From sequence record PP400788: a stretch of DNA of 64,000 nt; one strand, 5' to 3'. The notes beneath the pieces were generated by a model that saw only the letters and a list, made by a program, of their open reading frames with translations, made no database searches and was not told the origin of the DNA. This DNA comes from Escherichia phage FL33. This document shows, piece by piece, positions 1 through 64,000 of the stretch (the first letter of the stretch is position 1; each line of letters opens with the position of its first letter). The translations under genes and the position numbers were made by a program.

Positions 1-375
1 TTTCATTAAAATTTTTTCATCAAGTCGTTGTTGACTCAATTTAATAGCTGATTTGCATGGATTATAATCATTTTTCCATTCTACTGGAATATCGCTGATG
101 TCAGGAACTTCAGTATCTTTTATACTGAACCCTCGTTTTAAGCATTCCGTTATAATGTCTAATTGACGCTTTCGCAAAAATTCTAACTTATCGTAAAAGA
201 AAGTAACATGACCAGAACCTAAAATAAATTTAGAAGATATTTTAAAATCTTTAACGCGCTTACCATTTGCCACATGCTTACGAACTATACCAAAAACACG
301 TGGCAATTCACGATATTCTGCGATTAAATGTTGATCAGCAAGTTCAGATACTAAAGTCAAATTAATACGAGTCAT
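1..375 (-). CDS. denV: Endonuclease V (pyrimidine-dimer DNA glycosylase), N-terminal part; 3' end lies beyond the window edge
   Basis: Minus-strand ORF starting at ATG 375 with GGAGGG SD (rc of 381-386); translation [17 protein letters not shown]... matches T4 DenV N-terminus from memory; ORF runs off the window. Confidence 0.8.
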
Positions 376-434
376 TTTATCCCTCCAAGTAACTGTGAAT
401 ATACTATCACAATTCTAGGAGAAAGTAAACAACT

Positions 435-965
<531 letters not shown>

Positions 966-1421
966 TTAAAAGAGGCTGTTCATTATTCGGTAAAGTGAAG
1001 GACCCATCACATATTGCCACTGAGTACGAGGAATAAGAGCAAAAGCATCCATCTCTGGAATCATAACGCCATCTTTATTTTCAAAATAAGACTCGCAATG
1101 GCAATTTCTAAACATCTCATGCTCTACTGGAATCGTATAATAAAATAACTGTAAGTCTTTATTACTAGAATATTTAAATACACCTAGGTCTTCTAGAAGG
1201 TCTGGATTATAATTGCTAAAACCGGTCTCTTCTAAGCATTCTCTTTTTGCAGCTTCCAGTGCATTCAAATCAGAACTTTCTACACGTCCCTTTGGAATAT
1301 CCCAGCGATGTGCCATCATTCCAGGCTTACGAGAACCAGTAACCCGACCCATAAATAAATCTTTATCTTCTGTCATGAAGATAATACCAGCTGATAATGT
1401 TTTCATTTTAATTTCCTGCAT
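966..1421 (-). CDS. nudE: Nudix hydrolase
   Basis: 151 aa; Nudix box visible (GRVESSDLNALEAAKRECLEETGF); position immediately upstream of e as in T4; alternative start at 1406. Confidence 0.85.
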   Translation of the reverse strand: MQEIKMKTLSAGIIFMTEDKDLFMGRVTGSRKPGMMAHRWDIPKGRVESSDLNALEAAKRECLEETGFSNYNPDLLEDLGVFKYSSNKDLQLFYYTIPVEHEMFRNCHCESYFENKDGVMIPEMDAFALIPRTQWQYVMGPSLYRIMNSLF

Positions 1422-1801
1422 TCAGTGATAAAGTTATTTAAATTTTGAGCATATTTCTTTTCATCAAAAATCTTTTGTTGTCTGCGTAAACGCCATGGCA
1501 TTTCAATGAACATACGCCATATTCCTGATAATACTGCTGCTGTAAAAATATTAACAAGTATAGTTAAAAGAACCCAATCTCCTATTCTGTCCATTGGATT
1601 TTTTATAAAAAAGTAAAATACGAACGATGATATAGGAAGACTAATAATATACCACAGAATCATAATCTTATCTGTGAACCAATCAGCGTTCGTTAACTTA
1701 GCGCGACCATTATAAATACACACGAATTTATCATCTGTTGCAGTAGATGGCTTAGCTGCTTGATATCCCATTCTAAACTCCCTAATCAGCAAATTTTTCA
1801 T
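1403..1801 (-). CDS. Small 2-TM membrane protein with basic C-terminal tail (paralog family member 1)
   Basis: 132 aa; two hydrophobic helices (ILWYIISLPISSFVFYFFI, WVLLTILVNIFTAAVLSGIW); C-terminal ...FITECRKLK; start ATG overlaps stop of an upstream micro-ORF (ATGA). Confidence 0.6.
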   Translation of the reverse strand: MKNLLIREFRMGYQAAKPSTATDDKFVCIYNGRAKLTNADWFTDKIMILWYIISLPISSFVFYFFIKNPMDRIGDWVLLTILVNIFTAAVLSGIWRMFIEMPWRLRRQQKIFDEKKYAQNLNNFITECRKLK

Positions 1802-1886
1802 ATCTTCGGAACAGCCATTCCAGTCAACTCTATCAACTGAAATGCCATCATCCCATCATCTAAATCATACCAGCGAGTTTTTAAAA

Positions 1887-2249
1887 TCATCTGATTTTCC
1901 TACAATCACTCACAAACTCTTTCATTGATTCATTTTCAATATAAGACATGTAGTTATTATATTCTTTTAACTGTATTTTGTAATCCTTTTTTCTTTGCCA
2001 ATTTATTTTAAAATTATCATAATGAAAATATAGTATAGTACCAAAGAATGAAAATAATGAAATCGCTATAGTATAACGAAGTTCGCTCCAAACCTCTGTT
2101 ATAATTGCTGAACTATCGACGTTTAAAATAAAACAGTCAATCATTAGTCCAATAAGACTACCCGCAAGAGCTGCAAATACTGATACGGCAAGAATTAATA
2201 GTGCCTCAAGAAACGAATATTTGACTTTATTTAGTTTTGGCTTTTGCAT
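1887..2249 (-). CDS. Small 2-TM membrane protein (paralog family member 2)
   Basis: 120 aa; two TM helices; C-terminal ...EFVSDCRKIR; stop overlaps downstream start (ATGA). Confidence 0.6.
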   Translation of the reverse strand: MQKPKLNKVKYSFLEALLILAVSVFAALAGSLIGLMIDCFILNVDSSAIITEVWSELRYTIAISLFSFFGTILYFHYDNFKINWQRKKDYKIQLKEYNNYMSYIENESMKEFVSDCRKIR

Positions 2250-2611
2250 CGTGATTCCTTAACAAATTTCATAATTTCGTTAAATTCATACATATCTAGT
2301 TTAAGCTGGTGTTCCTTTTTAATCTTTTTACACTGAGCTTTCCATTCACGTACGCGTTTACGATAATGCCTTCCTTGATACCAGTATCCTACCCAATTTA
2401 CAGGTACTAATAAAAGTGGAACTATTAATGGAAGAATTAGCATTAACACAAGTATTTCGCCAGAATCAATATCAGTCATAACATCTAAAACACCTCCAAT
2501 AATCAATAGAATGAGTATAACAGGACCTATTAACACATCAGTAGAAATTATCTGACGCTTTAATTCATACTTCAACGGTTTACTTGGAAGGTATAGTGAT
2601 GGCTTTGACAT
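2231..2611 (-). CDS. Small 2-TM membrane protein (paralog family member 3)
   Basis: Start taken at ATG 2611 (MSKPSLYLPSK; AAGGAA SD upstream) rather than the track start 2632; two TM helices; C-terminal ...FVKESRCKSQN. Confidence 0.55.
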   Translation of the reverse strand: MSKPSLYLPSKPLKYELKRQIISTDVLIGPVILILLIIGGVLDVMTDIDSGEILVLMLILPLIVPLLLVPVNWVGYWYQGRHYRKRVREWKAQCKKIKKEHQLKLDMYEFNEIMKFVKESRCKSQN

Positions 2612-3188
2612 ATTCTCTACATTCCTTAACAAATTTTTCTAGTAATAAATCACTTTCAAAATTGGGATTTTCTACAAATTTATCAAAAAGATCATCAACA
2701 ATAGTTAAGATATTCTTTTTACTAAGAATACGTTTATTTTCATGCTTCGTTTCAGAATCAACTATAAGAGTAAAGAAATATTTCTTGCCCTGAAATTTTA
2801 CAGTAGTATCAATATAAAATAAATTTGACTTTTGTAAATTACGTTTAAACCATGCGTCACTTAAACTATAAACGCCAAGATAATCATAATCGTCGTTTAA
2901 ATAACAAACTGTCCATTCAGGAGAAATGAAATCAGTAAATTCAACGTCAAAATCGCATGTTAATAAATGAATTGATTCAATACTGTTAATAAGTATTCCA
3001 GGACGTATTAAAGACTTTTTACCTCTAGAAAATCTTCCAGAAAGACTTTCATCAGTTTCATATGAAGAACCCCAATAATAATTACGTCCTTCTGCCATAC
3101 GTTTAAGAGCATTTAGTAATTGGTCTGGAACATCAACCCGTCTTTGGAACTCTTCAAACATTGAATTGAAATCACTTTGCATTTTCAT
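2580..3188 (-). CDS. Hypothetical protein (202 aa), soluble, shares C-terminal FVKECR motif with downstream membrane paralogs
   Basis: ATG at 3188 with GGAG SD (rc of 3195-3205); C-terminal region overlaps start of next gene. Confidence 0.6.
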   Translation of the reverse strand: MKMQSDFNSMFEEFQRRVDVPDQLLNALKRMAEGRNYYWGSSYETDESLSGRFSRGKKSLIRPGILINSIESIHLLTCDFDVEFTDFISPEWTVCYLNDDYDYLGVYSLSDAWFKRNLQKSNLFYIDTTVKFQGKKYFFTLIVDSETKHENKRILSKKNILTIVDDLFDKFVENPNFESDLLLEKFVKECREYVKAITIPSK

Positions 3189-3209
3189 TCCTATTTACTC
3201 CAAGTAATA

Positions 3210-3224
3210 GGGGCCGAAGCCCCT
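3210..3224 (-). other. Intergenic GC stem-loop (GGGGCCGAAGCCCC)
   Basis: Perfect 5-bp GC stem with GAA-type loop between stop of 3230..3823 gene and SD of the 2580..3188 gene; not followed by a clear T-run. Confidence 0.4.
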
Positions 3225-3229
3225 TATCA

Positions 3230-3823
3230 TTATTTCAGAGAATTAATATATTCCTGGACATCGGCAGAGGTAGTTTCAACCCCAGAAATATTGCCGTTAA
3301 AAGTTTCAACTCGAGCAAGGGTATCTTCAATATCAACCTTAGTCAGTGCTGCAATTTCAACTACATCATCGGCAGTACTAATTCCAAGGGCATTCGCTGC
3401 ACGAGTTTCACGGATATATTCCAATTTAACCGCAAGTTCTTGACGAGCATCATCTAACTCAACTACTTTCTTGGCGATTTCAATTCGCATTTCAGCATAA
3501 CCGTCAGCCTTAGTAGTCAACTGCTCAGCTGTTCGACGATATAGTAAACCGAGTTTAGCATGCATTGTTACATCTTGGCCTTCGGAAAGAAGTTTACGAA
3601 TTTCACGCTCTTTTGATTCGGCCTGTCGATTCTTTTCGATAACAAGTTCACGAATACGTTTTTCTTCGTTAATAGATTTAACAGAAGCAGTTTTTAGATC
3701 TTTAATTTTATCAAGTAGTTTTGCTGCTGCAGCAGTATACTGTTCTTCGACAGATAGATTTTTAGCCATAGCAGAACCAAGTTTAGTGCGAATAAACTCA
3801 ACAATTTTCTTCAGTGTGTTCAT
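3230..3823 (-). CDS. Coiled-coil protein, possible PspA/IM30 (phage-shock protein A)-like
   Basis: 197 aa, heptad-rich charged sequence; segments [27 protein letters not shown] and [12 protein letters not shown] resemble E. coli PspA from memory; AAGGAA SD upstream of ATG 3823. Confidence 0.45.
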
Positions 3824-3866
3824 AGTATTTCCTTAGGTTAATTGAGATTTAAAATCCATGAGAGTA

Positions 3867-4043
3867 TTATACTCCGGATAGTTTGTAAACTATTTCAACA
3901 TCGCCTTTTGCTGCTTTATAACCTTCAGCCCAAGATATAACCGACTTCTTATCTGAAGATTCAAATTCTGGCATTGGGCTTTCGCCAATGTTCACGCAGT
4001 ATGTTTCTTCATTTTCGTCGAACCAAATAATTAAAGTAGTCAT
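3867..4043 (-). CDS. Small hypothetical protein (58 aa), below the ORF-track size cutoff
   Basis: ATG at 4043 preceded by GGAGAAATAA; translation MTTLIIWFDENEETYCVNIGESPMPEFESSDKKSVISWAEGYKAAKGDVEIVYKLSGV; stop TAA at 3867-3869. Confidence 0.5.
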   Translation of the reverse strand: MTTLIIWFDENEETYCVNIGESPMPEFESSDKKSVISWAEGYKAAKGDVEIVYKLSGV

Positions 4044-4112
4044 TTATTTCTCCGTTTTCTGTATTTGTTTTGATAAGTCTATAATAACACCGTCCTTGGC
4101 GCTTGTACACAA

Positions 4113-4376
4113 TTATTTCATATTATTGAAATATTCTTCTGCGATTTCATCGTTATCATGGTAAACTTTAGAAGACAGTTTAACATAACCTTCAGCAGTG
4201 AACATGTTAATCACAACCTTTACAGTATACCACTGACCATCTTCATTACCCATTACTGCATAGGTTTCAAACATCGGATGGTCAGGACCGATAACTTTAA
4301 TATCATTCACTGTACGACCGAAATCTTCTGAAACACATTTCATAAAGAAGTTGAACAGTTCGCCGTAATTATCCAT
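4113..4376 (-). CDS. Hypothetical protein (87 aa)
   Basis: Track ORF 4113..4388 begins at TTG; first ATG (MDNYGELF...) at 4376 is preceded by GGAG at correct spacing. Confidence 0.6.
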   Translation of the reverse strand: MDNYGELFNFFMKCVSEDFGRTVNDIKVIGPDHPMFETYAVMGNEDGQWYTVKVVINMFTAEGYVKLSSKVYHDNDEIAEEYFNNMK

Positions 4377-4412
4377 TTCGTTCTCCAAGTTGTTTTCTGT
4401 ATCAGTAGTTGA

Positions 4413-4470
4413 TAGTTGTATAGTACCATGGAAGAACAGGGATGTAAACAGTTTTGTGAAAAATTTTTAA
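4413..4470 (-). promoter_or_regulatory. T4-type early promoter (copy 1 of 3 near-identical promoter repeats)
   Basis: Minus strand: A/T-rich UP region, GTTTACAT (-35; fwd gtaaac 4444-4449), 17-18 nt spacer, TACTAT -10 (fwd tagta 4421-4425); same architecture at 7305-7360 and 7668-7725. Confidence 0.55.
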
Positions 4471-4580
4471 AAAATTTTAGAGAATTCTAGGGTCAGGAGG
4501 GGCAATTAAAAGGTAGGATAATATATTATAAAGGGTATAAACCAAATGATGCCTAGAGAGGCCCGGAAAGGCCTAGATAC

Positions 4581-4612
4581 CAAAAAGCCCCAACCTTTCG
4601 GCTGGGGCTAAG
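4581..4612 (-). terminator. Rho-independent terminator hairpin (copy A of a 35-nt repeat)
   Basis: Minus strand AGCCCCAGCCGAAAGGTTGGGGCT followed by TTTTTGG; immediately downstream of the 4617..5090 gene. Confidence 0.7.
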
Positions 4613-4616
4613 AATG

Positions 4617-5090
4617 TTATTTGATTTGTTTAGCAGACCAAATGCGGTCTTTGATGATTTTTTGAATGTCTTCAACATACTCTAGGTCATGAGCATGTGG
4701 GTTATCTTTGAAACTATAAGCACGAGCTAGTTTTTGGCCTTCAGTTTTGATTACTAAAAGCTCTTTAAGGATAGCTTCATATTTAGCGATAATTCCTTTA
4801 ACAATATTTTTTTCTTGTGCAGCTTTAGGATCTGCTTTAGGAGCAGGTTTACCCGAAGCCTTTGCAAAAGCAGCACCAGTAGCAACTAAACTTTTCCAGG
4901 CCATACTAACCGCATTTCCTGTAAATCCTTCTGCTTTCATGTCGCGAGCAAACTTGAATCGTGATTCGTCAGAAGCATCTTTATAGGAATATTTACCCGC
5001 TGCAATGGCTGCTTTTGCGACAGCTTGAATTTCGGTGCTAGATGCTTCATTTAACACCGCTTCATTTAAAAATTGAGTATATGATTTCAT
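4617..5090 (-). CDS. Late-expressed protein with capsid-targeting-sequence-like N-terminus (predicted head-packaged internal protein)
   Basis: 157 aa from ATG 5090 (AGGAAA SD); N-terminus MKSYTQFLNEAVLNEASSTE resembles T4 internal-protein CTS MKTYQEF with LxE motifs typical of gp21 protease sites; Ala/Lys-rich body; track ORF start 5267 is upstream of a terminator and promoter and is rejected. Confidence 0.6.
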   Translation of the reverse strand: MKSYTQFLNEAVLNEASSTEIQAVAKAAIAAGKYSYKDASDESRFKFARDMKAEGFTGNAVSMAWKSLVATGAAFAKASGKPAPKADPKAAQEKNIVKGIIAKYEAILKELLVIKTEGQKLARAYSFKDNPHAHDLEYVEDIQKIIKDRIWSAKQIK

Positions 5091-5128
5091 CTTATTTCCT
5101 GTTTTAATTTGTAGATTTAATATACTAA

Positions 5129-5136
5129 TATTTATA
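5129..5136 (-). promoter_or_regulatory. T4-type late promoter TATAAATA (minus strand) for the 4617..5090 gene
   Basis: Forward TATTTATA at 5129-5136, between the upstream terminator hairpin and the SD/ATG at 5090. Confidence 0.55.
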
Positions 5137-5168
5137 CCAAAAAGCCCCAACCTTTCGGTCGGGGCTAA
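5136..5168 (-). terminator. Rho-independent terminator hairpin (copy B of the 35-nt repeat)
   Basis: TACCAAAAAGCCCCAACCTTTCGGTCGGGGCTAAG; differs from copy A (4578-4612) by a 2-nt swap; on the minus strand the stem is followed by a T-run. Confidence 0.7.
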
Positions 5169-5214
5169 GCCTTGCGGCAACCTTGTCGGGGTTCCACCTG
5201 CTAAGGCAAGTGTT

Positions 5215-5309
5215 TGTACGAAACGCCGGGATTCGAACCCGGTTATTAAGCAGTTGACGCTACTCAATATTTTTAAAAGGCCATATCTCGACCATATCCG
5301 AACGTTCCG
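5215..5309 (-). ncRNA. tRNA-like element / candidate small stable RNA (non-canonical)
   Basis: Minus strand has a perfect T-arm CCGGG-UUCGAAU-CCCGG (fwd 5226-5242) and a 7-bp acceptor-like pairing (fwd 5219-5225 with 5303-5309, one G-U), but the 5' half shows direct repeats (GAUAUGG x2), not D/anticodon arms. Confidence 0.35.
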
Positions 5310-5481
5310 TCAAAAACGCTACTCGGCTTATGGCAAAGATATTTCCTCGAATCGATAATTCGGTGCGCCGTTTCTGCTGTGATATAAGGGGGCATTAACA
5401 AACATAAAGATTTATTAATGCCAGTCCTTAAACAGGGAACATCAGTCCGACGACTTGCCGGTAGCGACCCGGCTTCTTGTC

Positions 5482-5557
5482 TGGTCGAGGCAGTAGGGAT
5501 CGAACCTACGACCCAGGACTTAGAAGGTCCTTGCTCTTCCTTCTGAGCTATGCCTCG
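5482..5557 (-). tRNA. tRNA-Arg (anticodon UCU)
   Basis: 76-nt cloverleaf: acceptor 5486-5492/5551-5557 fully paired, T-loop fwd GATCGAA, anticodon stem 5515-5519/5527-5531, loop CUUCUAA, CCA encoded (fwd TGG 5482-5484). Confidence 0.85.
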
Positions 5558-5561
5558 TATT

Positions 5562-5636
5562 TGGCGGACGTGATAGGATTCGAACCTATAACCAATCGCT
5601 TAACAGGCGATCGCTCTGCCATTGAGCTACACATCC
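5562..5636 (-). tRNA. tRNA-Asn (anticodon GUU)
   Basis: 75-nt cloverleaf: acceptor 5566-5572/5630-5636 (one G-U), T-arm ATAGG-ATTCGAA-CCTAT, anticodon stem 5595-5599/5607-5611 perfect, loop CUGUUAA, CCA encoded. Confidence 0.75.
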
Positions 5637-5640
5637 AAAT

Positions 5641-5727
5641 TGGTGGGGAGTGGTGGAGTCGAACCACCCGAGTCGCAATGACAATGGATTTACAGTCCAC
5701 ACCGCTACCTCTACGGGATAACTCCCC
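5641..5727 (-). tRNA. tRNA-Tyr (anticodon GUA), long-variable-arm type
   Basis: 87 nt: acceptor 5645-5651/5721-5727 perfect, T-arm GGTGG-AGTCGAA-CCACC, anticodon stem 5684-5688/5696-5700 (one G-U), loop CUGUAAA, CCA encoded. Confidence 0.7.
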
Positions 5728-5736
5728 AAATTAATT

Positions 5737-5811
5737 TGGTGGCCCTGGGTGGAATTGAACCACCATCTGGCGATTATGAGTCGCTTGCTTGAACCTTCCA
5801 GCTACAGGGCC
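5737..5811 (-). tRNA. tRNA with anticodon CAU (Ile-lysidine type or Met)
   Basis: Acceptor 5741-5747/5805-5811 perfect, T-arm GGTGG-AATTGAA-CCACC, anticodon loop CUCAUAA; position corresponds to T4 tRNA-Ile. Confidence 0.75.
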
Positions 5812-5812
5812 T

Positions 5813-5888
5813 TGGTGCTGATTGACGGAATTGAACCGCCGACCTTCTCATTACAAGTGAGTTGCTCTACCTACTGAGCTAAATCAGC
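5813..5888 (-). tRNA. tRNA-Thr (anticodon UGU)
   Basis: Acceptor 5817-5823/5882-5888 perfect, T-loop fwd AATTGAA, D stem GCTC/GAGC, anticodon loop CUUGUAA, CCA encoded. Confidence 0.8.
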
Positions 5889-5894
5889 AAAATC

Positions 5895-5984
5895 TGGCGG
5901 AGGCGATAGGATTTGAACCTATGAGTCGCCGGAGCGACTGCCGGTTTTCAAGACCGGTGCATTAAACCACTCTGCCACGCCTCC
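5895..5984 (-). tRNA. tRNA-Ser (anticodon UGA), long-variable-arm type
   Basis: 90 nt: acceptor 5899-5905/5978-5984 perfect, T-arm ATAGG-ATTTGAA-CCTAT, variable-arm hairpin GTCGC/GCGAC, anticodon stem CCGGT/ACCGG, loop CUUGAAA. Confidence 0.85.
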
Positions 5985-5986
5985 AG

Positions 5987-6060
5987 TCTCCGTGGCAGGA
6001 TTTGAACCTGCGACATTCTGCTCCCAAAGCAGACGCTCTACCAAACTGAGCTACACGGAG
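5987..6060 (-). tRNA. tRNA-Pro (anticodon UGG); CCA not encoded
   Basis: Acceptor 5988-5994/6054-6060 perfect, T-arm GCAGG-ATTTGAA-CCTGC, anticodon stem TCTGC/GCAGA, loop UUUGGGA; abuts tRNA-Ser with a 2-nt spacer (dimeric precursor arrangement as in T4). Confidence 0.85.
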
Positions 6061-6072
6061 TAAATTAAATTT

Positions 6073-6144
<72 letters not shown>

Positions 6145-6149
6145 AAATT

Positions 6150-6236
6150 TGGTGCGAGAAGTGGGACTCGAACCCACAAGGAAATCATTCCGCAGCATTT
6201 TAAGTGCTGTGCCTTTACCAATTTGACCATTCTCGC
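6150..6236 (-). tRNA. tRNA-Leu (anticodon UAA), long-variable-arm type
   Basis: 87 nt: acceptor 6154-6160/6230-6236 perfect, T-arm GTGGG-ACTCGAA-CCCAC, anticodon stem CAGCA/TGCTG, loop CUUAAAA, CCA encoded. Confidence 0.85.
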
Positions 6237-6237
6237 G

Positions 6238-6310
6238 CTGGGAATAAAGGACTCGAACCTTTGCATCCTGGAATCAAAATCCAGTGCCTTACCAACTTGG
6301 CTAATTCCCA
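6238..6310 (-). tRNA. tRNA-Gln (anticodon UUG); CCA not encoded
   Basis: Acceptor 6239-6245/6304-6310 perfect, T-arm AAAGG-ACTCGAA-CCTTT, anticodon stem CTGGA/TCCAG, loop UUUUGAU; separated from tRNA-Leu by 1 nt. Confidence 0.85.
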
Positions 6311-6407
6311 ATTATTAACAAAGGCTCTCTAACAAGAACCCTTGATGATAGAGGGTATTAATCAGTGCGGTATGAGTTAATAATAACAAATAATTCTTAA
6401 AGCATAT

Positions 6408-6695
6408 TTACCATTTATGATAATACGTATTTACGATACATTCAAGACCCAAAGGATTCTTGAAAATATCATATTCAAGAGGACCTTTTTCTGTTTCAAT
6501 AAAGAAATCAAAATTTACTGTATTAAATTTACGGTCTTCCTTCACTAATTTAACTTGAGAAGATGAACGGTCAATGTAAACCTTTTCAACTTCAAAACAG
6601 GTTAAAATGCCATAATCATCAATCAAGGCTTTAGCTGCTTCTTGATCATATTTATATCCATTTTCAATGGATGATACTTTAGCATAAAGAATCAT
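6408..6695 (-). CDS. Hypothetical protein (95 aa)
   Basis: Minus-strand ORF upstream of the tRNA array; stop/start junction with the next gene (6695/6698). Confidence 0.55.
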   Translation of the reverse strand: MILYAKVSSIENGYKYDQEAAKALIDDYGILTCFEVEKVYIDRSSSQVKLVKEDRKFNTVNFDFFIETEKGPLEYDIFKNPLGLECIVNTYYHKW

Positions 6696-6697
6696 TA

Positions 6698-7096
6698 TCA
6701 GCCTTCATCAACAATAGTATGAGTATTGGCATTTACGATTTGCCACCAGTCAAAGCGATTAGAACCCATCGGTTTGTTTTCATTTTCTTTGATAATGTCA
6801 CGGAGTTCATCTTCAGAGAATGCTTTAGCGATTAAATCGGTATACCCACCACGTGGATAATAATTATCACCTGCAAACAAAAGGAAATTTACCTTCCCGG
6901 AAGGAACATATGCTTCCTTAGGATACTTGTTTCCTGCGTGGTCAACCACTTCAATATAACGGTAAGGAATATCGGTTCTTTCAACCCATTGCCATGCCGC
7001 TGCAGGGCAATCGAAAGCATCTACACCTAAACGATTATCTTCATCTTTAGACGGATTATTTTCGTAATCCGCATATACATAATATTCAACGTTCAT
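6698..7096 (-). CDS. Hypothetical protein (132 aa)
   Basis: Compact minus-strand ORF; start ATG at 7096 overlaps stop of upstream gene. Confidence 0.6.
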   Translation of the reverse strand: MNVEYYVYADYENNPSKDEDNRLGVDAFDCPAAAWQWVERTDIPYRYIEVVDHAGNKYPKEAYVPSGKVNFLLFAGDNYYPRGGYTDLIAKAFSEDELRDIIKENENKPMGSNRFDWWQIVNANTHTIVDEG

Positions 7097-7281
7097 TATT
7101 CACCTTTAGAAATTTTATCCGTAACAATAGCGATTAAACCAATTAAAAATGCTACTACAAGTGAAAACACATTTTCTGCTGTAGTTAATAATCCGCATAT
7201 AAATCCAACAAACATTGAAAAACTGAAAGCAGAAGCAGAAATTGCAATAGCAACATTTCGAATTAATTCACAACGTTTCAT
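7096..7281 (-). CDS. Small hydrophobic membrane protein (61 aa)
   Basis: Two hydrophobic segments; GAGGAGAATAAA SD upstream of ATG 7281; early promoter repeat immediately upstream. Confidence 0.55.
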   Translation of the reverse strand: MKRCELIRNVAIAISASAFSFSMFVGFICGLLTTAENVFSLVVAFLIGLIAIVTDKISKGE

Positions 7282-7304
7282 TTTATTCTCCTCAGTAGTT
7301 GATA

Positions 7305-7360
7305 GGGTAATAGTATCACAACTAAAACCCTATGTAAACAACTTTGTGAAAAATTTATTA
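7305..7360 (-). promoter_or_regulatory. T4-type early promoter (copy 2 of 3)
   Basis: Minus strand GTTTACAT (fwd gtaaac 7334-7339), 17-nt spacer, TACTAT (fwd tagtat 7311-7316); shares a ~22-nt core ATGTAAACA(A/G)(C/T)TTTGTGAAA with copies 1 and 3. Confidence 0.55.
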
Positions 7361-7642
7361 CAAAAGATTTTTAGCAATAATTTTAAGCTGAGCTACTGAA
7401 ATATGCTTGGCTTTAAACAAAGCAGTTTCTTCAGCAGGGGAGATAACGATTGTAGCACCATCTTTCTTAGCGGACCATCCATCACCCAGGTAAACAGTAC
7501 CTTTGACTTCTTCGCCATCAACCAGGCTAATCATCGGTTTACCTTCACGTCCTTTGTTTGCTTTAATAACTTCAGAAGTAAGGGTCGCTTCAGTCAAAGT
7601 AGAAGCATTAGTCGTTGAAGTGAATTCTTGATAAGTTTTCAT
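7358..7642 (-). CDS. Internal protein (head-packaged) with canonical capsid targeting sequence
   Basis: 94 aa beginning MKTYQEF (T4 IP capsid-targeting sequence) followed by LTE/TSE candidate gp21 cleavage sites; sits in the ipI position upstream of 57B. Confidence 0.75.
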   Translation of the reverse strand: MKTYQEFTSTTNASTLTEATLTSEVIKANKGREGKPMISLVDGEEVKGTVYLGDGWSAKKDGATIVISPAEETALFKAKHISVAQLKIIAKNLL

Positions 7643-7667
7643 TTTATTTTCCTAATTAATTTTGATG

Positions 7668-8411
<744 letters not shown>

Positions 8412-8412
<1 letters not shown>

Positions 8413-9137
8413 TATAGTACCTTTAGTGTATTTTTAATTTTAGAAAAAAGTTCTTCAAGAGAACCATCGTTTGTAATTACTAAATCGCCATCACGAATTG
8501 GCAATCCAGCTTCTGTAATATGTGTATCATTGGATTTTTGACCAGGACGAACTACATGAATTACTGTAGCACCCATCGCCCTAGCCGCATCCATTTCATG
8601 ATCTTGACGGGTATCAGGAACGATATAATAATCATAACCTGAGTTAAATTTATCAAGATAATCTAAAGCAAATAATTTTACCCAATACATGCGGTCGAAG
8701 TTATTAACAATCAAATCCGTACCTAGGGCTTGCATCAGACGACGGACTGACCATTGATCTTCAATATTATTTATAACGTCAATAATCTTGTTAGATGCTA
8801 CGGAATTAACTGATTCTTGTCCTTCGTCATCAAAAACAAACACACCCTTAATTGGGCTTTTACCGTTAAGATAGCAAAATGCTTGTTCCATAATCGTGAT
8901 TACTTCTGATTTAGTCAGATTTAAATTAGTCTCACGATCATAGTCAATTCCTTCAAACTCTTTACGAGTTAAGCAAGGATAGTCAGTGTTTTCTGCAAAT
9001 ACGCCCCATGCATAAGCCAATGCATCCTTAATAGGACCAGCAAGTTGGTATTTAACTGCAGAATAATTGCTCATGATAAAATCAGCAGTAGTATCTTTTC
9101 CACTACGCTTTACACCGCTTAAAAAGATTAGTTTCAT
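8412..9137 (-). CDS. 1: Deoxynucleoside monophosphate kinase
   Basis: Start at ATG 9137 (MKLIFLSGVKRSGKDT, GAGGAG SD); P-loop GVKRSGKDT; track start 9176 rejected. Confidence 0.9.
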
Positions 9138-9186
9138 GTGTTTCTCCTCAAATTTAATTAAGATTATAACACACAAAACTGAAGCA

Positions 9187-9717
9187 TTAAACTTCTGCTA
9201 TAATTTTACCATCTTTTTCTACTTGAAAATACGTATAAGGAATCGTTGCAGTACATACTAAAGCCGGGTCTGAATCTTCTGTGTAGCTAAATTCTACTTC
9301 AGATAGGTCAGAAACCCAAGGCTTATAAAAATTTATTGACATCACGATTTCAGTTTTGCTATTATCTAAGATGTAAAGCGTAATGTACTCAGGACCTGTT
9401 TTTTGGGCAGTATTTTCACCTGTAAGATAGTTGCTAGTTCCTAGCATCCATTCATACATTCCTATCCACGACTTAAGTTCTTCATCAACTATAAATCTCA
9501 CAATAAGTGGATCATACTCAAATGTAACACCTGGACGTTGTGCTCGGCCCAGTCCAAACGGCCCAGTCACAGTATCAGTAACAGGTATTCTAATTCCTGG
9601 AATAGGAACTGACTGAGCATTTAAAGTAAAAGCAGATGTAGTATTACTATGTGGTATTGATACTACAAAGTTAGTTGTATTTGCTTGGTTAAAAATTTGT
9701 TGCAGAGCTTGCGACAT
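9187..9717 (-). CDS. 3: Tail completion / sheath stabilizer protein gp3
   Basis: Start at ATG 9717 (MSQALQQIF..., GAGGAA SD) giving 176 aa as in T4 gp3; track start 9798 rejected. Confidence 0.85.
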   Translation of the reverse strand: MSQALQQIFNQANTTNFVVSIPHSNTTSAFTLNAQSVPIPGIRIPVTDTVTGPFGLGRAQRPGVTFEYDPLIVRFIVDEELKSWIGMYEWMLGTSNYLTGENTAQKTGPEYITLYILDNSKTEIVMSINFYKPWVSDLSEVEFSYTEDSDPALVCTATIPYTYFQVEKDGKIIAEV

Positions 9718-9823
9718 ATATTCCTCATAATGCTTTATAACTGTTGGTGGTATAATGGGTCTAAGTCCCTTCCATTCAATTCCATTTAGAACAAACAACA
9801 GAAAAGAATGGAAGATAATAGAA

Positions 9824-10648
9824 TTAGATATTTGACCAGACTTTGTTTGCAGAGAAACGTTTTCCTTTTGAAACGAACTGCTGAAGTGGCATCAACACAA
9901 CGTTCGCCCAGTCTTTCGGGGCGATTTCAACAAGGCTACCCATAATATTACCAGGTATATATGCCTTAATCATTTGGTCTGCACCCCTAAATCCTTTCAC
10001 TTGACTCCAATCAATTTTTAATTTCGTTTTATTAGTAATAGTAGGTGTATTTGCATATTGCTTTAAAAGCTCTTCTAGGAATTGCTGACGAGCTTTAGGT
10101 GGAATATAGTGCAAGTTTAATCCGTACATTAAGTTATGCTTACCTAAACCAAGGTAAATTATCAAAGGAAATTTATCCCAGTAAGGAAGAGTTTCCTTGT
10201 GTTTAGCATCATAAGCAAAAGCATATATTCGTCCCGGCTGCGGGCGAACAACTTTATGTCCTTTTACTTGCTTAATAGTTTCAGCAAACCATTTTCTGGT
10301 TTTATTATTAATTGCTGCACCTTCATTACGAATTTTATCGCGCAATGTTTGTCTGAATGAATTTATCATAAGCAGTTGTCTTTCTTGCTTATTGAGCTTA
10401 TTCATTGGTTTTGATTCAAGCTTTTGAATCTTTTCAGCTGTTTTAATTCCTGAAGCATATTTTGACATTGCCGAAGTAAACGTAGAGTATTTGATTCCTC
10501 TTTCTTCAGCAAATTGTTTTCCTGTCATTCCTTTTGCTTTGGCCTTTTTATATTCAAGACCTATTTGAATCCATTTCTTTTCGTTTAATGATTGCTTAAC
10601 CTTTGGAACTTGGGGAGTGCTTTCATTAATTATTTGAAAAATAGCCAT
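9824..10648 (-). CDS. 2: DNA end protector protein gp2
   Basis: 274 aa, size and position as T4 gp2. Confidence 0.85.
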
Positions 10649-11100
10649 TATGCCCCCTTAAAGCCAAGAGCTCGTAATCCATCTTCTGTTAGAATTCTAA
10701 ATTTTATTCCACGCTTTTCAGCTAAAGATTGTGCTGCTTTCCATTTGTCAGTGTTCACAGACCAGGTATAAATTTCATTCATAAATCTTTTCTTCGCTGC
10801 GGTTGTTAGATGTGCTGGTTTAACTGGTGGTTGTGTTTCTTTTTTAGGTTTTATTTCAATAAAAAATTCTTGTCCAGAAGAATCTTTCATCCAAATATCC
10901 ATGAAGTATCTACGTTTTTTCCCTTCTGCATTACAAAAATAAGGAATTACTGCTGTTTCACTACCCCATGCAATAATTTCTGGATTTTTATCTAACCATT
11001 CAAAAAAGAATTTTTCCCAATTTGATCTATACGTAATTTTTTTAGGGTCACCTCTATATTTTGATATATTTTTAGGAACCCATTTTCCAGAATATGCCAT
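10648..11100 (-). CDS. 4: Head completion protein gp4
   Basis: 150 aa, size and position as T4 gp4; divergent from gene 53. Confidence 0.85.
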
Positions 11101-11111
11101 TGGATTCTCCT

Positions 11112-11134
11112 TATAAATAGATAATATATTTATA
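11112..11134. promoter_or_regulatory. Divergent T4-type late promoters between genes 4 and 53
   Basis: Forward TATAAATA at 11112-11119 (for gene 53) and forward TATTTATA at 11127-11134 (TATAAATA on minus, for gene 4). Confidence 0.6.
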
Positions 11135-11147
11135 AACAGGAGGGCCC

Positions 11148-11738
11148 ATGCTCTTTACATTTTTTGATCCGATTGAATATGCGGCCAAAACGGTGAATAA
11201 AAACGCGCCGACTATTCCTATGACAGATATTTTTAGAAACTATAAAGACTATTTTAAACGCGCTCTTGCGGGATACCGCTTACGTACTTATTATATTAAA
11301 GGTTCACCACGCCCGGAAGAATTAGCAAATACTATATATGGAAATCCGCAGTTGTATTGGGTTTTATTGATGTGTAATGATAATTATGACCCGTACTATG
11401 GATGGATTACTTCGCAAGAAGCTGCTTATCAAGCATCTATACAAAAATACAAAAATGTAGGTGGAGACCAAATAGTATATCATGTGAATGAGAATGGTGA
11501 AAAATTTTATAATTTAATATCATACGATGATAATCCGTATGTTTGGTATGATAAAGGCGATAAAGCTAGAAAATATCCTCAATATGAAGGAGCACTTGCT
11601 GCTGTTGATACGTATGAAGCTGCTGTTCTTGAAAATGAAAAACTTCGTCAAATAAAAATAATAGCAAAATCAGACATCAATTCATTTATGAACGACCTTA
11701 TACGTATAATGGAGAAATCTTATGGAAATGATAAGTAA
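11148..11738 (+). CDS. 53: Baseplate wedge protein gp53
   Basis: 196 aa; first gene of late + strand block; AGGAGGG SD. Confidence 0.9.
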   Translation: MLFTFFDPIEYAAKTVNKNAPTIPMTDIFRNYKDYFKRALAGYRLRTYYIKGSPRPEELANTIYGNPQLYWVLLMCNDNYDPYYGWITSQEAAYQASIQKYKNVGGDQIVYHVNENGEKFYNLISYDDNPYVWYDKGDKARKYPQYEGALAAVDTYEAAVLENEKLRQIKIIAKSDINSFMNDLIRIMEKSYGNDK

Positions 11739-13449
11739 TAACCTCAACTGGTTTGTTGGTGTTGTTGAAGATAGAATGGACCCATTAAAATTAGGTCGTG
11801 TTCGTGTTCGTGTAGTTGGTCTGCATCCACCCCAAAGAGCGCAAGGCGATGTAATGGGTATTCCAACCGATAAATTGCCATGGATGTCAGTTATTCAACC
11901 GATAACTTCTGCAGCAATGTCTGGAATTGGAGGCTCCGTTACTGGTCCGGTAGAAGGAACTAGAGTATATGGTCATTTTTTAGACAAATGGAAAACTAAC
12001 GGAATTGTCCTTGGCACGTATGGTGGGATAGTTCGCGAAAAACCTAATAGACTTGAAGGATTTTCTGACCCAACTGGACAGTATCCTAGACGTCTAGGAA
12101 ATGATACTAACGTATTAAACCAAGGCGGAGAAGTAGGATATGATTCGTCTTCTAATATTATCCAAGATAGTAATTTAGATACTGCGATAAATCCCGATGA
12201 TAGACCACTATCAGAGATTCCAACTGATGATAATCCAAATATGTCAATGGCTGAAATGCTTCGCCGTGATGAAGGATTAAGACTAAAAGTTTATTGGGAT
12301 ACCGAAGGATATCCGACAATTGGTATTGGTCATCTTATCATGAAGCAGCCAGTTCGTGATATGGCCCAAATTAATAAAGTTTTATCAAAACAAGTTGGTC
12401 GTGAAATTACCGGAAATCCAGGTTCTATTACAATGGAAGAAGCGGTAACTTTATTTGAACGCGATTTGGCTGATATGCAACGTGACATTAAATCACATTC
12501 TAAAGTTGGCCCAGTTTGGCAGGCAGTTAATCGTTCTCGTCAAATGGCGTTAGAAAATATGGCATTCCAAATGGGCGTTGGTGGCGTAGCTAAATTTAAC
12601 ACAATGTTAACTGCTATGTTAGCCGGAGATTGGGAAAAAGCATATAAAGCCGGTCGTGATTCATTGTGGTATCAACAAACAAAAGGCCGTGCATCCCGTG
12701 TTACCATGATTATTCTTACCGGGAATTTGGAATCATACGGTATTGAAGTTAAAACGCCAGCTAGGTCTTTGTCAGCAATGGCTGCTACTGTAGCAAAGTC
12801 TTCTGACCCGGCCGATCCTCCTATTCCGAATGATTCGAGAATTTTATTCAAAGAACCTGTTTCTTCATATAAAGGTGAATATCCGTATGTTCACACAATG
12901 GAAACTGAAAGCGGTCATATTCAGGAATTTGATGATACCCCTGGACAAGAACGATACAGATTAGTTCATCCGACTGGAACGTATGAGGAAGTATCACCAT
13001 CAGGAAGAAGAACAAGAAAAACCGTTGATAATTTGTATGATATAACAAATGCTGATGGTAATTTTTTAGTAGCCGGCGATAAAAAGACTAACGTTGGTGG
13101 ATCAGAAATTTATTACAACATGGATAATCGTCTTCACCAAATAGATGGAAGCAACACAATATTTGTGCGTGGCGATGAAACTAAGACAGTTGAAGGTAAT
13201 GGAACTATCCTAGTTAAAGGTAATGTTACTATTGTAGTTGAAGGTAATGCTGACATTACAGTTAAAGGGGATGCTACTACTTTAGTTGAAGGAAATCAAA
13301 CTAATACAGTAAATGGAAATCTTTCTTGGAAAGTTGCTGGGAGAGTTGATTGGGACGTTGGTGGTGATTGGACAGAAAAAATGGCATCTATGAGTTCTAT
13401 TTCATCTAGTCAATACACAATTGATGGATCGAGGATTGACATTGGCTAA
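11722..13449 (+). CDS. 5: Baseplate hub / cell-puncturing protein gp5 with lysozyme domain
   Basis: 575 aa MEMISNNLNWFVGVVEDRMDP...; internal lysozyme domain MAEMLRRDEGLRLKVYWDTEGYPTIGIGHL paralogous to gene e in this same window; C-terminal VEGN beta-helix repeats. Confidence 0.95.
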   Translation: MEMISNNLNWFVGVVEDRMDPLKLGRVRVRVVGLHPPQRAQGDVMGIPTDKLPWMSVIQPITSAAMSGIGGSVTGPVEGTRVYGHFLDKWKTNGIVLGTYGGIVREKPNRLEGFSDPTGQYPRRLGNDTNVLNQGGEVGYDSSSNIIQDSNLDTAINPDDRPLSEIPTDDNPNMSMAEMLRRDEGLRLKVYWDTEGYPTIGIGHLIMKQPVRDMAQINKVLSKQVGREITGNPGSITMEEAVTLFERDLADMQRDIKSHSKVGPVWQAVNRSRQMALENMAFQMGVGGVAKFNTMLTAMLAGDWEKAYKAGRDSLWYQQTKGRASRVTMIILTGNLESYGIEVKTPARSLSAMAATVAKSSDPADPPIPNDSRILFKEPVSSYKGEYPYVHTMETESGHIQEFDDTPGQERYRLVHPTGTYEEVSPSGRRTRKTVDNLYDITNADGNFLVAGDKKTNVGGSEIYYNMDNRLHQIDGSNTIFVRGDETKTVEGNGTILVKGNVTIVVEGNADITVKGDATTLVEGNQTNTVNGNLSWKVAGRVDWDVGGDWTEKMASMSSISSSQYTIDGSRIDIG

Positions 13450-13483
13450 TATACTTCCAATGAGCGCTGATTTAGGAGAATCC

Positions 13484-13978
13484 ATGGAAGGTTCTTCTAT
13501 CGACGTCACCTTTACCGCTCAATTAGAAACAGGTGAAACGTTAGTATCTATAAATATAACTAGTTACGAAGAAACTCCTGGGGTTTTAGTAGAAGAAAAT
13601 CGTTTATATGGAACGTATGAATCTGTGTTTGGATTTGGAAATGACGCATTGAAATATCGTTTAGATGATGAATTTAAAACTGCTGCTTCATGGGAAGACC
13701 TTCCAACTGATTCTAATACTCAGTTATATCTATGGAAAGCTCCTCAAAACCTCCAGAAGACATTCACTTATGAAGTAACATTAATATATGACTACCAAGA
13801 ACAAAGTGAATCTGGAGGTTCTGGCAGTAATTCTAGGTCATCTTCTGATACTACTGAACCAACGGATCCTCCTGCTCCAATAAGAAAAACTCTTGTTAAA
13901 AATTACACAAAAACTATAGTTGGAAATTGGAGCCGTTGGGCTAATAAATTGAGAAGCTACGTATATGAGAGGCAATAA
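13484..13978 (+). CDS. 5.1: gp5.1-position hypothetical protein
   Basis: Start chosen at ATG 13484 ([10 protein letters not shown]..., AGGAG SD 6 nt upstream) rather than track start 13421 which overlaps gene 5. Confidence 0.6.
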
Positions 13979-14271
13979 TGTCAGGATTAAGTTATGATAA
14001 GTGTGTTACTGCTGGCCATGAAGCATGGCCTCCAACAGTTGTGAATGCTACACAAAGTAAAGTATTCACTGGAGGAATTGCTGTTCTCGTAGCAGGTGAT
14101 CCAATTACAGAACATACAGAAATTAAAAAGCCATATGAAACACATGGCGGAGTGACACAACCTAGAACTTCTAAGGTATATGTCACTGGAAAGAAAGCTG
14201 TTCAAATGGCTGATCCAATATCATGCGGTGATACTGTGGCTCAGGCATCATCTAAAGTATTCATTAAATAG
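13978..14271 (+). CDS. 5.4: Baseplate spike tip PAAR-type protein gp5.4
   Basis: 97 aa; size and position as T4 gp5.4; ATGA overlap with upstream gene. Confidence 0.8.
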
Positions 14272-14279
14272 GATTTAAA

Positions 14280-16262
14280 ATGGCAAATACCCCTGTAAAT
14301 TATCAATTAACAAGAACAGCAAATGCTATTCCCGAGATATTCGTCGGGGGTACATTTGCTGAAATAAAACAAAACCTCATTGAATGGCTTAATGGCCAAA
14401 ATGAATTTTTGGATTATGATTTTGAAGGCTCAAGATTAAACGTTCTGTGTGACCTTTTAGCTTATAATACATTATACATTCAGCAGTTTGGTAATGCTGC
14501 CGTATATGAAAGCTTTATGCGTACTGCTAACTTACGTAGTTCAGTAGTTCAAGCGGCGCAAGATAATGGATATTTACCTACTTCAAAATCAGCTGCTCAA
14601 ACTGAAATTATGCTAACTTGTACAGACGCATTGAATAGAAATTACATTACTATTCCTCGTGGTACTCGCTTTTTAGCATATGCAAAAGATACTTCTGTTA
14701 ATCCTTATAACTTTGTCTCTACCGAAGATGTTATTGCTATTCGTGATAAAAATAACCAGTATTTTCCACGTTTAAAATTAGCCCAGGGACGTATAGTAAG
14801 AACTGAAATCATTTATGATAAATTAACACCTATTATCATTTATGACAAAAATATAGATAGAAACCAAGTTAAACTATACGTTGATGGAGCAGAATGGATT
14901 AACTGGACAAGAAAGTCAATGGTTCATGCTGGTTCTACATCAACAATTTACTACATGCGTGAAACTATTGATGGAAATACTGAATTTTATTTTGGTGAAG
15001 GTGAGATTTCTGTTAACGCGGCAGAAGGAGCATTGACCGCTAATTATATTGGAGGTCTTAAACCTACCCAGAACTCTACGATTGTTATTGAGTACATCAG
15101 TACTAACGGTGCAGATGCGAATGGTGCAGTCGGATTTTCATACGCAGATACATTAACAAATATAACTGTCATCAATATTAACGAAAATCCAAATGATGAC
15201 CCAGATTTTGTTGGGGCAGATGGCGGCGGCGATCCAGAAGATATTGAGCGTATTCGCGAATTGGGTACTATTAAACGCGAAACCCAGCAACGCTGCGTAA
15301 CTGCAACCGACTATGATACATTCGTCTCAGAAAGATTCGGTTCTATTATTCAAGCGGTTCAGACTTTCACTGATTCTACTAAACCTGGTTATGCATTTAT
15401 TGCTGCTAAACCTAAATCAGGACTATATTTAACTACTGTACAACGTGAAGATATTAAAAATTATCTAAAAGATTATAATTTAGCTCCTATTACACCATCA
15501 ATTATTTCTCCTAATTATCTTTTTGTTAAGACTAATTTAAAAGTCACATATGCTTTAAATAAGCTGCAAGAATCAGAACAGTGGCTAGAAGGTCAAATAA
15601 TTGATAAAATTGATCGTTATTATACCGAAGACGTAGAAATTTTTAATTCATCTTTCGCTAAATCTAAGATGTTGACATATGTAGATGATGCAGATCATTC
15701 TATTATTGGCTCATCGGCGACAATTCAGATGGTACGTGAAGTACAAAACTTCTATAAAACGCCTGAAGCGGGTATTAAATACAATAATCAAATAAAAGAT
15801 CGTTCTATGGAATCTAATACGTTTTCATTTAATTCCGGACGAAAGGTTGTAAATCCTGATACTGGCTTAGAAGAAGATGTATTATATGACGTTCGTATAG
15901 TATCAACAGACCGAGATTCTAAAGGAATTGGTAAAGTTATTATTGGTCCATTTGCTTCGGGTGATGTTACAGAAAATGAAAACATTCAGCCATATACAGG
16001 CAATGATTTTAATAAATTAGCAAGTTCCGATGGACGTGACAAATACTATGTTATCGGTGAAATAAATTATCCAGCTGACATGATTTATTGGAATATCGCT
16101 AAAATTAATTTAACATCCGATAAATTTGAGGTTCAGACTATTGAGCTATATTCTGATCCAATAGACGATGTTATTTTCACGCGCGATGGTTCACTGATTG
16201 TATTTGAAAATGATTTGCGTCCACAATACTTAACTATCGATTTGGAGCCTATATCACAATGA
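14280..16262 (+). CDS. 6: Baseplate wedge protein gp6
   Basis: 660 aa, size and position as T4 gp6. Confidence 0.95.
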   Translation: MANTPVNYQLTRTANAIPEIFVGGTFAEIKQNLIEWLNGQNEFLDYDFEGSRLNVLCDLLAYNTLYIQQFGNAAVYESFMRTANLRSSVVQAAQDNGYLPTSKSAAQTEIMLTCTDALNRNYITIPRGTRFLAYAKDTSVNPYNFVSTEDVIAIRDKNNQYFPRLKLAQGRIVRTEIIYDKLTPIIIYDKNIDRNQVKLYVDGAEWINWTRKSMVHAGSTSTIYYMRETIDGNTEFYFGEGEISVNAAEGALTANYIGGLKPTQNSTIVIEYISTNGADANGAVGFSYADTLTNITVININENPNDDPDFVGADGGGDPEDIERIRELGTIKRETQQRCVTATDYDTFVSERFGSIIQAVQTFTDSTKPGYAFIAAKPKSGLYLTTVQREDIKNYLKDYNLAPITPSIISPNYLFVKTNLKVTYALNKLQESEQWLEGQIIDKIDRYYTEDVEIFNSSFAKSKMLTYVDDADHSIIGSSATIQMVREVQNFYKTPEAGIKYNNQIKDRSMESNTFSFNSGRKVVNPDTGLEEDVLYDVRIVSTDRDSKGIGKVIIGPFASGDVTENENIQPYTGNDFNKLASSDGRDKYYVIGEINYPADMIYWNIAKINLTSDKFEVQTIELYSDPIDDVIFTRDGSLIVFENDLRPQYLTIDLEPISQ

Positions 16263-19200
16263 CAGTAAAAGCACCTTCAGTCACTAGTCTCAGAATTTCC
16301 AAGTTATCCGCAAATCAGGTGCAAGTACGCTGGGATGACGTTGGTGCTAATTTCTACTATTTTGTAGAAATCGCTGAGACAAAAACAGACTCGGGGGAAA
16401 ATCTCCCGAGTAATCAATACAGATGGATTAACTTAGGATATACTGCAAATAACAGCTTCTTTTTTGATGATGCCGACCCATTGACATCATACATTATTAG
16501 AGTAGCCACAGCTGCGCAAGATTTTGAGCAGTCTGATTGGATTTATACCGAAGAGTTTGAAACTTTTGCTACAAATGCTTATACATTTCAAAACATGATT
16601 GAAATGCAATTAGCCAATAAATTCATTCAGGAAAAATTTACTCTTAATAATTCTGATTATGTTAATTTTAACAATGACACTATAATGGCTGCGTTGATGA
16701 ATGAATCATTTCAGTTCAGCCCATCATATGTTGACGTTTCATCAATAAGCAATTTTATTATTGGTGAAAATGAGTATCATGAAATACAAGGTTCTATTCA
16801 GCAAGTATGTAAGGATATTAACCGAGTTTATTTGATGGAATCAGAAGGGATTTTATACCTTTTTGAGCGTTATCAACCTGTAGTTAAAGTATCCAATGAT
16901 AAAGGACAAACTTGGAAAGCTGTAAAGCTCTTCAATGACCGTGTAGGATATCCTTTATCTAAGACAGTATATTACCAATCTGCGAACACAACATACGTTC
17001 TAGGATACGACAAGATTTTCTACGGCCGCAAATCTACTGATGTTAGATGGTCAGCTGATGATGTCAGATTTAGTTCGCAGGATATAACATTCGCTAAACT
17101 TGGCGACCAATTACATCTAGGATTTGATGTAGAAATTTTTGCCACTTACGCGACTTTGCCAGCTAATGTATACCGCATTGCAGAAGCTATTACTTGCACT
17201 GATGATTACATTTACGTTGTCGCCAGAGACAAAGTTAGATACATAAAAACGAGTAATGCACCTATAGATTCTGACCCATTATCTCCAACATATTCGGAAA
17301 GACTTTTTGAACCTGATACTATGACTATAACTGGAAATCCTAAAGCAGTATGTTATAAAATGGATTCTATTGGTGATAAAGTTTTTGCTCTTATTATTGG
17401 AGAAGTTGAAACATTAAATGCTAATCCTAGAACATCAAAAATAATTGATTCTGCTGATAAAGGAATATATGTTTTAAATCATGACACGAAAACATGGAAA
17501 AGAGTTTTTGGCAACACTGAAGAAGAAAGAAGACGTATTCAACCGGGATATGCGAATATGTCAACTGATGGTAAATTAGTTTCTCTATCTTCGAGTAATT
17601 TTAAATTTTTAAGTGATAATATTGTTAATGACCCTGAAACTGTGGTGAAGTATCAGTTAATCGGTGCTGTTAAATATGAATTTCCTCGTGAATGGCTAGC
17701 TGATAAGCATTATCATATGATGGCATTTATAGCAGATGAAAAATCTGATTGGGAAACTTTTACACCTCAGCCGATGAAATACTATGCAGAACCATTCTTT
17801 AACTGGTCTAAAAAATCTAACACACGCTGTTGGATAAACAACTCTGATAGAGCTGTAGTAGTTTATGCTGATTTAAAATACACCAAAGTTATAGAAAATA
17901 TTCCGGAAACATCACCAGATAGATTAGTTCATGAATACTGGGATGATGGTGATTGTACGATAGTAATGCCAAATGTTAAATTCACGGGATTTAAAAAATA
18001 CGCATCTGGGATGCTTTTTTATAAGTCTTCTGGTGAAATAATTTCTTACTATGATTTTAACTATCGAGTGAGAGACACGGTTGAAATAATTTGGAAGCCA
18101 ACTGGAATATTTTTAAAAGCATTTTTACAAAACCAAGAGCGTGAAACTCCTTGGTCCCCGGAAGAAGAGCATGGATTAGCTGATCCTGATTTAAGACCAT
18201 TGATTGGCACAATGATGCCTGATTCTTATTTGCTACAGGATTCTAATTTTGAGGCATTCTGCGAAGCATATATTCAGTATCTTTCTGATGGATATGGAAC
18301 TCAGTATAATAATTTACGAAATTTAATTCGTAACCAATATCCGCGAGAAGAGCACGCGTGGGAATATTTGTGGTCAGAGATATATAAAAGAAACATTTAT
18401 TTAAATGCTGATAAACGTGATGCTGTTGCAAGATTTTTTGAATCACGTAGCTATGATTTTTATTCTACTAAAGGAATTGAAGCATCATACAAGTTTCTTT
18501 TTAAAGTTCTTTATAATGAAGAAGTTGAAATTGAAATTGAATCTGGAGCTGGTACTGAATATGATATAATCGTTCAATCTGATTCTTTGACCGAAGACTT
18601 AGTAGGACAAACGATTTATACAGCTACAGGAAGATGTAATGTTACTTATATAGAAAGAAGCTATTCTAATGGTAAATTGCAATGGACCGTAACTATTCAT
18701 AATCTTTTAGGAAGATTAATTGCCGGTCAAGAAGTTAAAGCAGAAAGACTCCCTAGTTTCGAAGGCGAAATTATTCGCGGGGTTAAAGGAAAGGATTTGC
18801 TTCAAAATAATATAGACTATATTAATAGAAGTAGATCATATTATGTAATGAAAATTAAATCCAATTTACCTTCTTCCCGCTGGAAATCTGACGTTATTCG
18901 TTTTGTTCATCCAGTAGGATTTGGATTTATAGCAATTACTCTTTTAACAATGTTTATTAATGTTGGTTTAACTCTTAAACATACAGAGACTATAATTAAT
19001 AAATACAAAAACTATAAATGGGATTCTGGATTGCCTACTGAATACGCTGATAGAGTAGCTAAATTGACTCCAACCGGTGAAATTGAGCATGATTCAGTAA
19101 CAGGCGAAGCAATTTATGAACCTGGCCCAATGGCTGGCGTAGAATATCCTCTTCCTGATGACTATAATGCTGAAAATAATAATTCAATATTTCAAGGTCA

Positions 19201-19357
19201 ATTGCCTTCTGAACGACGTAAATTAATGAGTCCTCTATTTGATGCATCTGGAACAACATTTGCACAATTTAGGGATTTAGTTAATAAACGTCTAAAAGAT
19301 AATATAGGAAATCCAAGAGACCCTGAAAATCCAACACAGGTTAAAATAGATGAATGA
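16259..19357 (+). CDS. 7: Baseplate wedge protein gp7
   Basis: 1032 aa, size and position as T4 gp7. Confidence 0.95.
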   Translation: MTVKAPSVTSLRISKLSANQVQVRWDDVGANFYYFVEIAETKTDSGENLPSNQYRWINLGYTANNSFFFDDADPLTSYIIRVATAAQDFEQSDWIYTEEFETFATNAYTFQNMIEMQLANKFIQEKFTLNNSDYVNFNNDTIMAALMNESFQFSPSYVDVSSISNFIIGENEYHEIQGSIQQVCKDINRVYLMESEGILYLFERYQPVVKVSNDKGQTWKAVKLFNDRVGYPLSKTVYYQSANTTYVLGYDKIFYGRKSTDVRWSADDVRFSSQDITFAKLGDQLHLGFDVEIFATYATLPANVYRIAEAITCTDDYIYVVARDKVRYIKTSNAPIDSDPLSPTYSERLFEPDTMTITGNPKAVCYKMDSIGDKVFALIIGEVETLNANPRTSKIIDSADKGIYVLNHDTKTWKRVFGNTEEERRRIQPGYANMSTDGKLVSLSSSNFKFLSDNIVNDPETVVKYQLIGAVKYEFPREWLADKHYHMMAFIADEKSDWETFTPQPMKYYAEPFFNWSKKSNTRCWINNSDRAVVVYADLKYTKVIENIPETSPDRLVHEYWDDGDCTIVMPNVKFTGFKKYASGMLFYKSSGEIISYYDFNYRVRDTVEIIWKPTGIFLKAFLQNQERETPWSPEEEHGLADPDLRPLIGTMMPDSYLLQDSNFEAFCEAYIQYLSDGYGTQYNNLRNLIRNQYPREEHAWEYLWSEIYKRNIYLNADKRDAVARFFESRSYDFYSTKGIEASYKFLFKVLYNEEVEIEIESGAGTEYDIIVQSDSLTEDLVGQTIYTATGRCNVTYIERSYSNGKLQWTVTIHNLLGRLIAGQEVKAERLPSFEGEIIRGVKGKDLLQNNIDYINRSRSYYVMKIKSNLPSSRWKSDVIRFVHPVGFGFIAITLLTMFINVGLTLKHTETIINKYKNYKWDSGLPTEYADRVAKLTPTGEIEHDSVTGEAIYEPGPMAGVEYPLPDDYNAENNNSIFQGQLPSERRKLMSPLFDASGTTFAQFRDLVNKRLKDNIGNPRDPENPTQVKIDE

Positions 19358-20354
19358 TTCAAGTGTTATCTATCGTGCGATAGTTACTTCAAAATTTAGA
19401 ACAGAAAAAATGTTGAATTTTTATAATTCAATTGGAAGTGGTCCGGATAAAAACACTATCTTTATTACATTTGGAAGATCAGAACCGTGGTCATCAAACG
19501 AAAATGAGGTGGGATTTGCCCCACCTTATCCCACTGATTCTGTGTTAGGTGTAACTGACATGTGGACTCATATGATGGGAACCGTGAAGGTTCTTCCATC
19601 TATGCTTGATGCAGTTATTCCTCGTCGTGATTGGGGAGATACTAGATATCCGGATCCATACACATTTAGAATTAACGATATTGTAGTGTGTAACTCAGCT
19701 CCTTACAACGCTACCGAATCAGGCGCAGGCTGGTTAGTATATCGTTGTTTAGATGTTCCTGATACCGGAATGTGTTCAATTGAGTCTTTAACTAATAAGG
19801 ATGAATGCCTTAAGTTAGGTGGAAAATGGACTCCTTCTGTTAGGTCAATGACTCCTCCTGAAGGTCGAGGAGACGCGGAAGGAACAATCGAACCTGGAGA
19901 CGGGTATGTATGGGAATATCTTTTTGAGATTCCGCCTGATGTATCTATAAACAGATGCACGAATGAATATATCGTGGTTCCTTGGCCTGAGGAATTAAAA
20001 GAAGATCCGACTAGATGGGGGTATGAAGATAACCTCACTTGGCAGCAAGATGATTTTGGATTAATTTACCGGGTTAAGGCAAATACTATTCGTTTTAAAG
20101 CATACTTAGATTCAGTTTATTTTCCTGAAGCTGCATTGCCAGGAAATAAAGGATTTAGACAAATATCGATAATCACGAATCCTCTTGAAGCTAAAGTTCA
20201 TCCAAATGACCCAAACGTTAAAGCTGAAAAGGATTACTATGATCCGGAAGATTTAATGAGGCATTCGGGCGAAATGATTTATATGGAAAATAGGCCACCT
20301 ATTATTATGGCAATGGATCAAACGGAAGAAATCAATATTCTGTTTACATTTTAA
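19350..20354 (+). CDS. 8: Baseplate wedge protein gp8
   Basis: 334 aa, size and position as T4 gp8. Confidence 0.95.
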   Translation: MNDSSVIYRAIVTSKFRTEKMLNFYNSIGSGPDKNTIFITFGRSEPWSSNENEVGFAPPYPTDSVLGVTDMWTHMMGTVKVLPSMLDAVIPRRDWGDTRYPDPYTFRINDIVVCNSAPYNATESGAGWLVYRCLDVPDTGMCSIESLTNKDECLKLGGKWTPSVRSMTPPEGRGDAEGTIEPGDGYVWEYLFEIPPDVSINRCTNEYIVVPWPEELKEDPTRWGYEDNLTWQQDDFGLIYRVKANTIRFKAYLDSVYFPEAALPGNKGFRQISIITNPLEAKVHPNDPNVKAEKDYYDPEDLMRHSGEMIYMENRPPIIMAMDQTEEINILFTF

Positions 20355-20358
20355 ATTA

Positions 20359-20383
20359 AGGGAGCCCATGGGCTCCCTTTTTC
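20359..20383 (+). terminator. Rho-independent terminator after gene 8
   Basis: Palindrome GGGAGCCCATGGGCTCCC followed by TTTTT. Confidence 0.8.
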
Positions 20384-20385
20384 TT

Positions 20386-20393
20386 TATAAATA
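20386..20393 (+). promoter_or_regulatory. T4-type late promoter TATAAATA for gene 9
   Basis: TATAAATA 25 nt upstream of gene 9 ATG. Confidence 0.7.
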
Positions 20394-20417
20394 CTATAAA
20401 CTCATAAGGAAACCGCT

Positions 20418-21284
20418 ATGTTCATTCAAGAACCAAAGAAATTGATTGATACCGGCGAAATTGGTAACGCTTCTACTGGTGATATCTTATTCGACGGTGG
20501 TAATAAAATTAATAGTGATTTTAATGCAATTTATAACGCGTTTGGCGATCAGCGTAAAATGGCAGTAGCAAATGGTACTGGTGCTGACGGCCAAATTATC
20601 CATGCTACTGGATATTATCAAAAGCATTCTATCACAGAGTACGCAACTCCGGTGAAAGTTGGTACTAGACATGATATTGATACCTCTGCTGTAGGTGTTA
20701 AAGTTATCATTGAAAGAGGCGAACTTGGTGATTGCGTTGAATTTATTAACTCAAATGGATCTATATCAGTTACCAATCCTTTAACGATTCAAGCGATTGA
20801 TTCAATTAAAGGTGTTTCAGGTAATTTGGTAGTAACTAGCCCATATAGTAAAGTTACTTTACGTTGTATTTCATCTGATAATTCTACGTCAGTTTGGAAT
20901 TATTCTATTGAAAGTATGTTTGGCCAAAAGGAATCACCGGCTGAAGGTACATGGAATATTTCTACATCCGGATCAGTTGACATTCCATTATTTCATCGTA
21001 CTGAATATAACATGGCTAAATTGTTAGTTACTTGCCAATCGGTAGATGGAAGAAAAATTAAAACAGCAGAAATAAATATTCTTGTAGATACTGTTAATTC
21101 AACGGTCATTTCTTCTGAATATGCTGTCATGCGGGTTGGGAATGAAACCGAAGAAGACGAAATCGCTAATATTGCATTTAGTATTAAAGAAAATTATGTA
21201 ACGGCGACTATAAGTTCTTCAACTGTCGGTATGAGAGCAGCAGTTAAAGTTATCGCTACGCAGAAAATCGGGGTGGCTCAATAA
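20418..21284 (+). CDS. 9: Baseplate wedge protein gp9 (long tail fiber attachment)
   Basis: 288 aa, size and position as T4 gp9. Confidence 0.95.
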   Translation: MFIQEPKKLIDTGEIGNASTGDILFDGGNKINSDFNAIYNAFGDQRKMAVANGTGADGQIIHATGYYQKHSITEYATPVKVGTRHDIDTSAVGVKVIIERGELGDCVEFINSNGSISVTNPLTIQAIDSIKGVSGNLVVTSPYSKVTLRCISSDNSTSVWNYSIESMFGQKESPAEGTWNISTSGSVDIPLFHRTEYNMAKLLVTCQSVDGRKIKTAEINILVDTVNSTVISSEYAVMRVGNETEEDEIANIAFSIKENYVTATISSSTVGMRAAVKVIATQKIGVAQ

Positions 21285-23089
21285 TGAAACAAAATATTAA
21301 TATCGGTAATGTTGTTGATGATGGTACCGGTGACTACCTGCGTAAAGGTGGTATAAAAATAAATGAAAACTTTGATGAACTTTATTATGAACTTGGTGAT
21401 GGAGATGTTCCATATTCAGCCGGTGCCTGGAAAACTTATGATGCTTCATCTGGACAAACACTAACGGCAGAATGGGGAAAATCATACGCTATTAATACCT
21501 CTTCTGGAAGAGTAACTCTACAACTTCCTAAAGGAACTGTTAATGATTACAACAAGGTAATTAGAGCTAGAGACGTATTCGCTACATGGAACATCAATCC
21601 AGTTACTTTAGTAGCTGCTTCCGGAGATACAATTAAAGGGTCGTCATCGTCAGTTGAAATTAATATTCAATTTAGTGATTTAGAGCTCGTTTATTGCGCT
21701 CCAGGACGTTGGGAATATGTCAAAAATAAACAAATTGACAAAATTATTAGTTCAGATATTAGTAATGTAGCTCGCAAAGAATTTTTAGTCGAAGTTCAAG
21801 GGCAAACAGACTTTTTAGATGTTTTCAATGGAACTAGTTATAATGTCAATAACATCAGAGTAAAACATCGTGGTAACGAATTGTATTACGGTGATGTATT
21901 TAGCGAAAATAGTGACTTTGGCTCTCCGGGCGAAAATGAAGGCGAATTAGTTCCTCTTGATGGATTTAATATTCGATTAAGACAGCCTTGTAATATTGGT
22001 GACACCGTTCAAATTGAAACATTTATGGATGGTGTATCACAATGGAGAAGTTCATATACAAGACGCCAAATAAAAGTACTAGATTCAAAACTAACATCAA
22101 AGACTTCTTTAGAAGGAAGCATTTATGTTACTGATTTATCGGCGATGAAATCAATTCCATTTTCTGCATTTGGATTAATTCCTGGTGAACCCATTAATCC
22201 TAATTCTCTTGAGGTTCGTTTTAATGGAATTTTACAGCAGCAGGCTGGAACCGCTGGATATCCTCTGTTTTTGTGTGAAGGCGCTAGTTCAGATACGCGA
22301 GAAGGTTGTATATCTCTTGGTGGTGAATGGAAAGAATCAAACACAGATTATTCTATAGAATATGAAGATGGAAAACCTACCAATCTTTTATTTGATAGAA
22401 AATTTGAATCAGGTGATATAATCGTTATAACGTGGTTCAATAATGATTTAGGAACTCTTTTAGAAAAAGATGACATTATTGAATTAACGGATGACCGTTA
22501 TGTTAGCAAAGGATCATCTACCGAAGTTACTGGTGATGTAGCCTTAACAGATTTTGATAAAATCGGTTGGCCAAATGTTGAAAAAGTTGATTCTTATACT
22601 AGAATGTATAATTCAATATCATCTATTTTCGACAGCATTTATCCTGTTGGTTCAATTTATGAAAATGCTATAAATCCAAATAATCCGGTGACTTATATGG
22701 GATTTGGTTCATGGAAATTATTTGGTAAAGGACAAGTTTTAGTAGGATGGAATGATGATGTTACGGATCCAAACTTTGCTTTAAACAATAATGATTTAGA
22801 TTCTAGCGGAAATCCTTCACATACTGCCGGTGGAACAGTTGGAACAACATCAGTAACACTTGAGAATGCAAATCTTCCTGCGACTAAAACCGATGAAAGA
22901 GTTTTAATTGAAGACGAAAACGGATCAGTTATTATTGGAGGTTGCCAATATGACCCAGATGAAACTGGTCCTATATATACAAAATACCGTGAAGACTACG
23001 CAACAACAAACTCTTCACATACTCCTCCTGCTAATATTAGTAATATTCAACCGTCTATTACTGTATACCGTTGGATAAGGATTGCATAA
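21284..23089 (+). CDS. 10: Baseplate wedge protein gp10
   Basis: 601 aa; start overlaps gene 9 stop; ends TAA at 23087-23089 overlapping gene 11 ATG. Confidence 0.95.
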
Positions 23090-23748
23090 TGAGTTTACTT
23101 AATAATAAAGCGGGAGTTATTTCCCGCTTAGCAGATTTTCTTGGTTTTAGAACTAAGAAAAATGATATTTCGGTTATGAATAATCAGCCAGTAGGTGCTG
23201 TAACAATTTCACAAATAGCAAAAGGTTTTTATGACCCAAATGTAGAATCTGCTATCAATGATGTTAGAAATATGGCAGAGCAACAAGTTGGAGCTGTATT
23301 AGTTAATATAAGCGGTGTATCTCCTACTGGCGTGCAGCAAACAGACTATTGGTCATTTGAAGGAACTGTCAATGATACTTCAGCCAAACCAGGTGACCCA
23401 GTTATTGTTAACATGTTTGGCATTCCTGTTAAAGCTACTAACGGAATGACTTCAATCGAATTTACCAGTGCCGTTAGAACAGCTCTGCAGGAAATGGTTG
23501 CAAAATTTATTGCAATTGATTCATTTGAAGACCATCCTACCATAGGAAATAAAATACAAGTTAAGTATTTAGATAACCAAGAACATATCTTAGAACAATA
23601 CTCTGATAAAGGAATTACTTTCAAACAAGAAATAATTTCTCCTTCTAAACCTGGATACGGAACTTGGCAATTATTAGGTGCGCAAACTGTCACGCTAGAT
23701 AGTCACACACAACCTACGGTATTTTATTATTTTGAGAGAATAGCATGA
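23089..23748 (+). CDS. 11: Baseplate wedge protein gp11 (short tail fiber attachment)
   Basis: Start at ATG 23089 (MSLLNNKAG...) giving 219 aa; track start 23071 lies inside gene 10. Confidence 0.9.
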
Positions 23749-25301
23749 GTAACAATACATATCAGCACGTATCAAATGAATCAAAATATGTTAAATTCGA
23801 TCCAGTAGGATCGAATTTTCCTGACACTGTCACGACAGTGCAGTCTGCATTATCAAAAATAAGTAATATCGGCGTAAATGGTATTCCTGATGCAACTATG
23901 GAAGTTAAAGGAATAGCAATGATTGCGTCAGAGCAAGAAGTTTTAGATGGAACTAATAATTCTAAAATCGTTACGCCAGCTACATTAGCAACAAGATTAC
24001 TATATCCAAATGCTACTGAAACTAAATATGGTTTAACGCGTTATTCAACAAATGAAGAAACATTAGAAGGCTCAGATAATAATTCATCAATAACGCCGCA
24101 AAAACTGAAATACCACACTGACGATGTGTTCCAAAATAGATATTCGTCTGAGTCATCAAACGGGGTTATTAAAATATCATCTACACCTGCAGCTTTAGCT
24201 GGAGTTGATGATACTACGGCAATGACTCCATTAAAAACACAAAAACTTGCAATAAAATTAATTTCACAAATAGCTCCTTCCGAAGATACTGCATCAGAAT
24301 CTGTGAGAGGTGTAGTTCAATTATCTACTGTTGCGCAAACTCGTCAAGGAACTCTCCGCGAAGGATATGCAATTTCTCCGTATACCTTTATGAATTCTGT
24401 TGCAACACAAGAATATAAGGGTGTTATACGTTTAGGAACACAATCGGAAATTAACAGTAATTTGGGAGATGTTGCAGTAACGGGCGAAACACTAAATGGT
24501 CGAGGAGCTACTGGTTCTATGCGTGGAGTAGTTAAATTAACGACGCAAGCCGGTATTGCCCCTGAAGGTGATAGCTCTGGAGCATTAGCATGGAACGCAG
24601 ATGTAATTAATACTCGTGGTGGACAAACTATTAATGGTTCTTTAAATTTAGACCATCTTACAGCAAATGGAATTTGGTCACGCGGCGGTATGTGGAAAAA
24701 TGGCGATCAACCTGTTGCCACTGAAAGATATGCGTCCGAAAGGGTTCCAGTTGGAACTATTATGATGTTTGCGGGTGATTCAGCACCTCCGGGTTGGGTT
24801 ATGTGCCACGGCGGAACCGTGTCAGGAGATCAATATCCTGATTATAGAAACACAGTTGGAACAAGATTTGGTGGTGATTGGAATAACCCTGGCATTCCTG
24901 ATATGCGAGGTCTTTTCGTCAGAGGAGCTGGCACAGGAGGTCATATTTTAAATCAACGAGGACAAGATGGTTACGGGAAGGATAGACTTGGTGTAGGATG
25001 TGACGGAATGCATGTTGGTGGTGTTCAGGCACAACAAATGTCATACCATAAACATGTTGGTGCCTGGGGGGAAAATGGAAATAACAGAGGTTATGCACCG
25101 TTTGGCGCATCTAATGGCAGTGGATATTTAGGCAATGGTAGAAGCGCCGACTGGGACAACCATTTGTTCTTTACTAACGACGGATTTGAAATGGGTGGTG
25201 CTCGTGACTCGTTTGGCACGTTAAACCGTGAAGGATTAATTGGTTATGAAACTAGACCATGGAATATATCATTAAACTATATTATTAAAATTCATTACTA
25301 A
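23745..25301 (+). CDS. 12: Short tail fiber protein gp12
   Basis: 518 aa; Gly-rich C-terminal receptor-binding region; position after gene 11. Confidence 0.9.
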
Positions 25302-25310
25302 GGATTACAA

Positions 25311-26768
25311 ATGATTGAATTAAAAGAGTTACCTTTTGTTGATAGCGTTCCTGGCGAAGGCCAGGAACGTATTTCATGGATTAAAAACGGTGAAGAAATA
25401 CTAGGAGCTAGTACTAAGTATGGAAGCGATGGGTCAATGAATAGACCAACTGTTTCCGTGTTTAAAAATGTCGAGGTTCTCGATGAAAATGTAGGAATTC
25501 TTAAAACTGCCATTGAAACATCTCAGGAAGATATTAAAACCATTCAAGGCATTTTAGATGTATCAGGAGATATAGAAGCGCTATCACAGATCAGTGTTAA
25601 TAAAAATGATATATCAAATTTAAAGACACTCACGAATGAACATACTGATATATTAAATGGCACAAATACTACGGTTGATAATATTCTTTCTGATATTGGT
25701 CCATTTAATTCGCAAGCAAATTCAGTTTATAGAACGATTAGAAATGATTTATTATGGATTAAAAGGGAATTAGGACAATATGCTGGGCAAGACATTAATG
25801 GTCTTCCTGTTGTAGGAAATAGCAGCACGGGTATGAAGCACCGCATCATTAATAATACAGATGCTATAACTTCCCAAGGAATACGTCTAAGTGATTTGGA
25901 AGAAAAATTTATTGAATCTGATGTAGGTTCACTGACAATTGAAGTCGGAAATCTTAGACAAGAACTTGGACAAAGACCATCTTCATTCAGTGAAAGCATA
26001 TATTCACGTGTTCATAATTTAGATCAATCGCAGATTAATCTTAGTTCCGAAATTAAATCTATCAAAACTTCTATTGGATATCCAGGAAATACTTCAATAA
26101 TCACAGATGTTAACACTAATACGCGAGAAATTTCAGCTTTAAATGATGAACTAAATAAAAGCGGAGGTATTAAACAACGATTGACTGTCATTGAAACATC
26201 GATTGGTTCAGATGATATTCCTTCTAGTATTAAAGGTCAAATTAAAGATAATACCACTTCTATTGAATCTTTAAATGGAATTGTAGGTGAAAACACCTCG
26301 TCCGGTTTAAGAGCTAACGTTTCATGGCTAAATCAGATAGTTGGAACTGATTCTAGCGGAGGTCAACCTTCTCCTCCGGGGTCTCTTTTAAATAGAGTTT
26401 CAACAGTTGAAACCTCTGTTAATAGACTTAACAATGATGTTCAAAACTTACAGGTTGAAATTGGTAATAACAATTCCGGAATTAAAGGGCAAGTTGTAAC
26501 ACTAAATAAATTAGTAAATGGAACAAATCCGAATGGTTCAACTGTCGAAGAACGCGGATTAACTAATTCAATAAAAGCTAATGAAACTAACATTTCTTCT
26601 ATTAATCAAGAAATGCGTAGTATTAAAAGTAATGTATCTTCATTACAGGGGGATGTTCAGACTTTACAGGAAGCAGGTTATATCCCTGAAGCTCCAAAAG
26701 ATGGCCAAGCTTACGTTCGTAAAGACGGCGAATGGGTACTACTTTCTACCTTTTTATCACCAGCATAA
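25311..26768 (+). CDS. wac: Fibritin (neck whiskers)
   Basis: 485 aa coiled-coil protein with repeated heptads and C-terminal [27 protein letters not shown] foldon sequence. Confidence 0.95.
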
Positions 26769-26771
26769 CAT

Positions 26772-26787
26772 GGGGCCGCAAGGCCCC
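26772..26787 (+). other. Intergenic GC stem-loop (GGGGCCGCAAGGCCCC) between wac and 13
   Basis: Perfect 6-bp GC stem with 4-nt loop; no immediate T-run, so may be a processing/stability element rather than a strong terminator. Confidence 0.45.
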
Positions 26788-26800
26788 AAAGGATTTTTAA

Positions 26801-29311
<2,511 letters not shown>

Positions 29312-29352
29312 TAAATATTATAAACTAATTAAAGCCCAGATTAGGAGAAATC

Positions 29353-32493
<3,141 letters not shown>

Positions 32494-32521
32494 TATTAAA
32501 GCATATTAAAGAGGATTAAAA

Positions 32522-34501
32522 ATGACTTTATTATCTCCGGGCATTGAGCTCAAAGAAACTACGGTTCAAAGCACCGTTGTTAATAACTCTACTGGTACAG
32601 CAGCTTTGGCCGGTAAATTCCAGTGGGGTCCTGCTTTTCAGATTAAACAGGTTACAAATGAAGTAGATTTAGTTAATACTTTTGGTCAACCTACAGCTGA
32701 AACTGCTGATTATTTTATGTCTGCAATGAATTTCTTACAATATGGAAATGATTTGCGAGTTGTGCGTGCTGTCGATAGAGATACCGCTAAAAACTCATCT
32801 CCGATTGCTGGTAATATTGAATACACTATTTCAGCCCCAGGTAGTAACTACGCGGTTGGAGATAAAATCACGGTTAAGTATGTTTCAGAAAATGTTGAAA
32901 CAGAGGGTAAAATTACCGAAGTAGATGCTGATGGAAAAATTAAGAAAATTAATATTCCTACCGCAAAAATTATCGCTAAAGCGAAAGAAGTCGGTGAATA
33001 TCCAGCATTAGGTTCTAACTGGACCGCGGAAATTTCTTCGTCTTCCTCTGGTTTAGCTGCAGTAATAACTCTTGGAAAAATTATTACTGATTCCGGTATT
33101 TTATTAGCTGAAATTGAAAATGCTGAAGCTGCTATGACAGCGGTTGACTTTCAGGCAAATCTCGAAAAATATGGAATTCCAGGAGTAGTAGCTCTTTATC
33201 CAGGCGAGTTGGGCGATAAAATCGAAATTGAAATCGTATCTAAAGCTGACTACGCAAAAGGTGCTTCTGCATTACTCCCAATTTATCCAGGTGGTGGAAC
33301 ACGCGCATCTACTGCCAAGGCAGTGTTTGGATATGGACCACAAACTGATTCACAATACGCTATTATAGTTCGTCGTAATGATGCTATTGTTCAAAGCGTT
33401 GTTCTTTCAACAAAGCGTGGTGAAAAAGATATTTACGATAGTAACATCTATATTGATGACTTTTTCGCAAAAGGTGGTTCAGAATATATTTTTGCAACTG
33501 CACAAAACTGGCCAGAAGGCTTCTCTGGAATTTTAACTCTGTCTGGTGGATTATCATCAAATGCTGAAGTAACAGCAGGAGATTTGATGGAAGCCTGGGA
33601 CTTCTTTGCTGACCGTGAATCCGTTGACGTTCAGTTGTTTATTGCGGGTTCTTGTGCCGGTGAATCTTTAGAAACAGCATCTACTGTCCAAAAACACGTC
33701 GTTTCAATTGGGGATGCTCGCCAAGATTGCTTAGTATTGTGCTCACCACCGCGTGAAACTGTAGTTGGAATTCCTGTAACTCGTGCTGTCGATAACTTAG
33801 TCAATTGGAGAACTGCAACGGGTTCATACACTGATAATAACTTTAATATCAGTTCAACCTATGCAGCAATTGATGGTAACTACAAATATCAGTATGACAA
33901 ATATAATGATGTAAATCGCTGGGTTCCATTAGCAGCTGATATTGCCGGTTTATGTGCAAGAACCGATAACGTTTCTCAGACTTGGATGTCTCCAGCTGGT
34001 TATAATCGCGGTCAGATTCTTAACGTTATTAAACTTGCTATTGAAACTCGCCAAGCTCAGCGCGACCGTTTATACCAAGAAGCTATCAACCCAGTAACTG
34101 GTACAGGTGGTGATGGTTACGTATTATATGGTGATAAAACAGCTACTTCTGTTCCTTCTCCATTTGATCGTATTAACGTTCGTCGTCTGTTTAATATGTT
34201 GAAAACGAATATCGGACGTAGTTCAAAATATCGTTTGTTCGAATTAAACAACGCGTTTACTCGTTCATCATTCCGCACAGAAACTGCCCAATACTTACAG
34301 GGAATTAAAGCTCTCGGTGGAATTTATGAATATCGTGTAGTTTGCGATACAACAAATAATACTCCGTCAGTAATTGATAGAAATGAGTTTGTTGCAACAT
34401 TCTACATCCAACCGGCTAGAAGCATTAACTACATTACCTTGAACTTCGTAGCAACTGCTACTGGTGCAGATTTCGATGAGTTAACTGGTCTTGCAGGTTA
34501 A
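32522..34501 (+). CDS. 18: Tail sheath protein gp18
   Basis: 659 aa, size and position as T4 gp18. Confidence 0.97.
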   Translation: MTLLSPGIELKETTVQSTVVNNSTGTAALAGKFQWGPAFQIKQVTNEVDLVNTFGQPTAETADYFMSAMNFLQYGNDLRVVRAVDRDTAKNSSPIAGNIEYTISAPGSNYAVGDKITVKYVSENVETEGKITEVDADGKIKKINIPTAKIIAKAKEVGEYPALGSNWTAEISSSSSGLAAVITLGKIITDSGILLAEIENAEAAMTAVDFQANLEKYGIPGVVALYPGELGDKIEIEIVSKADYAKGASALLPIYPGGGTRASTAKAVFGYGPQTDSQYAIIVRRNDAIVQSVVLSTKRGEKDIYDSNIYIDDFFAKGGSEYIFATAQNWPEGFSGILTLSGGLSSNAEVTAGDLMEAWDFFADRESVDVQLFIAGSCAGESLETASTVQKHVVSIGDARQDCLVLCSPPRETVVGIPVTRAVDNLVNWRTATGSYTDNNFNISSTYAAIDGNYKYQYDKYNDVNRWVPLAADIAGLCARTDNVSQTWMSPAGYNRGQILNVIKLAIETRQAQRDRLYQEAINPVTGTGGDGYVLYGDKTATSVPSPFDRINVRRLFNMLKTNIGRSSKYRLFELNNAFTRSSFRTETAQYLQGIKALGGIYEYRVVCDTTNNTPSVIDRNEFVATFYIQPARSINYITLNFVATATGADFDELTGLAG

Positions 34502-34536
34502 TACGGTGCATTCTAAAGGCCTGTTTCGGCAGGCCA

Positions 34537-34603
34537 TATAAATACACTATATCCTTAATTCTTTAATTCTATATGCCCTAGGTTAAACATAGGGATATAA
34601 ATA
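34537..34603 (+). promoter_or_regulatory. Two T4-type late promoters (TATAAATA at 34537-34544 and 34596-34603) upstream of gene 19
   Basis: Exact TATAAATA octamers after a GGCCTG...CAGGCC hairpin downstream of gene 18. Confidence 0.6.
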
Positions 34604-34617
34604 CTACAGAGGCTAAT

Positions 34618-35109
34618 ATGTTTGTAGATGATGTAACACGAGCGTTTGAATCTGGTGATTTTGCTCGACCTAACTTATTCCAAGTAGAAATTTCTTATCT
34701 TGGACAAAATTTTACGTTTCAATGCAAAGCCACTGCTTTACCAGCTGGTATTGTAGAAAAAATTCCAGTCGGATTTATGAACCGTAAAATTAACGTAGCA
34801 GGCGATCGTACATTCGATGACTGGACTATTACAGTAATGAATGATGAGGCACATGATGCACGCCAGAAGTTTGTTGACTGGCAAAGCATTGCTGCTGGGC
34901 AAGGAAACGAAATTACTGGTGGAAAACCAGCAGAGTATAAAAAGAGTGCTATTGTACGCCAATATGCTCGTGACGCTAAAACTGTAACAAAAGAAGTCGA
35001 AATTAAAGGCCTGTGGCCTACTAACGTGGGTGAACTTCAGTTAGATTGGGATTCAAACAATGAAATCCAAACCTTTGAAGTAACTCTTGCTCTCGATTAT
35101 TGGGAATAA
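34618..35109 (+). CDS. 19: Tail tube protein gp19
   Basis: 163 aa, size and position as T4 gp19. Confidence 0.97.
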   Translation: MFVDDVTRAFESGDFARPNLFQVEISYLGQNFTFQCKATALPAGIVEKIPVGFMNRKINVAGDRTFDDWTITVMNDEAHDARQKFVDWQSIAAGQGNEITGGKPAEYKKSAIVRQYARDAKTVTKEVEIKGLWPTNVGELQLDWDSNNEIQTFEVTLALDYWE

Positions 35110-35141
35110 AATGAATGGGGAGAAATCCCCATCCTGCTTAA

Positions 35142-36766
<1,625 letters not shown>

Positions 36767-36767
<1 letters not shown>

Positions 36768-37012
36768 TGGAAGGTTTAATTGAAGCTATTAAATCAAACG
36801 ACCTCGTAGCCGCTCGTAAATTATTTGCTGAAGCCATGGCTGCAAGAACGATTGATTTAATTAAAGAAGAAAAAATCGCTATCGCTCGTAATTTCTTAAT
36901 CGAAGGTGAAGAACCTGAAGACGAGGATGATGAAGACGAAGATAGTGATGATAAAGAAGACAAAAAAGACAAAGACTCTGATGAAGATGACGAAGACGAG
37001 GATGATGAATAA
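36767..37012 (+). CDS. 67: Prohead core protein gp67 with poly-acidic C-terminal tail
   Basis: 81 aa ending in a long Asp/Glu run ([31 protein letters not shown]). Confidence 0.9.
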
Positions 37013-37437
37013 TGCTTCTGATCCCTGAAACTCATGAATTAGTTCTCGAGAATGTCGAAGCACTTATTCCTGAAGCACAGGGTCGCTTTGACGAATTGTC
37101 TTCTGCTTTAAATAAAGACGATATAAATACAATTATCGAGAATATGCTTGATGATGAAACTGATTTAGCAGTTGCATTAGCTTCTATTAATGAAAATATG
37201 CCGTTAAATGAATTCATTGTTAAGCATGTTTCAGCTCGTGGTGAAATTACACGTACTAAAGACCGCAAAACACGCGAACGTAATGCATTTCAAACCACTG
37301 GGCTGTCTAAAGCAAAACGTAGACAAATTGCTCGCAAAGCTACCAAAACGAAGATTGCCAATCCAGCAGGTCAATCTCGTGCTCAGCGTAAGCGTAAAAA
37401 AGCTCTTAAACGCCGTAAAGCATTAGGATTAAGCTAA
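37012..37437 (+). CDS. 68: Prohead core protein gp68
   Basis: 141 aa, basic C-terminus; position between 67 and 21. Confidence 0.9.
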
Positions 37438-38075
37438 TGAATGAACCCCAATTACTAATTGAAACTTGGGGTCAACCTGGCGAAATTATTGATGGTGTGC
37501 CAATGCTTGAATCCCACGATGGAAAAGACTTAGGTTTAAAACCGGGTTTATACATCGAAGGAATATTCATGCAAGCGGAAGTCGTCAATAGAAATAAACG
37601 TCTTTATCCAAAACGTATATTAGAAAAAGCGGTAAAAGACTATATTAATGAGCAAGTTTTAACTAAACAAGCTCTCGGAGAATTAAATCATCCTCCACGC
37701 GCTAATGTTGACCCGATGCAAGCCGCTATCATTATAGAAGATATGTGGTGGAAAGGAAATGACGTATACGGACGAGCTCGTGTTATTGAAGGTGACCATG
37801 GTCCTGGAGATAAATTAGCAGCTAATATTCGTGCCGGATGGATTCCAGGAGTTTCTTCTCGTGGATTAGGTTCATTGACTGACACAAATAAAGGTTATCG
37901 TATCGTAAACGAAGGATTCAAATTAACTGTAGGTGTTGATGCAGTATGGGGTCCAAGTGCTCCAGATGCATGGGTAACTCCTAAGGAAATTACCGAATCA
38001 CAGACGGCGGAAGCCGATACAAGTGCCGATGACGCCTATATGGCTCTCGCAGAGGCCATGAAAAAAGCGTTATAA
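37437..38075 (+). CDS. 21: Prohead core scaffold protease gp21
   Basis: 212 aa, size and position as T4 gp21. Confidence 0.95.
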   Translation: MNEPQLLIETWGQPGEIIDGVPMLESHDGKDLGLKPGLYIEGIFMQAEVVNRNKRLYPKRILEKAVKDYINEQVLTKQALGELNHPPRANVDPMQAAIIIEDMWWKGNDVYGRARVIEGDHGPGDKLAANIRAGWIPGVSSRGLGSLTDTNKGYRIVNEGFKLTVGVDAVWGPSAPDAWVTPKEITESQTAEADTSADDAYMALAEAMKKAL

Positions 38076-38105
38076 ATATTATTATCTAAACAACAGGACT
38101 ACAAA

Positions 38106-38915
38106 ATGCTTAAAGAACAACTGATTGCCGAAGCGCAGAAAATTGATGCTTCCGTTGCTCTTGATAGTATTTTCGAATCAGTTAATATTTCTCCGGAAGC
38201 AAAAGAAACTTTCGGCACTGTATTCGAAGCTACCGTCAAGCAGCACGCCGTTAAATTAGCTGAATCTCATATCGCTAAAATTGCTGAAAAAGCAGAAGAA
38301 GAAGTAGAAAAAAATAAAGAAGAAGCCGAAGAAAAAGCTGAGAAGAAAATCGCTGAGCAAGCTTCTAAATTCATTGACCATCTTGCAAAAGAATGGCTCG
38401 CTGAAAATAAATTAGCAGTTGATAAAGGCATCAAAGCCGAACTGTTTGAATCCATGCTTGGTGGATTAAAAGAGCTCTTTGTTGAACACAACGTTGTTGT
38501 TCCAGAAGAATCGGTTGATGTTGTAGCTGAAATGGAAGAAGAGCTGCAAGAACATAAAGAAGAATCAGCTCGTCTGTTCGAAGAACTCAATAAGCGTGAC
38601 GCATATATCAATTATGTGCAGCGTGAAGTGGCATTGAGCGAAAGTACTAAAGATCTGACTGAGTCTCAAAAAGAAAAAGTCTCTGCTCTGGTCGAAGGTA
38701 TGGATTATTCAGATGCATTCTCAAGTAAATTGAGTGCAATCGTAGAAATGGTGAAGAAATCTAATAAAGATGAAAGCACTATTACTGAGAGTATAAATAC
38801 TCCTGATACTGAAGCAGCCGGACTGAATTTCGTCACTGAAGCTGTAGAAGATAAAGCTGCACAGGGTGCAGAAGATATTGTAAGTGTATATGCGAAAGTC
38901 GCATCTCGTTTCTAA
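38106..38915 (+). CDS. 22: Prohead scaffolding core protein gp22
   Basis: 269 aa, highly acidic helical protein; late promoter TATAAATA at 38071-38078. Confidence 0.95.
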   Translation: MLKEQLIAEAQKIDASVALDSIFESVNISPEAKETFGTVFEATVKQHAVKLAESHIAKIAEKAEEEVEKNKEEAEEKAEKKIAEQASKFIDHLAKEWLAENKLAVDKGIKAELFESMLGGLKELFVEHNVVVPEESVDVVAEMEEELQEHKEESARLFEELNKRDAYINYVQREVALSESTKDLTESQKEKVSALVEGMDYSDAFSSKLSAIVEMVKKSNKDESTITESINTPDTEAAGLNFVTEAVEDKAAQGAEDIVSVYAKVASRF

Positions 38916-38933
38916 TTTTAAAGGTTAACACAA

Positions 38934-40499
38934 ATGACTATCAAAACTAAAGCTGAACTTTTAAACAAATGGAAGCCATTACTGGAAGGTGAAGGTTTAC
39001 CGGAAATTGCTAATAGCAAACAAGCGATTATCGCTAAAATCTTTGAAAACCAGGAAAAAGATTTCCAGACAGCTCCAGAATATAAAGACGAAAAAATTGC
39101 TCAGGCATTTGGTTCTTTCTTAACAGAAGCTGAAATCGGTGGTGACCACGGTTACAATGCTACCAACATCGCTGCAGGTCAGACTTCTGGCGCAGTAACT
39201 CAGATTGGCCCAGCTGTTATGGGTATGGTACGTCGTGCTATTCCTAACCTGATTGCTTTCGATATTTGTGGTGTTCAGCCGATGAACAGCCCAACCGGTC
39301 AGGTATTCGCACTCCGCGCGGTATATGGTAAAGATCCGATCGCTGCCGGTGCTAAAGAAGCATTCCACCCAATGTATGGTCCAGATGCAATGTTCTCTGG
39401 TCAGGGTGCTGCTAAGAAATTCCCAGCTCTGGCTGCTAGCACAGAAACCACAGTAGGTGATATCTATACTCACTTCTTCCAGGACACTGGTACTGTGTAT
39501 CTGCAAGCTTCTGCTCAAGTAACAATTAGTGCAAGCGCAACTGATGCAGATAAATTAGATGCTGAAATTAAGAAACAAATGGAAGCTGGTGCACTGGTAG
39601 AAATCGCTGAAGGTATGGCTACTTCTATCGCTGAACTCCAGGAAGGTTTCAACGGTTCTACCGATAACCCATGGAATGAAATGGGCTTCCGTATCGATAA
39701 ACAAGTTATCGAAGCTAAATCTCGCCAGCTGAAAGCTGCTTACTCTATCGAATTAGCACAAGACCTCCGCGCTGTTCACGGTATGGATGCTGACGCTGAA
39801 CTGTCTGGTATTCTGGCTACAGAAATTATGCTGGAAATCAACCGTGAAGTTGTTGATTGGATTAACTACTCAGCTCAGGTTGGTAAATCTGGTATGACTC
39901 TGACTCCGGGTTCTAAAGCTGGTGTATTTGACTTCCAGGACCCAATCGATATTCGTGGTGCTCGCTGGGCGGGTGAATCCTTTAAAGCTCTGTTGTTCCA
40001 GATTGACAAAGAAGCAGTTGAAATTGCTCGTCAAACCGGTCGCGGCGAAGGTAACTTCATTATCGCTTCTCGTAACGTAGTTAACGTACTGGCTTCTGTT
40101 GATACTGGCATTTCTTATGCTGCTCAAGGTTTGGCAACCGGTTTTAATACTGATACTACTAAGTCAGTATTTGCAGGTGTTCTGGGTGGTAAATACCGTG
40201 TATATATCGACCAGTATGCTAAACAGGATTATTTCACTGTAGGTTATAAAGGTCCGAACGAAATGGATGCTGGTATTTACTATGCTCCATATGTAGCTCT
40301 GACTCCGCTGCGTGGTTCCGATCCGAAGAACTTCCAACCAGTAATGGGATTCAAAACTCGTTACGGTATCGGTATCAACCCATTTGCAGAATCCGCTGCT
40401 CAGGCTCCGGCTTCTCGCATTCAGAGTGGTATGCCTTCTATCCTGAATAGCCTTGGTAAAAACGCTTACTTTAGACGTGTATATGTTAAAGGTATCTAA
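38934..40499 (+). CDS. 23: Major capsid protein gp23
   Basis: 521 aa; N-terminal propeptide with LxE sites; size and position as T4 gp23. Confidence 0.97.
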   Translation: MTIKTKAELLNKWKPLLEGEGLPEIANSKQAIIAKIFENQEKDFQTAPEYKDEKIAQAFGSFLTEAEIGGDHGYNATNIAAGQTSGAVTQIGPAVMGMVRRAIPNLIAFDICGVQPMNSPTGQVFALRAVYGKDPIAAGAKEAFHPMYGPDAMFSGQGAAKKFPALAASTETTVGDIYTHFFQDTGTVYLQASAQVTISASATDADKLDAEIKKQMEAGALVEIAEGMATSIAELQEGFNGSTDNPWNEMGFRIDKQVIEAKSRQLKAAYSIELAQDLRAVHGMDADAELSGILATEIMLEINREVVDWINYSAQVGKSGMTLTPGSKAGVFDFQDPIDIRGARWAGESFKALLFQIDKEAVEIARQTGRGEGNFIIASRNVVNVLASVDTGISYAAQGLATGFNTDTTKSVFAGVLGGKYRVYIDQYAKQDYFTVGYKGPNEMDAGIYYAPYVALTPLRGSDPKNFQPVMGFKTRYGIGINPFAESAAQAPASRIQSGMPSILNSLGKNAYFRRVYVKGI

Positions 40500-40525
40500 T
40501 CTCTAACGATAGAAACACAATTTTA

Positions 40526-40550
40526 GGGAACCTTCGGGTTCCCTTTTTCT
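40526..40550 (+). terminator. Rho-independent terminator after gene 23
   Basis: GGGAACCTTCGGGTTCCC hairpin followed by TTTTTCTATTTT. Confidence 0.8.
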
Positions 40551-41211
40551 ATTTTATACGATAGCAATCAGGCATATCATCCGCATTTATCCAATTGCGA
40601 ATAGTTTTAGGACTAACTTTAAAATGCTCCGCTGCGTAATCAGGATTATCAAATTTAACGCCCTTTATACATATTGGAATAAATTTTTTAATACCACCAA
40701 GTTTTTCAGAAATAGCTTTACGATGTGAAATCGATATAGGTTTATTTTTTCGTGGATGAACATGTGTTTTATAGTATTCATTGCGCCCTTTAACTCGCTT
40801 CGCAATAGTTTCATCAGATTGCTTAACGCCTGTTTTTGCCTTTGATATTTTTCGTTTAGCTTCCACAGTCATTCCTTCTTTTGTTCGTATTGATAACATA
40901 TTACGATATGAAGGATCTTGCAAATGAACTATAACTGGATTTCCTCTGCCACCAATAGCAGCATTATAGGTATCAGTTCTCATAACGAATTCCTCATTGA
41001 CTAGTAAAGCTTCCATTTTATACATCTCCTCAGATGAGGAGAAAGAATAAAGAATTTCTTTTTTAAAGTTATGAATACCATATTTTTTGATGGATTTTTT
41101 GATGTTTACTCCAGAACCCATATAACCATCGTTTTTGTCAAGAGTAGCATGAGCTCCGATGTAAATTTTTCCATTGATGATATTAGTAATTTGATATATT
41201 AAATATTTCAT
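40549..41211 (-). CDS. segD: GIY-YIG homing endonuclease SegD
   Basis: GIY-YIG motif YLIYQITNIINGKIYIGAH near N-terminus; start taken at ATG 41211 (MKYLIYQ, GGAG upstream); alternative in-frame starts at 41220 and 41250; sits between 23 and 24 as in T4. Confidence 0.8.
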   Translation of the reverse strand: MKYLIYQITNIINGKIYIGAHATLDKNDGYMGSGVNIKKSIKKYGIHNFKKEILYSFSSSEEMYKMEALLVNEEFVMRTDTYNAAIGGRGNPVIVHLQDPSYRNMLSIRTKEGMTVEAKRKISKAKTGVKQSDETIAKRVKGRNEYYKTHVHPRKNKPISISHRKAISEKLGGIKKFIPICIKGVKFDNPDYAAEHFKVSPKTIRNWINADDMPDCYRIK

Positions 41212-41275
41212 TTTAAACATCGCTCCGTTTGTATATGAATATAATATCATATTACTTTGGTCTTGTAAATAACTT

Positions 41276-41283
41276 TATAAATA
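41276..41283 (+). promoter_or_regulatory. T4-type late promoter TATAAATA for gene 24
   Basis: TATAAATA 28 nt upstream of gene 24 ATG. Confidence 0.65.
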
Positions 41284-41310
41284 GTATTATATTTCAACAA
41301 GGAAAATACA

Positions 41311-42594
41311 ATGGCTAAAATCAACGAACTTCTGCGCGAATCAACCACAACGAATAGCAACTCAATCGGTCGCCCAAATCTCGTTGCTTTGACTCGCGCT
41401 ACCACTAAATTAATATATTCTGACATTGTAGCAACGCAAAGAACTAATCAACCTGTTGCTGCTTTTTATGGTATCAAATACCTTAACCCAGACAATGAAT
41501 TTACATTTAAAACTGGTGCTACTTACGCTGGTGAAGCCGGATATGTAGACCGAGAACAAATCACAGAATTAACAGAAGAGTCTAAATTAACTCTCAATAA
41601 AGGCGATTTATTCAAATATAATAATATCGTTTATAAAGTATTAGAAGATACTCCATTTGCTGATATTGAAGAAAGCGACTTAGAGTTAGCTCTTCAGATT
41701 GCAATTGTTCTTTTAAAGGTTCGTCTATTTTCTGACGCAGCGTCAACAAGCAAATTTGAAAGCTCTGATAGTGAAATTGCGGATGCTAGATTCCAGATTA
41801 ATAAATGGCAAACCGCGGTTAAATCTCGTAAACTTAAAACTGGCATCACAGTTGAATTAGCGCAAGATTTAGAAGCAAATGGATTCGATGCTCCTAATTT
41901 CTTGGAAGATTTGCTTGCAACTGAAATGGCAGATGAAATCAATAAAGATATTCTGCAGTCTTTGATTACAGTGTCAAAACGCTATAAAGTTACAGGAATT
42001 ACTGATAGTGGATTCATCGATTTGAGTTATGCATCTGCACCTGAAGCGGGTCGTTCATTATATCGAATGGTATGTGAAATGGTTTCGCATATCCAAAAAG
42101 AATCAACTTATACAGCAACGTTCTGTGTTGCTTCAGCTCGTGCCGCTGCGATTCTTGCTGCATCAGGTTGGTTAAAACATAAACCAGAAGATGACAAATA
42201 TCTTTCACAAAATGCCTACGGGTTCTTAGCTAATGGTTTACCACTTTATTGTGATACTAACAGCCCATTAGATTATGTAATCGTTGGCGTAGTAGAAAAT
42301 ATCGGTGAAAAAGAAATTGTTGGATCAATTTTCTATGCTCCGTATACAGAAGGTCTCGACTTAGATGACCCTGAACATGTAGGTGCATTTAAAGTTGTTG
42401 TTGATCCAGAAAGCTTACAACCGTCTATCGGTTTATTAGTTAGATATGCTTTATCAGCAAATCCTTATACCGTAGCAAAAGATGAAAAAGAAGCAAGAGT
42501 AATTGATGGTGGAGACATGGATAAAATGGCGGGTCGTTCAGATTTGTCTGTTTTATTAGGTGTTAAATTACCAAAAATTATTATTGATGAATAA
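41311..42594 (+). CDS. 24: Capsid vertex protein gp24
   Basis: 427 aa; paralogous in architecture to gp23. Confidence 0.95.
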   Translation: MAKINELLRESTTTNSNSIGRPNLVALTRATTKLIYSDIVATQRTNQPVAAFYGIKYLNPDNEFTFKTGATYAGEAGYVDREQITELTEESKLTLNKGDLFKYNNIVYKVLEDTPFADIEESDLELALQIAIVLLKVRLFSDAASTSKFESSDSEIADARFQINKWQTAVKSRKLKTGITVELAQDLEANGFDAPNFLEDLLATEMADEINKDILQSLITVSKRYKVTGITDSGFIDLSYASAPEAGRSLYRMVCEMVSHIQKESTYTATFCVASARAAAILAASGWLKHKPEDDKYLSQNAYGFLANGLPLYCDTNSPLDYVIVGVVENIGEKEIVGSIFYAPYTEGLDLDDPEHVGAFKVVVDPESLQPSIGLLVRYALSANPYTVAKDEKEARVIDGGDMDKMAGRSDLSVLLGVKLPKIIIDE

Positions 42595-42597
42595 AAC

Positions 42598-42622
42598 AAA
42601 GGGACCGAAAGGTCCCTTTTTA
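42598..42622. terminator. Bidirectional rho-independent terminator between gene 24 and rnlB
   Basis: AAAACAAA-GGGACCGAAAGGTCCC-TTTTTATTT; A-run and T-run flank a perfect hairpin. Confidence 0.8.
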
Positions 42623-42623
42623 T

Positions 42624-43631
42624 TTAGCTCACCAACTCAATCCAATATGGACGAAGTACATCTTGTACCATTTTAACTAATTCCTTTTTAATCAAAGAAG
42701 GATTATCTGCTTGAGTTAGAGTAATACCTTCACGAGAAGTTTCTTCCAAAATATCTTGAACAGTTAGCCCCATCACCTTTCCAAAATCCTTTGGACCAAT
42801 TTCGCCAATTTTAGAAATAACGTTATTTACGCGGTTTAGTGTAACGTAACAAGCTAAAATTCCAACCAATTTGTTATCAGCTTCTGATAGCTCAACTTTA
42901 GCTTTAATAGGCTTATCAGACTTTTTCTTTTCACTAAATTTAGAGTTCTTGCATTTAATCGCTACACGAGCACCGTTTGGCAGCCATTTAGGGAAACAAG
43001 GCTTCAGAACATAACCTTCTGCAGTATTATCACCAATAACATTAGCATCAAATACACAATTATTTGCTTCGACAAGGTCTTCCGATGCCGTAGCGTTATA
43101 AGCGGCTAAGACGGAATCAAGGTCGTTTGGAATCATGATAAGAGCATCAAATGTTCCACGTCCAAGCATTGGTGCCATTTTAAAACCAAACGTATTACAG
43201 AAATCTTGCATTTCGTAATCACTCATGTAATAAGTATCACCGCTTTCCGTGTTTATGATGATATCGAATACATAGAAATCTTTTTCACCGTAGTCAACAC
43301 CTTTCTGAATTCCACCACCAGCGAATTCACCAAAGACTTGATATGTCACCGGCACTGAAGTTGAAATACTGTCCATGACTTCTTGAACGCCTTTAATAGC
43401 TTTATCATACTTTTTGAGTACTATTTCATAGCCATAAAAATCTTCTGCTGGAAGAATAGGGCCAGTACGTTTAGCGCAAGTTACTTTATCACGCTCAATA
43501 ATCAATGAGAAATTTGTGCCGTGAATTTTTTCACGAGCTACCCACTCCCCACCAATCAATCCCAAGCTATAAAGTTTTTCAATAAATTTAGAGTTGTAAT
43601 GATTTTCAAGACTGCTATACTTTTTAAACAT
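42624..43631 (-). CDS. rnlB: RNA ligase 2
   Basis: 335 aa; nucleotidyltransferase motif I KIHGTNF; matches T4 Rnl2 N-terminus [20 protein letters not shown] from memory. Confidence 0.9.
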
Positions 43632-43640
43632 AATTAATCC

Positions 43641-43919
43641 TCAAAATGTAATTTCTAACCAATCACCATCACGCTGATCACTATTAACTTTAAAGCTGAA
43701 TCCTTCTTTTCTCAGCCAATCACCAATTTCTTCAGTAATCAATTTATCACGAGCAATACAATAATAACTAAAATGCGTTTTACCTTGTTCAGCTGCTTTA
43801 TTAGCAAGTTCCGAAAAATCTTTAATAAAACACTCTAGCTTAAACTGTTTACTTTTGAATGCTTTTTCGCGTAATTGATTAGCAAAAGATTCATTTTCAT
43901 AAAGATCATACTGTTCCAT
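43641..43919 (-). CDS. 24.2: Hypothetical protein (24.2 position)
   Basis: 92 aa minus-strand ORF between rnlB and hoc; name by synteny. Confidence 0.6.
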   Translation of the reverse strand: MEQYDLYENESFANQLREKAFKSKQFKLECFIKDFSELANKAAEQGKTHFSYYCIARDKLITEEIGDWLRKEGFSFKVNSDQRDGDWLEITF

Positions 43920-44121
43920 TTTTCACCTTTTTATTGATATGTCTTTTTCTATAGACAACTTTTTCTCGAGTTTCAAATTTATTCTTAGCAGTCATAGCTC
44001 GAGCCCATAATACAGCCACTTCTTTTGCCTGTAAGTTTAATTCACGAGCAATTTCAATGAATGACTTTCCAGACTCATGGAGTGTAAACACCACAACCTC
44101 AGTTCTCATAATCAATCTCAT
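43906..44121 (-). CDS. 24.3: Hypothetical protein (24.3 position)
   Basis: 71 aa minus-strand ORF; name by synteny. Confidence 0.55.
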   Translation of the reverse strand: MRLIMRTEVVVFTLHESGKSFIEIARELNLQAKEVAVLWARAMTAKNKFETREKVVYRKRHINKKVKNGTV

Positions 44122-44189
44122 GTTATCGAGTTGGTGCCATTATATACATCGTTTTCTGATTGTGTTTTGTGTGCTTTCAAAATGAAGAA

Positions 44190-44205
44190 AGGGGCCGAAG
44201 CCCCT
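44190..44205 (-). terminator. Terminator hairpin downstream of hoc
   Basis: AGGGGCTTCGGCCCCT on minus strand followed by TTTCTTCATTTT. Confidence 0.6.
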
Positions 44206-44209
44206 GAGA

Positions 44210-45340
44210 TTATGGATAGGTATAGATGATACCAGTTTCTAAAGCAGTTTTATGAATGATGTATCCATTACGCGATTCTTGAACATCAACTTCTGGATAG
44301 TCTTTCATCATCTTCTGAAGAGTGTAACGATGCAAGTAGTACTTACTATCTGGATCGTCAGTTTTCCAATCTTTACCTTCTTCAGTCATTTTTTGGATTT
44401 CATCCATAACCCACCAACCGCACCAGATATAAGCTGAAGTACGATGTGGAAGAGGATGAACATAAGGCAATTCACCTTCTGGTTCCGGAGCAACTTTATC
44501 AGTTACCTGAACTTGACCAGTCGCTTTAACTGTTTTACTATCATAGTCAGTTGCTGTAACGACAGCAGTAACTTCAATAGTTTGGCTTCCAATAGATGAG
44601 GTATCAACAGTATATACGTTAGTTGACCCTTCTACAGGAGAAGAATCTTTCTTCCATGAATACGTAATTTGTGCTTCTTCCGGAGCATCCGTAACATTAG
44701 CGGTAAATGTAGCCGAAGCATCTTGCTGAACATTAATAGAAGGAGGAGTCAATGTAACCTGTGGATTCATTGTCTTCTTATTAACTGTCAATGATACTTC
44801 ATTAGAAGTAACTTCCTTTTCATTGTAATTTTCAGCAGTTACTTGGGCTACGCATTTAATTCTTTTTACTCCACTTGTAGTTGGAGTATAGCTAAATGTA
44901 GAGTTAGTTTCTCCACCAACTTGTGAATCATCTACATACCACTGATACGTAGCAGACGCTCCATCAGGTTGAGAAGCTAAGGCAGCAGTAAATTGAACTG
45001 GGGCTCCGATTACTCCAGCGTCAGGGCTATTAGGAGTTACAGCTAAGGTGGTCGTTTGTGTCTTATTTTGAACTGTGATAGTTGTAGTAGCTTCTGCTGT
45101 TTCAGCATCAGTATCTGGAACTGTATTTGTTGCAACTACTTTAATAGTCTTTTGTCCAGCAGGTCCTTTTAATACATAATCAAAAGTTGCTTCAGCTCCA
45201 TCTTGTGGAGCATCATCTACAGTCCAAGCATATGTAATAGTTCCGCCTTCAGTTTCACCACTGGGTGTAGCAGTAAACTGCTTAGTTTCATCAATAACCC
45301 CTGTCGGTGTTTTAGGAGTTATATCAACTGTAAAAGTCAT
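44210..45340 (-). CDS. hoc: Highly immunogenic outer capsid protein Hoc
   Basis: 376 aa with repeated Ig-like T/V-rich domains (VTxNxxS..Y.W motifs) and conserved C-terminal capsid-binding region. Confidence 0.9.
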   Translation of the reverse strand: MTFTVDITPKTPTGVIDETKQFTATPSGETEGGTITYAWTVDDAPQDGAEATFDYVLKGPAGQKTIKVVATNTVPDTDAETAEATTTITVQNKTQTTTLAVTPNSPDAGVIGAPVQFTAALASQPDGASATYQWYVDDSQVGGETNSTFSYTPTTSGVKRIKCVAQVTAENYNEKEVTSNEVSLTVNKKTMNPQVTLTPPSINVQQDASATFTANVTDAPEEAQITYSWKKDSSPVEGSTNVYTVDTSSIGSQTIEVTAVVTATDYDSKTVKATGQVQVTDKVAPEPEGELPYVHPLPHRTSAYIWCGWWVMDEIQKMTEEGKDWKTDDPDSKYYLHRYTLQKMMKDYPEVDVQESRNGYIIHKTALETGIIYTYP

Positions 45341-45349
45341 AAGTTATCC

Positions 45350-46030
45350 TTATTTTAATGTTACGAAAGAAGAGTTGCGTGTTTCACGAATTAAAACTGA
45401 TCCGTCACGGTTAATGTAATAAATTAAGCTAAATAAAGTTTGGTGTGCTGACGCATGTTCAAAACTAGTTGGGTGAGATTTCCAATCAGGAGTTTCAGCA
45501 ATCCATTGATAAATCCACCAAGGAACAGTACAGAATCCTGGATTTTTTCCAATCAACTGAAGATTCGGGCTAAAGTTTTCCGGAAGAGTAAATACAGACG
45601 GCTTTTCAGATTCAATAATCTCAGCTACAGCCTGTTCAAATTTTTCTTCAACAAATGGAGTATCTTCAATCAAAACATCGGTATTTTCAGGAATTTTATC
45701 TGTTTCTACTACTTCAATTTTAATGTCAGATTTAACCGGAGAATCAATCAAAAGTGCTGCTTCTGGATTGACTTCTTCATCGTCATATTTTAACCCCTCT
45801 GCGGCATCAGCAGCATCAATTAAGTCTTTAATAGATAACCCATCAGTCTCCGGCATAGGTTCACTAGCGAGCTTCTGGAGGGCTTCTTCAATATCAACAA
45901 CGATATTATCAAAAGATTTATTCTTTTTGACCTTTATACCAAACTGTTCAGCATATTCAGCTAATTTAGCTTTAGCTTCTTTATTATCATCAAGAGCCTT
46001 CAGCTCTGCAATATAATCTTTATCTATCAT
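45350..46030 (-). CDS. inh: Inhibitor of prohead protease
   Basis: 226 aa acidic protein; size and position as T4 inh. Confidence 0.8.
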   Translation of the reverse strand: MIDKDYIAELKALDDNKEAKAKLAEYAEQFGIKVKKNKSFDNIVVDIEEALQKLASEPMPETDGLSIKDLIDAADAAEGLKYDDEEVNPEAALLIDSPVKSDIKIEVVETDKIPENTDVLIEDTPFVEEKFEQAVAEIIESEKPSVFTLPENFSPNLQLIGKNPGFCTVPWWIYQWIAETPDWKSHPTSFEHASAHQTLFSLIYYINRDGSVLIRETRNSSFVTLK

Positions 46031-46079
46031 AATATTTCCTCAGTATAAATATAGATATATTTATTACTCGGAAAATAGT

Positions 46080-46697
46080 ATGTACCACTTTGTATATGAA
46101 ACAACAAATCTAATAAACGGTAAAAAGTATATAGGAAAACACTCTACTGATGACTTGAATGATGGTTACCTTGGTTTCGGTAAGGCAATTCAGCAGGCTA
46201 TAAAGAAATATGGTGAAAACAATTTCTCTAGAACAATACTAAAAGAGTTTAAAACTTCCGAAGAAGCGTACATGTATGAAGAAGAAATTATAACTCCTGA
46301 AATAATAAAAAGCAAAAATTATTATAATATGAAACCTGGTGGAATTGGTGGAATTGTTATGACTACAGAGGTTATAGCAAAGATGAAAGAATCTTCCGCT
46401 AAGAGATTTGAAAACTCACCGGGCACGGTATTAGGTACAACTTGTTACACTAATGGAACTAAAAATATTTTTATTAAACCTGGAGAACTTGTTCCAGAAG
46501 GATTTGTAAAAGGAATGGTTCATCCTAATAGAAAGTCCAGAAAAGGATGTAAAGTCAAACCGACTACCACAGGAACTTTTTGGGTCAATAACGGTGCAAT
46601 AAATAAATTAATACAACCAGACGGTATTATTCCCGACGGATTTATTAAAGGTCGTCTCATGAAAAGAGATTCTAAAGGCAAATTTAGTAAGGCATAA
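46080..46697 (+). CDS. segE: GIY-YIG homing endonuclease SegE
   Basis: 205 aa; GIY-YIG motif HFVYETTNLINGKKYIGKH; position upstream of uvsW as in T4. Confidence 0.85.
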   Translation: MYHFVYETTNLINGKKYIGKHSTDDLNDGYLGFGKAIQQAIKKYGENNFSRTILKEFKTSEEAYMYEEEIITPEIIKSKNYYNMKPGGIGGIVMTTEVIAKMKESSAKRFENSPGTVLGTTCYTNGTKNIFIKPGELVPEGFVKGMVHPNRKSRKGCKVKPTTTGTFWVNNGAINKLIQPDGIIPDGFIKGRLMKRDSKGKFSKA

Positions 46698-46699
46698 TT

Positions 46700-48208
46700 A
46701 TGGATATTAAAGTACATTTTCACGACTTCAGCCATGTACGCATCGATTGTGAAGAGAGCACGTTCCACGAATTAAGAGATTTCTTTTCGTTTGAGGCCGA
46801 TGGATATAGGTTTAATCCTCGCTTCAGATATGGCAACTGGGATGGACGAATCCGTCTATTAGATTATAATCGCCTTCTTCCATTCGGCTTAGTTGGGCAA
46901 ATTAAAAAGTTCTGCGATAACTTTGGCTATAAAGCCTGGATTGACCCTCAAATTAATGAAAAAGAAGAATTATCAAGAAAAGATTTTGATGAATGGCTTT
47001 CTAAATTAGAAATCTATTCAGGAAATAAAAGAATTGAACCACACTGGTATCAAAAAGATGCAGTGTTCGAAGGATTAGTTAATCGTCGCAGAATTCTTAA
47101 TCTTCCAACATCCGCAGGTAAATCTTTAATTCAAGCTTTGCTTGCACGTTATTATTTGGAAAATTATGAAGGTAAAATTCTTATCATTGTTCCAACAACT
47201 GCTCTGACAACTCAGATGGCTGATGACTTTGTTGACTATCGTTTATTCAGTCATGCAATGATAAAGAAAATTGGTGGCGGAGCATCAAAAGATGATAAAT
47301 ATAAAAATGATGCACCAGTCGTTGTTGGTACATGGCAAACTGTAGTAAAACAACCGAAAGAATGGTTCTCACAGTTTGGAATGATGATGAATGATGAATG
47401 TCATCTTGCTACAGGAAAAAGTATTTCATCTATCATATCAGGTTTAAATAACTGCATGTTCAAATTTGGTTTGTCTGGTTCATTACGTGATGGCAAAGCC
47501 AATATCATGCAGTATGTTGGAATGTTTGGTGAAATATTTAAGCCAGTAACGACTTCTAAATTAATGGAAGATGGACAAGTAACTGAGCTAAAAATTAATA
47601 GTATTTTTCTTCGCTATCCCGATGAGTTCACTACTAAATTAAAGGGAAAAACTTATCAAGAAGAAATAAAAATTATTACTGGGCTTAGTAAAAGAAATAA
47701 ATGGATCGCTAAATTAGCTATTAAGCTTGCGCAAAAAGATGAAAACGCTTTTGTCATGTTTAAACATGTATCACATGGTAAAGCTATTTTCGATTTAATT
47801 AAAAATGAATACGATAAAGTTTATTACGTATCAGGGGAAGTTGATACCGAAACCCGCAATATAATGAAAACCTTAGCTGAAAACGGTAAAGGAATAATTA
47901 TAGTAGCTAGTTATGGTGTATTTTCTACTGGTATTTCAGTTAAAAATCTGCATCACGTTGTTTTAGCGCATGGTGTTAAATCTAAAATTATTGTATTGCA
48001 AACAATAGGTCGTGTATTACGTAAGCATGGTTCTAAAACAATCGCAACGGTCTGGGACCTCATAGATGATTGTGGTGTTAAGCCAAAATCTGCTAATACG
48101 AAAAAGAAATACGTTCATTTGAACTATCTTTTAAAACACGGCATTGATCGTATTCAGCGCTACGCAGATGAAAAATTTAATTACGTAATGAAAACAGTTA
48201 ATTTATAA
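46700..48208 (+). CDS. uvsW: UvsW DNA/RNA helicase (SF2)
   Basis: 502 aa; Walker A LPTSAGKS, DECH box (MMMNDECHLATG). Confidence 0.95.
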   Translation: MDIKVHFHDFSHVRIDCEESTFHELRDFFSFEADGYRFNPRFRYGNWDGRIRLLDYNRLLPFGLVGQIKKFCDNFGYKAWIDPQINEKEELSRKDFDEWLSKLEIYSGNKRIEPHWYQKDAVFEGLVNRRRILNLPTSAGKSLIQALLARYYLENYEGKILIIVPTTALTTQMADDFVDYRLFSHAMIKKIGGGASKDDKYKNDAPVVVGTWQTVVKQPKEWFSQFGMMMNDECHLATGKSISSIISGLNNCMFKFGLSGSLRDGKANIMQYVGMFGEIFKPVTTSKLMEDGQVTELKINSIFLRYPDEFTTKLKGKTYQEEIKIITGLSKRNKWIAKLAIKLAQKDENAFVMFKHVSHGKAIFDLIKNEYDKVYYVSGEVDTETRNIMKTLAENGKGIIIVASYGVFSTGISVKNLHHVVLAHGVKSKIIVLQTIGRVLRKHGSKTIATVWDLIDDCGVKPKSANTKKKYVHLNYLLKHGIDRIQRYADEKFNYVMKTVNL

Positions 48209-48223
48209 GGGCTTCGGCCCTTT
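48206..48223 (+). other. Stem-loop after uvsW (AAGGGCTTCGGCCCTT)
   Basis: Perfect GC hairpin overlapping uvsW stop; weak T-run. Confidence 0.4.
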
Positions 48224-48233
48224 GGAGAAAAAG

Positions 48234-48464
48234 ATGTTACTAGAATTTAAACAATTTCTTTATGAAGCTTCTATTGATGAATTTATGGGTAAAATTGCAT
48301 CATGCCAAACATTAGAAGGTCTAGAAGAACTTGAAGCTTATTATAAGAAAAGAGTTAAAGAAACTGAATTAAAAGATACTGATGACATCTCTGTGAGAGA
48401 TGCTTTGGCAGGAAAAAGAGCTGAATTAGAAGATTCAGACGATGAAGTAGAAGAAAGCTTTTAA
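48234..48464 (+). CDS. uvsW.1: UvsW.1 small acidic protein
   Basis: Start at ATG 48234 (MLLEFKQFLYEA..., GGAG SD) giving 76 aa; track start 48222 is TTG. Confidence 0.7.
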   Translation: MLLEFKQFLYEASIDEFMGKIASCQTLEGLEELEAYYKKRVKETELKDTDDISVRDALAGKRAELEDSDDEVEESF

Positions 48465-48519
48465 ATTAAAAAAGGCCCAACCAAAAAGGAAGGGCCAAAA
48501 CTATAGACTAAAGGTCACA

Positions 48520-48687
48520 CTATAGCAAAAGTTGTGTTTCATTTAATTGTTCTTCCGAACTTTCTGAAACTGGTAGTTCTTTAATGTAATTATAGCAAGG
48601 CCCAGGATGTACAGGACCTTTGTCTGTTTCAACAACCAATGCAGAATCGATTGGAGTTTTACAGACAACACAAATCTTATCTGACAT
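48520..48687 (-). CDS. Small Cys-containing protein (55 aa), uvsY.-2 position, below ORF-track cutoff
   Basis: ATG at 48687 with AGAGGAGACAATC SD; translation MSDKICVVCKTPIDSALVVETDKGPVHPGPCYNYIKELPVSESSEEQLNETQLLL; CxxC...H...C spacing suggests a zinc-ribbon. Confidence 0.5.
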   Translation of the reverse strand: MSDKICVVCKTPIDSALVVETDKGPVHPGPCYNYIKELPVSESSEEQLNETQLLL

Positions 48688-48715
48688 GATTGTCTCCTCT
48701 GAATTATATATCTAT

Positions 48716-48940
48716 TTATACAACTCTCATATGCATATCAATGCCCATATCTTTAGAATAAAAATATTCATCAAGATATCCGGCAAATTTTCCTTTAATA
48801 TAAAGGACATCTTCACCACACGGGTGGTCGGTCAGGATACGAATATCCTGACGCTTAAGATTATGCTTTTTCATTAAGAATTGAATTTCCGTTTCAAATT
48901 CTTCTTCATAATTAAAAGCATCATCAATGCTATATCTCAT
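48716..48940 (-). CDS. uvsY.-1: Hypothetical protein (uvsY.-1 position)
   Basis: 74 aa; immediately downstream of uvsY with TAATG-type junction. Confidence 0.6.
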   Translation of the reverse strand: MRYSIDDAFNYEEEFETEIQFLMKKHNLKRQDIRILTDHPCGEDVLYIKGKFAGYLDEYFYSKDMGIDMHMRVV

Positions 48941-49353
48941 TATTTTCCAGCCTCAAATGCCCGCATGTCTTGAATATGCTTAATAGCAAATCCGCGTGAT
49001 TTGATAGCATCAAGAGCTCCGCTACAGAAATCTAATAAAATCCCCCAATACTGTAACGAGGTATCAACCTTTAAAACATCCTTATCAGCTGATAGAACTG
49101 TCTTCATTTCTGATTTCTCGTAACGATCCATACTAAATTCATCACCATCTCCTCGTCCCGAGTAGTAGTCTAATTTAGCTTTAAGAGCAACTTTCTTTTG
49201 CGCGTCAATTCTAAGCATTTCCTTTTTAATACTTGAATGCTTATTAAGCCATTTACTATATAACATCACATTATTAGCTGCTTCATACTGTAATTTAGTC
49301 GAATCTATAAACACATCTTTCTTCAATTCTTCTTGAAGATCTTCTAATCTCAT
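48940..49353 (-). CDS. uvsY: UvsY recombination mediator protein
   Basis: 137 aa MRLEDLQEELKKDVFID...; size and position as T4 UvsY. Confidence 0.9.
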   Translation of the reverse strand: MRLEDLQEELKKDVFIDSTKLQYEAANNVMLYSKWLNKHSSIKKEMLRIDAQKKVALKAKLDYYSGRGDGDEFSMDRYEKSEMKTVLSADKDVLKVDTSLQYWGILLDFCSGALDAIKSRGFAIKHIQDMRAFEAGK

Positions 49354-49419
49354 ATTGTTCTCTATTCAATTGTTATTGGATGGACTTAGATTCATTATAC
49401 CACGTTTTAACGTGAAGCA

Positions 49420-49818
49420 TTATACTCTATTACTAGAAGCCAATTGCAGTTTTATTTGCTCAATATCATCGGGGTTATCGATGACCGAAAAGCGTATTTC
49501 TACTATCAGAGTATAATCATCATAAACTGGTATCACATTAACTGCTAATTTATCAATACGTGGCTCATAGTTTCTTACTGCGCTTTCGATGTTACGCTCA
49601 ACCGTATCAGCAGTAAGAGGAGTCATATTTTCAAAAAGCTGATCTGATAAATCACATCCAAATTCTGGGTCAAACGGTCTCGACCCTTTTCTGGTTGTGA
49701 TAATTCCCAAAAGGCTATTTTTAATTGACCTTAATCCAAGAGATCTAGAAACATCTTTGTCCCAATCCATTTTCATTTCTGGGTCAATGTCAGAATAAAG
49801 CTTATTAATATTTGCCAT
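49420..49818 (-). CDS. 25: Baseplate wedge protein gp25
   Basis: 132 aa; size and position as T4 gp25. Confidence 0.9.
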   Translation of the reverse strand: MANINKLYSDIDPEMKMDWDKDVSRSLGLRSIKNSLLGIITTRKGSRPFDPEFGCDLSDQLFENMTPLTADTVERNIESAVRNYEPRIDKLAVNVIPVYDDYTLIVEIRFSVIDNPDDIEQIKLQLASSNRV

Positions 49819-50444
49819 TACAATAGCTCAAAGAATTCTTTGAGTCCTCTTATTACATGAGCGTGAGTTTTTCCACACTCTGGACACTTAATTGGAACAG
49901 CCAAATAAACAGTAGGCTTTAAAAGCATATCTTTTATAGCTACAATATCTGACTCTGTGATGATAGAATATAAATCTTCCAGTTCCTTTTCATTTAAATC
50001 TTCAACTGGAATGCTTTCCCCGTTAGCATGAATCGTTTCTATGCATGATACTATCATGTGGGCTATATTTTTATCATCAAAAATTTTAGGGTAATGGAAC
50101 TTAATTTTAATGTCACCCAGTGTATACCAGAGGTCTTCTGGTGCATCTATTTGTGTATGTAATAGATTTATATGGGTTGGTATTTCAGTTCCACAGGTGC
50201 ATTTCCAGGAGTTTTCGTGATTAACTTCTCCAAGAGAATGCGCCCATAAATGAATCAGCAGTAGTTCTGATTCTTGGCGGTTTAAATCTTTTGCATTTGT
50301 GCAGTCTTTGATTAGCTTTTTAACAATTTCTTCGACTGAACCGTTCTTTTTAGCAGTAATAAGTTCTAGATATTCTTTAAGAGTAAATGCGCGACAGTTG
50401 ATTATTTTAGAACCAACTCTCACGTCAAATTTGTATTCATACAT
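49818..50444 (-). CDS. 26: Baseplate hub protein gp26
   Basis: 208 aa; start overlaps gene 25; divergent from gene 51. Confidence 0.9.
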
Positions 50445-50465
50445 ATTTAGCTCCTTTATTTATCA

Positions 50466-50477
50466 TATTTATAAATA
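50466..50477. promoter_or_regulatory. Overlapping divergent late promoters (TATTTATAAATA) between genes 26 and 51
   Basis: 12-nt sequence contains TATAAATA on both strands: 50470-50477 forward for gene 51, 50466-50473 reverse for gene 26. Confidence 0.6.
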
Positions 50478-50494
50478 GAATAAAAGGAGCATCT

Positions 50495-51244
50495 ATGGCA
50501 AACATTATTCGTTGTAAATTACCAGATGGTGTTCATCGTTTTAAACCATTTACGGTAGAAGATTATCGAGATTTTTTGTTAGTTCGAAACGATATAGAAC
50601 ATCGGTCACCACAAGAACAAAAAGAAATAATTGCTGATTTAATTGCCGATTATTTTGGAGACTATCCGAAGACTTGGCAACCATTTATATTTTTGCAGGT
50701 ATTTGTAGGGTCAATAGGTAAAACTAAAGTACCGGTCACATTTGTATGTCCAAAATGTAAAAAAGAAAAGACAGTTCCATTTGAAATATATCAAAAAGAA
50801 TTAAAGGAACCTGTTTTTGATGTAGCTAATGTTAAAATTAAATTAAAGTTTCCTTCTGAGTTTTATGAAAATAAAGCAAAGATGATTACTGAAAATATTC
50901 ATTCTGTTCAAGTAGATGAAACATGGTATGATTGGAAGGAAATTAGTGAATCAAGTCAAATAGAACTTGTTGATGCCATCGAGATAGAAACATTAGAAAA
51001 AATTCTCGATGCAATGAATCCTATTAATTTAACGCTACATATGTCCTGCTGTGATAAGTATGTAAAAAAATACACTGATATAGTAGACGTGTTTAAGCTA
51101 TTAGTTAACCCAGATGAGATATTTACTTTTTATCAAATTAATCACACACTCGTAAAAAGTAATTATAGCTTAAATTCAATAATGAAAATGATTCCTGCTG
51201 AGCGCGGATTCGTATTAAAACTGATTGAGAAGGATAAACAATAA
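50495..51244 (+). CDS. 51: Baseplate hub assembly catalyst gp51
   Basis: 249 aa; AAAGGAG SD; position between 26 and 27. Confidence 0.9.
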
Positions 51245-52419
51245 TGAGTATGTTGCAACGCCCCGGATATCCAAATCTCAGCGTTAAATTATTTGATAGC
51301 TACGACGCTTGGAGTAATAATAGATTTGTTGAATTAGCTGCTACTATTACCACATTAACTATGCGGGATTCTCTTTATGGCCGAAATGAAGGAATGCTGC
51401 AGTTTTATGATTCTAAAAACATCCATACAAAAATGGATGGAAATGAAATAATTCAGATTTCTGTAGCTAATGCAAATGATATTAATAATGTTAAAACACG
51501 AATTTATGGATGTAAGCATTTTTCCGTGTCAGTAGATTCAAAAGGTGATAACATCATTGCTATTGAATTGGGAACTATTCATTCTATAGAAAATCTTAAA
51601 TTTGGTAGACCATTTTTCCCTGATGCGGGTGAATCTATAAAAGAAATGCTTGGCGTCATTTATCAAGACCGTACATTATTAACTCCAGCGATAAATGCTA
51701 TAAATGCTTATGTTCCTGATATTCCATGGACTAGTACATTTGAAAATTATTTGTCATATGTAAGAGAAGTTGCTCTAGCTGTAGGAAGTGACAAATTTGT
51801 ATTTGTATGGCAAGACATCATGGGAGTTAACATGATGGACTATGATATGATGATAAATCAAGAACCATACCCAATGATTGTCGGTGAGCCATCTTTAATA
51901 GGTCAATTCATCCAAGAATTAAAATATCCATTAGCATATGATTTTGTTTGGTTGACTAAATCGAATCCTCACAAACGTGACCCAATGAAAAACGCTACTA
52001 TCTATGCTCATTCATTTTTAGATTCTTCATTGCCAATGATTACTACAGGAAAGGGCGAAAACTCTATTGTAGTGTCAAGGTCAGGTGCTTATTCTGAAAT
52101 GACTTATAGGAATGGATATGAAGAAGCTATTCGTCTTCAAACTATGGCGCAATACGATGGCTATGCTAAATGTTCTACTGTCGGTAATTTTAACTTGACA
52201 CCTGGCGTTAAAATTATTTTTAATGATAGTAAAAACCAATTTAAAACAGAATTTTACGTTGATGAAGTTATCCACGAATTATCCAATAATAATTCAGTAA
52301 CTCATCTATATATGTTCACTAATGCAACGAAACTGGAAACAATAGACCCAGTTAAGGTTAAAAATGAATTTAAATCTGATACTACCACTGAAGAAAGTAG
52401 TTCTTCCAATAAGCAATAA
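51244..52419 (+). CDS. 27: Baseplate hub protein gp27
   Basis: 391 aa, size and position as T4 gp27. Confidence 0.95.
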
Positions 52420-52897
52420 AGAAGTTTCTATTCCTAAAATGGGTCTTAAACATTATAACATTTTAAAAGATGTTAAAGGTCCTGATGAAAATTTAAAACT
52501 TTTGATCGATTCTATTTGTCCGAATTTATCACCGGCAGAAGTTGATTTCGTTTCTATTCATTTATTGGAATTTAATGGAAAGATTAAATCTCGCAAAGAA
52601 ATAGATGGTTATACTTATGACATTAATGATGTTTATGTATGCCAAAGATTGGAATTTCAATACCAAGGAAATACATTTTATTTTAGACCTCCTGGAAAAT
52701 TTGAACAATTTTTAACGGTGAGCGATATGTTATCCAAGTGCTTACTTAAGGTCAATGATGAAGTTAAAGAAATTAATTTTCTTGAGATGCCAGCATTCGT
52801 TTTAAAATGGGCAAATGACATTTTTACAACTTTAGCAATTCCTGGCCCTAATGGTCCAATAACCGGAATTGGCAATATTATTGGATTATTTGAATGA
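52364..52897 (+). CDS. 28: Baseplate hub distal subunit gp28
   Basis: 177 aa; AAGG SD before ATG 52364; overlaps end of gene 27. Confidence 0.85.
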
Positions 52898-54666
52898 AAA
52901 AGCCACAAGAAATGCAAACGATGCGCAGAAAAGTTATTTCAGATAATAAACCAACACAGGAAGCGGCTAAATCCGCTTCTAACACTTTATCTGGACTTAA
53001 CGATATATCTACGAAATTGGATGATGCTCAAGCTGCTTCTGAATTAATTGCTCAAACTGTTGAAGAAAAATCGAATGAAATAATTGGGGCAATTGACAAC
53101 GTAGAAAACGCAGTGAGTGATACTACTGCTGGTTCTGAGTTAATTGCTGAAACTGTCGAAATTGGCAATAATATTAATAAAGAAATCGGTGAATCACTCG
53201 GGAGCAAATTAGATAAATTAACAAGTTTACTAGAGCAAAAAATTCAGACAGCTGGAATTCAACAGACGGGAACTAGTTTAGCCACGGTTGAAAGTGCTAT
53301 TCCTGTTAAAGTTGTTGAGGATGATACAGCTGAATCTGTGGGTCCTTTATTACCGGCTCCTGAAGCAGTTAATAATGATCCTGATGCTGATTTTTTCCCT
53401 ACCCCTCAGCCAGTTGAGCCCAAACAAGAATCGCCAGAAGAAAAACAGAAAAAAGACGCATTTAACTTAAAATTATCTCAAGCTTTAGATAAATTAACAA
53501 AGACTGTTGATTTTGGATTTAAGAAATCCATTTCAATTACTGATAAAATATCAAGCATGTTATTTAAGTATACCGTCAGTGCTGCTATTGAAGCTGCTAA
53601 AATGACTGCAATGATATTGGCTGTTGTTGTAGGAATAGACCTGTTGATGGTTCATTTTAAATATTGGTCAGATAAATTTTCGCAGGCTTGGGATTTGTTT
53701 AGTACAGACTTTACTAAATTCTCTAGCGAAACCGGAACATGGGGTCCTTTATTACAGAGCATCTTTGGTTCTATTGATAAAATTAAACAGCTTTGGGAAG
53801 CTGGAGATTGGGGCGGATTGACAGTAGCTATTGTAGAAGGGCTTGGAAAGGTTCTTTTTAATTTAGGAGAGCTTATTCAATTAGGTATGGCTAAATTATC
53901 TGCTGCAATTCTTCGAGTCATTCCTGGCATGAAGGATACCGCTGATGAAGTAGAAGGAAGAGCACTAGAAAATTTCCAAAATACTACAAATGCTTCTCTT
54001 AACAAAGAAGACCAAGAAAAAGTTGCAAACTATCAATATAAAAGAATGAATGGAGAACTTGGTCCGATAGCAAAAGGACTAGACAAAATTGCGAACTGGA
54101 AAACTCGTGCATCTAACTGGATTCGCGGTGTTGATAATAAAGAAGCACTAACGACTGATGAAGAGAGAGCAGATGAAGAAGAAAAATTAAAGCAACTTTC
54201 TCCGGAGGAAGCTAAAATTGCTTTAATGAAAGCTAATGAAGCTCGTGCTGCTATGAATCGTTTTGATGAATATGCTGATTCAGCTGATATGAGTAAAGAC
54301 TCAACAGTTAAATCAGTTGAAGCTGCCTATGAAGACCTTAAAAAACGGATGGATGACCCGGATTTAAATAATTCGCCGGCAGTTAAAAAAGAACTTGCTG
54401 CTAGATTTTCTAAAATTGATGCTACTTATCAAGAGCTCAAGAAAAATCAGCCTAATGCCAAACCTGAAACTTCTGCTAAATCGCCAGAAGCAAAACAAGT
54501 CCAGGTAATAGAAAAGAACAAAGCACAGCAAGCTCCTGTTCAACAAGCATCTCCTTCAATCAATAATACTAATAATGTTATTAAGAAAAATACTGTCGTT
54601 CATAATATGACACCCGTAACGAGCACGACTGCTCCTGGTGTATTTGATGCGACTGGAGTTAATTAA
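52894..54666 (+). CDS. 29: Tail length tape-measure / baseplate hub protein gp29
   Basis: 590 aa, size and position as T4 gp29. Confidence 0.95.
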   Translation: MKKPQEMQTMRRKVISDNKPTQEAAKSASNTLSGLNDISTKLDDAQAASELIAQTVEEKSNEIIGAIDNVENAVSDTTAGSELIAETVEIGNNINKEIGESLGSKLDKLTSLLEQKIQTAGIQQTGTSLATVESAIPVKVVEDDTAESVGPLLPAPEAVNNDPDADFFPTPQPVEPKQESPEEKQKKDAFNLKLSQALDKLTKTVDFGFKKSISITDKISSMLFKYTVSAAIEAAKMTAMILAVVVGIDLLMVHFKYWSDKFSQAWDLFSTDFTKFSSETGTWGPLLQSIFGSIDKIKQLWEAGDWGGLTVAIVEGLGKVLFNLGELIQLGMAKLSAAILRVIPGMKDTADEVEGRALENFQNTTNASLNKEDQEKVANYQYKRMNGELGPIAKGLDKIANWKTRASNWIRGVDNKEALTTDEERADEEEKLKQLSPEEAKIALMKANEARAAMNRFDEYADSADMSKDSTVKSVEAAYEDLKKRMDDPDLNNSPAVKKELAARFSKIDATYQELKKNQPNAKPETSAKSPEAKQVQVIEKNKAQQAPVQQASPSINNTNNVIKKNTVVHNMTPVTSTTAPGVFDATGVN

Positions 54667-54674
54667 GGAATAAT

Positions 54675-55769
54675 ATGGCAATTGTTAAAGAAATAACTGC
54701 TGATTTAATTAAAAAGTCCGGTGAGAAAATTTCAGCCGGACAGAGTACTAAATCAGAAGTAGGAACTAAAACATACACTGCCCAGTTTCCAACTGGGCGT
54801 GCTAGTGGTAATGACACTACAGGGGACTTCCAGGTAACAGATCTATATAAGAATGGATTATTATTTACTGCATACAATATGTCATCTAGGGATTCTGGAA
54901 GTCTTAGATCGATGAGATCTAACTACTCTTCTTCATCTTCGAGTATTTTACGTACAGCCAGAAACACTATCAGTAATACAGTATCAAAACTGTCAAATGG
55001 ATTAATATCAGATAATAATTCAGGAACAATAAGTAAAGCCCCTGTTGCAAATATTCTTTTACCAAGATCTAAATCTGATGTTGATACATCATCGCACAGA
55101 TTTAATGATGTTCAAGAAAGCCTTATCAGTAGAGGCGGAGGTACTGCTACTGGTGTGCTAAGTAATATTGCTTCAACTGCAGTATTTGGGGCACTGGAAA
55201 GTATAACACAAGGTATAATGGCTGATAATAATGAACAGATTTATACTACAGCCAGAAGTATGTATGGTGGTGCTGAGAATAGAACTAAAGTGTTTACATG
55301 GGATTTGACTCCACGTTCAACAGAAGATTTAATGGCTATTATTAATATCTATCAGTATTTTAACTATTTTTCTTATGGTGAAACGGGCAAATCTCAATAT
55401 GCTGCTGAAATAAAGGGGTATTTAGATGATTGGTATCGTTCTACGTTAATTGAACCTTTATCTCCGGAAGACGCAGCTAAAAATAAAACACTATTTGAGA
55501 AAATGACAGCAAGTTTAACGAACGTTCTAGTAGTTTCAAACCCGACAGTTTGGATGGTGAAAAACTTTGGTGCAACATCTAAGTTTGATGGAAAAACGGA
55601 AATATTTGGTCCATGCCAAATACAGAGCATCAGATTTGATAAAACACCTAATGGTAACTTTAACGGATTAGCTATTGCTCCAAACCTCCCTAGTACATTT
55701 ACTCTCGAGATTACTATGAGAGAAATTATCACGTTAAACCGTGCTTCTTTATATGCGGGGACTTTTTAA
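54675..55769 (+). CDS. 48: Baseplate-tail tube junction protein gp48
   Basis: 364 aa, size and position as T4 gp48. Confidence 0.95.
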   Translation: MAIVKEITADLIKKSGEKISAGQSTKSEVGTKTYTAQFPTGRASGNDTTGDFQVTDLYKNGLLFTAYNMSSRDSGSLRSMRSNYSSSSSSILRTARNTISNTVSKLSNGLISDNNSGTISKAPVANILLPRSKSDVDTSSHRFNDVQESLISRGGGTATGVLSNIASTAVFGALESITQGIMADNNEQIYTTARSMYGGAENRTKVFTWDLTPRSTEDLMAIINIYQYFNYFSYGETGKSQYAAEIKGYLDDWYRSTLIEPLSPEDAAKNKTLFEKMTASLTNVLVVSNPTVWMVKNFGATSKFDGKTEIFGPCQIQSIRFDKTPNGNFNGLAIAPNLPSTFTLEITMREIITLNRASLYAGTF

Positions 55770-56734
55770 TGTATTCTTTAGAGGAATTTAATAATCAAGC
55801 AATAAACGCAGACTTCCAACGTAATAATATGTTTAGCTGCGTTTTTGCAACAACTCCATCAACTAAAAGCTCTTCGTTGATAAGTTCAATTAGCAACTTT
55901 TCTTATAATAACTTGGGCCTAAATTCAAATTGGTTAGGATTAACTCAAGGTGATATTAATCAGGGAATTACCACGCTAATTACAGCTGGCACACAAAAAC
56001 TGATAAGAAAATCAGGGGTTAGTAAATATCTTATTGGTGCCATGAGTCAACGTACAGTTCAAAGTTTATTAGGCTCATTTACAGTTGGTACATATTTAAT
56101 TGACTTCTTTAACATGGCATATAACTCATCTGGATTGATGATATACTCTGTAAAAATGCCAGAGAATAGATTATCCTATGAAACTGACTGGAACTATAAT
56201 TCTCCTAATATTCGTATAACTGGGAGAGAATTAGACCCTTTGGTTATTTCATTTAGAATGGATTCAGAATCATGTAATTATCGTGCAATGCAAGACTGGG
56301 TTAACGCTGTTCAAGACCCAGTAACTGGACTGCGTGCTTTGCCACAAGATGTCGAGGCAGACATTCAGGTTAATCTTCATGCTCGTAATGGATTACCTCA
56401 TACTGCTGTGATGTTCACCGGATGCATTCCGGTGTCAGTGAGCGCTCCTGAGTTATCATACGATGGAGATAACCAAATAACTACATTTGATGTTACTTTT
56501 GCGTATAGAGTCATGCAGGCTGGAGCGGTTGATAGACAAGCTGCGCTTGAGTGGCTTGAATCTGCTACTATAAATGGCATTCAAAGCGTTCTCGGAAATA
56601 GCGGAGGTGTTACTGGACTATCTAATTCGCTTTCACGACTTAGTAGATTAGGAGGAACTGCAGGAAGCATTTCAAACATTAATACTATGACAGGAATTGT
56701 CAATTCGCAAAGTAAAATATTAGGAGCAATATAA
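55769..56734 (+). CDS. 54: Tail tube initiator protein gp54
   Basis: 321 aa; start overlaps gp48 stop. Confidence 0.95.
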   Translation: MYSLEEFNNQAINADFQRNNMFSCVFATTPSTKSSSLISSISNFSYNNLGLNSNWLGLTQGDINQGITTLITAGTQKLIRKSGVSKYLIGAMSQRTVQSLLGSFTVGTYLIDFFNMAYNSSGLMIYSVKMPENRLSYETDWNYNSPNIRITGRELDPLVISFRMDSESCNYRAMQDWVNAVQDPVTGLRALPQDVEADIQVNLHARNGLPHTAVMFTGCIPVSVSAPELSYDGDNQITTFDVTFAYRVMQAGAVDRQAALEWLESATINGIQSVLGNSGGVTGLSNSLSRLSRLGGTAGSISNINTMTGIVNSQSKILGAI

Positions 56735-56736
56735 CA

Positions 56737-56768
56737 ATGGGGACCGAAAGGTCCCCATATTTTTATTT
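56737..56768. terminator. Bidirectional rho-independent terminator after gene 54
   Basis: GGGGACCGAAAGGTCCCC hairpin followed by ATATTTTTATTT. Confidence 0.8.
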
Positions 56769-57053
56769 ACGGAATGAAATAAAAGCAGCAACTGAAGCAA
56801 CTAAACTGTCTTCAATATAAACTTCAATTTTTACCGGAGCTTCTGACTCAAATTTACCTGTTACTACACCTTGGAAAATGCTTTCAGTCTGTTCTGGCTT
56901 TGAAAAATTTTCAGAAGGAAAAATTCCGAACTTTTTATCTGTTCCAAAAATTTTGATAAATTCGTCGTAAACCGCTTCATTAAAAGCGTTATCAGCAGGA
57001 ATAACGCCTTCAACTACGAGTTCTTGACCTAAAAAGCGCAAAGAAGATTTCAT
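56763..57053 (-). CDS. Hypothetical protein (alt.-3 position)
   Basis: 96 aa minus-strand ORF downstream of the Alt paralogs. Confidence 0.6.
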   Translation of the reverse strand: MKSSLRFLGQELVVEGVIPADNAFNEAVYDEFIKIFGTDKKFGIFPSENFSKPEQTESIFQGVVTGKFESEAPVKIEVYIEDSLVASVAAFISFRK

Positions 57054-57113
57054 TTTGTGTTCCTCATGTTATGTCAGTAAGATTACTATAACACAACACG
57101 AGGGACTTGTAAA

Positions 57114-59171
57114 CTACATCTTGAACTTTTTAGACATTCCGTTGATGTTAACCAAAGAAGCCAAGATTTGAGAAACTTCGTTTTCCTCTTCTTTTGATTC
57201 TTCTACAAGGAATTGATTAAATCCAGCCATTAGACGAACTTCACCAGTTTCCATTAGATGGTCGCCATCATATACCGATTCTTCTAATTGTTCAGAAGGA
57301 GGAACGATTGTGCCTTCGATTAGATACTTATTATAAGCAGTTTCTTTCATCATGTACGTACTCACTTTATTAATCTTCAGCAAAATTCCACGCGGTAAAA
57401 TAACTTCAGCTTCTGATGGAAATCCTGATAAATGTCCTGGAACGATAACTTTGATTCGCTCAGCTCCTTTAATTACCATACCCACGCTAGTTTCAGCATC
57501 TTCATTCGCATAAGCAGAGTGACTGCCCATATGCATCAAATCTTCTGCGTCAACTGAACCTTCTCCTTCACCAGAAAATACTGCGCCGGAATCATCTAGA
57601 GCCATATAGTTTTTACCATACTCACCGAAGATATTTGGTTTAAGCGATGTGGATACGAAGTTCTTGAAGTAGAACATTTTATTTTCAATATTATGACGTA
57701 AAGTTTTAAAGGTAACTTCTTGTCCACGGTAAAGCGTAGTTCCTGGAGGAAGAACTGATCCTTTGGCAAAGGCAGAATCCATTGTCTCGATGTGTTTAAT
57801 AGCTCGTTCCATATATTCTTCACGGGTAGAATCCGGTTTACCTAAAAGGAACGAGTTCATTTCAACATATGAATCTGCACAATAATCTTCAATTACATCA
57901 GACTCAGCCTGAGTTAATCCTTTTAGAGTTACTTCAGTACTTGCATATTCATACGCTTGAGAAGCAGACTCATTAATCAATTTATAAACGCCATTCATGA
58001 CAAATTGAACAATAGCTACCTTTTCATCTGGTGTGGCTTTAGAACCTTTAACTAAATCATTGACAATTTTCTTAATAACATCAAAGCTATTAGAAATATT
58101 AATGTCAGCGAGATCGCTCAAAATTTTATCGGTTTTATAATCAAAAAATTCTTTATTCTTTAAATATTCTTGAGAACCTTGATGTGTTATATCGCTCTGC
58201 AGTCTGATAGACGGATCACGTAAACGCGCGTGGGCCAATGCAATATGATTTCGGAAGTTTTCTAGTTCATAATCGTTAGATTTAAAACGAGAAGCACTTC
58301 TCATACCACCGATAGCTCCTTTGCTGAAGTTTGAACCAATCTGAATAACGCCAGAGTTCATTGGTCCTTCTGCTTTATATACCGGAACTTTAGATTCAAA
58401 CTCTTGATATTTCTTGGCAGCGAAGCTATCACCCTGAAGTGAAGCATCAACAGTAGAATATTGAGCTTGTGCTGCTAATCGACGACTAATTTTAGTTTTC
58501 TGAATAACAGCTTGATCAGTGCGCTTATCATTTTCTAAAGCAATAGAAGCAGCAACAGCGACAGCTTTAGGAACAGCATTACCTGTTTTAACGTCTACAT
58601 AAACATCACCAACCTTTGATTCAACTTTTGTGAATAACTCAGTTGAAATAGGAGGTACACCTGGAATGTCTTCTAAATTGGCATTTTTACGGTAAACCAT
58701 AATATATGCATATTTTTTATCATAGTCCCAGATTTCCTTTAAAAGAACATATCGACCTGCTCCCTTAGTACGTACTAAACGGTCAGCAATAACTTGCATT
58801 TGACGAGCTGCGCCATTTGTTTTACTCTTTAGTACGCGGAATAGGCATGCGTCGATTTTATACTGTTTCATTGTTTGAAGAGCAGTATCAAAAACAGCAT
58901 TAATGACGCCAATTGGATTTCCACCCAAGTTTCTAAGCTTAACCAGCGATAATTTCTCGTTGACACCTATCATTACGATATGCATCATTTTATCGCCCGG
59001 CTTAACGTTTTTATTTGTATCACCGCCAGAGGTGTATGTACAAAATCTAAATCCAGGAAGCACGCTTTCTTCACCGGCTTGAATAGCAAAAATTTGAGGT
59101 ATTTTATGCTTAGGATTTAAGTTAACAACCGGCGCCGAAGCGCCGTCAAATAATTCTGTAATAAGTTCCAT
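57114..59171 (-). CDS. Alt-family mono-ADP-ribosyltransferase paralog (alt.-2 position)
   Basis: 685 aa; N-terminal ~190 aa closely similar to the upstream paralog (MELITELFD..., QYKIDAC..., GRYVLLKEIWDYDKKYAY); C-terminal ART core with YRGQ (Arg), FVSTSL (STS) and EAEVILPRG (catalytic Glu) motifs. Confidence 0.8.
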   Translation of the reverse strand: MELITELFDGASAPVVNLNPKHKIPQIFAIQAGEESVLPGFRFCTYTSGGDTNKNVKPGDKMMHIVMIGVNEKLSLVKLRNLGGNPIGVINAVFDTALQTMKQYKIDACLFRVLKSKTNGAARQMQVIADRLVRTKGAGRYVLLKEIWDYDKKYAYIMVYRKNANLEDIPGVPPISTELFTKVESKVGDVYVDVKTGNAVPKAVAVAASIALENDKRTDQAVIQKTKISRRLAAQAQYSTVDASLQGDSFAAKKYQEFESKVPVYKAEGPMNSGVIQIGSNFSKGAIGGMRSASRFKSNDYELENFRNHIALAHARLRDPSIRLQSDITHQGSQEYLKNKEFFDYKTDKILSDLADINISNSFDVIKKIVNDLVKGSKATPDEKVAIVQFVMNGVYKLINESASQAYEYASTEVTLKGLTQAESDVIEDYCADSYVEMNSFLLGKPDSTREEYMERAIKHIETMDSAFAKGSVLPPGTTLYRGQEVTFKTLRHNIENKMFYFKNFVSTSLKPNIFGEYGKNYMALDDSGAVFSGEGEGSVDAEDLMHMGSHSAYANEDAETSVGMVIKGAERIKVIVPGHLSGFPSEAEVILPRGILLKINKVSTYMMKETAYNKYLIEGTIVPPSEQLEESVYDGDHLMETGEVRLMAGFNQFLVEESKEEENEVSQILASLVNINGMSKKFKM

Positions 59172-59174
59172 GAT

Positions 59175-61271
59175 TTATCCTTGAACGAACTTGTAAGGCA
59201 TGTTTGTAATATCTATGCAAGACGCAATAATTCCAAGAGATGATTCTACTTTCTGTTTAATATTTGATGAAACAAATGATGCAAAGTCAACTCTGTCTTC
59301 TATTTCAATATCACCTGTCATTGCAACTACTTCGCCGGTTTCCATTAAATGGTCTCCGTCATAGATTACCGATTCAGTGAGTTCTTCTGTGGTCATAACT
59401 TCAGCTTGAATGAGTTTTGTATTATTAGACGTGGTTCCGTCATTATTAGAAGCATCAGTTATTTTATTAACTTTAACCATCAATCCGCGCGGTAGAATAA
59501 CTTCAGCTTCTGTTGCTATTCCGAGACTTCCTGGATATACAACATTAACTTTATGAGCTCCATCAATTGCCCATCCTATTTGAACTTTAACGTATTCAGG
59601 ATTTTCTTTATACGCTCTTATTTCGTTTGGATTAATAGTTATTCCTTCTTCATTTTTATCAACCGTTAATTCGTTACGAGCTTCTGGTTCTAAAAGACCA
59701 ATACCAGCATGTGTAATTCCAAAACGCCCAAAAATGATAGGAGTTAAAGAAGTAGATACAAAATTTCTGAAATAGAACACTTTATTTTTAACTAGCGCTT
59801 CGTATATAGGAGCAGTCATACTTTGAGCACGATAAACTGTAATGCCTTCCGGTATGCGGTCACCATTTTCAAAAGCTGAATCTAAATTATTTATAGCAGA
59901 TTCAATTTCTTTTTCACTCATTACATCATATCGTTCTGGATTGTAACGACCTAAAAGAAGATTATTGATGTCAGTATATCCTGAACCACAATACTCTCTA
60001 ATGCCGCGCTTTTGTGATGGAGTATATTTAGAACCATCACGGGCAATAGTAATATCAATCATTGGACCTGCACCAATTCCAGAAAAACTATAAATCATTC
60101 TTTTGAGGAATTTAGTTTTTGCTGCGTTCCAGGAATTTTTAGTCATTTCTTCCCAGACTTCATCTGGCTGCCCTTTACGAGTTTTATTATGTTTATCAAG
60201 CCAATTATCTTTATATTCTTCAAAGAGTTGATTAACAGCTGCTGCGTATTTCTCTAAACATTTTATTGAAGTAGTTGGTTCATTTTTAATCGCATTAAGA
60301 ATTACATCTTTAATTTTTTCAGAAACTTCATTAACCTCACTTTTTGAAAAGAATTTATAGTCATAATGAAGTTCATTCGCAGTTCCTTCGGCAATAATTT
60401 TTGCTGCCTTAGTTTTAGAAGCTAATGAATTAATTCCAAGCTTCATTTCTTCTGCTTCGGGAATTAAAGGAGCGGTAGCAGGTTTATTGAAATTAGCTGC
60501 GGTAGATTCATACTTCTGGAATAATTCACTTTCAAATCTAGAAGATTCCAATGACTGACTTTGTGCAATTGCTCTACGGGAAATTTTAACTTTAACGATT
60601 ACAGCTTGGTCAGAACGTTTATCATTTTCTTGTGCAATAGATGCTGCAATTGCCTCATTTTTAGTTACTTGAGCTCCAGTATCTTTATTGATATAAACAT
60701 CACCGACCTTCGATTCAACTTTAGTAAAGAGCTCGGTACTAATTTCCGGAACCCCTGGAATGTCTTCTAGTGATACATTTTTGCGATGTATAAGAATATA
60801 TGCATACTTTTTATCATAATCCCAGAGTTCCTTAAGAAGGACGTATCTGCCACCTGAACGACTACGGATAAGTCTATCAGCAATAACTTGAATTTGTCTA
60901 GCTTGACCAGCAGTTTTAGACTTAAGAATACGGAGCATACAAGCATCAATTTTATACTGACGCATTGTTTGCATTGCAACAGTAAAAACCGAATTGATAT
61001 AATTAATTGGGCTTGGACCAAGACCTTTCAATTTAGCAATTGAACCTTTAGCAGTTAATGTAAAAGGAACAATATGCATCATTTTATCGCCCATCTTTAA
61101 ATCACGGTTAGTATCACCTCCAGATGTATAGGTACATAAACGAAAGCCTGGTTGCTCAATTGCGTCATCAACATGAACTGAAAAAATTTGCGGTATTTTC
61201 TTCTTTGGATTTAAGTTTGTAATCGGAAGAGTAGTATCTTCGTCAAATAATTCTGTAATAAGTTCCATCAT
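59175..61271 (-). CDS. alt: Alt ADP-ribosyltransferase (head-packaged, modifies host RNA polymerase in T4)
   Basis: 698 aa; ART core YRAQ / FVSTSL / EAEVILPRG; assignment of this copy as alt proper (versus alt.-2) is by position next to gene 30 and is not certain. Confidence 0.75.
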   Translation of the reverse strand: MMELITELFDEDTTLPITNLNPKKKIPQIFSVHVDDAIEQPGFRLCTYTSGGDTNRDLKMGDKMMHIVPFTLTAKGSIAKLKGLGPSPINYINSVFTVAMQTMRQYKIDACMLRILKSKTAGQARQIQVIADRLIRSRSGGRYVLLKELWDYDKKYAYILIHRKNVSLEDIPGVPEISTELFTKVESKVGDVYINKDTGAQVTKNEAIAASIAQENDKRSDQAVIVKVKISRRAIAQSQSLESSRFESELFQKYESTAANFNKPATAPLIPEAEEMKLGINSLASKTKAAKIIAEGTANELHYDYKFFSKSEVNEVSEKIKDVILNAIKNEPTTSIKCLEKYAAAVNQLFEEYKDNWLDKHNKTRKGQPDEVWEEMTKNSWNAAKTKFLKRMIYSFSGIGAGPMIDITIARDGSKYTPSQKRGIREYCGSGYTDINNLLLGRYNPERYDVMSEKEIESAINNLDSAFENGDRIPEGITVYRAQSMTAPIYEALVKNKVFYFRNFVSTSLTPIIFGRFGITHAGIGLLEPEARNELTVDKNEEGITINPNEIRAYKENPEYVKVQIGWAIDGAHKVNVVYPGSLGIATEAEVILPRGLMVKVNKITDASNNDGTTSNNTKLIQAEVMTTEELTESVIYDGDHLMETGEVVAMTGDIEIEDRVDFASFVSSNIKQKVESSLGIIASCIDITNMPYKFVQG

Positions 61272-61281
61272 ATCCTCTCTA

Positions 61282-61289
61282 GTGTTTAT
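61282..61289 (-). promoter_or_regulatory. Candidate late promoter (TATAAATA on minus strand) upstream of alt
   Basis: Forward TATTTATA at 61282-61289, about 11 nt upstream of the alt start; spacing is tight so the call is tentative. Confidence 0.4.
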
Positions 61290-61320
61290 TCTATTTATAA
61301 AATTAAAGGCCCGAAGGCCT

Positions 61321-61509
61321 TTAATAATCTAGTGGTAAGAGAGTACGATATATTTCAAATTTTGGACCTTTTTCATAGGCATCAAATGTTTCTGTGAATT
61401 TATTATAAGCATATGCATCTATAAATTCAAGCATGATTTGTGATACAGAAGTAGAAACATCTCCACCTTCTTTTTGAGCAATGACAATTGTTTCTAAGTA
61501 AGCTTTCAT
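61321..61509 (-). CDS. Hypothetical protein (alt.1 position)
   Basis: 62 aa ORF between DNA ligase and alt; start overlaps ligase stop. Confidence 0.55.
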   Translation of the reverse strand: MKAYLETIVIAQKEGGDVSTSVSQIMLEFIDAYAYNKFTETFDAYEKGPKFEIYRTLLPLDY

Positions 61510-62966
61510 AGACCAGTTACCTCATGAAAATCACCAAATACATCTTCGAATGTATTAGCTTTAGTTTTATCTTCACGTAAACGAATCGCAATCGGAAGAA
61601 ATAATTTAACGTAATCAGTACGGCCATCAGATTTTAACCAACCGTTGCATTCGCACTCTAGAATTTTTCCAATATAATAATTTTGGTTTTCCATAATGCG
61701 AGTACGGTCAAGTTCATGCGATTTTACGCCGGCTTTATCTTTTAAGCCTGAACCAGCATTTACCTTAATTTTTCCACACTCTGATTCAAGAATAAATCCA
61801 CCTGCTTTAGTAGGGTCTTTACGGTGAGGATAAATTCCTACAATTTTTAAATCAACATCAATTACTTCTTTAAATTTATAAAGATTTTTTGAACGAGCAT
61901 TTTCCCACAATCCATCGGTATTTTTGAGAATAATACCTTCAAGACCTTGGTCAATATATTTTTTATAAATTACCTTAGCTTCATCTAGGTTATTTACTAC
62001 TTGGTTTTCAATTAAAATTACTTTATCATATCCTGATGTCATTTGTTCTAGTTTAGAAAAACGTACATCATATTTTAAACGAAACGCCGGAAGACCGTAT
62101 ATTTCTACCAACGGAACATAATCCCAGACCTGAAACTTCATGCATTTGGCTTCTTTTTCTGAAATAGTTCCCTTTAAAGATTTATTGGCGATTCCATTAG
62201 AAGCAGTACGAGATTCAGCTACTTCGGCAAACTCTTTAGCTTTACTATTTTCAGGAGCATCAAAAAGAAAATCTAGGCCTTCTGGTTCCTTTTCAACTTG
62301 CTCATGGTATACCAATTCGCCATCGATTAACACGCCTTCTGGATGAATCTGGCGGGCTTCAGCAGTCATTTTGATTAACTCTTCCTTAAGAAGATCTAAT
62401 CCTAGGTATTCATTGCCAGCTCGCGATAAAAGACGAACATCATCTAATTCATCACCTCGGACTTCAGCAAAACACCGAGCTCCATCTGCTTTTAACTGCG
62501 CAAAAGCTGGAAATTTGATATTCTTACTAATGCCTTTTTCATCATAAGAACTTGCAAGCATTTGAGGTTGTTCAGGAATTAAACCTGGCCAAACTTTGTT
62601 TGCAATAGATACTGAAGCACCGCATTCAAGGTCTCGCATCATAACTCGACGTAGTACTTCAACATCATCCTTTTTACCATCGGTGATATATCCAGTTAAT
62701 TCCTCAATTGCTGCATTTCCAGTCAATTTCCGAGTAGCTAACGTAAATTCAATAAAGTCAAGCATATCGGTAATAGTCAGCATTCCAAAACTCTGGGTAG
62801 CAATACCGGGTTTAGGCCATTTCTTGATATAATACTGTAACCCACGAGAATAAGTCAGACGATATACTCGTTTAAGCAATTCATTATCTTTATTCTTTTC
62901 AAGAATTGCTTGCTTCTGCTTAGTTGATCCAATAGATGCTATTTCATTCAGAATTTTAAGAATCAT
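61506..62966 (-). CDS. 30: ATP-dependent DNA ligase
   Basis: 486 aa MILKILNEIASIGSTKQKQAILEKNKDNELLKRVY...; adenylation motif KADG (AQLKADGARC). Confidence 0.97.
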   Translation of the reverse strand: MILKILNEIASIGSTKQKQAILEKNKDNELLKRVYRLTYSRGLQYYIKKWPKPGIATQSFGMLTITDMLDFIEFTLATRKLTGNAAIEELTGYITDGKKDDVEVLRRVMMRDLECGASVSIANKVWPGLIPEQPQMLASSYDEKGISKNIKFPAFAQLKADGARCFAEVRGDELDDVRLLSRAGNEYLGLDLLKEELIKMTAEARQIHPEGVLIDGELVYHEQVEKEPEGLDFLFDAPENSKAKEFAEVAESRTASNGIANKSLKGTISEKEAKCMKFQVWDYVPLVEIYGLPAFRLKYDVRFSKLEQMTSGYDKVILIENQVVNNLDEAKVIYKKYIDQGLEGIILKNTDGLWENARSKNLYKFKEVIDVDLKIVGIYPHRKDPTKAGGFILESECGKIKVNAGSGLKDKAGVKSHELDRTRIMENQNYYIGKILECECNGWLKSDGRTDYVKLFLPIAIRLREDKTKANTFEDVFGDFHEVTGL

Positions 62967-63232
62967 TGTTCATCCTTCAGAGTTTGATTTACATCTCTAT
63001 TATAAATCAATTCATCATTAAGCTCAGGCAAAGACTTATGATATGTAGTTCTAACTTTATTTCCTTGCATCCAATGCTTGACGTAAATGAAACCTTGTTC
63101 TACACATTTTTTAAAAATTCGTTCGTCTTTTTGAGCACGGAATTCTGGATTGCATCTAAAAAATTGATTTACGTGACCGTAATCACGTGTAGTATTACCT
63201 TCATTTTCATAAATAGTATGAACAACAAACAT
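62963..63232 (-). CDS. 30.1: Hypothetical protein (30.1 position)
   Basis: 89 aa; ATGA-type overlap with ligase start region. Confidence 0.6.
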   Translation of the reverse strand: MFVVHTIYENEGNTTRDYGHVNQFFRCNPEFRAQKDERIFKKCVEQGFIYVKHWMQGNKVRTTYHKSLPELNDELIYNRDVNQTLKDEQ

Positions 63233-63969
63233 TAGAATGCTCCTTGAAAAATATTATCACCACTAGTAGGTCTATTATACAAATACTCTATGCCACCAGG
63301 TTTAATATAGTTCCATGTCTGAAACGGATGTGTCTGATATGGATGATATAGATAATATGGATTATAAGGATTTAATCCAGGCGTTCTCCAGGTAGTGTTC
63401 CAAGGAAAAGAATCGTTTTTAACCATCTTCTCAATTAGATCTTTTATAGCTTTTTCACTATCAAAACTTTCTTTATTTTCCTTCGGTGAAAAAAGCTTAT
63501 TTTCTACATCATTCCATGTATAAACTCGCTGTGCAGTTTTTGGAATATTATCACGCTCTCCTCGAGCCATCCAATAAACAGGAACATTTAATATTTCACT
63601 CGCGTGGTCGCAGTGGTGAGCGAGATCGTCAATATAACAAATTACGTTATATTTCTCTTTTGCCTTTTTGAACAGCTCTTCTTTTGAAGAATCATGACCA
63701 CACATCATTACTTCTGAGAAGGCACCAGGAAAAAGAGCATTCAAATTAAATTGACGATTCAACAGAGCGTCAATAGAATCACCCAATGCTGTAACAGCTA
63801 CAAAATTATAATCTTCTTTTAATTTGTTAATTACACACAAGGCATCTTTATACGGAGACAAGTAACGAATAAAATCTGAACGATTGTATTTTTCAATTAA
63901 CTTGACGCCAAGTTCTTCGTCACAATTAAAGAGTTTACCTGGAGAAATAAATTTCTCATCTTGGATCAT
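63232..63969 (-). CDS. 30.2: Hypothetical protein (30.2 position); reading frame stays open to the window edge so the true start may lie beyond 64000
   Basis: 245 aa from ATG 63969, but no good SD there and no in-frame stop upstream to 64000. Confidence 0.55.
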   Translation of the reverse strand: MIQDEKFISPGKLFNCDEELGVKLIEKYNRSDFIRYLSPYKDALCVINKLKEDYNFVAVTALGDSIDALLNRQFNLNALFPGAFSEVMMCGHDSSKEELFKKAKEKYNVICYIDDLAHHCDHASEILNVPVYWMARGERDNIPKTAQRVYTWNDVENKLFSPKENKESFDSEKAIKDLIEKMVKNDSFPWNTTWRTPGLNPYNPYYLYHPYQTHPFQTWNYIKPGGIEYLYNRPTSGDNIFQGAF

Positions 63970-64000
63970 TTTTAAAATATGTTCTAATGGAAGATTATAT

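What the first reader, a model, noticed from the sequence alone, without database searches (positions are those of the whole stretch)
3230..3823. Possible phage-encoded PspA/IM30-like coiled-coil protein
The 197-aa protein is almost entirely charged heptad-rich helix, and two segments ([27 protein letters not shown]; [12 protein letters not shown]) resemble, from memory, conserved stretches of E. coli PspA ([45 protein letters not shown]). A phage PspA/Vipp1-type membrane-remodelling protein next to a cluster of small membrane proteins would suggest a module that manages inner-membrane stress during infection.
Basis: inference. Interest (0 to 1): 0.5.

Follow-up and report, generated by a model that had tools for sequence, protein, structure and literature searches.

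The report
T4 e.6 is a divergent PspA/IM30 protein
The 197-residue protein is the T4 gene e.6 product, so far listed as "function unknown", and it turns out to be a very diverged phage relative of the bacterial membrane-repair protein PspA/Vipp1, so T4-like phages appear to carry their own "phage shock protein".

Summary
The ORF is real. It lies at window 3230-3823 on the minus strand, encodes 197 aa, and is the ortholog of T4 e.6 (98.5% identical).

The window protein alone does not hit PspA in Pfam, NCBIfam or PDB sequence searches. The homology is shown through its family (PHROG 1203):
- Vi1-like (Ackermannviridae) members pass Pfam's own cutoff for PF04012 PspA_IM30 (39.0 and 35.1 bits against 33.9). 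One GenBank record already labels its copy "PspA/IM30 family protein".
- Those members align full-length with the T4-like subfamily (hhalign 99.7%, P 7.5e-26; BLASTP E 3e-11).
- The whole-family profile puts Vipp1/PspA as the top 8 PDB sequence hits (E 1e-4 to 2e-3, in register).
- hhalign against a 132-sequence IM30 profile gives 93.3% (P 2.7e-7). Reversed-sequence controls stay at or below 0.7%.

Two features differ from canonical IM30. The AEDP motif is missing, and the C-terminal 58 aa show no significant similarity on their own.

The "module with neighbouring membrane proteins" is not supported by synteny. In T4, e.6 RNA is early, the protein is detected, and knock-down has no effect in the lab.

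The membrane-protecting function is inferred, not shown. I file it as a new member of a known kind.

The parts
3230..3823 (-). e.6 coding sequence (197 aa plus stop at 3230-3232), a divergent PspA/IM30-superfamily protein in PHROG 1203
   Evidence: ORF. 98.5% identical to T4 e.6, NP_049742. PHROG 1203, E 1.6e-87. Homology chain to PF04012.
3758..3823 (-). aa 1-22: N-terminal cationic amphipathic helix, the α0 equivalent and putative membrane anchor
   Evidence: AF2 helix 2-22, at low pLDDT. Hydrophobic moment 0.45 versus 0.49 for E. coli PspA; net charge +4. Aligns to PspA/Vipp1 α0 from residue 1.
3584..3751 (-). aa 25-80: helix α1, first arm of the hairpin
   Evidence: AF2 helix 25-80, pLDDT rising from about 70 to 97. 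In-register alignment to Vipp1 and PspA α1.
   Evidence: AF2 helix 86-145. Foldseek versus Vipp1 6zvs_A: rmsd 3.0 Å over 123 columns, TM(target) 0.70. hhalign covers 1-139.
   Evidence: pLDDT below 50 for 152-180, helix 186-196. Charge. No significant similarity on its own. Aligned collinearly with PspA α4/α5 in global and deep-profile alignments.
3830..3834 (-). Shine-Dalgarno AAGGA for e.6
   Evidence: Read directly from the sequence.
3209..3224 (-). GC-rich hairpin (AGGGGC-UUCG-GCCCCU) 5 nt after the e.6 stop; likely terminator or RNA-stabilising hairpin between e.6 and e.5
   Evidence: Sequence and scan. The same hairpin is listed as predicted terminator 'e.6' in phage UFV13 (PMC5931544). 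'terminator' features lie under the match in the fPS-90 and fPS-2 records.
4420..4448 (-). σ70/T4-early-type promoter (GTTTACA, 17 nt, TG-n-TACTAT) upstream of e.8-e.7-e.6; assignment is inferred
   Evidence: Scan and sequence. Consistent with the early RNA class of e.6, e.7 and e.8 in T4 (PMC9697503 supplement).
4586..4609 (-). strong intrinsic terminator hairpin closing the upstream unit
   Evidence: Scan: 10 bp stem, 7 GC pairs, T-run.
3867..4388 (-). e.7-position gene (3867-4043, 58 aa) and e.8 (4113-4388 as listed from a TTG start; FL34 annotates it from the ATG at 4376), probably co-transcribed with e.6; no known function
   Evidence: ORFs. FL34 annotation. PHROGs 5461 and 2678, both 'unknown'.

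Best explanation
The gene is the T4 e.6 ortholog. Its product belongs to a phage-specific, strongly diverged clade of the PspA/IM30 (Vipp1, LiaH) family, which is part of the ESCRT-III superfamily. The clade is PHROG 1203 and occurs in T4-like (Straboviridae) and Vi1-like (Ackermannviridae) phages.

Shown here:
- homology over residues 1 to about 140-177;
- the IM30 helix layout: a cationic amphipathic α0, then a 25-80/86-145 hairpin, then an acidic tail;
- early transcription, and protein detected in T4 (from the literature).

Inferred mechanism: soon after infection the protein binds the cytoplasmic face of the inner membrane through α0. It polymerises through the hairpin, as PspA and Vipp1 do, and stabilises or reseals the membrane, which preserves the proton-motive force. 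This would give the infected cell a PspA-type effector at a time when T4 has shut off host transcription, so the host's own σ54/PspF-dependent psp induction is probably unavailable. The likely benefits are a robust energy supply, no premature PMF-triggered holin firing, and tolerance of membrane damage from superinfection or membrane-targeting defences. It acts without PspB, PspC or PspF-type partners encoded nearby.

My confidence in the homology is about 0.9. My confidence in the membrane-protecting effector role is about 0.5.
For: Family identity:
- PHROG 1203 for both the window protein and the Kuttervirus 'PspA/IM30 family protein' sal1_8 (E 4e-66; annotation).
- BLASTP of sal1_8 against window e.6: 23% identity over 194 aa, E 3e-11.
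- hhalign of the T4-like subfamily against the Ackermannviridae-like subfamily: 99.7%, P 7.5e-26, full length.

Link to IM30:
- P0186 scores 39.0 bits and P0185 35.1 bits against the PF04012 cutoff of 33.9, covering aa 6-146 and HMM positions 2-143. The next Pfam hit for either is at E 0.03 or worse.
- Both are full-length family members, E 7e-20 and 1e-21 against the T4-like profile in a search of 1.8 billion proteins.
- The 45-sequence family profile against PDB sequences gives Vipp1/PspA as the top 8 hits, E 1e-4 to 1.9e-3, aligned 1-146 to 1-147.
- hhalign of the family against IM30: 90.5% (P 1.4e-6) with a 15-sequence profile and 93.3% (P 2.7e-7, 1-177 to 1-172) with a 132-sequence profile. 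Reversed controls give 0.3-1.2%.
- The family without the Ackermannviridae-like members still gives 79-84%.

Structure:
- The AF2 model has pLDDT 74.7 overall and above 90 across the hairpin core.
- Foldseek's top 8 of 350,542 PDB chains are all Vipp1 (E 3e-3 to 2e-2, probability 0.99-1.00), followed by archaeal ESCRT-III CdvB2.
- In the viral structure library BFVD, after its own family, the next hits include a giant-virus Snf7 protein (rank 7, E 1e-2) and the Acinetobacter phage ME3 PspA/IM30 protein (rank 10, E 6e-2).

Features:
- α0 hydrophobic moment 0.45 versus 0.49 for PspA.
- Net charge +4 / +2 / -7 for α0, hairpin and tail (family means: α0 +3.6, tail -7.0), like Vipp1 at +2 / +3 / -8.
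- Distant members start MGILSR, MSIFQR and MNIFKR, like PspA MGIFSR and Vipp1 MGLFDR.

Expression:
- Early RNA and middle protein class in T4 (PMC9697503 supplement).
- An early-type promoter upstream.
Against: - The window protein alone has no PF04012, NCBIfam or PDB-sequence hit, even at E up to 10.
- The close T4-like subfamily alone gives only 2-5% hhalign probability, so the inference for this protein is transitive.
- The near-invariant IM30 'KAEDP' linker is replaced by K-N-L-S-V-E-E.
- The C-terminal 58 aa are not significantly similar on their own and are modelled with low confidence.
- No conserved membrane partner was found.
- Knock-down of T4 e.6 has no fitness effect under standard conditions (PMC11879866 supplement).
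- Oligomerisation and membrane binding are untested.
- The 'host cannot induce psp after shut-off' argument rests on general T4 knowledge, not on data obtained here.
Confidence: 0.6

Rival explanations
1. PspA-derived mimic or decoy. e.6 keeps the PspA hairpin but no longer acts on membranes. Instead it binds host partners of PspA and so manipulates host stress signalling or immunity. Candidate partners are PspF, PspB/C, host PspA polymers, or defence enzymes that use PspA as a docking or conjugation target, such as CBASS Cap2.
For: The conserved part is the α1-α3 hairpin. In E. coli PspA that region is the PspF-binding and regulatory region (established knowledge, not tested here). The canonical AEDP motif is lost and the C-terminus has diverged, which fits a change of function. 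PspA is the conjugation target that restrains a Bacillus CBASS cyclase (PMC11153139), so a phage PspA could in principle act as a sink. Early expression is typical of host-takeover and anti-defence genes.
Against: The cationic amphipathic α0 is kept across the whole family, which argues for retained membrane binding. Blocking PspF adds little once T4 has shut off host transcription. The CBASS-PspA link was not seen in E. coli. HIDEN-SEQ does not mention e.6 among T4 genes that are conditionally essential against the tested defence systems; only the main text was searched.
Confidence: 0.2
2. Generic coiled-coil protein with no evolutionary relation to PspA. The resemblance would reflect charged heptad composition and the commonness of helical hairpins. 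The function could be anything, for example a scaffold or adaptor.
Against: Reversed-sequence controls have the same composition and heptad content, and they score 13-20 against 41-64 for the real alignments. The alignments start at residue 1 and stay in register through the hairpin loop. Two family members pass Pfam's curated PF04012 cutoff at E 1e-8 to 1e-9. Foldseek's top 8 PDB hits are exclusively Vipp1.
Confidence: 0.07
3. Virion or 'host specificity' protein (tail-fibre or tail-associated coiled coil), as many automatic annotations say.
For: Many records carry the label 'host specificity protein', which comes from RAST/ACLAME similarity. One BFVD entry in the family is named 'Tail completion protein'.
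Against: The T4 gene has early RNA, whereas structural genes are late. It sits in an early region between the tRNA genes and nudE. Curated T4 and PHROG annotations say 'unknown'. Labels for the same protein are mutually inconsistent, including 'recombination endonuclease subunit D12'. No tail or fibre domain was detected.
Confidence: 0.03

Closest known systems
E. coli PspA (phage shock protein A; Pfam PF04012; PDB 4WHE)
   Same: Similar length class (197 versus 222 aa). N-terminal amphipathic helix with a similar hydrophobic moment (0.45 versus 0.49). α1/α2-3 hairpin aligned from residue 1 (hhalign 93%). Acidic C-terminal part.
   Different: Only about 12-15% identity in the profile alignments and 24% in the best BLASTP segment. 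Lacks the AEDP motif including Pro25. About 25 aa shorter, with a diverged C-terminus. α0 is more cationic (+4 versus 0). Encoded by a lytic phage as an early gene, without pspF or pspBC-type neighbours.
Synechocystis / Nostoc Vipp1 (IM30), cryo-EM rings and tubes (7O3W, 6ZVR, 8QFV and others)
   Same: Best hits in PDB sequence space (E 1e-4, aligned 1-146 to 1-147) and in Foldseek (top 8). Same helix boundaries and hairpin-loop position. Same charge pattern, +2/+3/-8 versus +4/+2/-7.
   Different: e.6 has no Vipp1-type C-terminal extension (α6). Nothing is known about whether it forms rings or tubes. Sequence identity in the structural alignments is 14-19%.
Ackermannviridae 'PspA/IM30 family protein' (e.g. 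Salmonella phage vB_SentM_sal1 ORF8, QMV34086.1; clusters P0185 and P0186)
   Same: Same PHROG 1203. Full-length alignment with e.6 (BLASTP E 3e-11; hhalign 99.7%). Similar length, about 202 aa.
   Different: These members keep enough IM30 signal to pass Pfam's cutoff, whereas the T4-like members do not. The genomic neighbourhood differs: replication genes, and a 1-TM protein directly downstream.
ESCRT-III proper (archaeal CdvB2, yeast Snf7, CHMP1B, Asgard ESCRT-IIIB)

Membership tests
PspA/IM30 family (Pfam PF04012; ESCRT-III superfamily) | Direct significant match of the protein itself to the PF04012 HMM (gathering cutoff 33.9 bits) | tested here: not met
   The window protein has no PF04012 hit even at E up to 10. 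No PspA-family model appears in NCBIfam. No PDB sequence hit by phmmer.
PspA/IM30 family (Pfam PF04012; ESCRT-III superfamily) | Homology to IM30 shown by profile or transitive searches with adequate controls | tested here: met
   Family members P0186 and P0185 score 39.0 and 35.1 bits, above the 33.9 cutoff, and link full-length to e.6. The family profile gives Vipp1/PspA as the top 8 PDB hits, E 1e-4 to 2e-3. hhalign gives 90.5-93.3% against reversed controls of 1.2% or less.
PspA/IM30 family (Pfam PF04012; ESCRT-III superfamily) | N-terminal amphipathic helix α0 (about residues 2-22) used for membrane binding | tested here: met
   AF2 helix 2-22. Hydrophobic moment 0.45, versus PspA 0.49 and Vipp1 0.61; 6% of shuffles reach this value. 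Net charge +4, family mean +3.6. Binding itself is untested.
PspA/IM30 family (Pfam PF04012; ESCRT-III superfamily) | α1 / α2+3 antiparallel helical hairpin, the ESCRT-III core, with matching boundaries | tested here: met
PspA/IM30 family (Pfam PF04012; ESCRT-III superfamily) | Conserved K-A-E-D-P linker between α0 and α1 (invariant in my 8 diverse seed sequences) | tested here: not met
   IM30 seeds have invariant K21 A22 E23 D24 P25. e.6 has K21 N L S V E E27, and the family consensus is K-N-x-S-x-E-D.
PspA/IM30 family (Pfam PF04012; ESCRT-III superfamily) | C-terminal helices α4/α5 following the hairpin | tested here: inconclusive
   Low-confidence short helices and helix 186-196. Alone they give hhalign probability 0.5%. 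Global and deep-profile alignments place [13 protein letters not shown] on [13 protein letters not shown] and ...EYINSLK on ...QLAQLK.
PspA/IM30 family (Pfam PF04012; ESCRT-III superfamily) | Basic N-terminal core and acidic C-terminal tail | tested here: met
   +4 / +2 / -7 for e.6; family means are +3.6 for α0 and -7.0 for the tail. Vipp1 is +2 / +3 / -8.
PspA/IM30 family (Pfam PF04012; ESCRT-III superfamily) | Homo-oligomerisation into rings, rods or carpets, and membrane binding or remodelling | not testable with these tools
   No multimer prediction or experiment was available.
Psp / Lia-type operon system (PspA with PspF and PspB/C, or LiaH with LiaI) | Genomic association with a cognate membrane anchor or regulator | tested here: not met
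   The neighbours e.2-e.5, e.7 and e.8 have no PspB, PspC or other significant Pfam hit. They are not conserved next to e.6 homologs in five other phage genera. Only Kuttervirus has an unrelated 1-TM protein directly downstream.
Eukaryotic/archaeal ESCRT-III (Snf7, PF03357) | Match to the Snf7 family profile | tested here: not met
   No PF03357 hit was listed for the window protein or among the families shown for family members. Only fold-level resemblance was seen.
Phage 'host specificity' / tail proteins (the automatic annotation) | Late expression and a structural domain | tested here: not met
   Early RNA class in T4. No tail or fibre domain. PHROG category 'unknown'.

The most novel reading that the evidence does not exclude
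T4-like and Vi1-like phages carry their own ESCRT-III-superfamily membrane-repair protein. It is made within minutes of infection and replaces the host's Psp response, which the phage has silenced. By keeping the inner membrane sealed and energised, it would set the conditions for holin timing and lysis inhibition. It could also blunt membrane-depolarising abortive-infection effectors and damage from superinfecting phages. This would be a phage-encoded 'phage shock protein' acting as a pro-viral membrane guardian.
Probability: 0.35. Interest if true: 0.75.

Novelty: new member of a known kind. Interest (0 to 1): 0.58.

Why it matters
T4 is the reference lytic phage, and e.6 is still listed as "conserved hypothetical / unknown function" in the curated T4 record and in 2022-2025 T4 functional-genomics tables. 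PHROG 1203 is also unannotated.

Assigning it to the PspA/IM30-ESCRT-III superfamily gives more than 1,000 phage genomes a testable function for a conserved early gene. It corrects misleading automatic labels such as 'host specificity protein'. It also shows that this diverged clade is much the most common IM30-type protein in sequenced phages: canonical PspA is found in only 2 of 50,697 records.

It opens direct experiments on how a virulent phage manages inner-membrane integrity and proton-motive force between DNA injection and programmed lysis. It also adds a compact viral member (197 aa, no partner genes) to a superfamily whose polymerisation mechanics are under active structural study.

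Tried and rejected
- **Single-sequence searches.** Pfam, NCBIfam and phmmer against PDB gave no PspA hit, only noise-level coiled-coil matches.
- **Exhaustive HMM search with the T4-like profile over 1.8 billion proteins.** It returned only 45 representatives of the same family and no direct bridge to canonical PspA.
- **AFDB50 fold search.** The library was unavailable.
- **Genome-contig scan for diverse PspA.** It returned only Enterobacterales PspA at 78-99% identity, which was useless for profile depth. The first PspA protein search was equally shallow. Diversity came instead from viral contigs and a seeded profile search.
- **C-terminal region alone against the IM30 C-terminus.** No signal.
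- **T4-like subfamily alone against IM30.** 2-5% probability only.
- **Search for a conserved membrane partner or Psp-type module.** BLASTP across six phage contexts and Pfam/PHROG scans of the neighbours were negative.
- **Literature.** No paper in the library describes a phage-encoded PspA or a function for e.6. The BSPM4 ORF52 lysis-timing paper concerns a different protein.
- **DNA repeat behind the shared C-terminal motif of e.2-e.5.** None found at the gene ends.

Full report
**What is there**

Window 3230-3823 holds a 197-aa ORF on the minus strand; the plus strand frame is full of stops. The window is a Tequatrovirus genome segment, 100% identical over 2 kb to Escherichia phage FL34.

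The gene order on the minus strand is e.8, e.7, e.6, e.5, e.4, e.3, e.2, nudE, e, as in T4. The protein is 98.5% identical to T4 e.6 (NP_049742.1, 'e.6 conserved hypothetical protein').

The protein is 34% charged and has no Pro, Cys or Trp.

**Direct tests of the PspA idea are negative or marginal**

The window protein alone has no PF04012 hit even at E up to 10. NCBIfam gives no PspA-family model, and phmmer finds no PDB sequence. Its only strong match is PHROG 1203, 'unknown function'.

BLASTP against E. coli PspA gives a collinear but weak alignment: 24% identity, 38-183 versus 38-179, E 0.015 for a single comparison. I recalled the PspA sequence from memory and verified it at 100% identity to database PspA. 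The recalled resemblance was therefore a lead, not a proof.

**The family provides the bridge**

tblastn finds e.6 homologs in 1,099 phage records across the T4-like genera. An exhaustive HMM search of 1.8 billion representative proteins finds only 45 clusters, all about 200 aa long.

I scanned 45 diverse members one by one against Pfam. Five hit PF04012 PspA_IM30, with a best E of 8.9e-10.
- P0186 (39.0 bits) and P0185 (35.1 bits) exceed Pfam's gathering cutoff of 33.9, matching aa 6-146 to HMM positions 2-143.
- Their next Pfam hits are at E 0.03 or worse.
- Their closest sequenced relatives are in Ackermannviridae phages of about 157-160 kb; the taxonomy was checked for Kuttervirus sal1 and Miltonvirus 3M.
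- In Salmonella phage vB_SentM_sal1 the gene is already annotated 'PspA/IM30 family protein'.

That protein falls in the same PHROG 1203 (E 4e-66, full length). It aligns full-length with the window's e.6 (BLASTP 23% identity, E 3e-11). hhalign of the T4-like subfamily against the Ackermannviridae-like subfamily gives 99.7%, P 7.5e-26, over 2-197 and 5-201. The reversed control gives 0.2%.

**Profile tests with controls**

A 45-sequence family profile searched against all PDB sequences gives Vipp1/PspA as the top 8 hits (E 1e-4 to 1.9e-3), aligned from residue 1 (1-146 to 1-147). The first unrelated coiled coil, prefoldin, appears at E 2.7e-3.

I built IM30 profiles from verified E. coli PspA and Synechocystis Vipp1, seven canonical PspA genes from viral contigs, and later 120 further PF04012 proteins.

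| hhalign query against IM30 | 15-seq profile | 132-seq profile |
|---|---|---|
| Whole e.6 family | 90.5%, P 1.4e-6, 1-139 to 1-133 | 93.3%, P 2.7e-7, 1-177 to 1-172 |
| Ackermannviridae-like members only | 94.5% | 96.1% |
| Family without those members | 79.3% | 84.0% |
| Close T4-like subfamily only | 2.3% | 4.8% |

Reversed-sequence controls keep composition and heptad content. They give 0.1-1.6%, with scores of 13-20 against 41-64 for the significant real alignments; the T4-like-only alignment scores 22-24, close to its controls. The signal lies in residues 1-139 (94.1% for that part alone). The C-terminal 58 aa alone give 0.5%.

So the homology is well supported, but for the T4-type protein it is transitive.

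**Structure**

The AF2 model has mean pLDDT 74.7, with values above 90 across the hairpin core. It shows helix 2-22, a hairpin at 25-80/86-145, a low-confidence stretch at 152-180, and helix 186-196.

- **Foldseek against 350,542 PDB chains.** The top 8 are all Vipp1 (E 3e-3 to 2e-2, probability 0.99-1.00). The hairpin fits 6zvs_A at rmsd 3.0 Å. Archaeal ESCRT-III CdvB2 filaments follow.
- **BFVD.** It returns the protein's own family first. The next hits include a giant-virus Snf7 protein (rank 7) and the PspA/IM30 protein of Acinetobacter phage ME3 (rank 10).

The fold agrees with IM30/ESCRT-III, but the fold alone would not prove it.

**IM30 hallmarks**

Met:
- α0 is amphipathic (hydrophobic moment 0.45 versus 0.49 for PspA) and cationic.
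- Helix boundaries and the hairpin-loop position coincide with Vipp1.
- The charge pattern is +4 / +2 / -7, like Vipp1 at +2 / +3 / -8.
- Distant members start MGILSR, MSIFQR or MNIFKR, like PspA and Vipp1.

Not met or unclear:
- The invariant KAEDP linker is absent.
- The C-terminal α4/α5 equivalents are uncertain.

Oligomerisation and membrane binding could not be tested.

**Context and expression**

On the minus strand, a strong terminator (4609-4586) is followed by a T4-early-type promoter (4448-4420). Then come e.8, e.7 and e.6, and a GC hairpin with a UUCG loop 5 nt after the e.6 stop. That hairpin is listed as a predicted terminator in a related phage (PMC5931544).

In T4, e.6 RNA is classed early and the protein, detected by MS, is classed middle (PMC9697503 supplement). 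CRISPRi-ART lists e.6 as unknown function, and its knock-down has no fitness effect (PMC11879866 supplement).

The neighbours e.2, e.3 and e.4 are predicted membrane proteins. However, none resembles PspB or PspC. Neither they nor e.5 accompany e.6 in RB43, phiAS4, AS-yj, Miltonvirus or Kuttervirus.

**Mechanism**

My best-supported reading is an early-expressed, partner-independent PspA-type effector. It would bind the inner membrane through α0 and polymerise through the hairpin, stabilising the membrane and preserving the proton-motive force. I reason from general T4 knowledge, not from data obtained here, that host shut-off leaves the host's own inducible Psp response unavailable at that time.

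Rivals are:
- a PspA mimic or decoy aimed at PspF, PspB/C or defence enzymes (PspA is a CBASS conjugation target in Bacillus);
- a generic coiled coil, largely refuted by the controls;
- a virion 'host specificity' protein, contradicted by early expression.

**Novelty**

I found no paper in the library that describes e.6 or a phage-encoded PspA. Canonical PspA is nearly absent from sequenced phages, at 2 of 50,697 records. The Ackermannviridae relatives already carry an automatic PspA/IM30 label in at least one record.

I therefore file this as a new, highly diverged member of a known family rather than a new kind. It is interesting because it sits in T4 itself and is directly testable.

Noticed in passing
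window 1403-3188 (minus strand; e.2, e.3, e.4, e.5): Four consecutive, otherwise dissimilar proteins end with a similar C-terminal motif: e.2 ...NFITECRKLK, e.3 ...EFVSDCRKIR, e.4 ...KFVKESRCKSQN, e.5 ...KFVKECREYVK.... e.2-e.4 are predicted 1-2-TM proteins. BLASTP shows no similarity between them, and no DNA repeat lies at the gene ends. This could be a shared interaction or targeting tail, or remote paralogy.
   Followed up: partly
window 3867-4043 (minus strand): The gene in the e.7 position encodes a 58-aa protein (PHROG 5461). It is unrelated to T4 e.7 (111 aa, PHROG 7266) and gives no BLASTP match, so a gene has been replaced at a conserved locus directly upstream of e.6.
   Followed up: partly
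window 1403-1801 (minus strand) versus T4 67652-67960: The window's e.2 ORF is 132 aa from the first in-frame ATG (FL34 annotates 122 aa) and matches PHROG 2203 'membrane protein' end to end. T4's annotated e.2 is 102 aa and shares only a 66-aa block with it (88% identity). Two shorter PHROGs each match one half. The T4 reference gene looks truncated or frameshifted, or annotated differently.
   Followed up: partly
window 4577-4612 and 5134-5169: A 36-nt direct repeat (94% identity) carrying a strong terminator hairpin flanks a 157-aa ORF (4617-5090, annotated hypothetical in FL34). The ORF sits where T4 has rnaC and rnaD. A near-identical hairpin is listed as the rnaC terminator in phage UFV13. 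This may be a small inserted cassette.
   Followed up: partly
window 5485-6310 (minus strand): A cluster of 10 tRNA genes with no segB homing endonuclease, against 8 tRNAs plus segB in T4. One of them (5646-5725) only just passes the Rfam tRNA threshold, at 30.3 bits against 29.
   Followed up: no
L092 (RB43, NC_007023.1) 3693-3986: The RefSeq RB43 record annotates e.6 as a 97-aa C-terminal fragment. tblastn on the other RB43 record (HE858210.2) matches residues 2-197. This points to a frameshift or sequencing error, or a truncated annotation, in NC_007023.
   Followed up: no
public records H17, H20, H32; BFVD A0A5Q2F7S5: The same protein family carries mutually inconsistent automatic names: 'host specificity protein', 'recombination endonuclease subunit D12' and 'Tail completion protein'. 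None is supported by anything found here.
   Followed up: partly
L082-L089 (IMG/VR viral contigs): Canonical PspA genes with the KAEDP motif (24-33% identical to E. coli PspA) occur on a few viral contigs, four of them 263-361 kb long. These are distinct from the e.6 clade. Whether they are true jumbo-phage genes or host or prophage contamination was not checked.
   Followed up: no
L091 3567-4139 (Kuttervirus sal1 ORF9): Directly downstream of the Ackermannviridae PspA-like gene lies a 190-aa protein with a single N-terminal TM helix (PHROG 11433 'membrane protein'). It is unrelated to T4 e.2-e.5 and could be a lineage-specific membrane partner.
   Followed up: partly

Follow-up and report, generated by a model that had tools for sequence, protein, structure and literature searches.

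A candidate internal-protein gene in a terminator-bounded, putatively late cassette between e.8 and rnaC of T-even phages

A 157-aa gene on the minus strand of Escherichia phage FL33, lying between e.8 and rnaC, likely encodes a packaged internal protein carried in a terminator-bounded late cassette. Judged from its sequence, the gene may represent an unrecognised T-even internal-protein family at a third locus, and may be among the variants of Comeau 2007, a work reportedly cited for 'more than 30 variants' of internal proteins. By analogy with characterised internal proteins, its product is probably an injected anti-defence protein; a specific anti-restriction role comes close to an even chance. 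The anatomy of the cassette, the match of its leader to known internal proteins, its conservation across genera and its presence/absence polymorphism are all read directly from the genomes compared below. Throughout, the window is the whole 64,000-nt stretch of FL33 DNA (PP400788) that was analysed; genome-wide counts refer to Escherichia phage FL34 (PP400789.1, Tequatrovirus), in which the window region is 100% identical.

The minus-strand order runs from denV (off the start of the window) through e, nudE, e.2 to e.8, the 157-aa gene and a rnaC/rnaD-like region to ten tRNA genes, trna.2 to trna.4, ipI, 57B, 57A and gene 1. The features on which the analysis draws are the following.

435..929, minus strand: gene e
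4113..4388, minus strand: gene e.8
4577..4612, minus strand: terminator hairpin, downstream copy (direct repeat, 10 pairs, GAAA loop, U-tract, RNA fold)
4617..5090, minus strand: 157-aa candidate internal protein gene, named 'IpX' in our analysis (ORF, phrog_2280)
5046-5060, minus strand: second A-V-L-N-E site (sequence)
5061..5090, minus strand: codons 1-10, MKSYTQFLNE, putative capsid targeting sequence and first L-N-E site (matrix score)
5095..5100, minus strand: Shine-Dalgarno AGGAAA inside ACAGGAAATAAGATG, 4 nt before the ATG (sequence)
5129..5136, minus strand: T4-type late promoter motif TATAAATA (motif, conserved in orthologues)
5134..5169, minus strand: terminator hairpin, upstream copy (direct repeat, fold, T4/T2 alignment)
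5170..5481, minus strand: rnaC/rnaD-like stable-RNA region, right flank of the insertion site (~90% identical to T4 rnaC/rnaD)
5482-6310, minus strand: cluster of 10 tRNAs, upstream of the rnaC/rnaD-like region
7358..7642, minus strand: ipI-type internal protein gene, MKTYQEFTST...LTE|A (IPI_T4 1.3e-51; phrog_4363, 'internal virion protein')
37437..38075, plus strand: gp21 prohead serine protease (Pfam Peptidase_S77, 1.5e-111)

With the ipI-type gene at 7358..7642, the window itself contains a recognised leader-bearing gene to serve as reference.

The open reading frame proved to lie where the original prediction had placed it, encoding 157 aa from an ATG with the N-terminus MKSYTQFLNEAVLNEASSTE. 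A 216-aa form starting at TTG was discounted, its reading frame running across both the hairpin and the flank with rnaC; moreover, orthologues all begin at the ATG. Upstream comparison also identified a start layout, AGGAAA(A)TAA(A/G)ATGAAA, common to the 157-aa gene and to the ip genes of the ipI locus.

The first 10 residues of IPIII are enough to encapsidate foreign proteins (PMC9026906, which reviews the work of L. W. Black), and amber-suppression data assign residues 4 and 7 of this leader chiefly to targeting and residues 8 and 10 to processing (PMC9026906). All four IPIII-critical residues are present in MKSYTQFLNE (Y4, F7, L8 and E10), of which Y4 and F7 correspond to the Y/F4 and F7 of the targeting pattern. 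To place this likeness on a quantitative footing, a matrix was derived from a non-redundant set of 12 leaders, all from annotated internal proteins (T4 IPI and IPIII; RB32 Ip4, Ip5, Ip7 and Ip9; PST IpIII to IpVI; four RB69 proteins; and WG01 Ip7 and Ip9), with the 157-aa family left out, and was used to score 2,997 ATG, GTG or TTG starts of at least 40 codons across the whole FL34 genome. The highest scores belonged to Ip4 (33.3 bits), IPI (26.5 bits) and a 54-aa ORF of the early-gene region beginning MKTYKEFIKE (21.9 bits), followed by the 157-aa gene in rank 4 of 2,997 (11.8 bits, z = +5.3) and, in rank 5, the best remaining start at 4.1 bits. The FL34 leader scores below the classic ones (11.8 versus 26-33 bits), as few of the training leaders have T5, Q6 or L8. 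Hence the earlier reading of the N-terminus as a variant capsid targeting sequence is borne out by alignment with the leaders of annotated internal proteins, the comparison that had been named as its possible refutation, as well as by retention of the critical positions and by the matrix rank.

More canonical leaders are found among the orthologues. For example, P0003 carries MKTYNEFLNE, P0004 MKSYAEFLTE and ORF139 of Dhakavirus WG01 MKTYNEFLTE, and the orthologues with canonical MKTYNEFLTE or MKTYNEFLNE are 70-80% identical to the 157-aa protein; the homologue in Klebsiella phages begins MKFKEFLAE. Leader codons differ synonymously among orthologues (TAT/TAC, TTA/TTG), indicating constraint at the level of the protein, and these differences point to a leader under protein-level selection. 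A 5-residue indel is found directly after the leader among orthologues. The RB32/G50-type leader peptide is SYAQFLNEAVLNEASSTEIQAVAK, and its FL34 counterpart is SYTQFLNE...

Cleavage by gp21 follows the rule 'after L/I-X-E' (PMC9026906). Two sites fitting this rule are found in the 157-aa protein, L8-N9-E10|A and L13-N14-E15|A, and the cognate machinery is encoded in the window, where Pfam searches place the gp22 scaffold (T4_CASP) and the gp23 capsid protein (Gp23) next to gp21. Of the two gp21-type motifs originally proposed, LNE thus holds at residues 8-10 and 13-15, whereas STE (18-20) falls outside the rule because S stands at P3. Cuts at E10 and/or E15 would be expected to yield the peptides AVLNEASSTEIQAVAK and ASSTEIQAVAK. 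Another L-K-E lies at residues 108-110, within a predicted helix; were it cut, the mature product would differ.

Published proteomics touch on an orthologue of the protein. g140 of phage fD1 (phiD1), which is 97.5% identical to the 157-aa protein, was scored as particle-associated at full threshold in LC-MS/MS of purified virions from a low-specificity preparation (PMC8309999, Table S3). Between 113 and 137 of the 277 fD1 proteins were so scored, as were 672 host proteins (PMC8309999), and because DenV, lysozyme and NudE were likewise among the particle-associated proteins, together with those of the host, the detection is weak evidence: g140 is expressed, and its recovery is compatible with packaging, short of proof.

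The remainder of the protein resembles little outside its own family. It belongs to phrog_2280, labelled 'unknown function'; a Pfam search matched no family, IPI_T4 included, and PADLOC gave no match. A profile search of the PDB returned only low-complexity chance matches (a designer PPR protein and a streptavidin tail), and Foldseek searches of BFVD and the PDB retrieved, apart from members of the 157-aa family, only an uncharacterised protein of Serratia phage PS2. An AlphaFold2 model (mean pLDDT 74.6) comprises four predicted segments: a poorly ordered leader (residues 1-10(15)), a three-helix N-domain modelled with confidence (residues 18-71), a Lys/Pro/Ala linker predicted to be disordered (residues 76-87) and a helical hairpin (residues 88-154). 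The precursor contains 26 Lys and Arg residues, with a linker sequence, GKPAPKADPKAAQEK, rich in Lys, Pro and Ala, and the mature form is predicted to be basic (pI about 9.5), with a mass of about 15.5-16 kDa. Within the family alignment, GKYSYKD.SDE.RF.F is invariant in the N-domain across genera. This N-domain is also common to the Klebsiella-phage proteins, in which the C-terminal half differs, so that the 157-aa protein appears to be modular.

The late promoter motif TATAAATA occurs as an exact match 38 nt upstream of the ATG; the window holds 24 copies, compared with 9.1 +/- 3.0 expected from shuffles. Two minus-strand hairpins flank the gene within a 36-nt direct repeat (4577-4612 and 5134-5169) whose copies are identical at 34 of 36 positions (94%) and spaced by 557. 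The window's 64 kb contains only these two hairpin copies at up to 3 mismatches (0 expected), and a search of the rest of the FL34 genome yielded no further copies. Read on the minus strand, each hairpin consists of a 10-bp GC-rich stem and a GAAA loop followed by UUUUUGG, with folding energies of -20.6 kcal/mol for the downstream copy (z = -3.7) and -20.3 kcal/mol for the upstream copy (z = -3.5). Pairing is kept in both because the CT/TC difference swaps A-U plus G.U for G.U plus A-U. The downstream hairpin begins 4 nt past the stop codon and is the predicted terminator of the gene's transcript, while the upstream hairpin is the putative resident terminator after the tRNA/rnaC/rnaD cluster, its core matching the lone copy of T4 and T2 at every base. 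The promoter straddles the junction: the repeat supplies bases 1-3 of TATAAATA (TAT) and the cassette itself AAATA.

This arrangement is conserved well beyond FL34. A composite of hairpin, U-tract and GTATAAATA precedes the orthologous genes of Tequatrovirus, Dhakavirus and Jiaodavirus, with the late motif kept in G50, Aplg8, WG01 (Dhakavirus) and KP1 (Jiaodavirus), and it persists in KP1 even though the hairpin sequence there differs (CCCCGTCTTCGGACGGGG). At the ipI locus, by contrast, the genes (IPI, Ip5, Ip7 and Ip9) follow GTTTACA...GATACTAT and an AT-rich inverted repeat, an upstream element discussed by Arbiol et al., as described by Repoila et al. (PMC2839356). The conserved composite argues that the predicted unit would be an insulated, monocistronic transcript made late in infection. 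Both the promoter that had been proposed at 5129-5136, now seen to be conserved together with a terminator in three genera, and the pair of near-identical flanking minus-strand terminators, which both fold with a U-tract, were therefore recovered as described.

Comparison of T-even genomes revealed that the cassette is present or absent exactly at the repeat boundary, in agreement with what had been anticipated for this locus. By BLAST, window positions 4113-4611 and 5134-5527 correspond to T4 intervals that overlap, with a single 35-nt hairpin common to both, and the same holds for T2 and PST, whose empty sites, like that of T4, have exactly one hairpin copy. Since both window hairpins map to one T4 interval, FL34 amounts to a T4-type empty site plus 557 bp, this extra sequence being the 157-aa gene and one more hairpin copy. 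Occupancy was taken from individually inspected loci, the spans obtained with a concatenated-flank query being confounded by indels of the tRNA region (segB, extra tRNAs), and comprises four states.

Empty site: T4, T2 and PST
157-aa gene only: FL34, RB32, Aplg8 (unannotated there) and fD1
187-aa gene only: RB14; frameshifted in RB69
Both genes, with three terminators: G50 and 11 more among the best 40 DNA matches

WG01 has a unit of two genes enclosed by a 31-nt repeat (97% identical) from this hairpin family, and the hairpins on either side of the 187-aa cassette are not identical (75% over 28 nt). The RB32 GenBank record also notes repeats at the ipI locus, where Ip7/Ip9 are 'flanked by 43 bp direct repeat'. 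The flanks of the e.8-rnaC site are 90-97% identical among T-even phages, and the GC content of the cassette (37.0-37.8%, compared with 36.0% for the window; 72nd percentile) gives no sign of foreign origin. The layout fits a single crossover between a circle carrying promoter, gene and hairpin and the resident terminator, which would give the observed duplication: a self-contained unit of late promoter, gene and terminator would have inserted into the e.8-rnaC terminator. Recombination between the 36-bp direct repeats would in turn regenerate the empty site through precise loss of the unit, and the conserved flanks could permit its exchange between co-infecting phages.

The 157-aa family was found in 511 phage records of the collection searched, and it is annotated as 'hypothetical protein' in all of the matches listed or records fetched from among these 511; the 187-aa family was found in 165 records. 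Bas35 (WilhelmHis) carries a version of the 157-aa protein that is 98% identical. Deep-homology searches of two libraries, one of 5.8 billion non-redundant protein clusters and the other of 1.84 billion representatives at 50% identity, retrieved about 10 clusters from each, nearly all of them fragments or variants of the 157-aa family, and the few clusters with a named source belong to T-even-like phages. As far as these searches indicate, the family is a narrow one. Because PST lacks the gene, the expert annotation of that phage is uninformative on the 157-aa family. The 187-aa protein of G50 and RB14 opens with MKTYAEFLTE; BLASTP aligned it with the 157-aa protein over the first 11 residues only, a leader-only similarity of the pattern reported for Ip1-3 (PMC12373910). 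PHROGs groups the two proteins together in phrog_2280, and hhalign between them gave a weak match of the C-terminal helix only (probability 17%). The predicted internal-protein repertoire of FL34 comprises Ip4 (just outside the window, beyond denV), the IPI-type protein and the 157-aa protein. A tblastn search of FL34 detected no ipIII, Ip5, Ip7, Ip9 or 187-aa gene, and neither ipII nor ipIII lies at the usual site between denV and e.

From these features we infer a possible course of transcription, packaging, cleavage, ejection and action on a target. Late in infection, RNA polymerase bearing gp55, whose gene is in the FL34 genome outside the window, would start at TATAAATA abutting the U-tract of the tRNA/rnaC terminator and generate a short monocistronic mRNA with its 3' end at the second hairpin copy. 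Residues 1-10 of the product would dock it into the gp22 scaffolding core of the prohead, and gp21 would cut after L-N-E10 and/or L-N-E15 to leave the basic protein of about 15.5-16 kDa, which would stay in the head with the DNA and then be ejected into the next host. There it might neutralise an immediate-acting defence, the best guess by analogy being a modification-dependent (type IV) restriction enzyme. The enzymes inhibited by Ip1, Ip2 and Ip3 are type IV restriction enzymes of the GmrSD type, a different one for each protein (PMC12373910, PMC9391042), and Bas37_0260, which also bears the leader, inhibits McrBC (bioRxiv 10.1101/2025.11.20.689424); by these targets, all four characterised members act on modification-dependent restriction. 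Searches against the IPI_T4 Pfam family and PDB/BFVD folds detected no homology of the 157-aa protein to a characterised type IV inhibitor.

The candidate shares with IPI, IPII and IPIII (Ip1-3) a leader of ~10 residues with Y/F4, F7 and L/I-x-E at 8-10, and, like them, belongs to a set of small, mostly basic, non-essential proteins that vary between T-even phages and whose mature parts are dissimilar. Its similarity to recognised internal proteins is confined to the leader; sequence and fold comparisons gave no similarity to IPI*, and no IPI_T4 match. It also differs in position, since the literature places ip genes at two loci and none elsewhere (PMC2839356), whereas the 157-aa gene lies between e.8 and rnaC, outside both the ipI and the ipII/ipIII loci; a place in one of these loci is typical of internal proteins without strictly defining them. 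Petrov 2010 does not mention ip genes, and literature searches for Ip7/Ip9 returned unrelated papers only. A further parallel is provided by Ip4-Ip9 of T2, T6 and RB phages, reportedly the subject of Repoila et al. 1994, which were identified by the same leader pattern and of which some are repeat-flanked too; these, however, are annotated as internal head proteins, as in the GenBank records of RB32, RB14 and PST, in contrast to the 'hypothetical' 157-aa family among the matches listed. Bas37_0260 is likewise a recently recognised protein with only the leader in common with T4 internal proteins, although it lies at the ipI locus and its target has been demonstrated.

The boundary of the cassette resembles promoter-early stem-loop (PeSL) elements, reportedly treated in Arbiol 2010 and Comeau 2014, in which a composite of terminator stem-loop and promoter bounds variable ORFs. 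In FL34 the hairpin and its U-tract run into TATAAATA and two copies bound the 157-aa gene, an architecture expected from stem-loop integration or excision. Unlike PeSLs, which have an early sigma70-like promoter and are dispersed through hyperplastic regions, the FL34 element has a late-type motif and occupies a single site; ipI-locus genes similarly combine an early promoter with an AT-rich stem-loop, as opposed to the GC-rich terminator and TATAAATA of the 157-aa gene. This combination of terminator and late promoter would extend the idea of stem-loop exchange points, so far based on early-gene regions. A broader analogy exists with the Dar proteins of phage P1, which follow the same concept of head-loaded proteins injected to protect incoming DNA, although phage, packaging route and proteins are unrelated.

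Other readings of the gene's product accommodate part of this evidence. The protein might be packaged through its leader and play a physical role, as a lysine-rich filler of the scaffold core aiding DNA neutralisation or organisation with no specific host target. The basic mature form and the Lys/Pro/Ala linker would suit such a role, solid-state NMR has placed lysines of internal proteins in contact with DNA phosphates (reviewed in PMC3012670), and because tblastn detected no ipIII in FL34 and the usual ipII/ipIII site between denV and e has neither gene, its head may need substitute basic proteins. However, the empty sites of T4, T2 and PST indicate that the gene is dispensable in nature, each of the four internal proteins tested to date acts on a specific enzyme, and the well-conserved N-domain suggests a specific interaction surface, such that we regard a purely physical role as improbable. 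Still less credible to us is an unpackaged, cytoplasmic late protein whose leader likeness is the by-product of a recombined module of ribosome binding site and first codons. The start region AGGAAA(A)TAA(A/G)ATGAAA and first 33 nt are indeed ~79% identical to Ip7 (manual count), the FL34 leader is a diverged version, and the occurrence of MKTYKEFIKE on the 54-aa early-region ORF means that the motif may sit on non-packaged proteins. Against this, residues 4, 7, 8 and 10 are kept in orthologues despite synonymous changes and the nearby indel, a late promoter suits the timing of prohead assembly, ten IPIII residues package foreign proteins (PMC9026906), and the orthologue g140 was detected in virions.

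A further alternative concerns the hairpins, which may be ordinary terminators whose repetition is the scar of one ancient insertion and has no further role in gaining or losing the gene, with exchange proceeding through the long conserved flanks. We consider this a real possibility, though well short of an even chance. Consistent with a scar, the hairpin is undispersed in the FL34 genome, both of its copies lying at the e.8-rnaC site, the 187-aa cassette lacks identical bounding hairpins, and the flanks are ample for homologous exchange at their level of identity. Conversely, the single hairpin copy kept by the T4, T2 and PST sites is what repeat recombination would leave, in Dhakavirus WG01 a two-gene unit of different composition lies between repeats of the same hairpin family, and repeat-flanked ip genes are also found at the RB32 ipI locus (43-bp repeat).

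The preferred reading, a packaged internal protein in a late cassette, lends itself to a bolder extension that we put forward tentatively and think rather unlikely: the e.8-rnaC site would be a third, overlooked ip locus with a late PeSL-like exchange module, and the 157-aa and 187-aa proteins would be injected, domain-shuffled inhibitors of unpaired defences. The 'unpaired' defences of this extension are systems for which no phage counter-measure has been matched yet. As each of the four internal proteins with known targets is specific for one enzyme variant, any family still uncharacterised may supply a new inhibitor-defence pair, and such families are likewise candidate host-range determinants in therapeutic T4-like phages. 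The 157-aa family lends itself to screens for anti-defence activity and shows where annotation practice needs correcting: as the gene lies outside the usual two loci, annotation by position misses it, and annotation by leader would find it. In the GenBank record of RB32, the gene appears as RB32ORF133c, called hypothetical and described as 'flanked by 34 bp imperfect direct repeat', with the leader unmentioned.

The e.8-rnaC site occupied by the 157-aa gene was also found to hold a second, unannotated family of leader-bearing genes, encoding proteins of 187 aa and carried by 165 phage records, for example:

Phage G50 (locus L001), 2717..3280, minus strand: 187-aa leader-bearing gene
Phage RB14 (L009), 5100..5663, minus strand: 187-aa leader-bearing gene
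Phage RB69 (L012), 9429..9991: 187-aa leader-bearing gene, frameshifted

The 187-aa protein begins MKTYAEFLTE|AAKL, and its gene is preceded by ATAAATA (seven of the eight bases of the TATAAATA motif) and followed by a hairpin differing from that downstream of the 157-aa gene. The two families are placed together by PHROGs; their direct comparison yielded only the leader and a weak match in a C-terminal helix.

Homologues of the 157-aa family in Klebsiella-type T4-like phages (KP1 locus L007, 3995..4528 (+); proteins P0013 to P0015) keep the three-helix N-domain with a shortened leader, MKFKEFLAE or MLKFNEFLAE. In some of these the C-terminal half is unrelated, a pattern suggesting that domains have been shuffled among family members. 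In the Dhakavirus WG01, the repeat-bounded unit also contains a second gene downstream of the 154-aa orthologue, ORF138 (L006 4489..5064, plus strand), belonging to phrog_2143 and encoding a protein of 184-191 aa with a hydrophobic N-terminus and lacking the leader.

The following features were noted in the surrounding region and around the lysozyme gene e:

Window 3867..4043, minus strand: 58-aa ORF (phrog_5461), similar to RB14ORF134, in place of T4 e.7
Window 5482..6310, minus strand: cluster of 10 tRNA genes (Arg, Asn, Tyr, Met, Thr, Ser, Pro, Gly, Leu, Gln)
Window 943..963, minus strand: two exact TATAAATA motifs, 13 nt apart, immediately upstream of e
FL34 beyond the window (L010), 143..616: Ip4 gene, 157 aa, start MKTYQEFITE

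The 58-aa ORF is unrelated to the e.7 it replaces, a further small swap in the hyperplastic region that also holds the 157-aa gene. The content of the tRNA region differs widely between relatives: T4 possesses eight tRNAs and the homing-endonuclease gene segB, whereas no segB was found within the window's cluster of 10. The gene e directly adjoins denV (window 1..434 (-)) in FL34, as in fD1, whereas in T4 ipII and ipIII lie between them; Ip4 lies just beyond the window, on the far side of denV. The paired motifs upstream of e are common to FL34 and T4.

Within the window, no exact TATAAATA was detected directly upstream of ipI. The region preceding ipI (7643..7714 (-)) contains GTTTACA-N-GATACTAT, which resembles an early promoter of T4 and overlaps with an inverted repeat (GATGAGGTA...TACCTCATC). 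This element is also present upstream of Ip5, Ip7 and Ip9 in RB32 and WG01.

Outside the window, one further FL34 ORF ranked third genome-wide on the internal-protein leader matrix, at 21.9 bits:

L010 44986..45150 (FL34 record 141285..141449), plus strand: 54-aa ORF, start MKTYKEFIKE

This ORF (phrog_1823, unknown function) lies directly upstream of the primase gene, in an early-gene region reportedly named the "anti-toxin-antitoxin island" by Srikant et al. A capsid-targeting-like leader on an early-region ORF was unexpected.

Follow-up and report, generated by a model that had tools for sequence, protein, structure and literature searches.

What is encoded in the approximately 310 nt that follow the last tRNA gene of the tRNA operon in Escherichia phage FL33? 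The window analyzed here, a 64,000-nt stretch of sequence record PP400788, carries ten contiguous tRNA genes on its minus strand (6310-5482; Gln, Leu, Gly, Pro, Ser, Thr, Met, Tyr, Asn, and Arg, as called by ARAGORN and Rfam). A preliminary description had treated the region after tRNA-Arg as one element, either a degenerate tRNA or a small stable RNA processed by the tRNA machinery. Our sequence comparisons identify this minus-strand region as homologues of rnaD (species 2 RNA) and rnaC (species 1 RNA), which form the tail of the ten-tRNA operon. Both RNAs have been known from phage T4 since the 1970s, and the region is therefore a rediscovery and not new as a discovery. We place the probability that the identity, biogenesis, and secondary structure of the two RNAs, taken jointly, are as described below at about 0.85; function lies outside this figure.

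Two known RNAs at the end of a phage tRNA operon

The ten tRNA genes and the flanking ORFs place the source of the window among the T4-like phages, in the genus Tequatrovirus. By BLASTN, positions 5100-5560 are 100% identical to Escherichia phage FL34, and hundreds of Tequatrovirus genomes match at 90-99% identity. The operon ends with the following features.

5482-5557, minus strand: tRNA-Arg(UCU), called by ARAGORN and by Rfam RF00005 (65.8 bits); the last tRNA gene, which sets the 5′ side of rnaD.
5361-5480, minus strand: rnaD homologue, 120 nt, beginning about 1-2 nt after the CCA of tRNA-Arg, as in T4 and RB5.
5356-5360, minus strand: spacer AAUUA between rnaD and rnaC, 5 nt, from RB5 and T4 annotation mapped by alignment.
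5217-5355, minus strand: rnaC homologue, 139 nt, a tRNA-like four-way junction.
5167-5216, minus strand: conserved 3′ trailer with small predicted hairpins (CACUUGC/GCAGGUG and GCC-GCAA-GGC), identical in RB5.
5138-5166, minus strand: intrinsic terminator of the tRNA operon, from a terminator scan, with its hairpin at 5166-5143 (AGCCCCGACC-GAAA-GGUUGGGGCU) followed by UUUUU.

The assignment is carried by two annotated relatives. In T4 (NC_000866), the misc_RNA features rnaD (labelled "small, stable RNA"; species 2, 119 nt) and rnaC (species 1, 139 nt) come after tRNA-Arg on its strand, and the minus strand of the window aligns base for base to this stretch. RB5 has the same ten tRNAs, and the ncRNAs rnaD (121 nt) and rnaC (139 nt) are annotated directly after its tRNA-Arg. 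Over its full length, rnaC is identical to the T4 RNA at 136 of 139 positions (97.8%) and to the annotated RB5 RNA at 138 of 139 (99.3%); the corresponding rnaD identities are 85.1% for T4 and 98.3% for the annotated RB5 ncRNA. rnaC thus stands at the 3′ end of the tRNA operon, downstream of rnaD and upstream of the intrinsic terminator, and the same terminator is annotated as such in NBG2. The order tRNA-Arg, rnaD, rnaC, terminator is shared with T4, as are the strand, the lengths, an identical rnaD core, and the phage genus. T4 differs in lacking the extra ORF cassette that follows the terminator in the window and in its tRNA set, that of the window being of the T2/RB3 type.

The proposal of a small stable RNA made by the tRNA machinery was therefore essentially right, given the homology to the T4 species 1 and 2 RNAs, which in T4 share a primary transcript with the tRNAs (PMC2330249), except that there are two such RNAs; the supposed single element resolves into rnaD, rnaC, and the trailer. 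The 3′ end expected at 5215-5218 agrees with the annotated rnaC end at 5217, and the length of 139 nt falls inside the predicted range of 90-140 nt.

General RNA searches do not recover either RNA. An Rfam covariance search, which the preliminary description had recommended, detected no tRNA in the region: RF00005 gave no match in 5170-5481 even at E ≤ 10, and Rfam at gathering thresholds and at E ≤ 10 returned tRNA-Arg and subthreshold noise only. ARAGORN likewise called neither a tRNA nor a tmRNA in 5170-5481. Rfam 15 holds no family for rnaC or rnaD. By blast, the element is carried by 801 phage records, and in most of these approximately 800 genomes the region is unannotated or is given "hypothetical protein" CDSs. 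Since most carrier genomes mislabel or skip the region and Rfam 15 offers no families, its description has practical value for annotation. A scan of bacterial genomes gave seven matches, none of them homologous, and no host counterpart was seen among them.

Such CDS annotations, present over the region in many records, raise the alternative that it codes for small proteins, and ORFs of 34-42 aa do occur on both strands. The earlier statement that the region has no plausible ORF is roughly right, even if ORFs of 25-42 aa exist. The sense ORF begins within a hypervariable hairpin of rnaD (see below), is lost in four close relatives, and is truncated in T4, and the substitutions between genera are compensatory for base pairing and not codon-wise. 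We rejected the small ORFs on this loss or truncation of the sense ORF, which several near-identical relatives display, and consider a coding function hardly credible.

The tRNA set at 5482-6310 includes Met, Tyr, and Asn and is without tRNA-Ile and the homing-endonuclease gene segB, which splits the T4 cluster (PMC2330249). A late-promoter motif, TATAAATA, is present at 6649-6656 on the minus strand, approximately 340 nt upstream of tRNA-Gln and within a trna.2-like ORF. Just downstream of the operon lies a 157-aa ORF (4617-5090, minus strand). Its product begins with MKSYTQFLNEA, which we take to resemble the capsid-targeting sequence of T4 internal proteins, and its sole family match is PHROG 2280, a family of unknown function. 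The same late-promoter motif precedes this ORF at 5129-5136, and two near-identical terminators (5143-5166 and 4586-4609) flank it. NBG2 has the ORF, and the corresponding site of T4 and RB5 is without it; its setting suggests a cassette that entered through recombination of the terminator copies.

Outside Tequatrovirus, rnaC lies directly between two tRNA genes, typically in the order Trp-rnaC-Gly, and in Karamvirus, Gelderlandvirus, and Winklervirus it is flanked directly by tRNA genes on both sides. In phage IME08 (Dhakavirus; locus L005, 1200-1400), rnaD runs straight into the conserved trailer and terminator, and rnaC is precisely missing. The two RNAs are therefore separable modules, and the 50-nt trailer is conserved independently of rnaC. 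Blast coverage of rnaD suggests that rnaC is likewise absent from TH55, AnYang, and a few other records, and it is thus dispensable in some lineages.

Comparative fold of rnaC

The homologue set used for rnaC comprises 32 distinct sequences from GenBank phages, IMG/VR, and metagenomes and spans at least seven genera (Tequatrovirus, Karamvirus, Winklervirus, Gelderlandvirus, Moonvirus, Kanagawavirus, and Marfavirus). A degenerate pattern scan of metagenomes gave 67 matches, mostly due to chance and about 10 of them true, and chance also accounted for most of the matches listed in a third IMG/VR pattern scan. Positions are numbered from U1 = 5355, such that the window coordinate equals 5356 minus the position. 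Comparison yields for rnaC a tRNA-like four-way junction composed of an acceptor-like stem, a 70-nt arm, a 10-bp arm, and a T-arm, as follows.

5348-5354, minus strand: 5′ strand of P1, CGAUUCG (positions 2-8), paired with 5219-5225 in 100% of the 32 sequences.
5219-5225, minus strand: 3′ strand of P1, CGUUUCG (positions 131-137), stacked directly on the T-arm.
5278-5347, minus strand: long arm (positions 9-78) in the D-arm position, formed by P2 (9-11 with 76-78), P3 (14-20 with 67-73), P4 (22-27 with 60-65), P5 (30-33 with 55-58), and P6 (37-42 with 49-54); compensatory change in 19 of 26 pairs.
5308-5313, minus strand: P6 loop UUGACG (positions 43-48), with a proposed kissing contact to the P7 loop.
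5244-5269, minus strand: P7 arm (87-96 with 103-112) in the anticodon-arm position, a 10-bp stem with a 6-nt loop; compensatory change in 9 of 10 pairs.
5254-5259, minus strand: P7 loop CGUCAA (positions 97-102), the proposed kissing partner.
5226-5242, minus strand: T-arm CCGGG-UUCGAAU-CCCGG (114-118 with 126-130), whose middle stem pair covaries (G-C in 18, U-A in 13, U-G in 1).
Dot-bracket notation, with square brackets for the proposed kissing contact:
.(((..(((((..(((((((.((((((..((((...(((((([[[[[[)))))))))).)))))).)))))))..)))........((((((((((]]]]]])))))))))).(((((.......)))))))..)))..

Two alignments support this fold. With MAFFT, 95.9% of the cells are paired and 27 of the 52 pairs show compensatory change, a result reached by none of 500 shuffles, and slid controls gave 37-47%. 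An alignment of the 32 sequences fitted to the model gave 95.6% paired cells and compensatory change in 31 of 52 pairs (0/500 shuffles; slid controls 38-48%); the latter is biased toward the structure by construction and agrees with the independent MAFFT alignment. The minimum free energy (MFE) of rnaC is −50.6 kcal/mol (z = −4.1), better than that of all 200 shuffles, and the rnaC covariance model scores the window RNA at 177 bits. Compensatory changes extend over the whole 139 nt, which is therefore under structural selection, and for this reason the description "degenerate tRNA" does not fit.

Within P1, pair 4:135 covaries (A-U in 14 and G-C in 18 of the 32 sequences), and the middle of the stem is an invariant tandem of U.U pairs (U5.U134 and U6.U133). 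The T-arm noticed in the preliminary description is present exactly as given, and this strand of the whole 64-kb window holds only one further copy of GTTCGAATC, in tRNA-Asn. A direct repeat, GAUAUGG, had also been correctly observed (5298-5292 and 5287-5281); the fold explains it, since one copy serves as the 3′ strand of P4 and the other as that of P3.

The T-loop is canonical in most rnaC homologues and reads UGCAUCC or UGCAUGC in place of UUCGAAU in those of the Winklervirus type (five loci from Winklervirus and related phages). Because the T-loop is non-canonical in some genera, models that require a true tRNA elbow are weakened. The sequences with variant T-loops also differ at position 74, within the internal loop between P2 and P3, where G is replaced by C; the two features could be a linked change or could simply reflect shared ancestry.

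A different acceptor-like helix had been proposed in the preliminary description, which paired 5219-5225 (CGUUUCG) with 5303-5309 (CGGAACG) to give a degenerate tRNA of approximately 90 nt without D and anticodon arms. The two 7-mers are indeed complementary in the window, with one G-U pair. Moreover, the Rfam tRNA-Sec model aligns this fold (16.6 bits, E = 1.7, compared with a gathering score of 47), and one GenBank record (G9062) has a 96-nt "tRNA-OTHER" called at the place corresponding to this fold. Yet no compensatory change supports the pairing, 13 of 29 homologues have A.C in place of G49:U135, and sequences of the Gelderlandvirus and Marfavirus types disrupt further pairs. The conserved partner of 5219-5225 is instead 5348-5354: P1 and P6 both compete with the proposed helix, and both covary. 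Folding of the RNA, as had been suggested, likewise gave an MFE structure in which the 5′ end pairs with the 3′ end and the 5303-5309/5219-5225 helix is unused. Furthermore, T4 and RB5 annotate a 139-nt RNA that starts at the equivalent of 5355, and the 90-nt fold is matched by neither ARAGORN nor RF00005. We therefore judge it very improbable and retain the four-way junction.

The P6 and P7 loops are perfectly complementary in all 32 sequences despite their variable stems, and in the Klebsiella Marfavirus group the loops read UUGGCG and CGCCAA, such that A46-U99 is replaced by G-C in a double change. Loop-loop complementarity of at least 6 nt arises in 13 of 1000 dinucleotide shuffles of rnaC. 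Because both stems covary, both hairpins form, and a contact between their loops would be of the kissing type and would close the body of the RNA. From the conservation and this one covariation event, a P6/P7 kissing contact is likely. An architecture with such kissing loops is perhaps undescribed, at least outside the structure papers of the 1970s.

Two DNA-level candidates for short motifs in the region were rejected. TTGACG, found on both DNA strands, was considered as a −35 box, but it lacks a properly spaced −10 element, and the double change in Marfavirus is consistent with RNA pairing. TGCTTAA was considered as a MotA box and was rejected by inspection; the T4 sequence is TACTTAA.

Invariant core and variable hairpin of rnaD

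rnaD is not tRNA-like. Comparison of 18 distinct homologues reveals an invariant core around a hypervariable hairpin, and its MFE of −39.5 kcal/mol (z = −3.5) is better than that of all 200 shuffles. Three elements make up the structure.

5457-5473, minus strand: 5′ hairpin with a 5-bp GCCGG/CCGGC stem and an invariant 7-nt loop, GUCGCUA.
5363-5454, minus strand: long-range helix between GUCGUCG (5454-5448) and CGGCG(C)AC (5370-5363), with one bulged C, enclosing the rest of the RNA; from RNAalifold.
5382-5432, minus strand: hypervariable central hairpin, UAAGG...GGCAUUAA...UUAAUGCC...CCUUA.

The 5′ hairpin, which had been placed at 5457-5475, is confirmed with the stem and loop listed. Its closing pair covaries (A-U in 9, G-C in 7, and G-U in 2 sequences), and a different helix occupies its place in Marfavirus, where a shorter rnaD-like element is found elsewhere in the tRNA cluster. 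The long-range helix is invariant in the 18 sequences and is thus backed by conservation and energy, not by covariation. The invariant core also includes the stretches ACUGAUGUUCCCUG and AUCACAGCAGAAAC, together with GUUCCCUG and AAGAA, which are probably single-stranded.

A second hairpin had been described at 5393-5430. Its GGCAUUAA/UUAAUGCC helix exists, but its true span is 5391-5422, or 5385-5430 with the outer UAAGG/CCUUA helix. Between invariant flanks, at least four unrelated versions of this central hairpin are present in close relatives, and each of them forms a hairpin, which suggests cassette-like replacement or diversifying selection. The versions are seen at five loci of otherwise near-identical phages. 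The variant carried by T4 is unlike that of the window, hence the overall rnaD identity of only 85%.

At its 3′ end, rnaD reads ...CACCG in the window and ...CACCA in T4 and RB5; other homologues end in ...CACCG, ...CACAG, or ...CACCU. Because ...CACCA is limited to some phages, an encoded CCA is not conserved in rnaD.

Proposed biogenesis, possible functions, and related RNAs

In T4, RNase P cleaves a dimeric precursor of species 2 and species 1, and phages with the tRNA region deleted are viable. In the window, rnaD and rnaC are transcribed from the minus strand as the last part of the operon, up to the terminator at 5166-5143. By analogy with T4 and from the structures given above, we propose that the polycistronic precursor would be cut by host tRNA-processing enzymes. 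P1 stacked on the T-arm would present the minihelix that RNase P recognizes, and RNase P would make the 5′ end of rnaC; the same cut would thereby free the 3′ end of rnaD. The 3′ trailers would subsequently be removed by exonucleases, and compact folding would account for the stability of both RNAs. In rnaC, the kissing P6 and P7 loops would lock the body such that only the acceptor end and the T-loop are exposed.

Published work on T4 is informative on several of these steps. The T4 transcript through the tRNA cluster ends after the species I gene and is the precursor of eight tRNAs and the species I and II RNAs (PMC2330249). RNAC and RNAD have been seen as discrete RNAs on Northern blots, in work whose only phage probe described is the one for RNAC, and both are classed as late, a call reported as Northern-validated, the tRNAs being classed as early (PMC9697503). 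Late transcription of the operon could start from the motif TATAAATA at 6649-6656, in keeping with the late accumulation described for RNAC and RNAD of T4.

The biological roles of rnaC and rnaD are described in the literature as unknown (PMC3014915, PMC9697503, PMC12685909), and our literature search found no recent functional studies of either RNA. When a T4-like phage was evolved on a semi-permissive host, the only SNP common to three replicate lines fell in rnaD (PMC12685909), an experiment that points to a host-dependent role for this RNA.

One possible reading, though a doubtful one, is that rnaC and rnaD are cis elements of the tRNA operon that act as processing spacers or pacers or protect its 3′ end, the stable species being by-products with no role in trans. 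Their location always inside or at the end of tRNA clusters speaks for this, as do the lineages without rnaC and a function that is so far unreported (PMC3014915). Against it, invariant loops, tandem U.U pairs, and compensatory evolution over 139 nt in at least seven genera amount to more constraint than a spacer needs, and the late class of T4 RNAC and RNAD differs from the early class of the tRNAs (PMC9697503).

Our preferred proposal for the function, a speculation that is more probably wrong than right by a wide measure, is that rnaC mimics a tRNA without decoding, so as to occupy or titrate a host or phage factor that binds tRNA, and that rnaD is under host-specific selection, which the fast-changing rnaD hairpin would reflect. 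A more specific version, in which rnaC is a locked tRNA mimic whose decoding end is sealed by the kiss and which works in trans, either as a competitor or as a decoy, on a host factor directed at tRNAs, with rnaD as a co-evolving host-specificity module, is quite unlikely as it stands. If true, candidate targets of the decoy would be a tRNA-cleaving defense nuclease or a processing or modification enzyme.

We hold it to be just as unlikely that rnaC, rnaD, or both are small regulatory RNAs that base-pair with phage or host mRNAs. The term "small regulatory RNAs" has been used for them (PMC9697503), and GUUCCCUG and AAGAA in rnaD and an A/U-rich linker in rnaC would be available for pairing. 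There is, however, no known target, and the most conserved loops of rnaC are complementary to each other and not free. The comparative fold offers concrete mutants, namely in the choice of P1 partner, the tandem U.U pairs, the two invariant loops that complement each other, and the variable hairpin of rnaD.

The bacterial Y RNA YrlA, the 3′ tRNA-like structures of plant viruses, and mascRNA are non-decoding modules with the shape of a tRNA, which tRNA enzymes process or bind. rnaC is like them in principle but differs in architecture and here lacks an Rsr/Ro gene context; no Rfam family of these kinds matched at E ≤ 10. In the tRNA-like domain of tmRNA, as in rnaC, an acceptor stem and T-arm bear a large non-tRNA body. 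Unlike tmRNA, rnaC has neither a tag reading frame nor the tmRNA pseudoknots, ARAGORN made no tmRNA call, and the sole Rfam tmRNA match in the region is the 17-nt T-arm, at 10 bits.

rnaC was also compared with canonical tRNA (RF00005). The rnaC model matches genuine tRNAs weakly, at 13-28 bits. Directly after P1, the window and most homologues encode U-ACA, and the T4 and RB5 annotations end rnaC at U138 A139, two nucleotides past the last P1 pair at G137. Only in Marfavirus (two Klebsiella phage sequences) is rnaC followed by U-CCA, in the same lineage as the compensatory change in the kissing loops. rnaC differs from tRNA in having a 70-nt multi-helix arm instead of a D-arm, tandem U.U pairs in its acceptor-like stem, and a 10-bp stem with a 6-nt loop where the anticodon arm has a 5-bp stem and a 7-nt loop. 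Features shared with tRNA are the four-way junction, the location in a tRNA operon, and an acceptor-like stem of 7 bp, in which the 5′ and 3′ ends pair and which is stacked on a 5-bp T-stem with a UUCGAAU loop. rnaC is neither a tRNA nor a decaying tRNA gene and is, in form, probably a tRNA mimic.

Follow-up and report, generated by a model that had tools for sequence, protein, structure and literature searches.

Alt is a textbook example of host reprogramming by a phage enzyme that is injected together with the DNA. To our knowledge, essentially all Alt experiments have been carried out in T4. The T4 literature describes T4 Alt (gpAlt, NP_049811) as an arginine-specific mono-ADP-ribosyltransferase, which is part of the prohead core, is trimmed by the prohead protease gp21 and, once injected along with the DNA, modifies host proteins as soon as infection begins. 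It is cleaved at ITE-6 and LTE-619, sites established by mass spectrometry, to give a 68.2 kDa protein (PMC5694885), and the 'E577A' substitution kills activity (PMC11404850). T4 also carries ModA and ModB, likewise tandem ADP-ribosyltransferase (ART) paralogues of the R-S-E type in one phage, with different host targets. Unlike the Alts, these are early, unpackaged proteins of ~200 aa without N-domain, centre or propeptides (literature, e.g. PMC5512222); they are a precedent for division of labour between ART paralogues. The bacterial ART toxins C3, VIP2, iota-Ia, CDTa and Vis resemble the Alts in their catalytic fold and carry the same R, STS and ExE residues. They are delivered by bacterial secretion or as binary toxins, whereas Alt is delivered by the capsid, and the non-catalytic domains are unrelated.

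Duplications of alt were already noted by Nolan et al. 2006. Pairs or triplets in the same tandem arrangement as that analysed here are found in Tevenvirinae (RB14 alt + alt.-2, T2, T6, PP01, Dhakavirus WG01 ORF199-201, 44RR ORF187c). Our window, the whole 64,000-nucleotide stretch analysed, is 100% identical to record PP400789.1 (Escherichia phage FL34, the name used below). FL34 is essentially no different from these annotated pairs and triplets: at least 338 records span at least 80% of its alt locus at 95-99% identity. Many related records annotate the pair as 'Alt-like RNA polymerase ADP-ribosyltransferase (x2)'; in the FL34 GenBank record both genes are labelled 'hypothetical protein'. 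The intact tandem pair is the usual arrangement of the genus, already known and annotated, and it reveals no new kind of system.

Layout and expression signals of the alt locus

The alt locus consists of two tandem minus-strand ORFs (59175..61271 and 57114..59171) with a 3-nt spacer, ATC, at 59172-59174 (Table 1). The upstream gene, AltA, adjoins alt.1 and the DNA ligase gene gp30; gp29-48-54 are also adjacent to the locus. A preliminary description had given two genes of 685 and 698 aa, 3 nt apart. Both ORFs and the gap stand, with the correction that the upstream gene is likelier to encode 697 aa. AltA has 698 aa if counted from the first ATG (61271) and 697 aa, starting with MELITE, from the second (61268). 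The second is most likely the true start, since a GAGGA Shine-Dalgarno lies 4 nt from it and merely 1 nt from the first, and since the same start is found in T4 Alt and in the GenBank annotations of FL34, RB14, T2 and T6. NCBIfam gave no match, nor did Rfam within 56500-61700, and short plus-strand ORFs (53-69 aa) inside the alt genes were discarded as being without support.

Table 1. Features of the FL34 alt locus (window coordinates; ↓, predicted cleavage)
Feature	Position	Strand	Remarks
AltA	59175..61268	-	697 aa; positional orthologue of T4 alt; T6/T2/RB14-type allele
AltB	57114..59171	-	685 aa; second paralogue, named 'alt.-2' in RB14
alt.-3	56763..57053	-	96 aa, DUF5498; closes the leftward block
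T4-type late promoter box TATAAATA	61292..61299	-	exact match; 21 nt upstream of AltA first ATG
GC hairpin + T-run	~61307-61320		after alt.1, before AltA promoter box
Second TATAAATA	59888..59895	-	inside AltA, ~717 nt upstream of AltB start
Shine-Dalgarno AAGGA for AltB	59178..59182	-	within AltA's final codons; 6 nt before AltB ATG
Bidirectional intrinsic-terminator hairpin	56737..56758	.	between gp54 (+) and alt.-3 (-)
AltA predicted propeptide			aa 1-6
AltA predicted N-domain	60555-61268	-	to aa ~238
AltA predicted centre	60033-60554	-	aa 239-412
AltA predicted ART	59373-60032	-	aa 413-632
AltA predicted C-propeptide			aa 633-697
AltB predicted propeptide			aa 1-6
AltB predicted N-domain	58458-59171	-	to aa ~238
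AltB predicted helical centre	57927-58457	-	aa 239-415
AltB predicted ART	57279-57926	-	aa 416-631
AltB predicted C-propeptide			aa 632-685; predicted cleavage LEE631↓S632
AltB segment missing from T4	57134..58823	-	~aa 117-679; flanks joined at CT(T/C)TTTAG microhomology

The late promoter box has 24 matches across the window, against 9.1 expected. With one box ahead of AltA and gp29-48-54 alongside, the locus shows the late-transcription feature beside baseplate/head genes, which AltB would share through co-transcription with AltA, as suggested by a gap too small for any promoter. The layout also points to translational coupling, since the AAGGA of AltB sits inside the end of AltA, which stops with TAA (59175-59177). 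The box inside AltA is a candidate late promoter that could serve AltB. Downstream, alt.-3 is preceded by a sigma70-like TTTACA-17-TATAGT (57085-57113) of its own, together with a GAGGA Shine-Dalgarno. The hairpin that follows it (9-bp stem, 6 GC pairs, T-runs on each strand) is probably the end of the alt transcription unit.

Domain architecture, catalytic residues and processing sites

The PHROG 802 profile matches both proteins end to end (AltA 1-697, E = 1.5e-273; AltB 1-685, E = 2.1e-253), and Pfam PF03496 is found in each (E = 1.3e-37 and 2.1e-20, respectively); close homologues bear precomputed PF26846 and PF03496. Judged by these profiles, AltA and AltB are full-length members of the Alt family. 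A PDB sequence search with AltB gave no direct match, and with the Alt family profile ART toxins were the sole PDB matches. Pfam and a structural match of the catalytic domain in the predicted model assign AltB to the R-S-E clade ART fold (C3/VIP2/iota). For the N-domain, a GNAT acyltransferase fold was considered and is a tentative candidate.

Each protein is predicted to comprise four parts: a 6-residue propeptide (MELITE↓) with a ~230-aa alpha/beta N-domain nearly confined to Alt-like proteins; a ~180-aa all-helical centre, which is hypervariable throughout the family and whose AltA and AltB sequences are unrelated; an ART domain of the C3/VIP2 class, carrying R, S-T-S and E-x-E; and an acidic C-terminal propeptide of 54-65 aa, predicted to be cut off after a conserved L-x-E. 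T4 Alt has the same architecture, genomic position, late promoter, R/STS/ExE and both gp21 motifs.

Pairwise alignment of the two proteins (41% identity overall, E = 6e-158, BLASTP) bore out the earlier view of tandem paralogues with conserved ends and divergent centres, and all the motifs then quoted were found in the two ORFs. Its dimensions had to be revised: the conserved N-terminus extends over ~238 aa instead of ~190, and the unalignable part of the centre covers ~180 aa (~239-415) instead of ~300, the ART domain containing a further variable stretch of ~40-60 aa (AltB 519-556). By region, identity is 50-83% over the ~238 N-terminal aa, drops to 7-25% in the centre and is 33-57% within the ART core, the cores as a whole being 39% identical. 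The two centres gave no BLAST match with each other and an hhalign probability of 2.3%. Direct DNA repeats across the alt genes, at a spacing of 2094-2097 nt and far beyond chance, confirm a tandem duplication. Recent gene conversion between the N-domains was rejected, since their nucleotide identity is merely 53-79%, except in the first 31 nt of the genes (97%).

The catalytic residues are R480, S505-T-S507 and E587-A-E589 in AltA, and R482 (57726-57728), S507-T-S509 (57645-57653) and E587-A-E589 (57405-57413) in AltB. Arg, STS and ExE are invariant in six paralogues, and 58-59 of 61 representatives of the family have them. The ExE of AltA and AltB aligns with the EYE of CdtA, and E577 of T4 Alt is evidently the second Glu of this motif. 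The preliminary description had taken loss of the catalytic Glu, Arg or STS from one copy as the sign of a pseudo-enzyme; both copies are intact. It had also proposed a shared packaging/processing module, which holds at the level of motifs, I-T-E and L-x-E↓S occurring in both proteins. The N-terminal site is MELITE↓LFD in AltA and AltB alike, and the predicted C-terminal sites are ELTE↓SVIYDGD (AltA) and QLEE↓SVYDGD (AltB), the latter in a low-confidence linker of the predicted model (residues 629-636). Both prohead-protease motifs of T4 Alt are thus retained, cleavage itself being predicted. (L/I)4-x-E6 and (L/I)629-x-E631 are kept in 57-58 of the 61 family representatives. A mass calculation reproduced the 68.2 kDa of T4 Alt and predicts 70.1 kDa for processed AltA and 69.2 kDa for processed AltB.

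Cassette exchange and the T4 remnant of the second copy

AltA is 70% identical to T4 Alt overall, with sharp regional differences: ~100% over aa 1-246, 15-40% in the centre, ~64% in the ART domain and 93-98% at the C-end. At the nucleotide level, the initial ~735 nt are 97-99% identical, the centre 40-54% and the end 93-98%. AltA differs from T4 Alt, then, by a different centre+ART cassette. AltB is 41% identical to T4 Alt overall, its centre being without detectable homology. In Dhakavirus WG01, ORF199 is of AltB type and ORF200 of AltA type. Identity between FL34 AltA and ORF200 reaches 95% in the ART domain and 66% in the centre (81% at the nucleotide level for aa 227-646) and falls to 47% in the N-domain; for the neighbouring gp48, gp54 and ligase it is 60-64% between the two phages. 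N-domains group by phage, with 63-68% identity within a genome and 42-47% between genomes, and alleles reassort, all four combinations occurring. From these comparisons, centre+ART behaves as an exchangeable cassette, the N-domain following the phage lineage. The cassette is bordered by the conserved N-domain on one side and the SV(I)YDGDxLMETGE motif on the other. Phages accordingly differ in the number of distinct cassettes, from one (T4, which also has a remnant) through two (FL34, T2 and T6) to three (WG01).

Conserved ends with a variable centre are the pattern of the whole Alt family. Among 57 representatives, centres fall into 39 BLAST-unlinked types, and their median pairwise identity is 10.5%, versus 36-37% for the flanking domains. 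Within each type, centre dN/dS is 0.07-0.16; for AltB as a gene (FL34, RB14, T6, phiC600P9), dN/dS is 0.04-0.08, indicating strong purifying selection. A phmmer search with the N-domain against 1.84 billion representatives gave 69 matches, almost all 600-712 aa long, a profile search added truncated Alts only, and a Pfam scan found PF03496 in 59 of 61 N-domain family members. A MuF-like use of the N-domain as a delivery module for other kinds of effector was discarded at the sequence level, these searches returning Alt-like proteins only. Two remote members without recognisable ART (P0183, P0184) match cultured phages via the N-domain only. Putative matches of the N-domain at the remote structure level (BFVD; A0A075E0T7, A0A0A0YVG6, A0A513QBT8, A0A2L0UZ96) point to large phage proteins with zeta-toxin, ParB or deaminase domains.

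Whether T4 itself has both copies at full length had been left in doubt. Its second copy is a deletion remnant: alt.-1/alt.-2 corresponds to an AltB-type gene lacking a 1.69 kb internal segment and carrying a frameshift. By blastn, T4 (L001) 7600-8113 matches window 56618-57133 (96.7%) and 8105-8600 matches 58824-59326 (94.4%). alt.-1 corresponds to AltB aa 1-56 (PHROG 23015) and alt.-2 to ~aa 62-117 (PHROG 15247). According to their GenBank note, the T4 ORFs duplicate 'the first part of gene alt'; the alignments indicate, on the contrary, a deletion derivative of the full-length paralogue, with the same gene of origin as AltB. The FL34 pair is accordingly not made up of plain, undiverged orthologues of T4 alt and alt.-2, the other outcome foreseen in the preliminary description. 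The deletion junction is contiguous in 91 of 499 related records; ~401 records, T2, T6 and RB14 included, have an intact AltB centre at least 90% identical. T4 is thus atypical: ~80% of its sequenced relatives, T2 and T6 among them, have a second intact Alt-type enzyme, and in many the first alt gene is a different allele as well. These differences could explain phenotypic differences among T-even phages. As T4 and ~90 relatives thrive without AltB, it would be dispensable on laboratory hosts.

Roles of the two paralogues

We consider it probable that the locus is a late two-gene operon of two functional Alt paralogues, most likely with different sets of host-protein targets. Our own results show that the genes are intact, belong to the family, have the catalytic and cleavage motifs and are under purifying selection; they also show the deletion in T4 and the mosaic pattern. 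Packaging, processing and injection come from the T4 literature, while the packaging of AltB and its distinct targets are inferred. AltA and AltB would most likely ADP-ribosylate different host proteins. That the centre helps to choose the targets, as the diversified target recognition proposed in the preliminary description would have it, is a hypothesis for AltA/AltB and for T4 Alt alike. The literature searched, in which a single relevant paper mentions 'alt.-2', held no experimental data on AltB function or AltB-type virion proteomics.

A wider reading is more tentative. AltB might be a second capsid-delivered ART with its own targets, possibly in counter-defence, which has escaped notice through its deletion from the model phage T4; alt might then be an effector array, polymorphic and with one to three slots, in which the lineage-specific N-domain is recombined with horizontally exchanged cassettes, and the delivery fold may recur on other large phage proteins.

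The same ART class, an ExE typical of arginine specificity, the shared processing motifs and the common operon would also suit a redundant isoenzyme, which modifies AltA's targets (RNA polymerase alpha etc.) and is kept for a higher injected dose or as back-up, the more so as T4 Alt is promiscuous, with ~27 targets (Depping 2005, as cited in PMC5512222). We find this unlikely, given the limited identity of the ART cores, the different residues just ahead of ExE (SGFPSEAE in AltA, LGIATEAE in AltB), the lack of homology between the centres, the persistence of both types as separate lineages across genera (WG01) and the purifying selection acting on each. About equally doubtful is that centre variation serves mainly to evade host-defence sensing and not target choice, two copies and swapping then reflecting an arms race over detection. 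The extreme diversity of centres, the horizontal movement of cassettes and their polymorphic presence or absence agree with it, but the centre is under purifying selection within each type, its near-constancy in the ~401 AltB records is a misfit with ongoing diversifying selection, and a search of the literature turned up no defence system that senses Alt.

That the AltB duplicate is decaying or has become a pseudo-enzyme, like its T4 counterpart, is highly improbable. Its loss is tolerated, T4 and the 91 related records holding a deleted, frameshifted remnant, but the reading is already contradicted by the FL34 gene as read: an intact ORF of 685 aa that contains the segment missing from T4, has all catalytic residues, a good ribosome-binding site and a low dN/dS, and is intact in ~401 records. 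Somewhat less remote, though still improbable, is an AltB made late that stays unpackaged and acts within the producing cell. ModA and ModB are a precedent for non-virion ART paralogues, and AltB packaging is so far deduced from T4; against this, AltB still has the N-domain specific to Alts as well as the ITE propeptide and, at the C-terminus, the L-x-E site, its gene start is nearly identical to that of AltA, and it lies in the late alt operon beside baseplate genes.

The alt locus and its two genes

Between positions 56700 and 61600 the window matches Escherichia phage FL34 (PP400789.1) at 100% identity and several hundred Tequatrovirus genomes at 95–99%. The plus-strand order gp29-gp48-gp54 is followed on the minus strand by alt.-3, two large ORFs, alt.1 and the DNA ligase gene gp30. 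ORF coordinates and the ATC spacer confirm two adjacent Alt-type genes 3 nt apart, as a preliminary description had proposed. Its size for the downstream product (AltB, 685 aa) stands; that of the upstream one (AltA, 698 aa) probably does not. The AltA ORF carries two in-frame ATGs, preceded by a GAGGA Shine-Dalgarno at distances of 1 nt and 4 nt, respectively, and T4 Alt and every annotation checked start at MELITE. This spacing and start point to a product of probably 697 aa. In the FL34 deposit (RASTtk), both Alt genes and the small flanking genes alt.1 and alt.-3, which have Pfam families, are each a 'hypothetical protein'; related RefSeq entries name Alt-like ADP-ribosyltransferases (ART).

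Features of the alt locus and the tRNA cluster (window positions)
Feature	Position	Strand	Remark
AltA ORF	59175-61271	-	698 aa from first ATG
Spacer AltA/AltB	59172-59174		ATC, 3 nt
AltB ORF	57114-59171	-	685 aa
alt.1	61321-61509	-	PF24647 'Phage blade protein' match, 1.6e-29
alt.-3	56763-57053	-	DUF5498 match, 1.4e-64
Late-promoter box TATAAATA	61292-61299	-	directly after hairpin behind alt.1
Second TATAAATA	59888-59895	-	within AltA
Bidirectional terminator	56737-56758	.	beyond alt.-3
10 tRNA genes	5482-6310	-	Arg, Asn, Tyr, Met(CAT), Thr, Ser, Pro, Gly, Leu, Gln

AltA and AltB are 41% identical (BLASTP, E = 6e-158). In a sliding comparison, amino-acid identity is 50–83% over columns 1–240, 7–25% over columns 240–435 and 33–57% in the ART core. 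A further part of the ART domain could not be aligned either, and a conserved block SV(I)YDGDHLMETGEV lies near the C-end. Direct DNA repeats spaced by 2094–2097 nt follow the same pattern. The conserved ends and divergent centre noticed earlier are therefore upheld by pairwise alignment, with shifted boundaries: the N-terminal block (N-domain) covers ~238 aa rather than ~190, and the centre ~180 aa rather than ~300. Family-wide, median pairwise identity is 37% in the N-domain, 10.5% in the centre, 36% in the ART, 10% in the ART loop and 30% in the C-terminal tail, and 57 representative centres fall into 39 BLAST-unlinked groups; the pattern therefore characterises the family at large and is not peculiar to this pair. 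No homology was found between AltA-group and AltB-group centre profiles (hhalign probability 2.3%).

The gene starts are closer still. Positions 59144–59174 and 61241–61271, with the first ~28 coding nt (MELITELFD), are identical at 30 of 31 nt, all synonymous sites included, the remaining N-domain DNA being just 53–79% identical. A translation-initiation or targeting-peptide constraint, or local gene conversion, is possible.

Catalytic residues, processing and proposed function

Both proteins match PHROG 802 end to end (AltA, E = 1.5e-273; AltB, E = 2.1e-253) and Pfam ADPrib_exo_Tox (1.3e-37 and 2.1e-20). Upon alignment to the binary-toxin enzyme CdtA, the YR and E-A-E of AltA fall on its catalytic Arg and E-Y-E. 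Neither copy is a pseudo-enzyme by its core residues, which are R480, S505-T-S507 and E587-A-E589 in AltA and R482, S507-T-S509 and E587-A-E589 in AltB. They are unchanged in six paralogues from three phages, except for a middle Thr to Ala in one copy of Escherichia phage WG01 (Dhakavirus), and are found in 58–59 of 61 representatives of the whole Alt family. T4 Alt 'E577A' has no catalytic activity (PMC11404850); since RefSeq T4 Alt (NP_049811) has its ExE at E574/E576 and a Val at 577, the numbering of that study is presumably shifted by one.

By mass spectrometry, T4 Alt lacks six N-terminal (motif ITE-6) and 63 C-terminal residues (LTE-619), and mature T4 Alt is 68.2 kDa (Ali et al. 2017, PMC5694885), in agreement with the 68.2 kDa computed for residues 7–619. 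Cleavage is predicted after MELITE in both proteins and at ELTE632/SVIYDGD in AltA and QLEE631/SVYDGD in AltB, the latter inside a low-confidence linker (residues 629–636) of the predicted model. Predicted mature masses are 70.1 kDa (AltA) and 69.2 kDa (AltB); both C-propeptides are acidic (pI 4.2–4.6). Across the 61 family representatives, the N-site has L or I at position 4 in 54 and E at position 6 in 58; the C-site has L or I at position 629 in 50 and E at position 631 in 57, with S-(V/I)-Y-D-G-D coming next. The conserved ends thus fall at both motifs for the prohead protease gp21 and their propeptides, which at sequence level supports the shared packaging/processing module suggested in the preliminary description.

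The AltB Shine-Dalgarno (AAGGA) lies within the final AltA codons, with no space for a promoter of its own. AltA and AltB would be co-transcribed and translationally coupled, and the box within AltA might provide extra AltB-specific late transcription.

Taken as a whole, these features are probably best explained by two late, packaged, gp21-trimmed and injected Alt enzymes with different substrates. Both would be synthesised late, directed to the prohead core, trimmed by gp21 at both ends and injected with the DNA; in the host they would act as arginine-specific mono-ADP-ribosyltransferases, whose different substrates would be due to the helical centre, the ART loop, which varies, and the residues that differ just ahead of the ExE. 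Packaging and injection of Alt come from the T4 literature; gene integrity, motifs, selection and mosaicism were established here. We infer that AltB is packaged and that its targets are distinct from those of AltA.

That the two enzymes are redundant is unlikely, and we give the same low weight to centre diversity arising from evasion of host sensing instead of target choice. It is less likely still that AltB is not packaged. Decay of AltB as a duplicate is hardly credible, being contradicted by its intact ORF, its catalytic residues and a dN/dS of 0.04–0.08 among orthologues of FL34, RB14, T6 and phiC600P9. In these four phages dN/dS is lowest in the N-domain (0.00–0.04) and highest in the centre (0.01–0.14), which is under strong constraint despite this regional maximum. 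No functional characterisation of AltB was found in the literature searched.

Mosaic alleles and the T4 remnant

AltA and T4 alt are positional orthologues but different alleles. Nucleotide identity between them is 97–99% over the first ~735 nt, 40–54% in the centre (15–40% amino-acid), 60–78% in the ART and again 93–98% across the final ~180 nt. Centres form three populations by tblastn: at 90% identity or more, 315 records carry the FL34/T6-type and 174 the T4-type (~30% identical to the former). All four allele combinations exist: T4-type with a deletion (T4), T4-type with AltB (phiC600P9), T6-type with AltB (FL34, T2, T6, RB14) and T6-type with the deletion (SG1, BYEP02).

WG01 (KU878968.1, L007 446-6558) carries three tandem paralogues of 707, 693 and 631 aa, so the alt locus holds one to three slots, varying by phage. 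ORF199 is AltB-like (centre 46%, ART 60%), ORF200 AltA-like (centre 66%, ART 95%) and ORF201 of a third type, which lacks the YDGD tail. N-domains cluster by phage (67% identity within FL34, 63–68% within WG01, 42–47% between them). FL34 AltA and ORF200 share 81% nucleotide identity over aa 227–646, flanking gp48, gp54 and ligase only 60–64% protein identity. Together these values show that the centre-plus-ART cassette moved between genera, the N-domain being kept by lineage.

In T4, alt.-1 (61 aa) and alt.-2 (67 aa) come after alt (682 aa); the T4 GenBank note already explains them as the opening part of alt, duplicated long ago. The remnant translation starts MELITELFDGASAPVV..., which is the AltB N-terminus, and the alt.-1 and alt.-2 PHROG families match AltB residues 1–56 and 62–117 far more strongly than AltA. 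Two collinear blastn blocks join T4 (L001) 7600-8113 to window 56618-57133 (96.7%) and 8105-8600 to 58824-59326 (94.4%); window 57134-58823 is therefore absent from T4. The junction lies at a CT(T/C)TTTAG microhomology, with an additional frameshift. These data show that alt.-1/alt.-2 derive from a full-length AltB-type gene, intact in the window, whereas T4 lost an internal segment, and not from a partial duplication. T4, about which the preliminary description was unsure, does not carry both copies at full length. Its state is the minority: 91 of the 499 matching records have a contiguous T4 junction, against 401 records with the AltB centre at 90% identity or more. The 697 + 685 aa pair occurs in T2, T6 and RB14 alike, the second gene being named 'alt.-2' in RB14.

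The identical sequence is publicly available, and in hundreds of database entries the pair is labelled Alt-like (x2). Nolan et al. 2006 listed alt duplications, among them T4 alt.-1/alt.-2 and a 44RR copy of full length, and dual Alt processing was published (PMC5694885). The present analysis adds modestly to this: the precise extent of the T4 deletion and its occurrence in a minority of records, both cleavage motifs family-wide and cassette exchange with lineage-bound N-domains.

Distribution of the N-domain

The N-domain is Pfam PF26846 in precomputed annotations. With AltB residues 1–240, phmmer retrieved only 69 hits among 1.84 billion representative proteins, nearly all of 600–712 aa with the domain N-terminal; 59 of 61 scanned proteins have an ART domain. 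A profile search added only truncated or split Alts. As a sequence-level module on non-Alt proteins the N-domain was thus rejected, both searches returning Alt-like proteins only, and it is Alt-specific at this level. Two remote metagenomic proteins, P0183 (485 aa, with K/N in place of the Arg and the first Glu) and P0184 (541 aa), have an Alt N-domain without a recognisable ART domain; their C-terminal parts had no match in the phage collection.

Foldseek of the AltB N-domain model (m01b8e71ad5fe, window 58452-59171) against predicted viral structures (BFVD) placed Alt homologues on top. Subsequent matches were uncharacterised proteins of 530–1280 aa (E = 1e-8 to 1e-4, TM ~0.5, 11–15% identity, probability 1.0) from Ackermannviridae-like, Vibrio and jumbo phages (Dickeya RC-2014, Erwinia phiEa2809, Shigella MK-13, Vibrio Kuja, VP-1, Agrobacterium Atu_ph07), a few with zeta-toxin, ParB or deaminase annotations. 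These models hint that the fold could serve more widely as a delivery module.

Some Alt sequences (P0192-P0194, P0033, P0061) are assigned to bacteria in NCBI (Escherichia coli, Shigella sonnei, Enterococcus faecalis), some as 'partial'; they are most likely T4-like phage DNA within bacterial assemblies. T4 has eight tRNA genes; relative to these, tRNA-Asn and tRNA-Tyr are presumably the FL34 extras.
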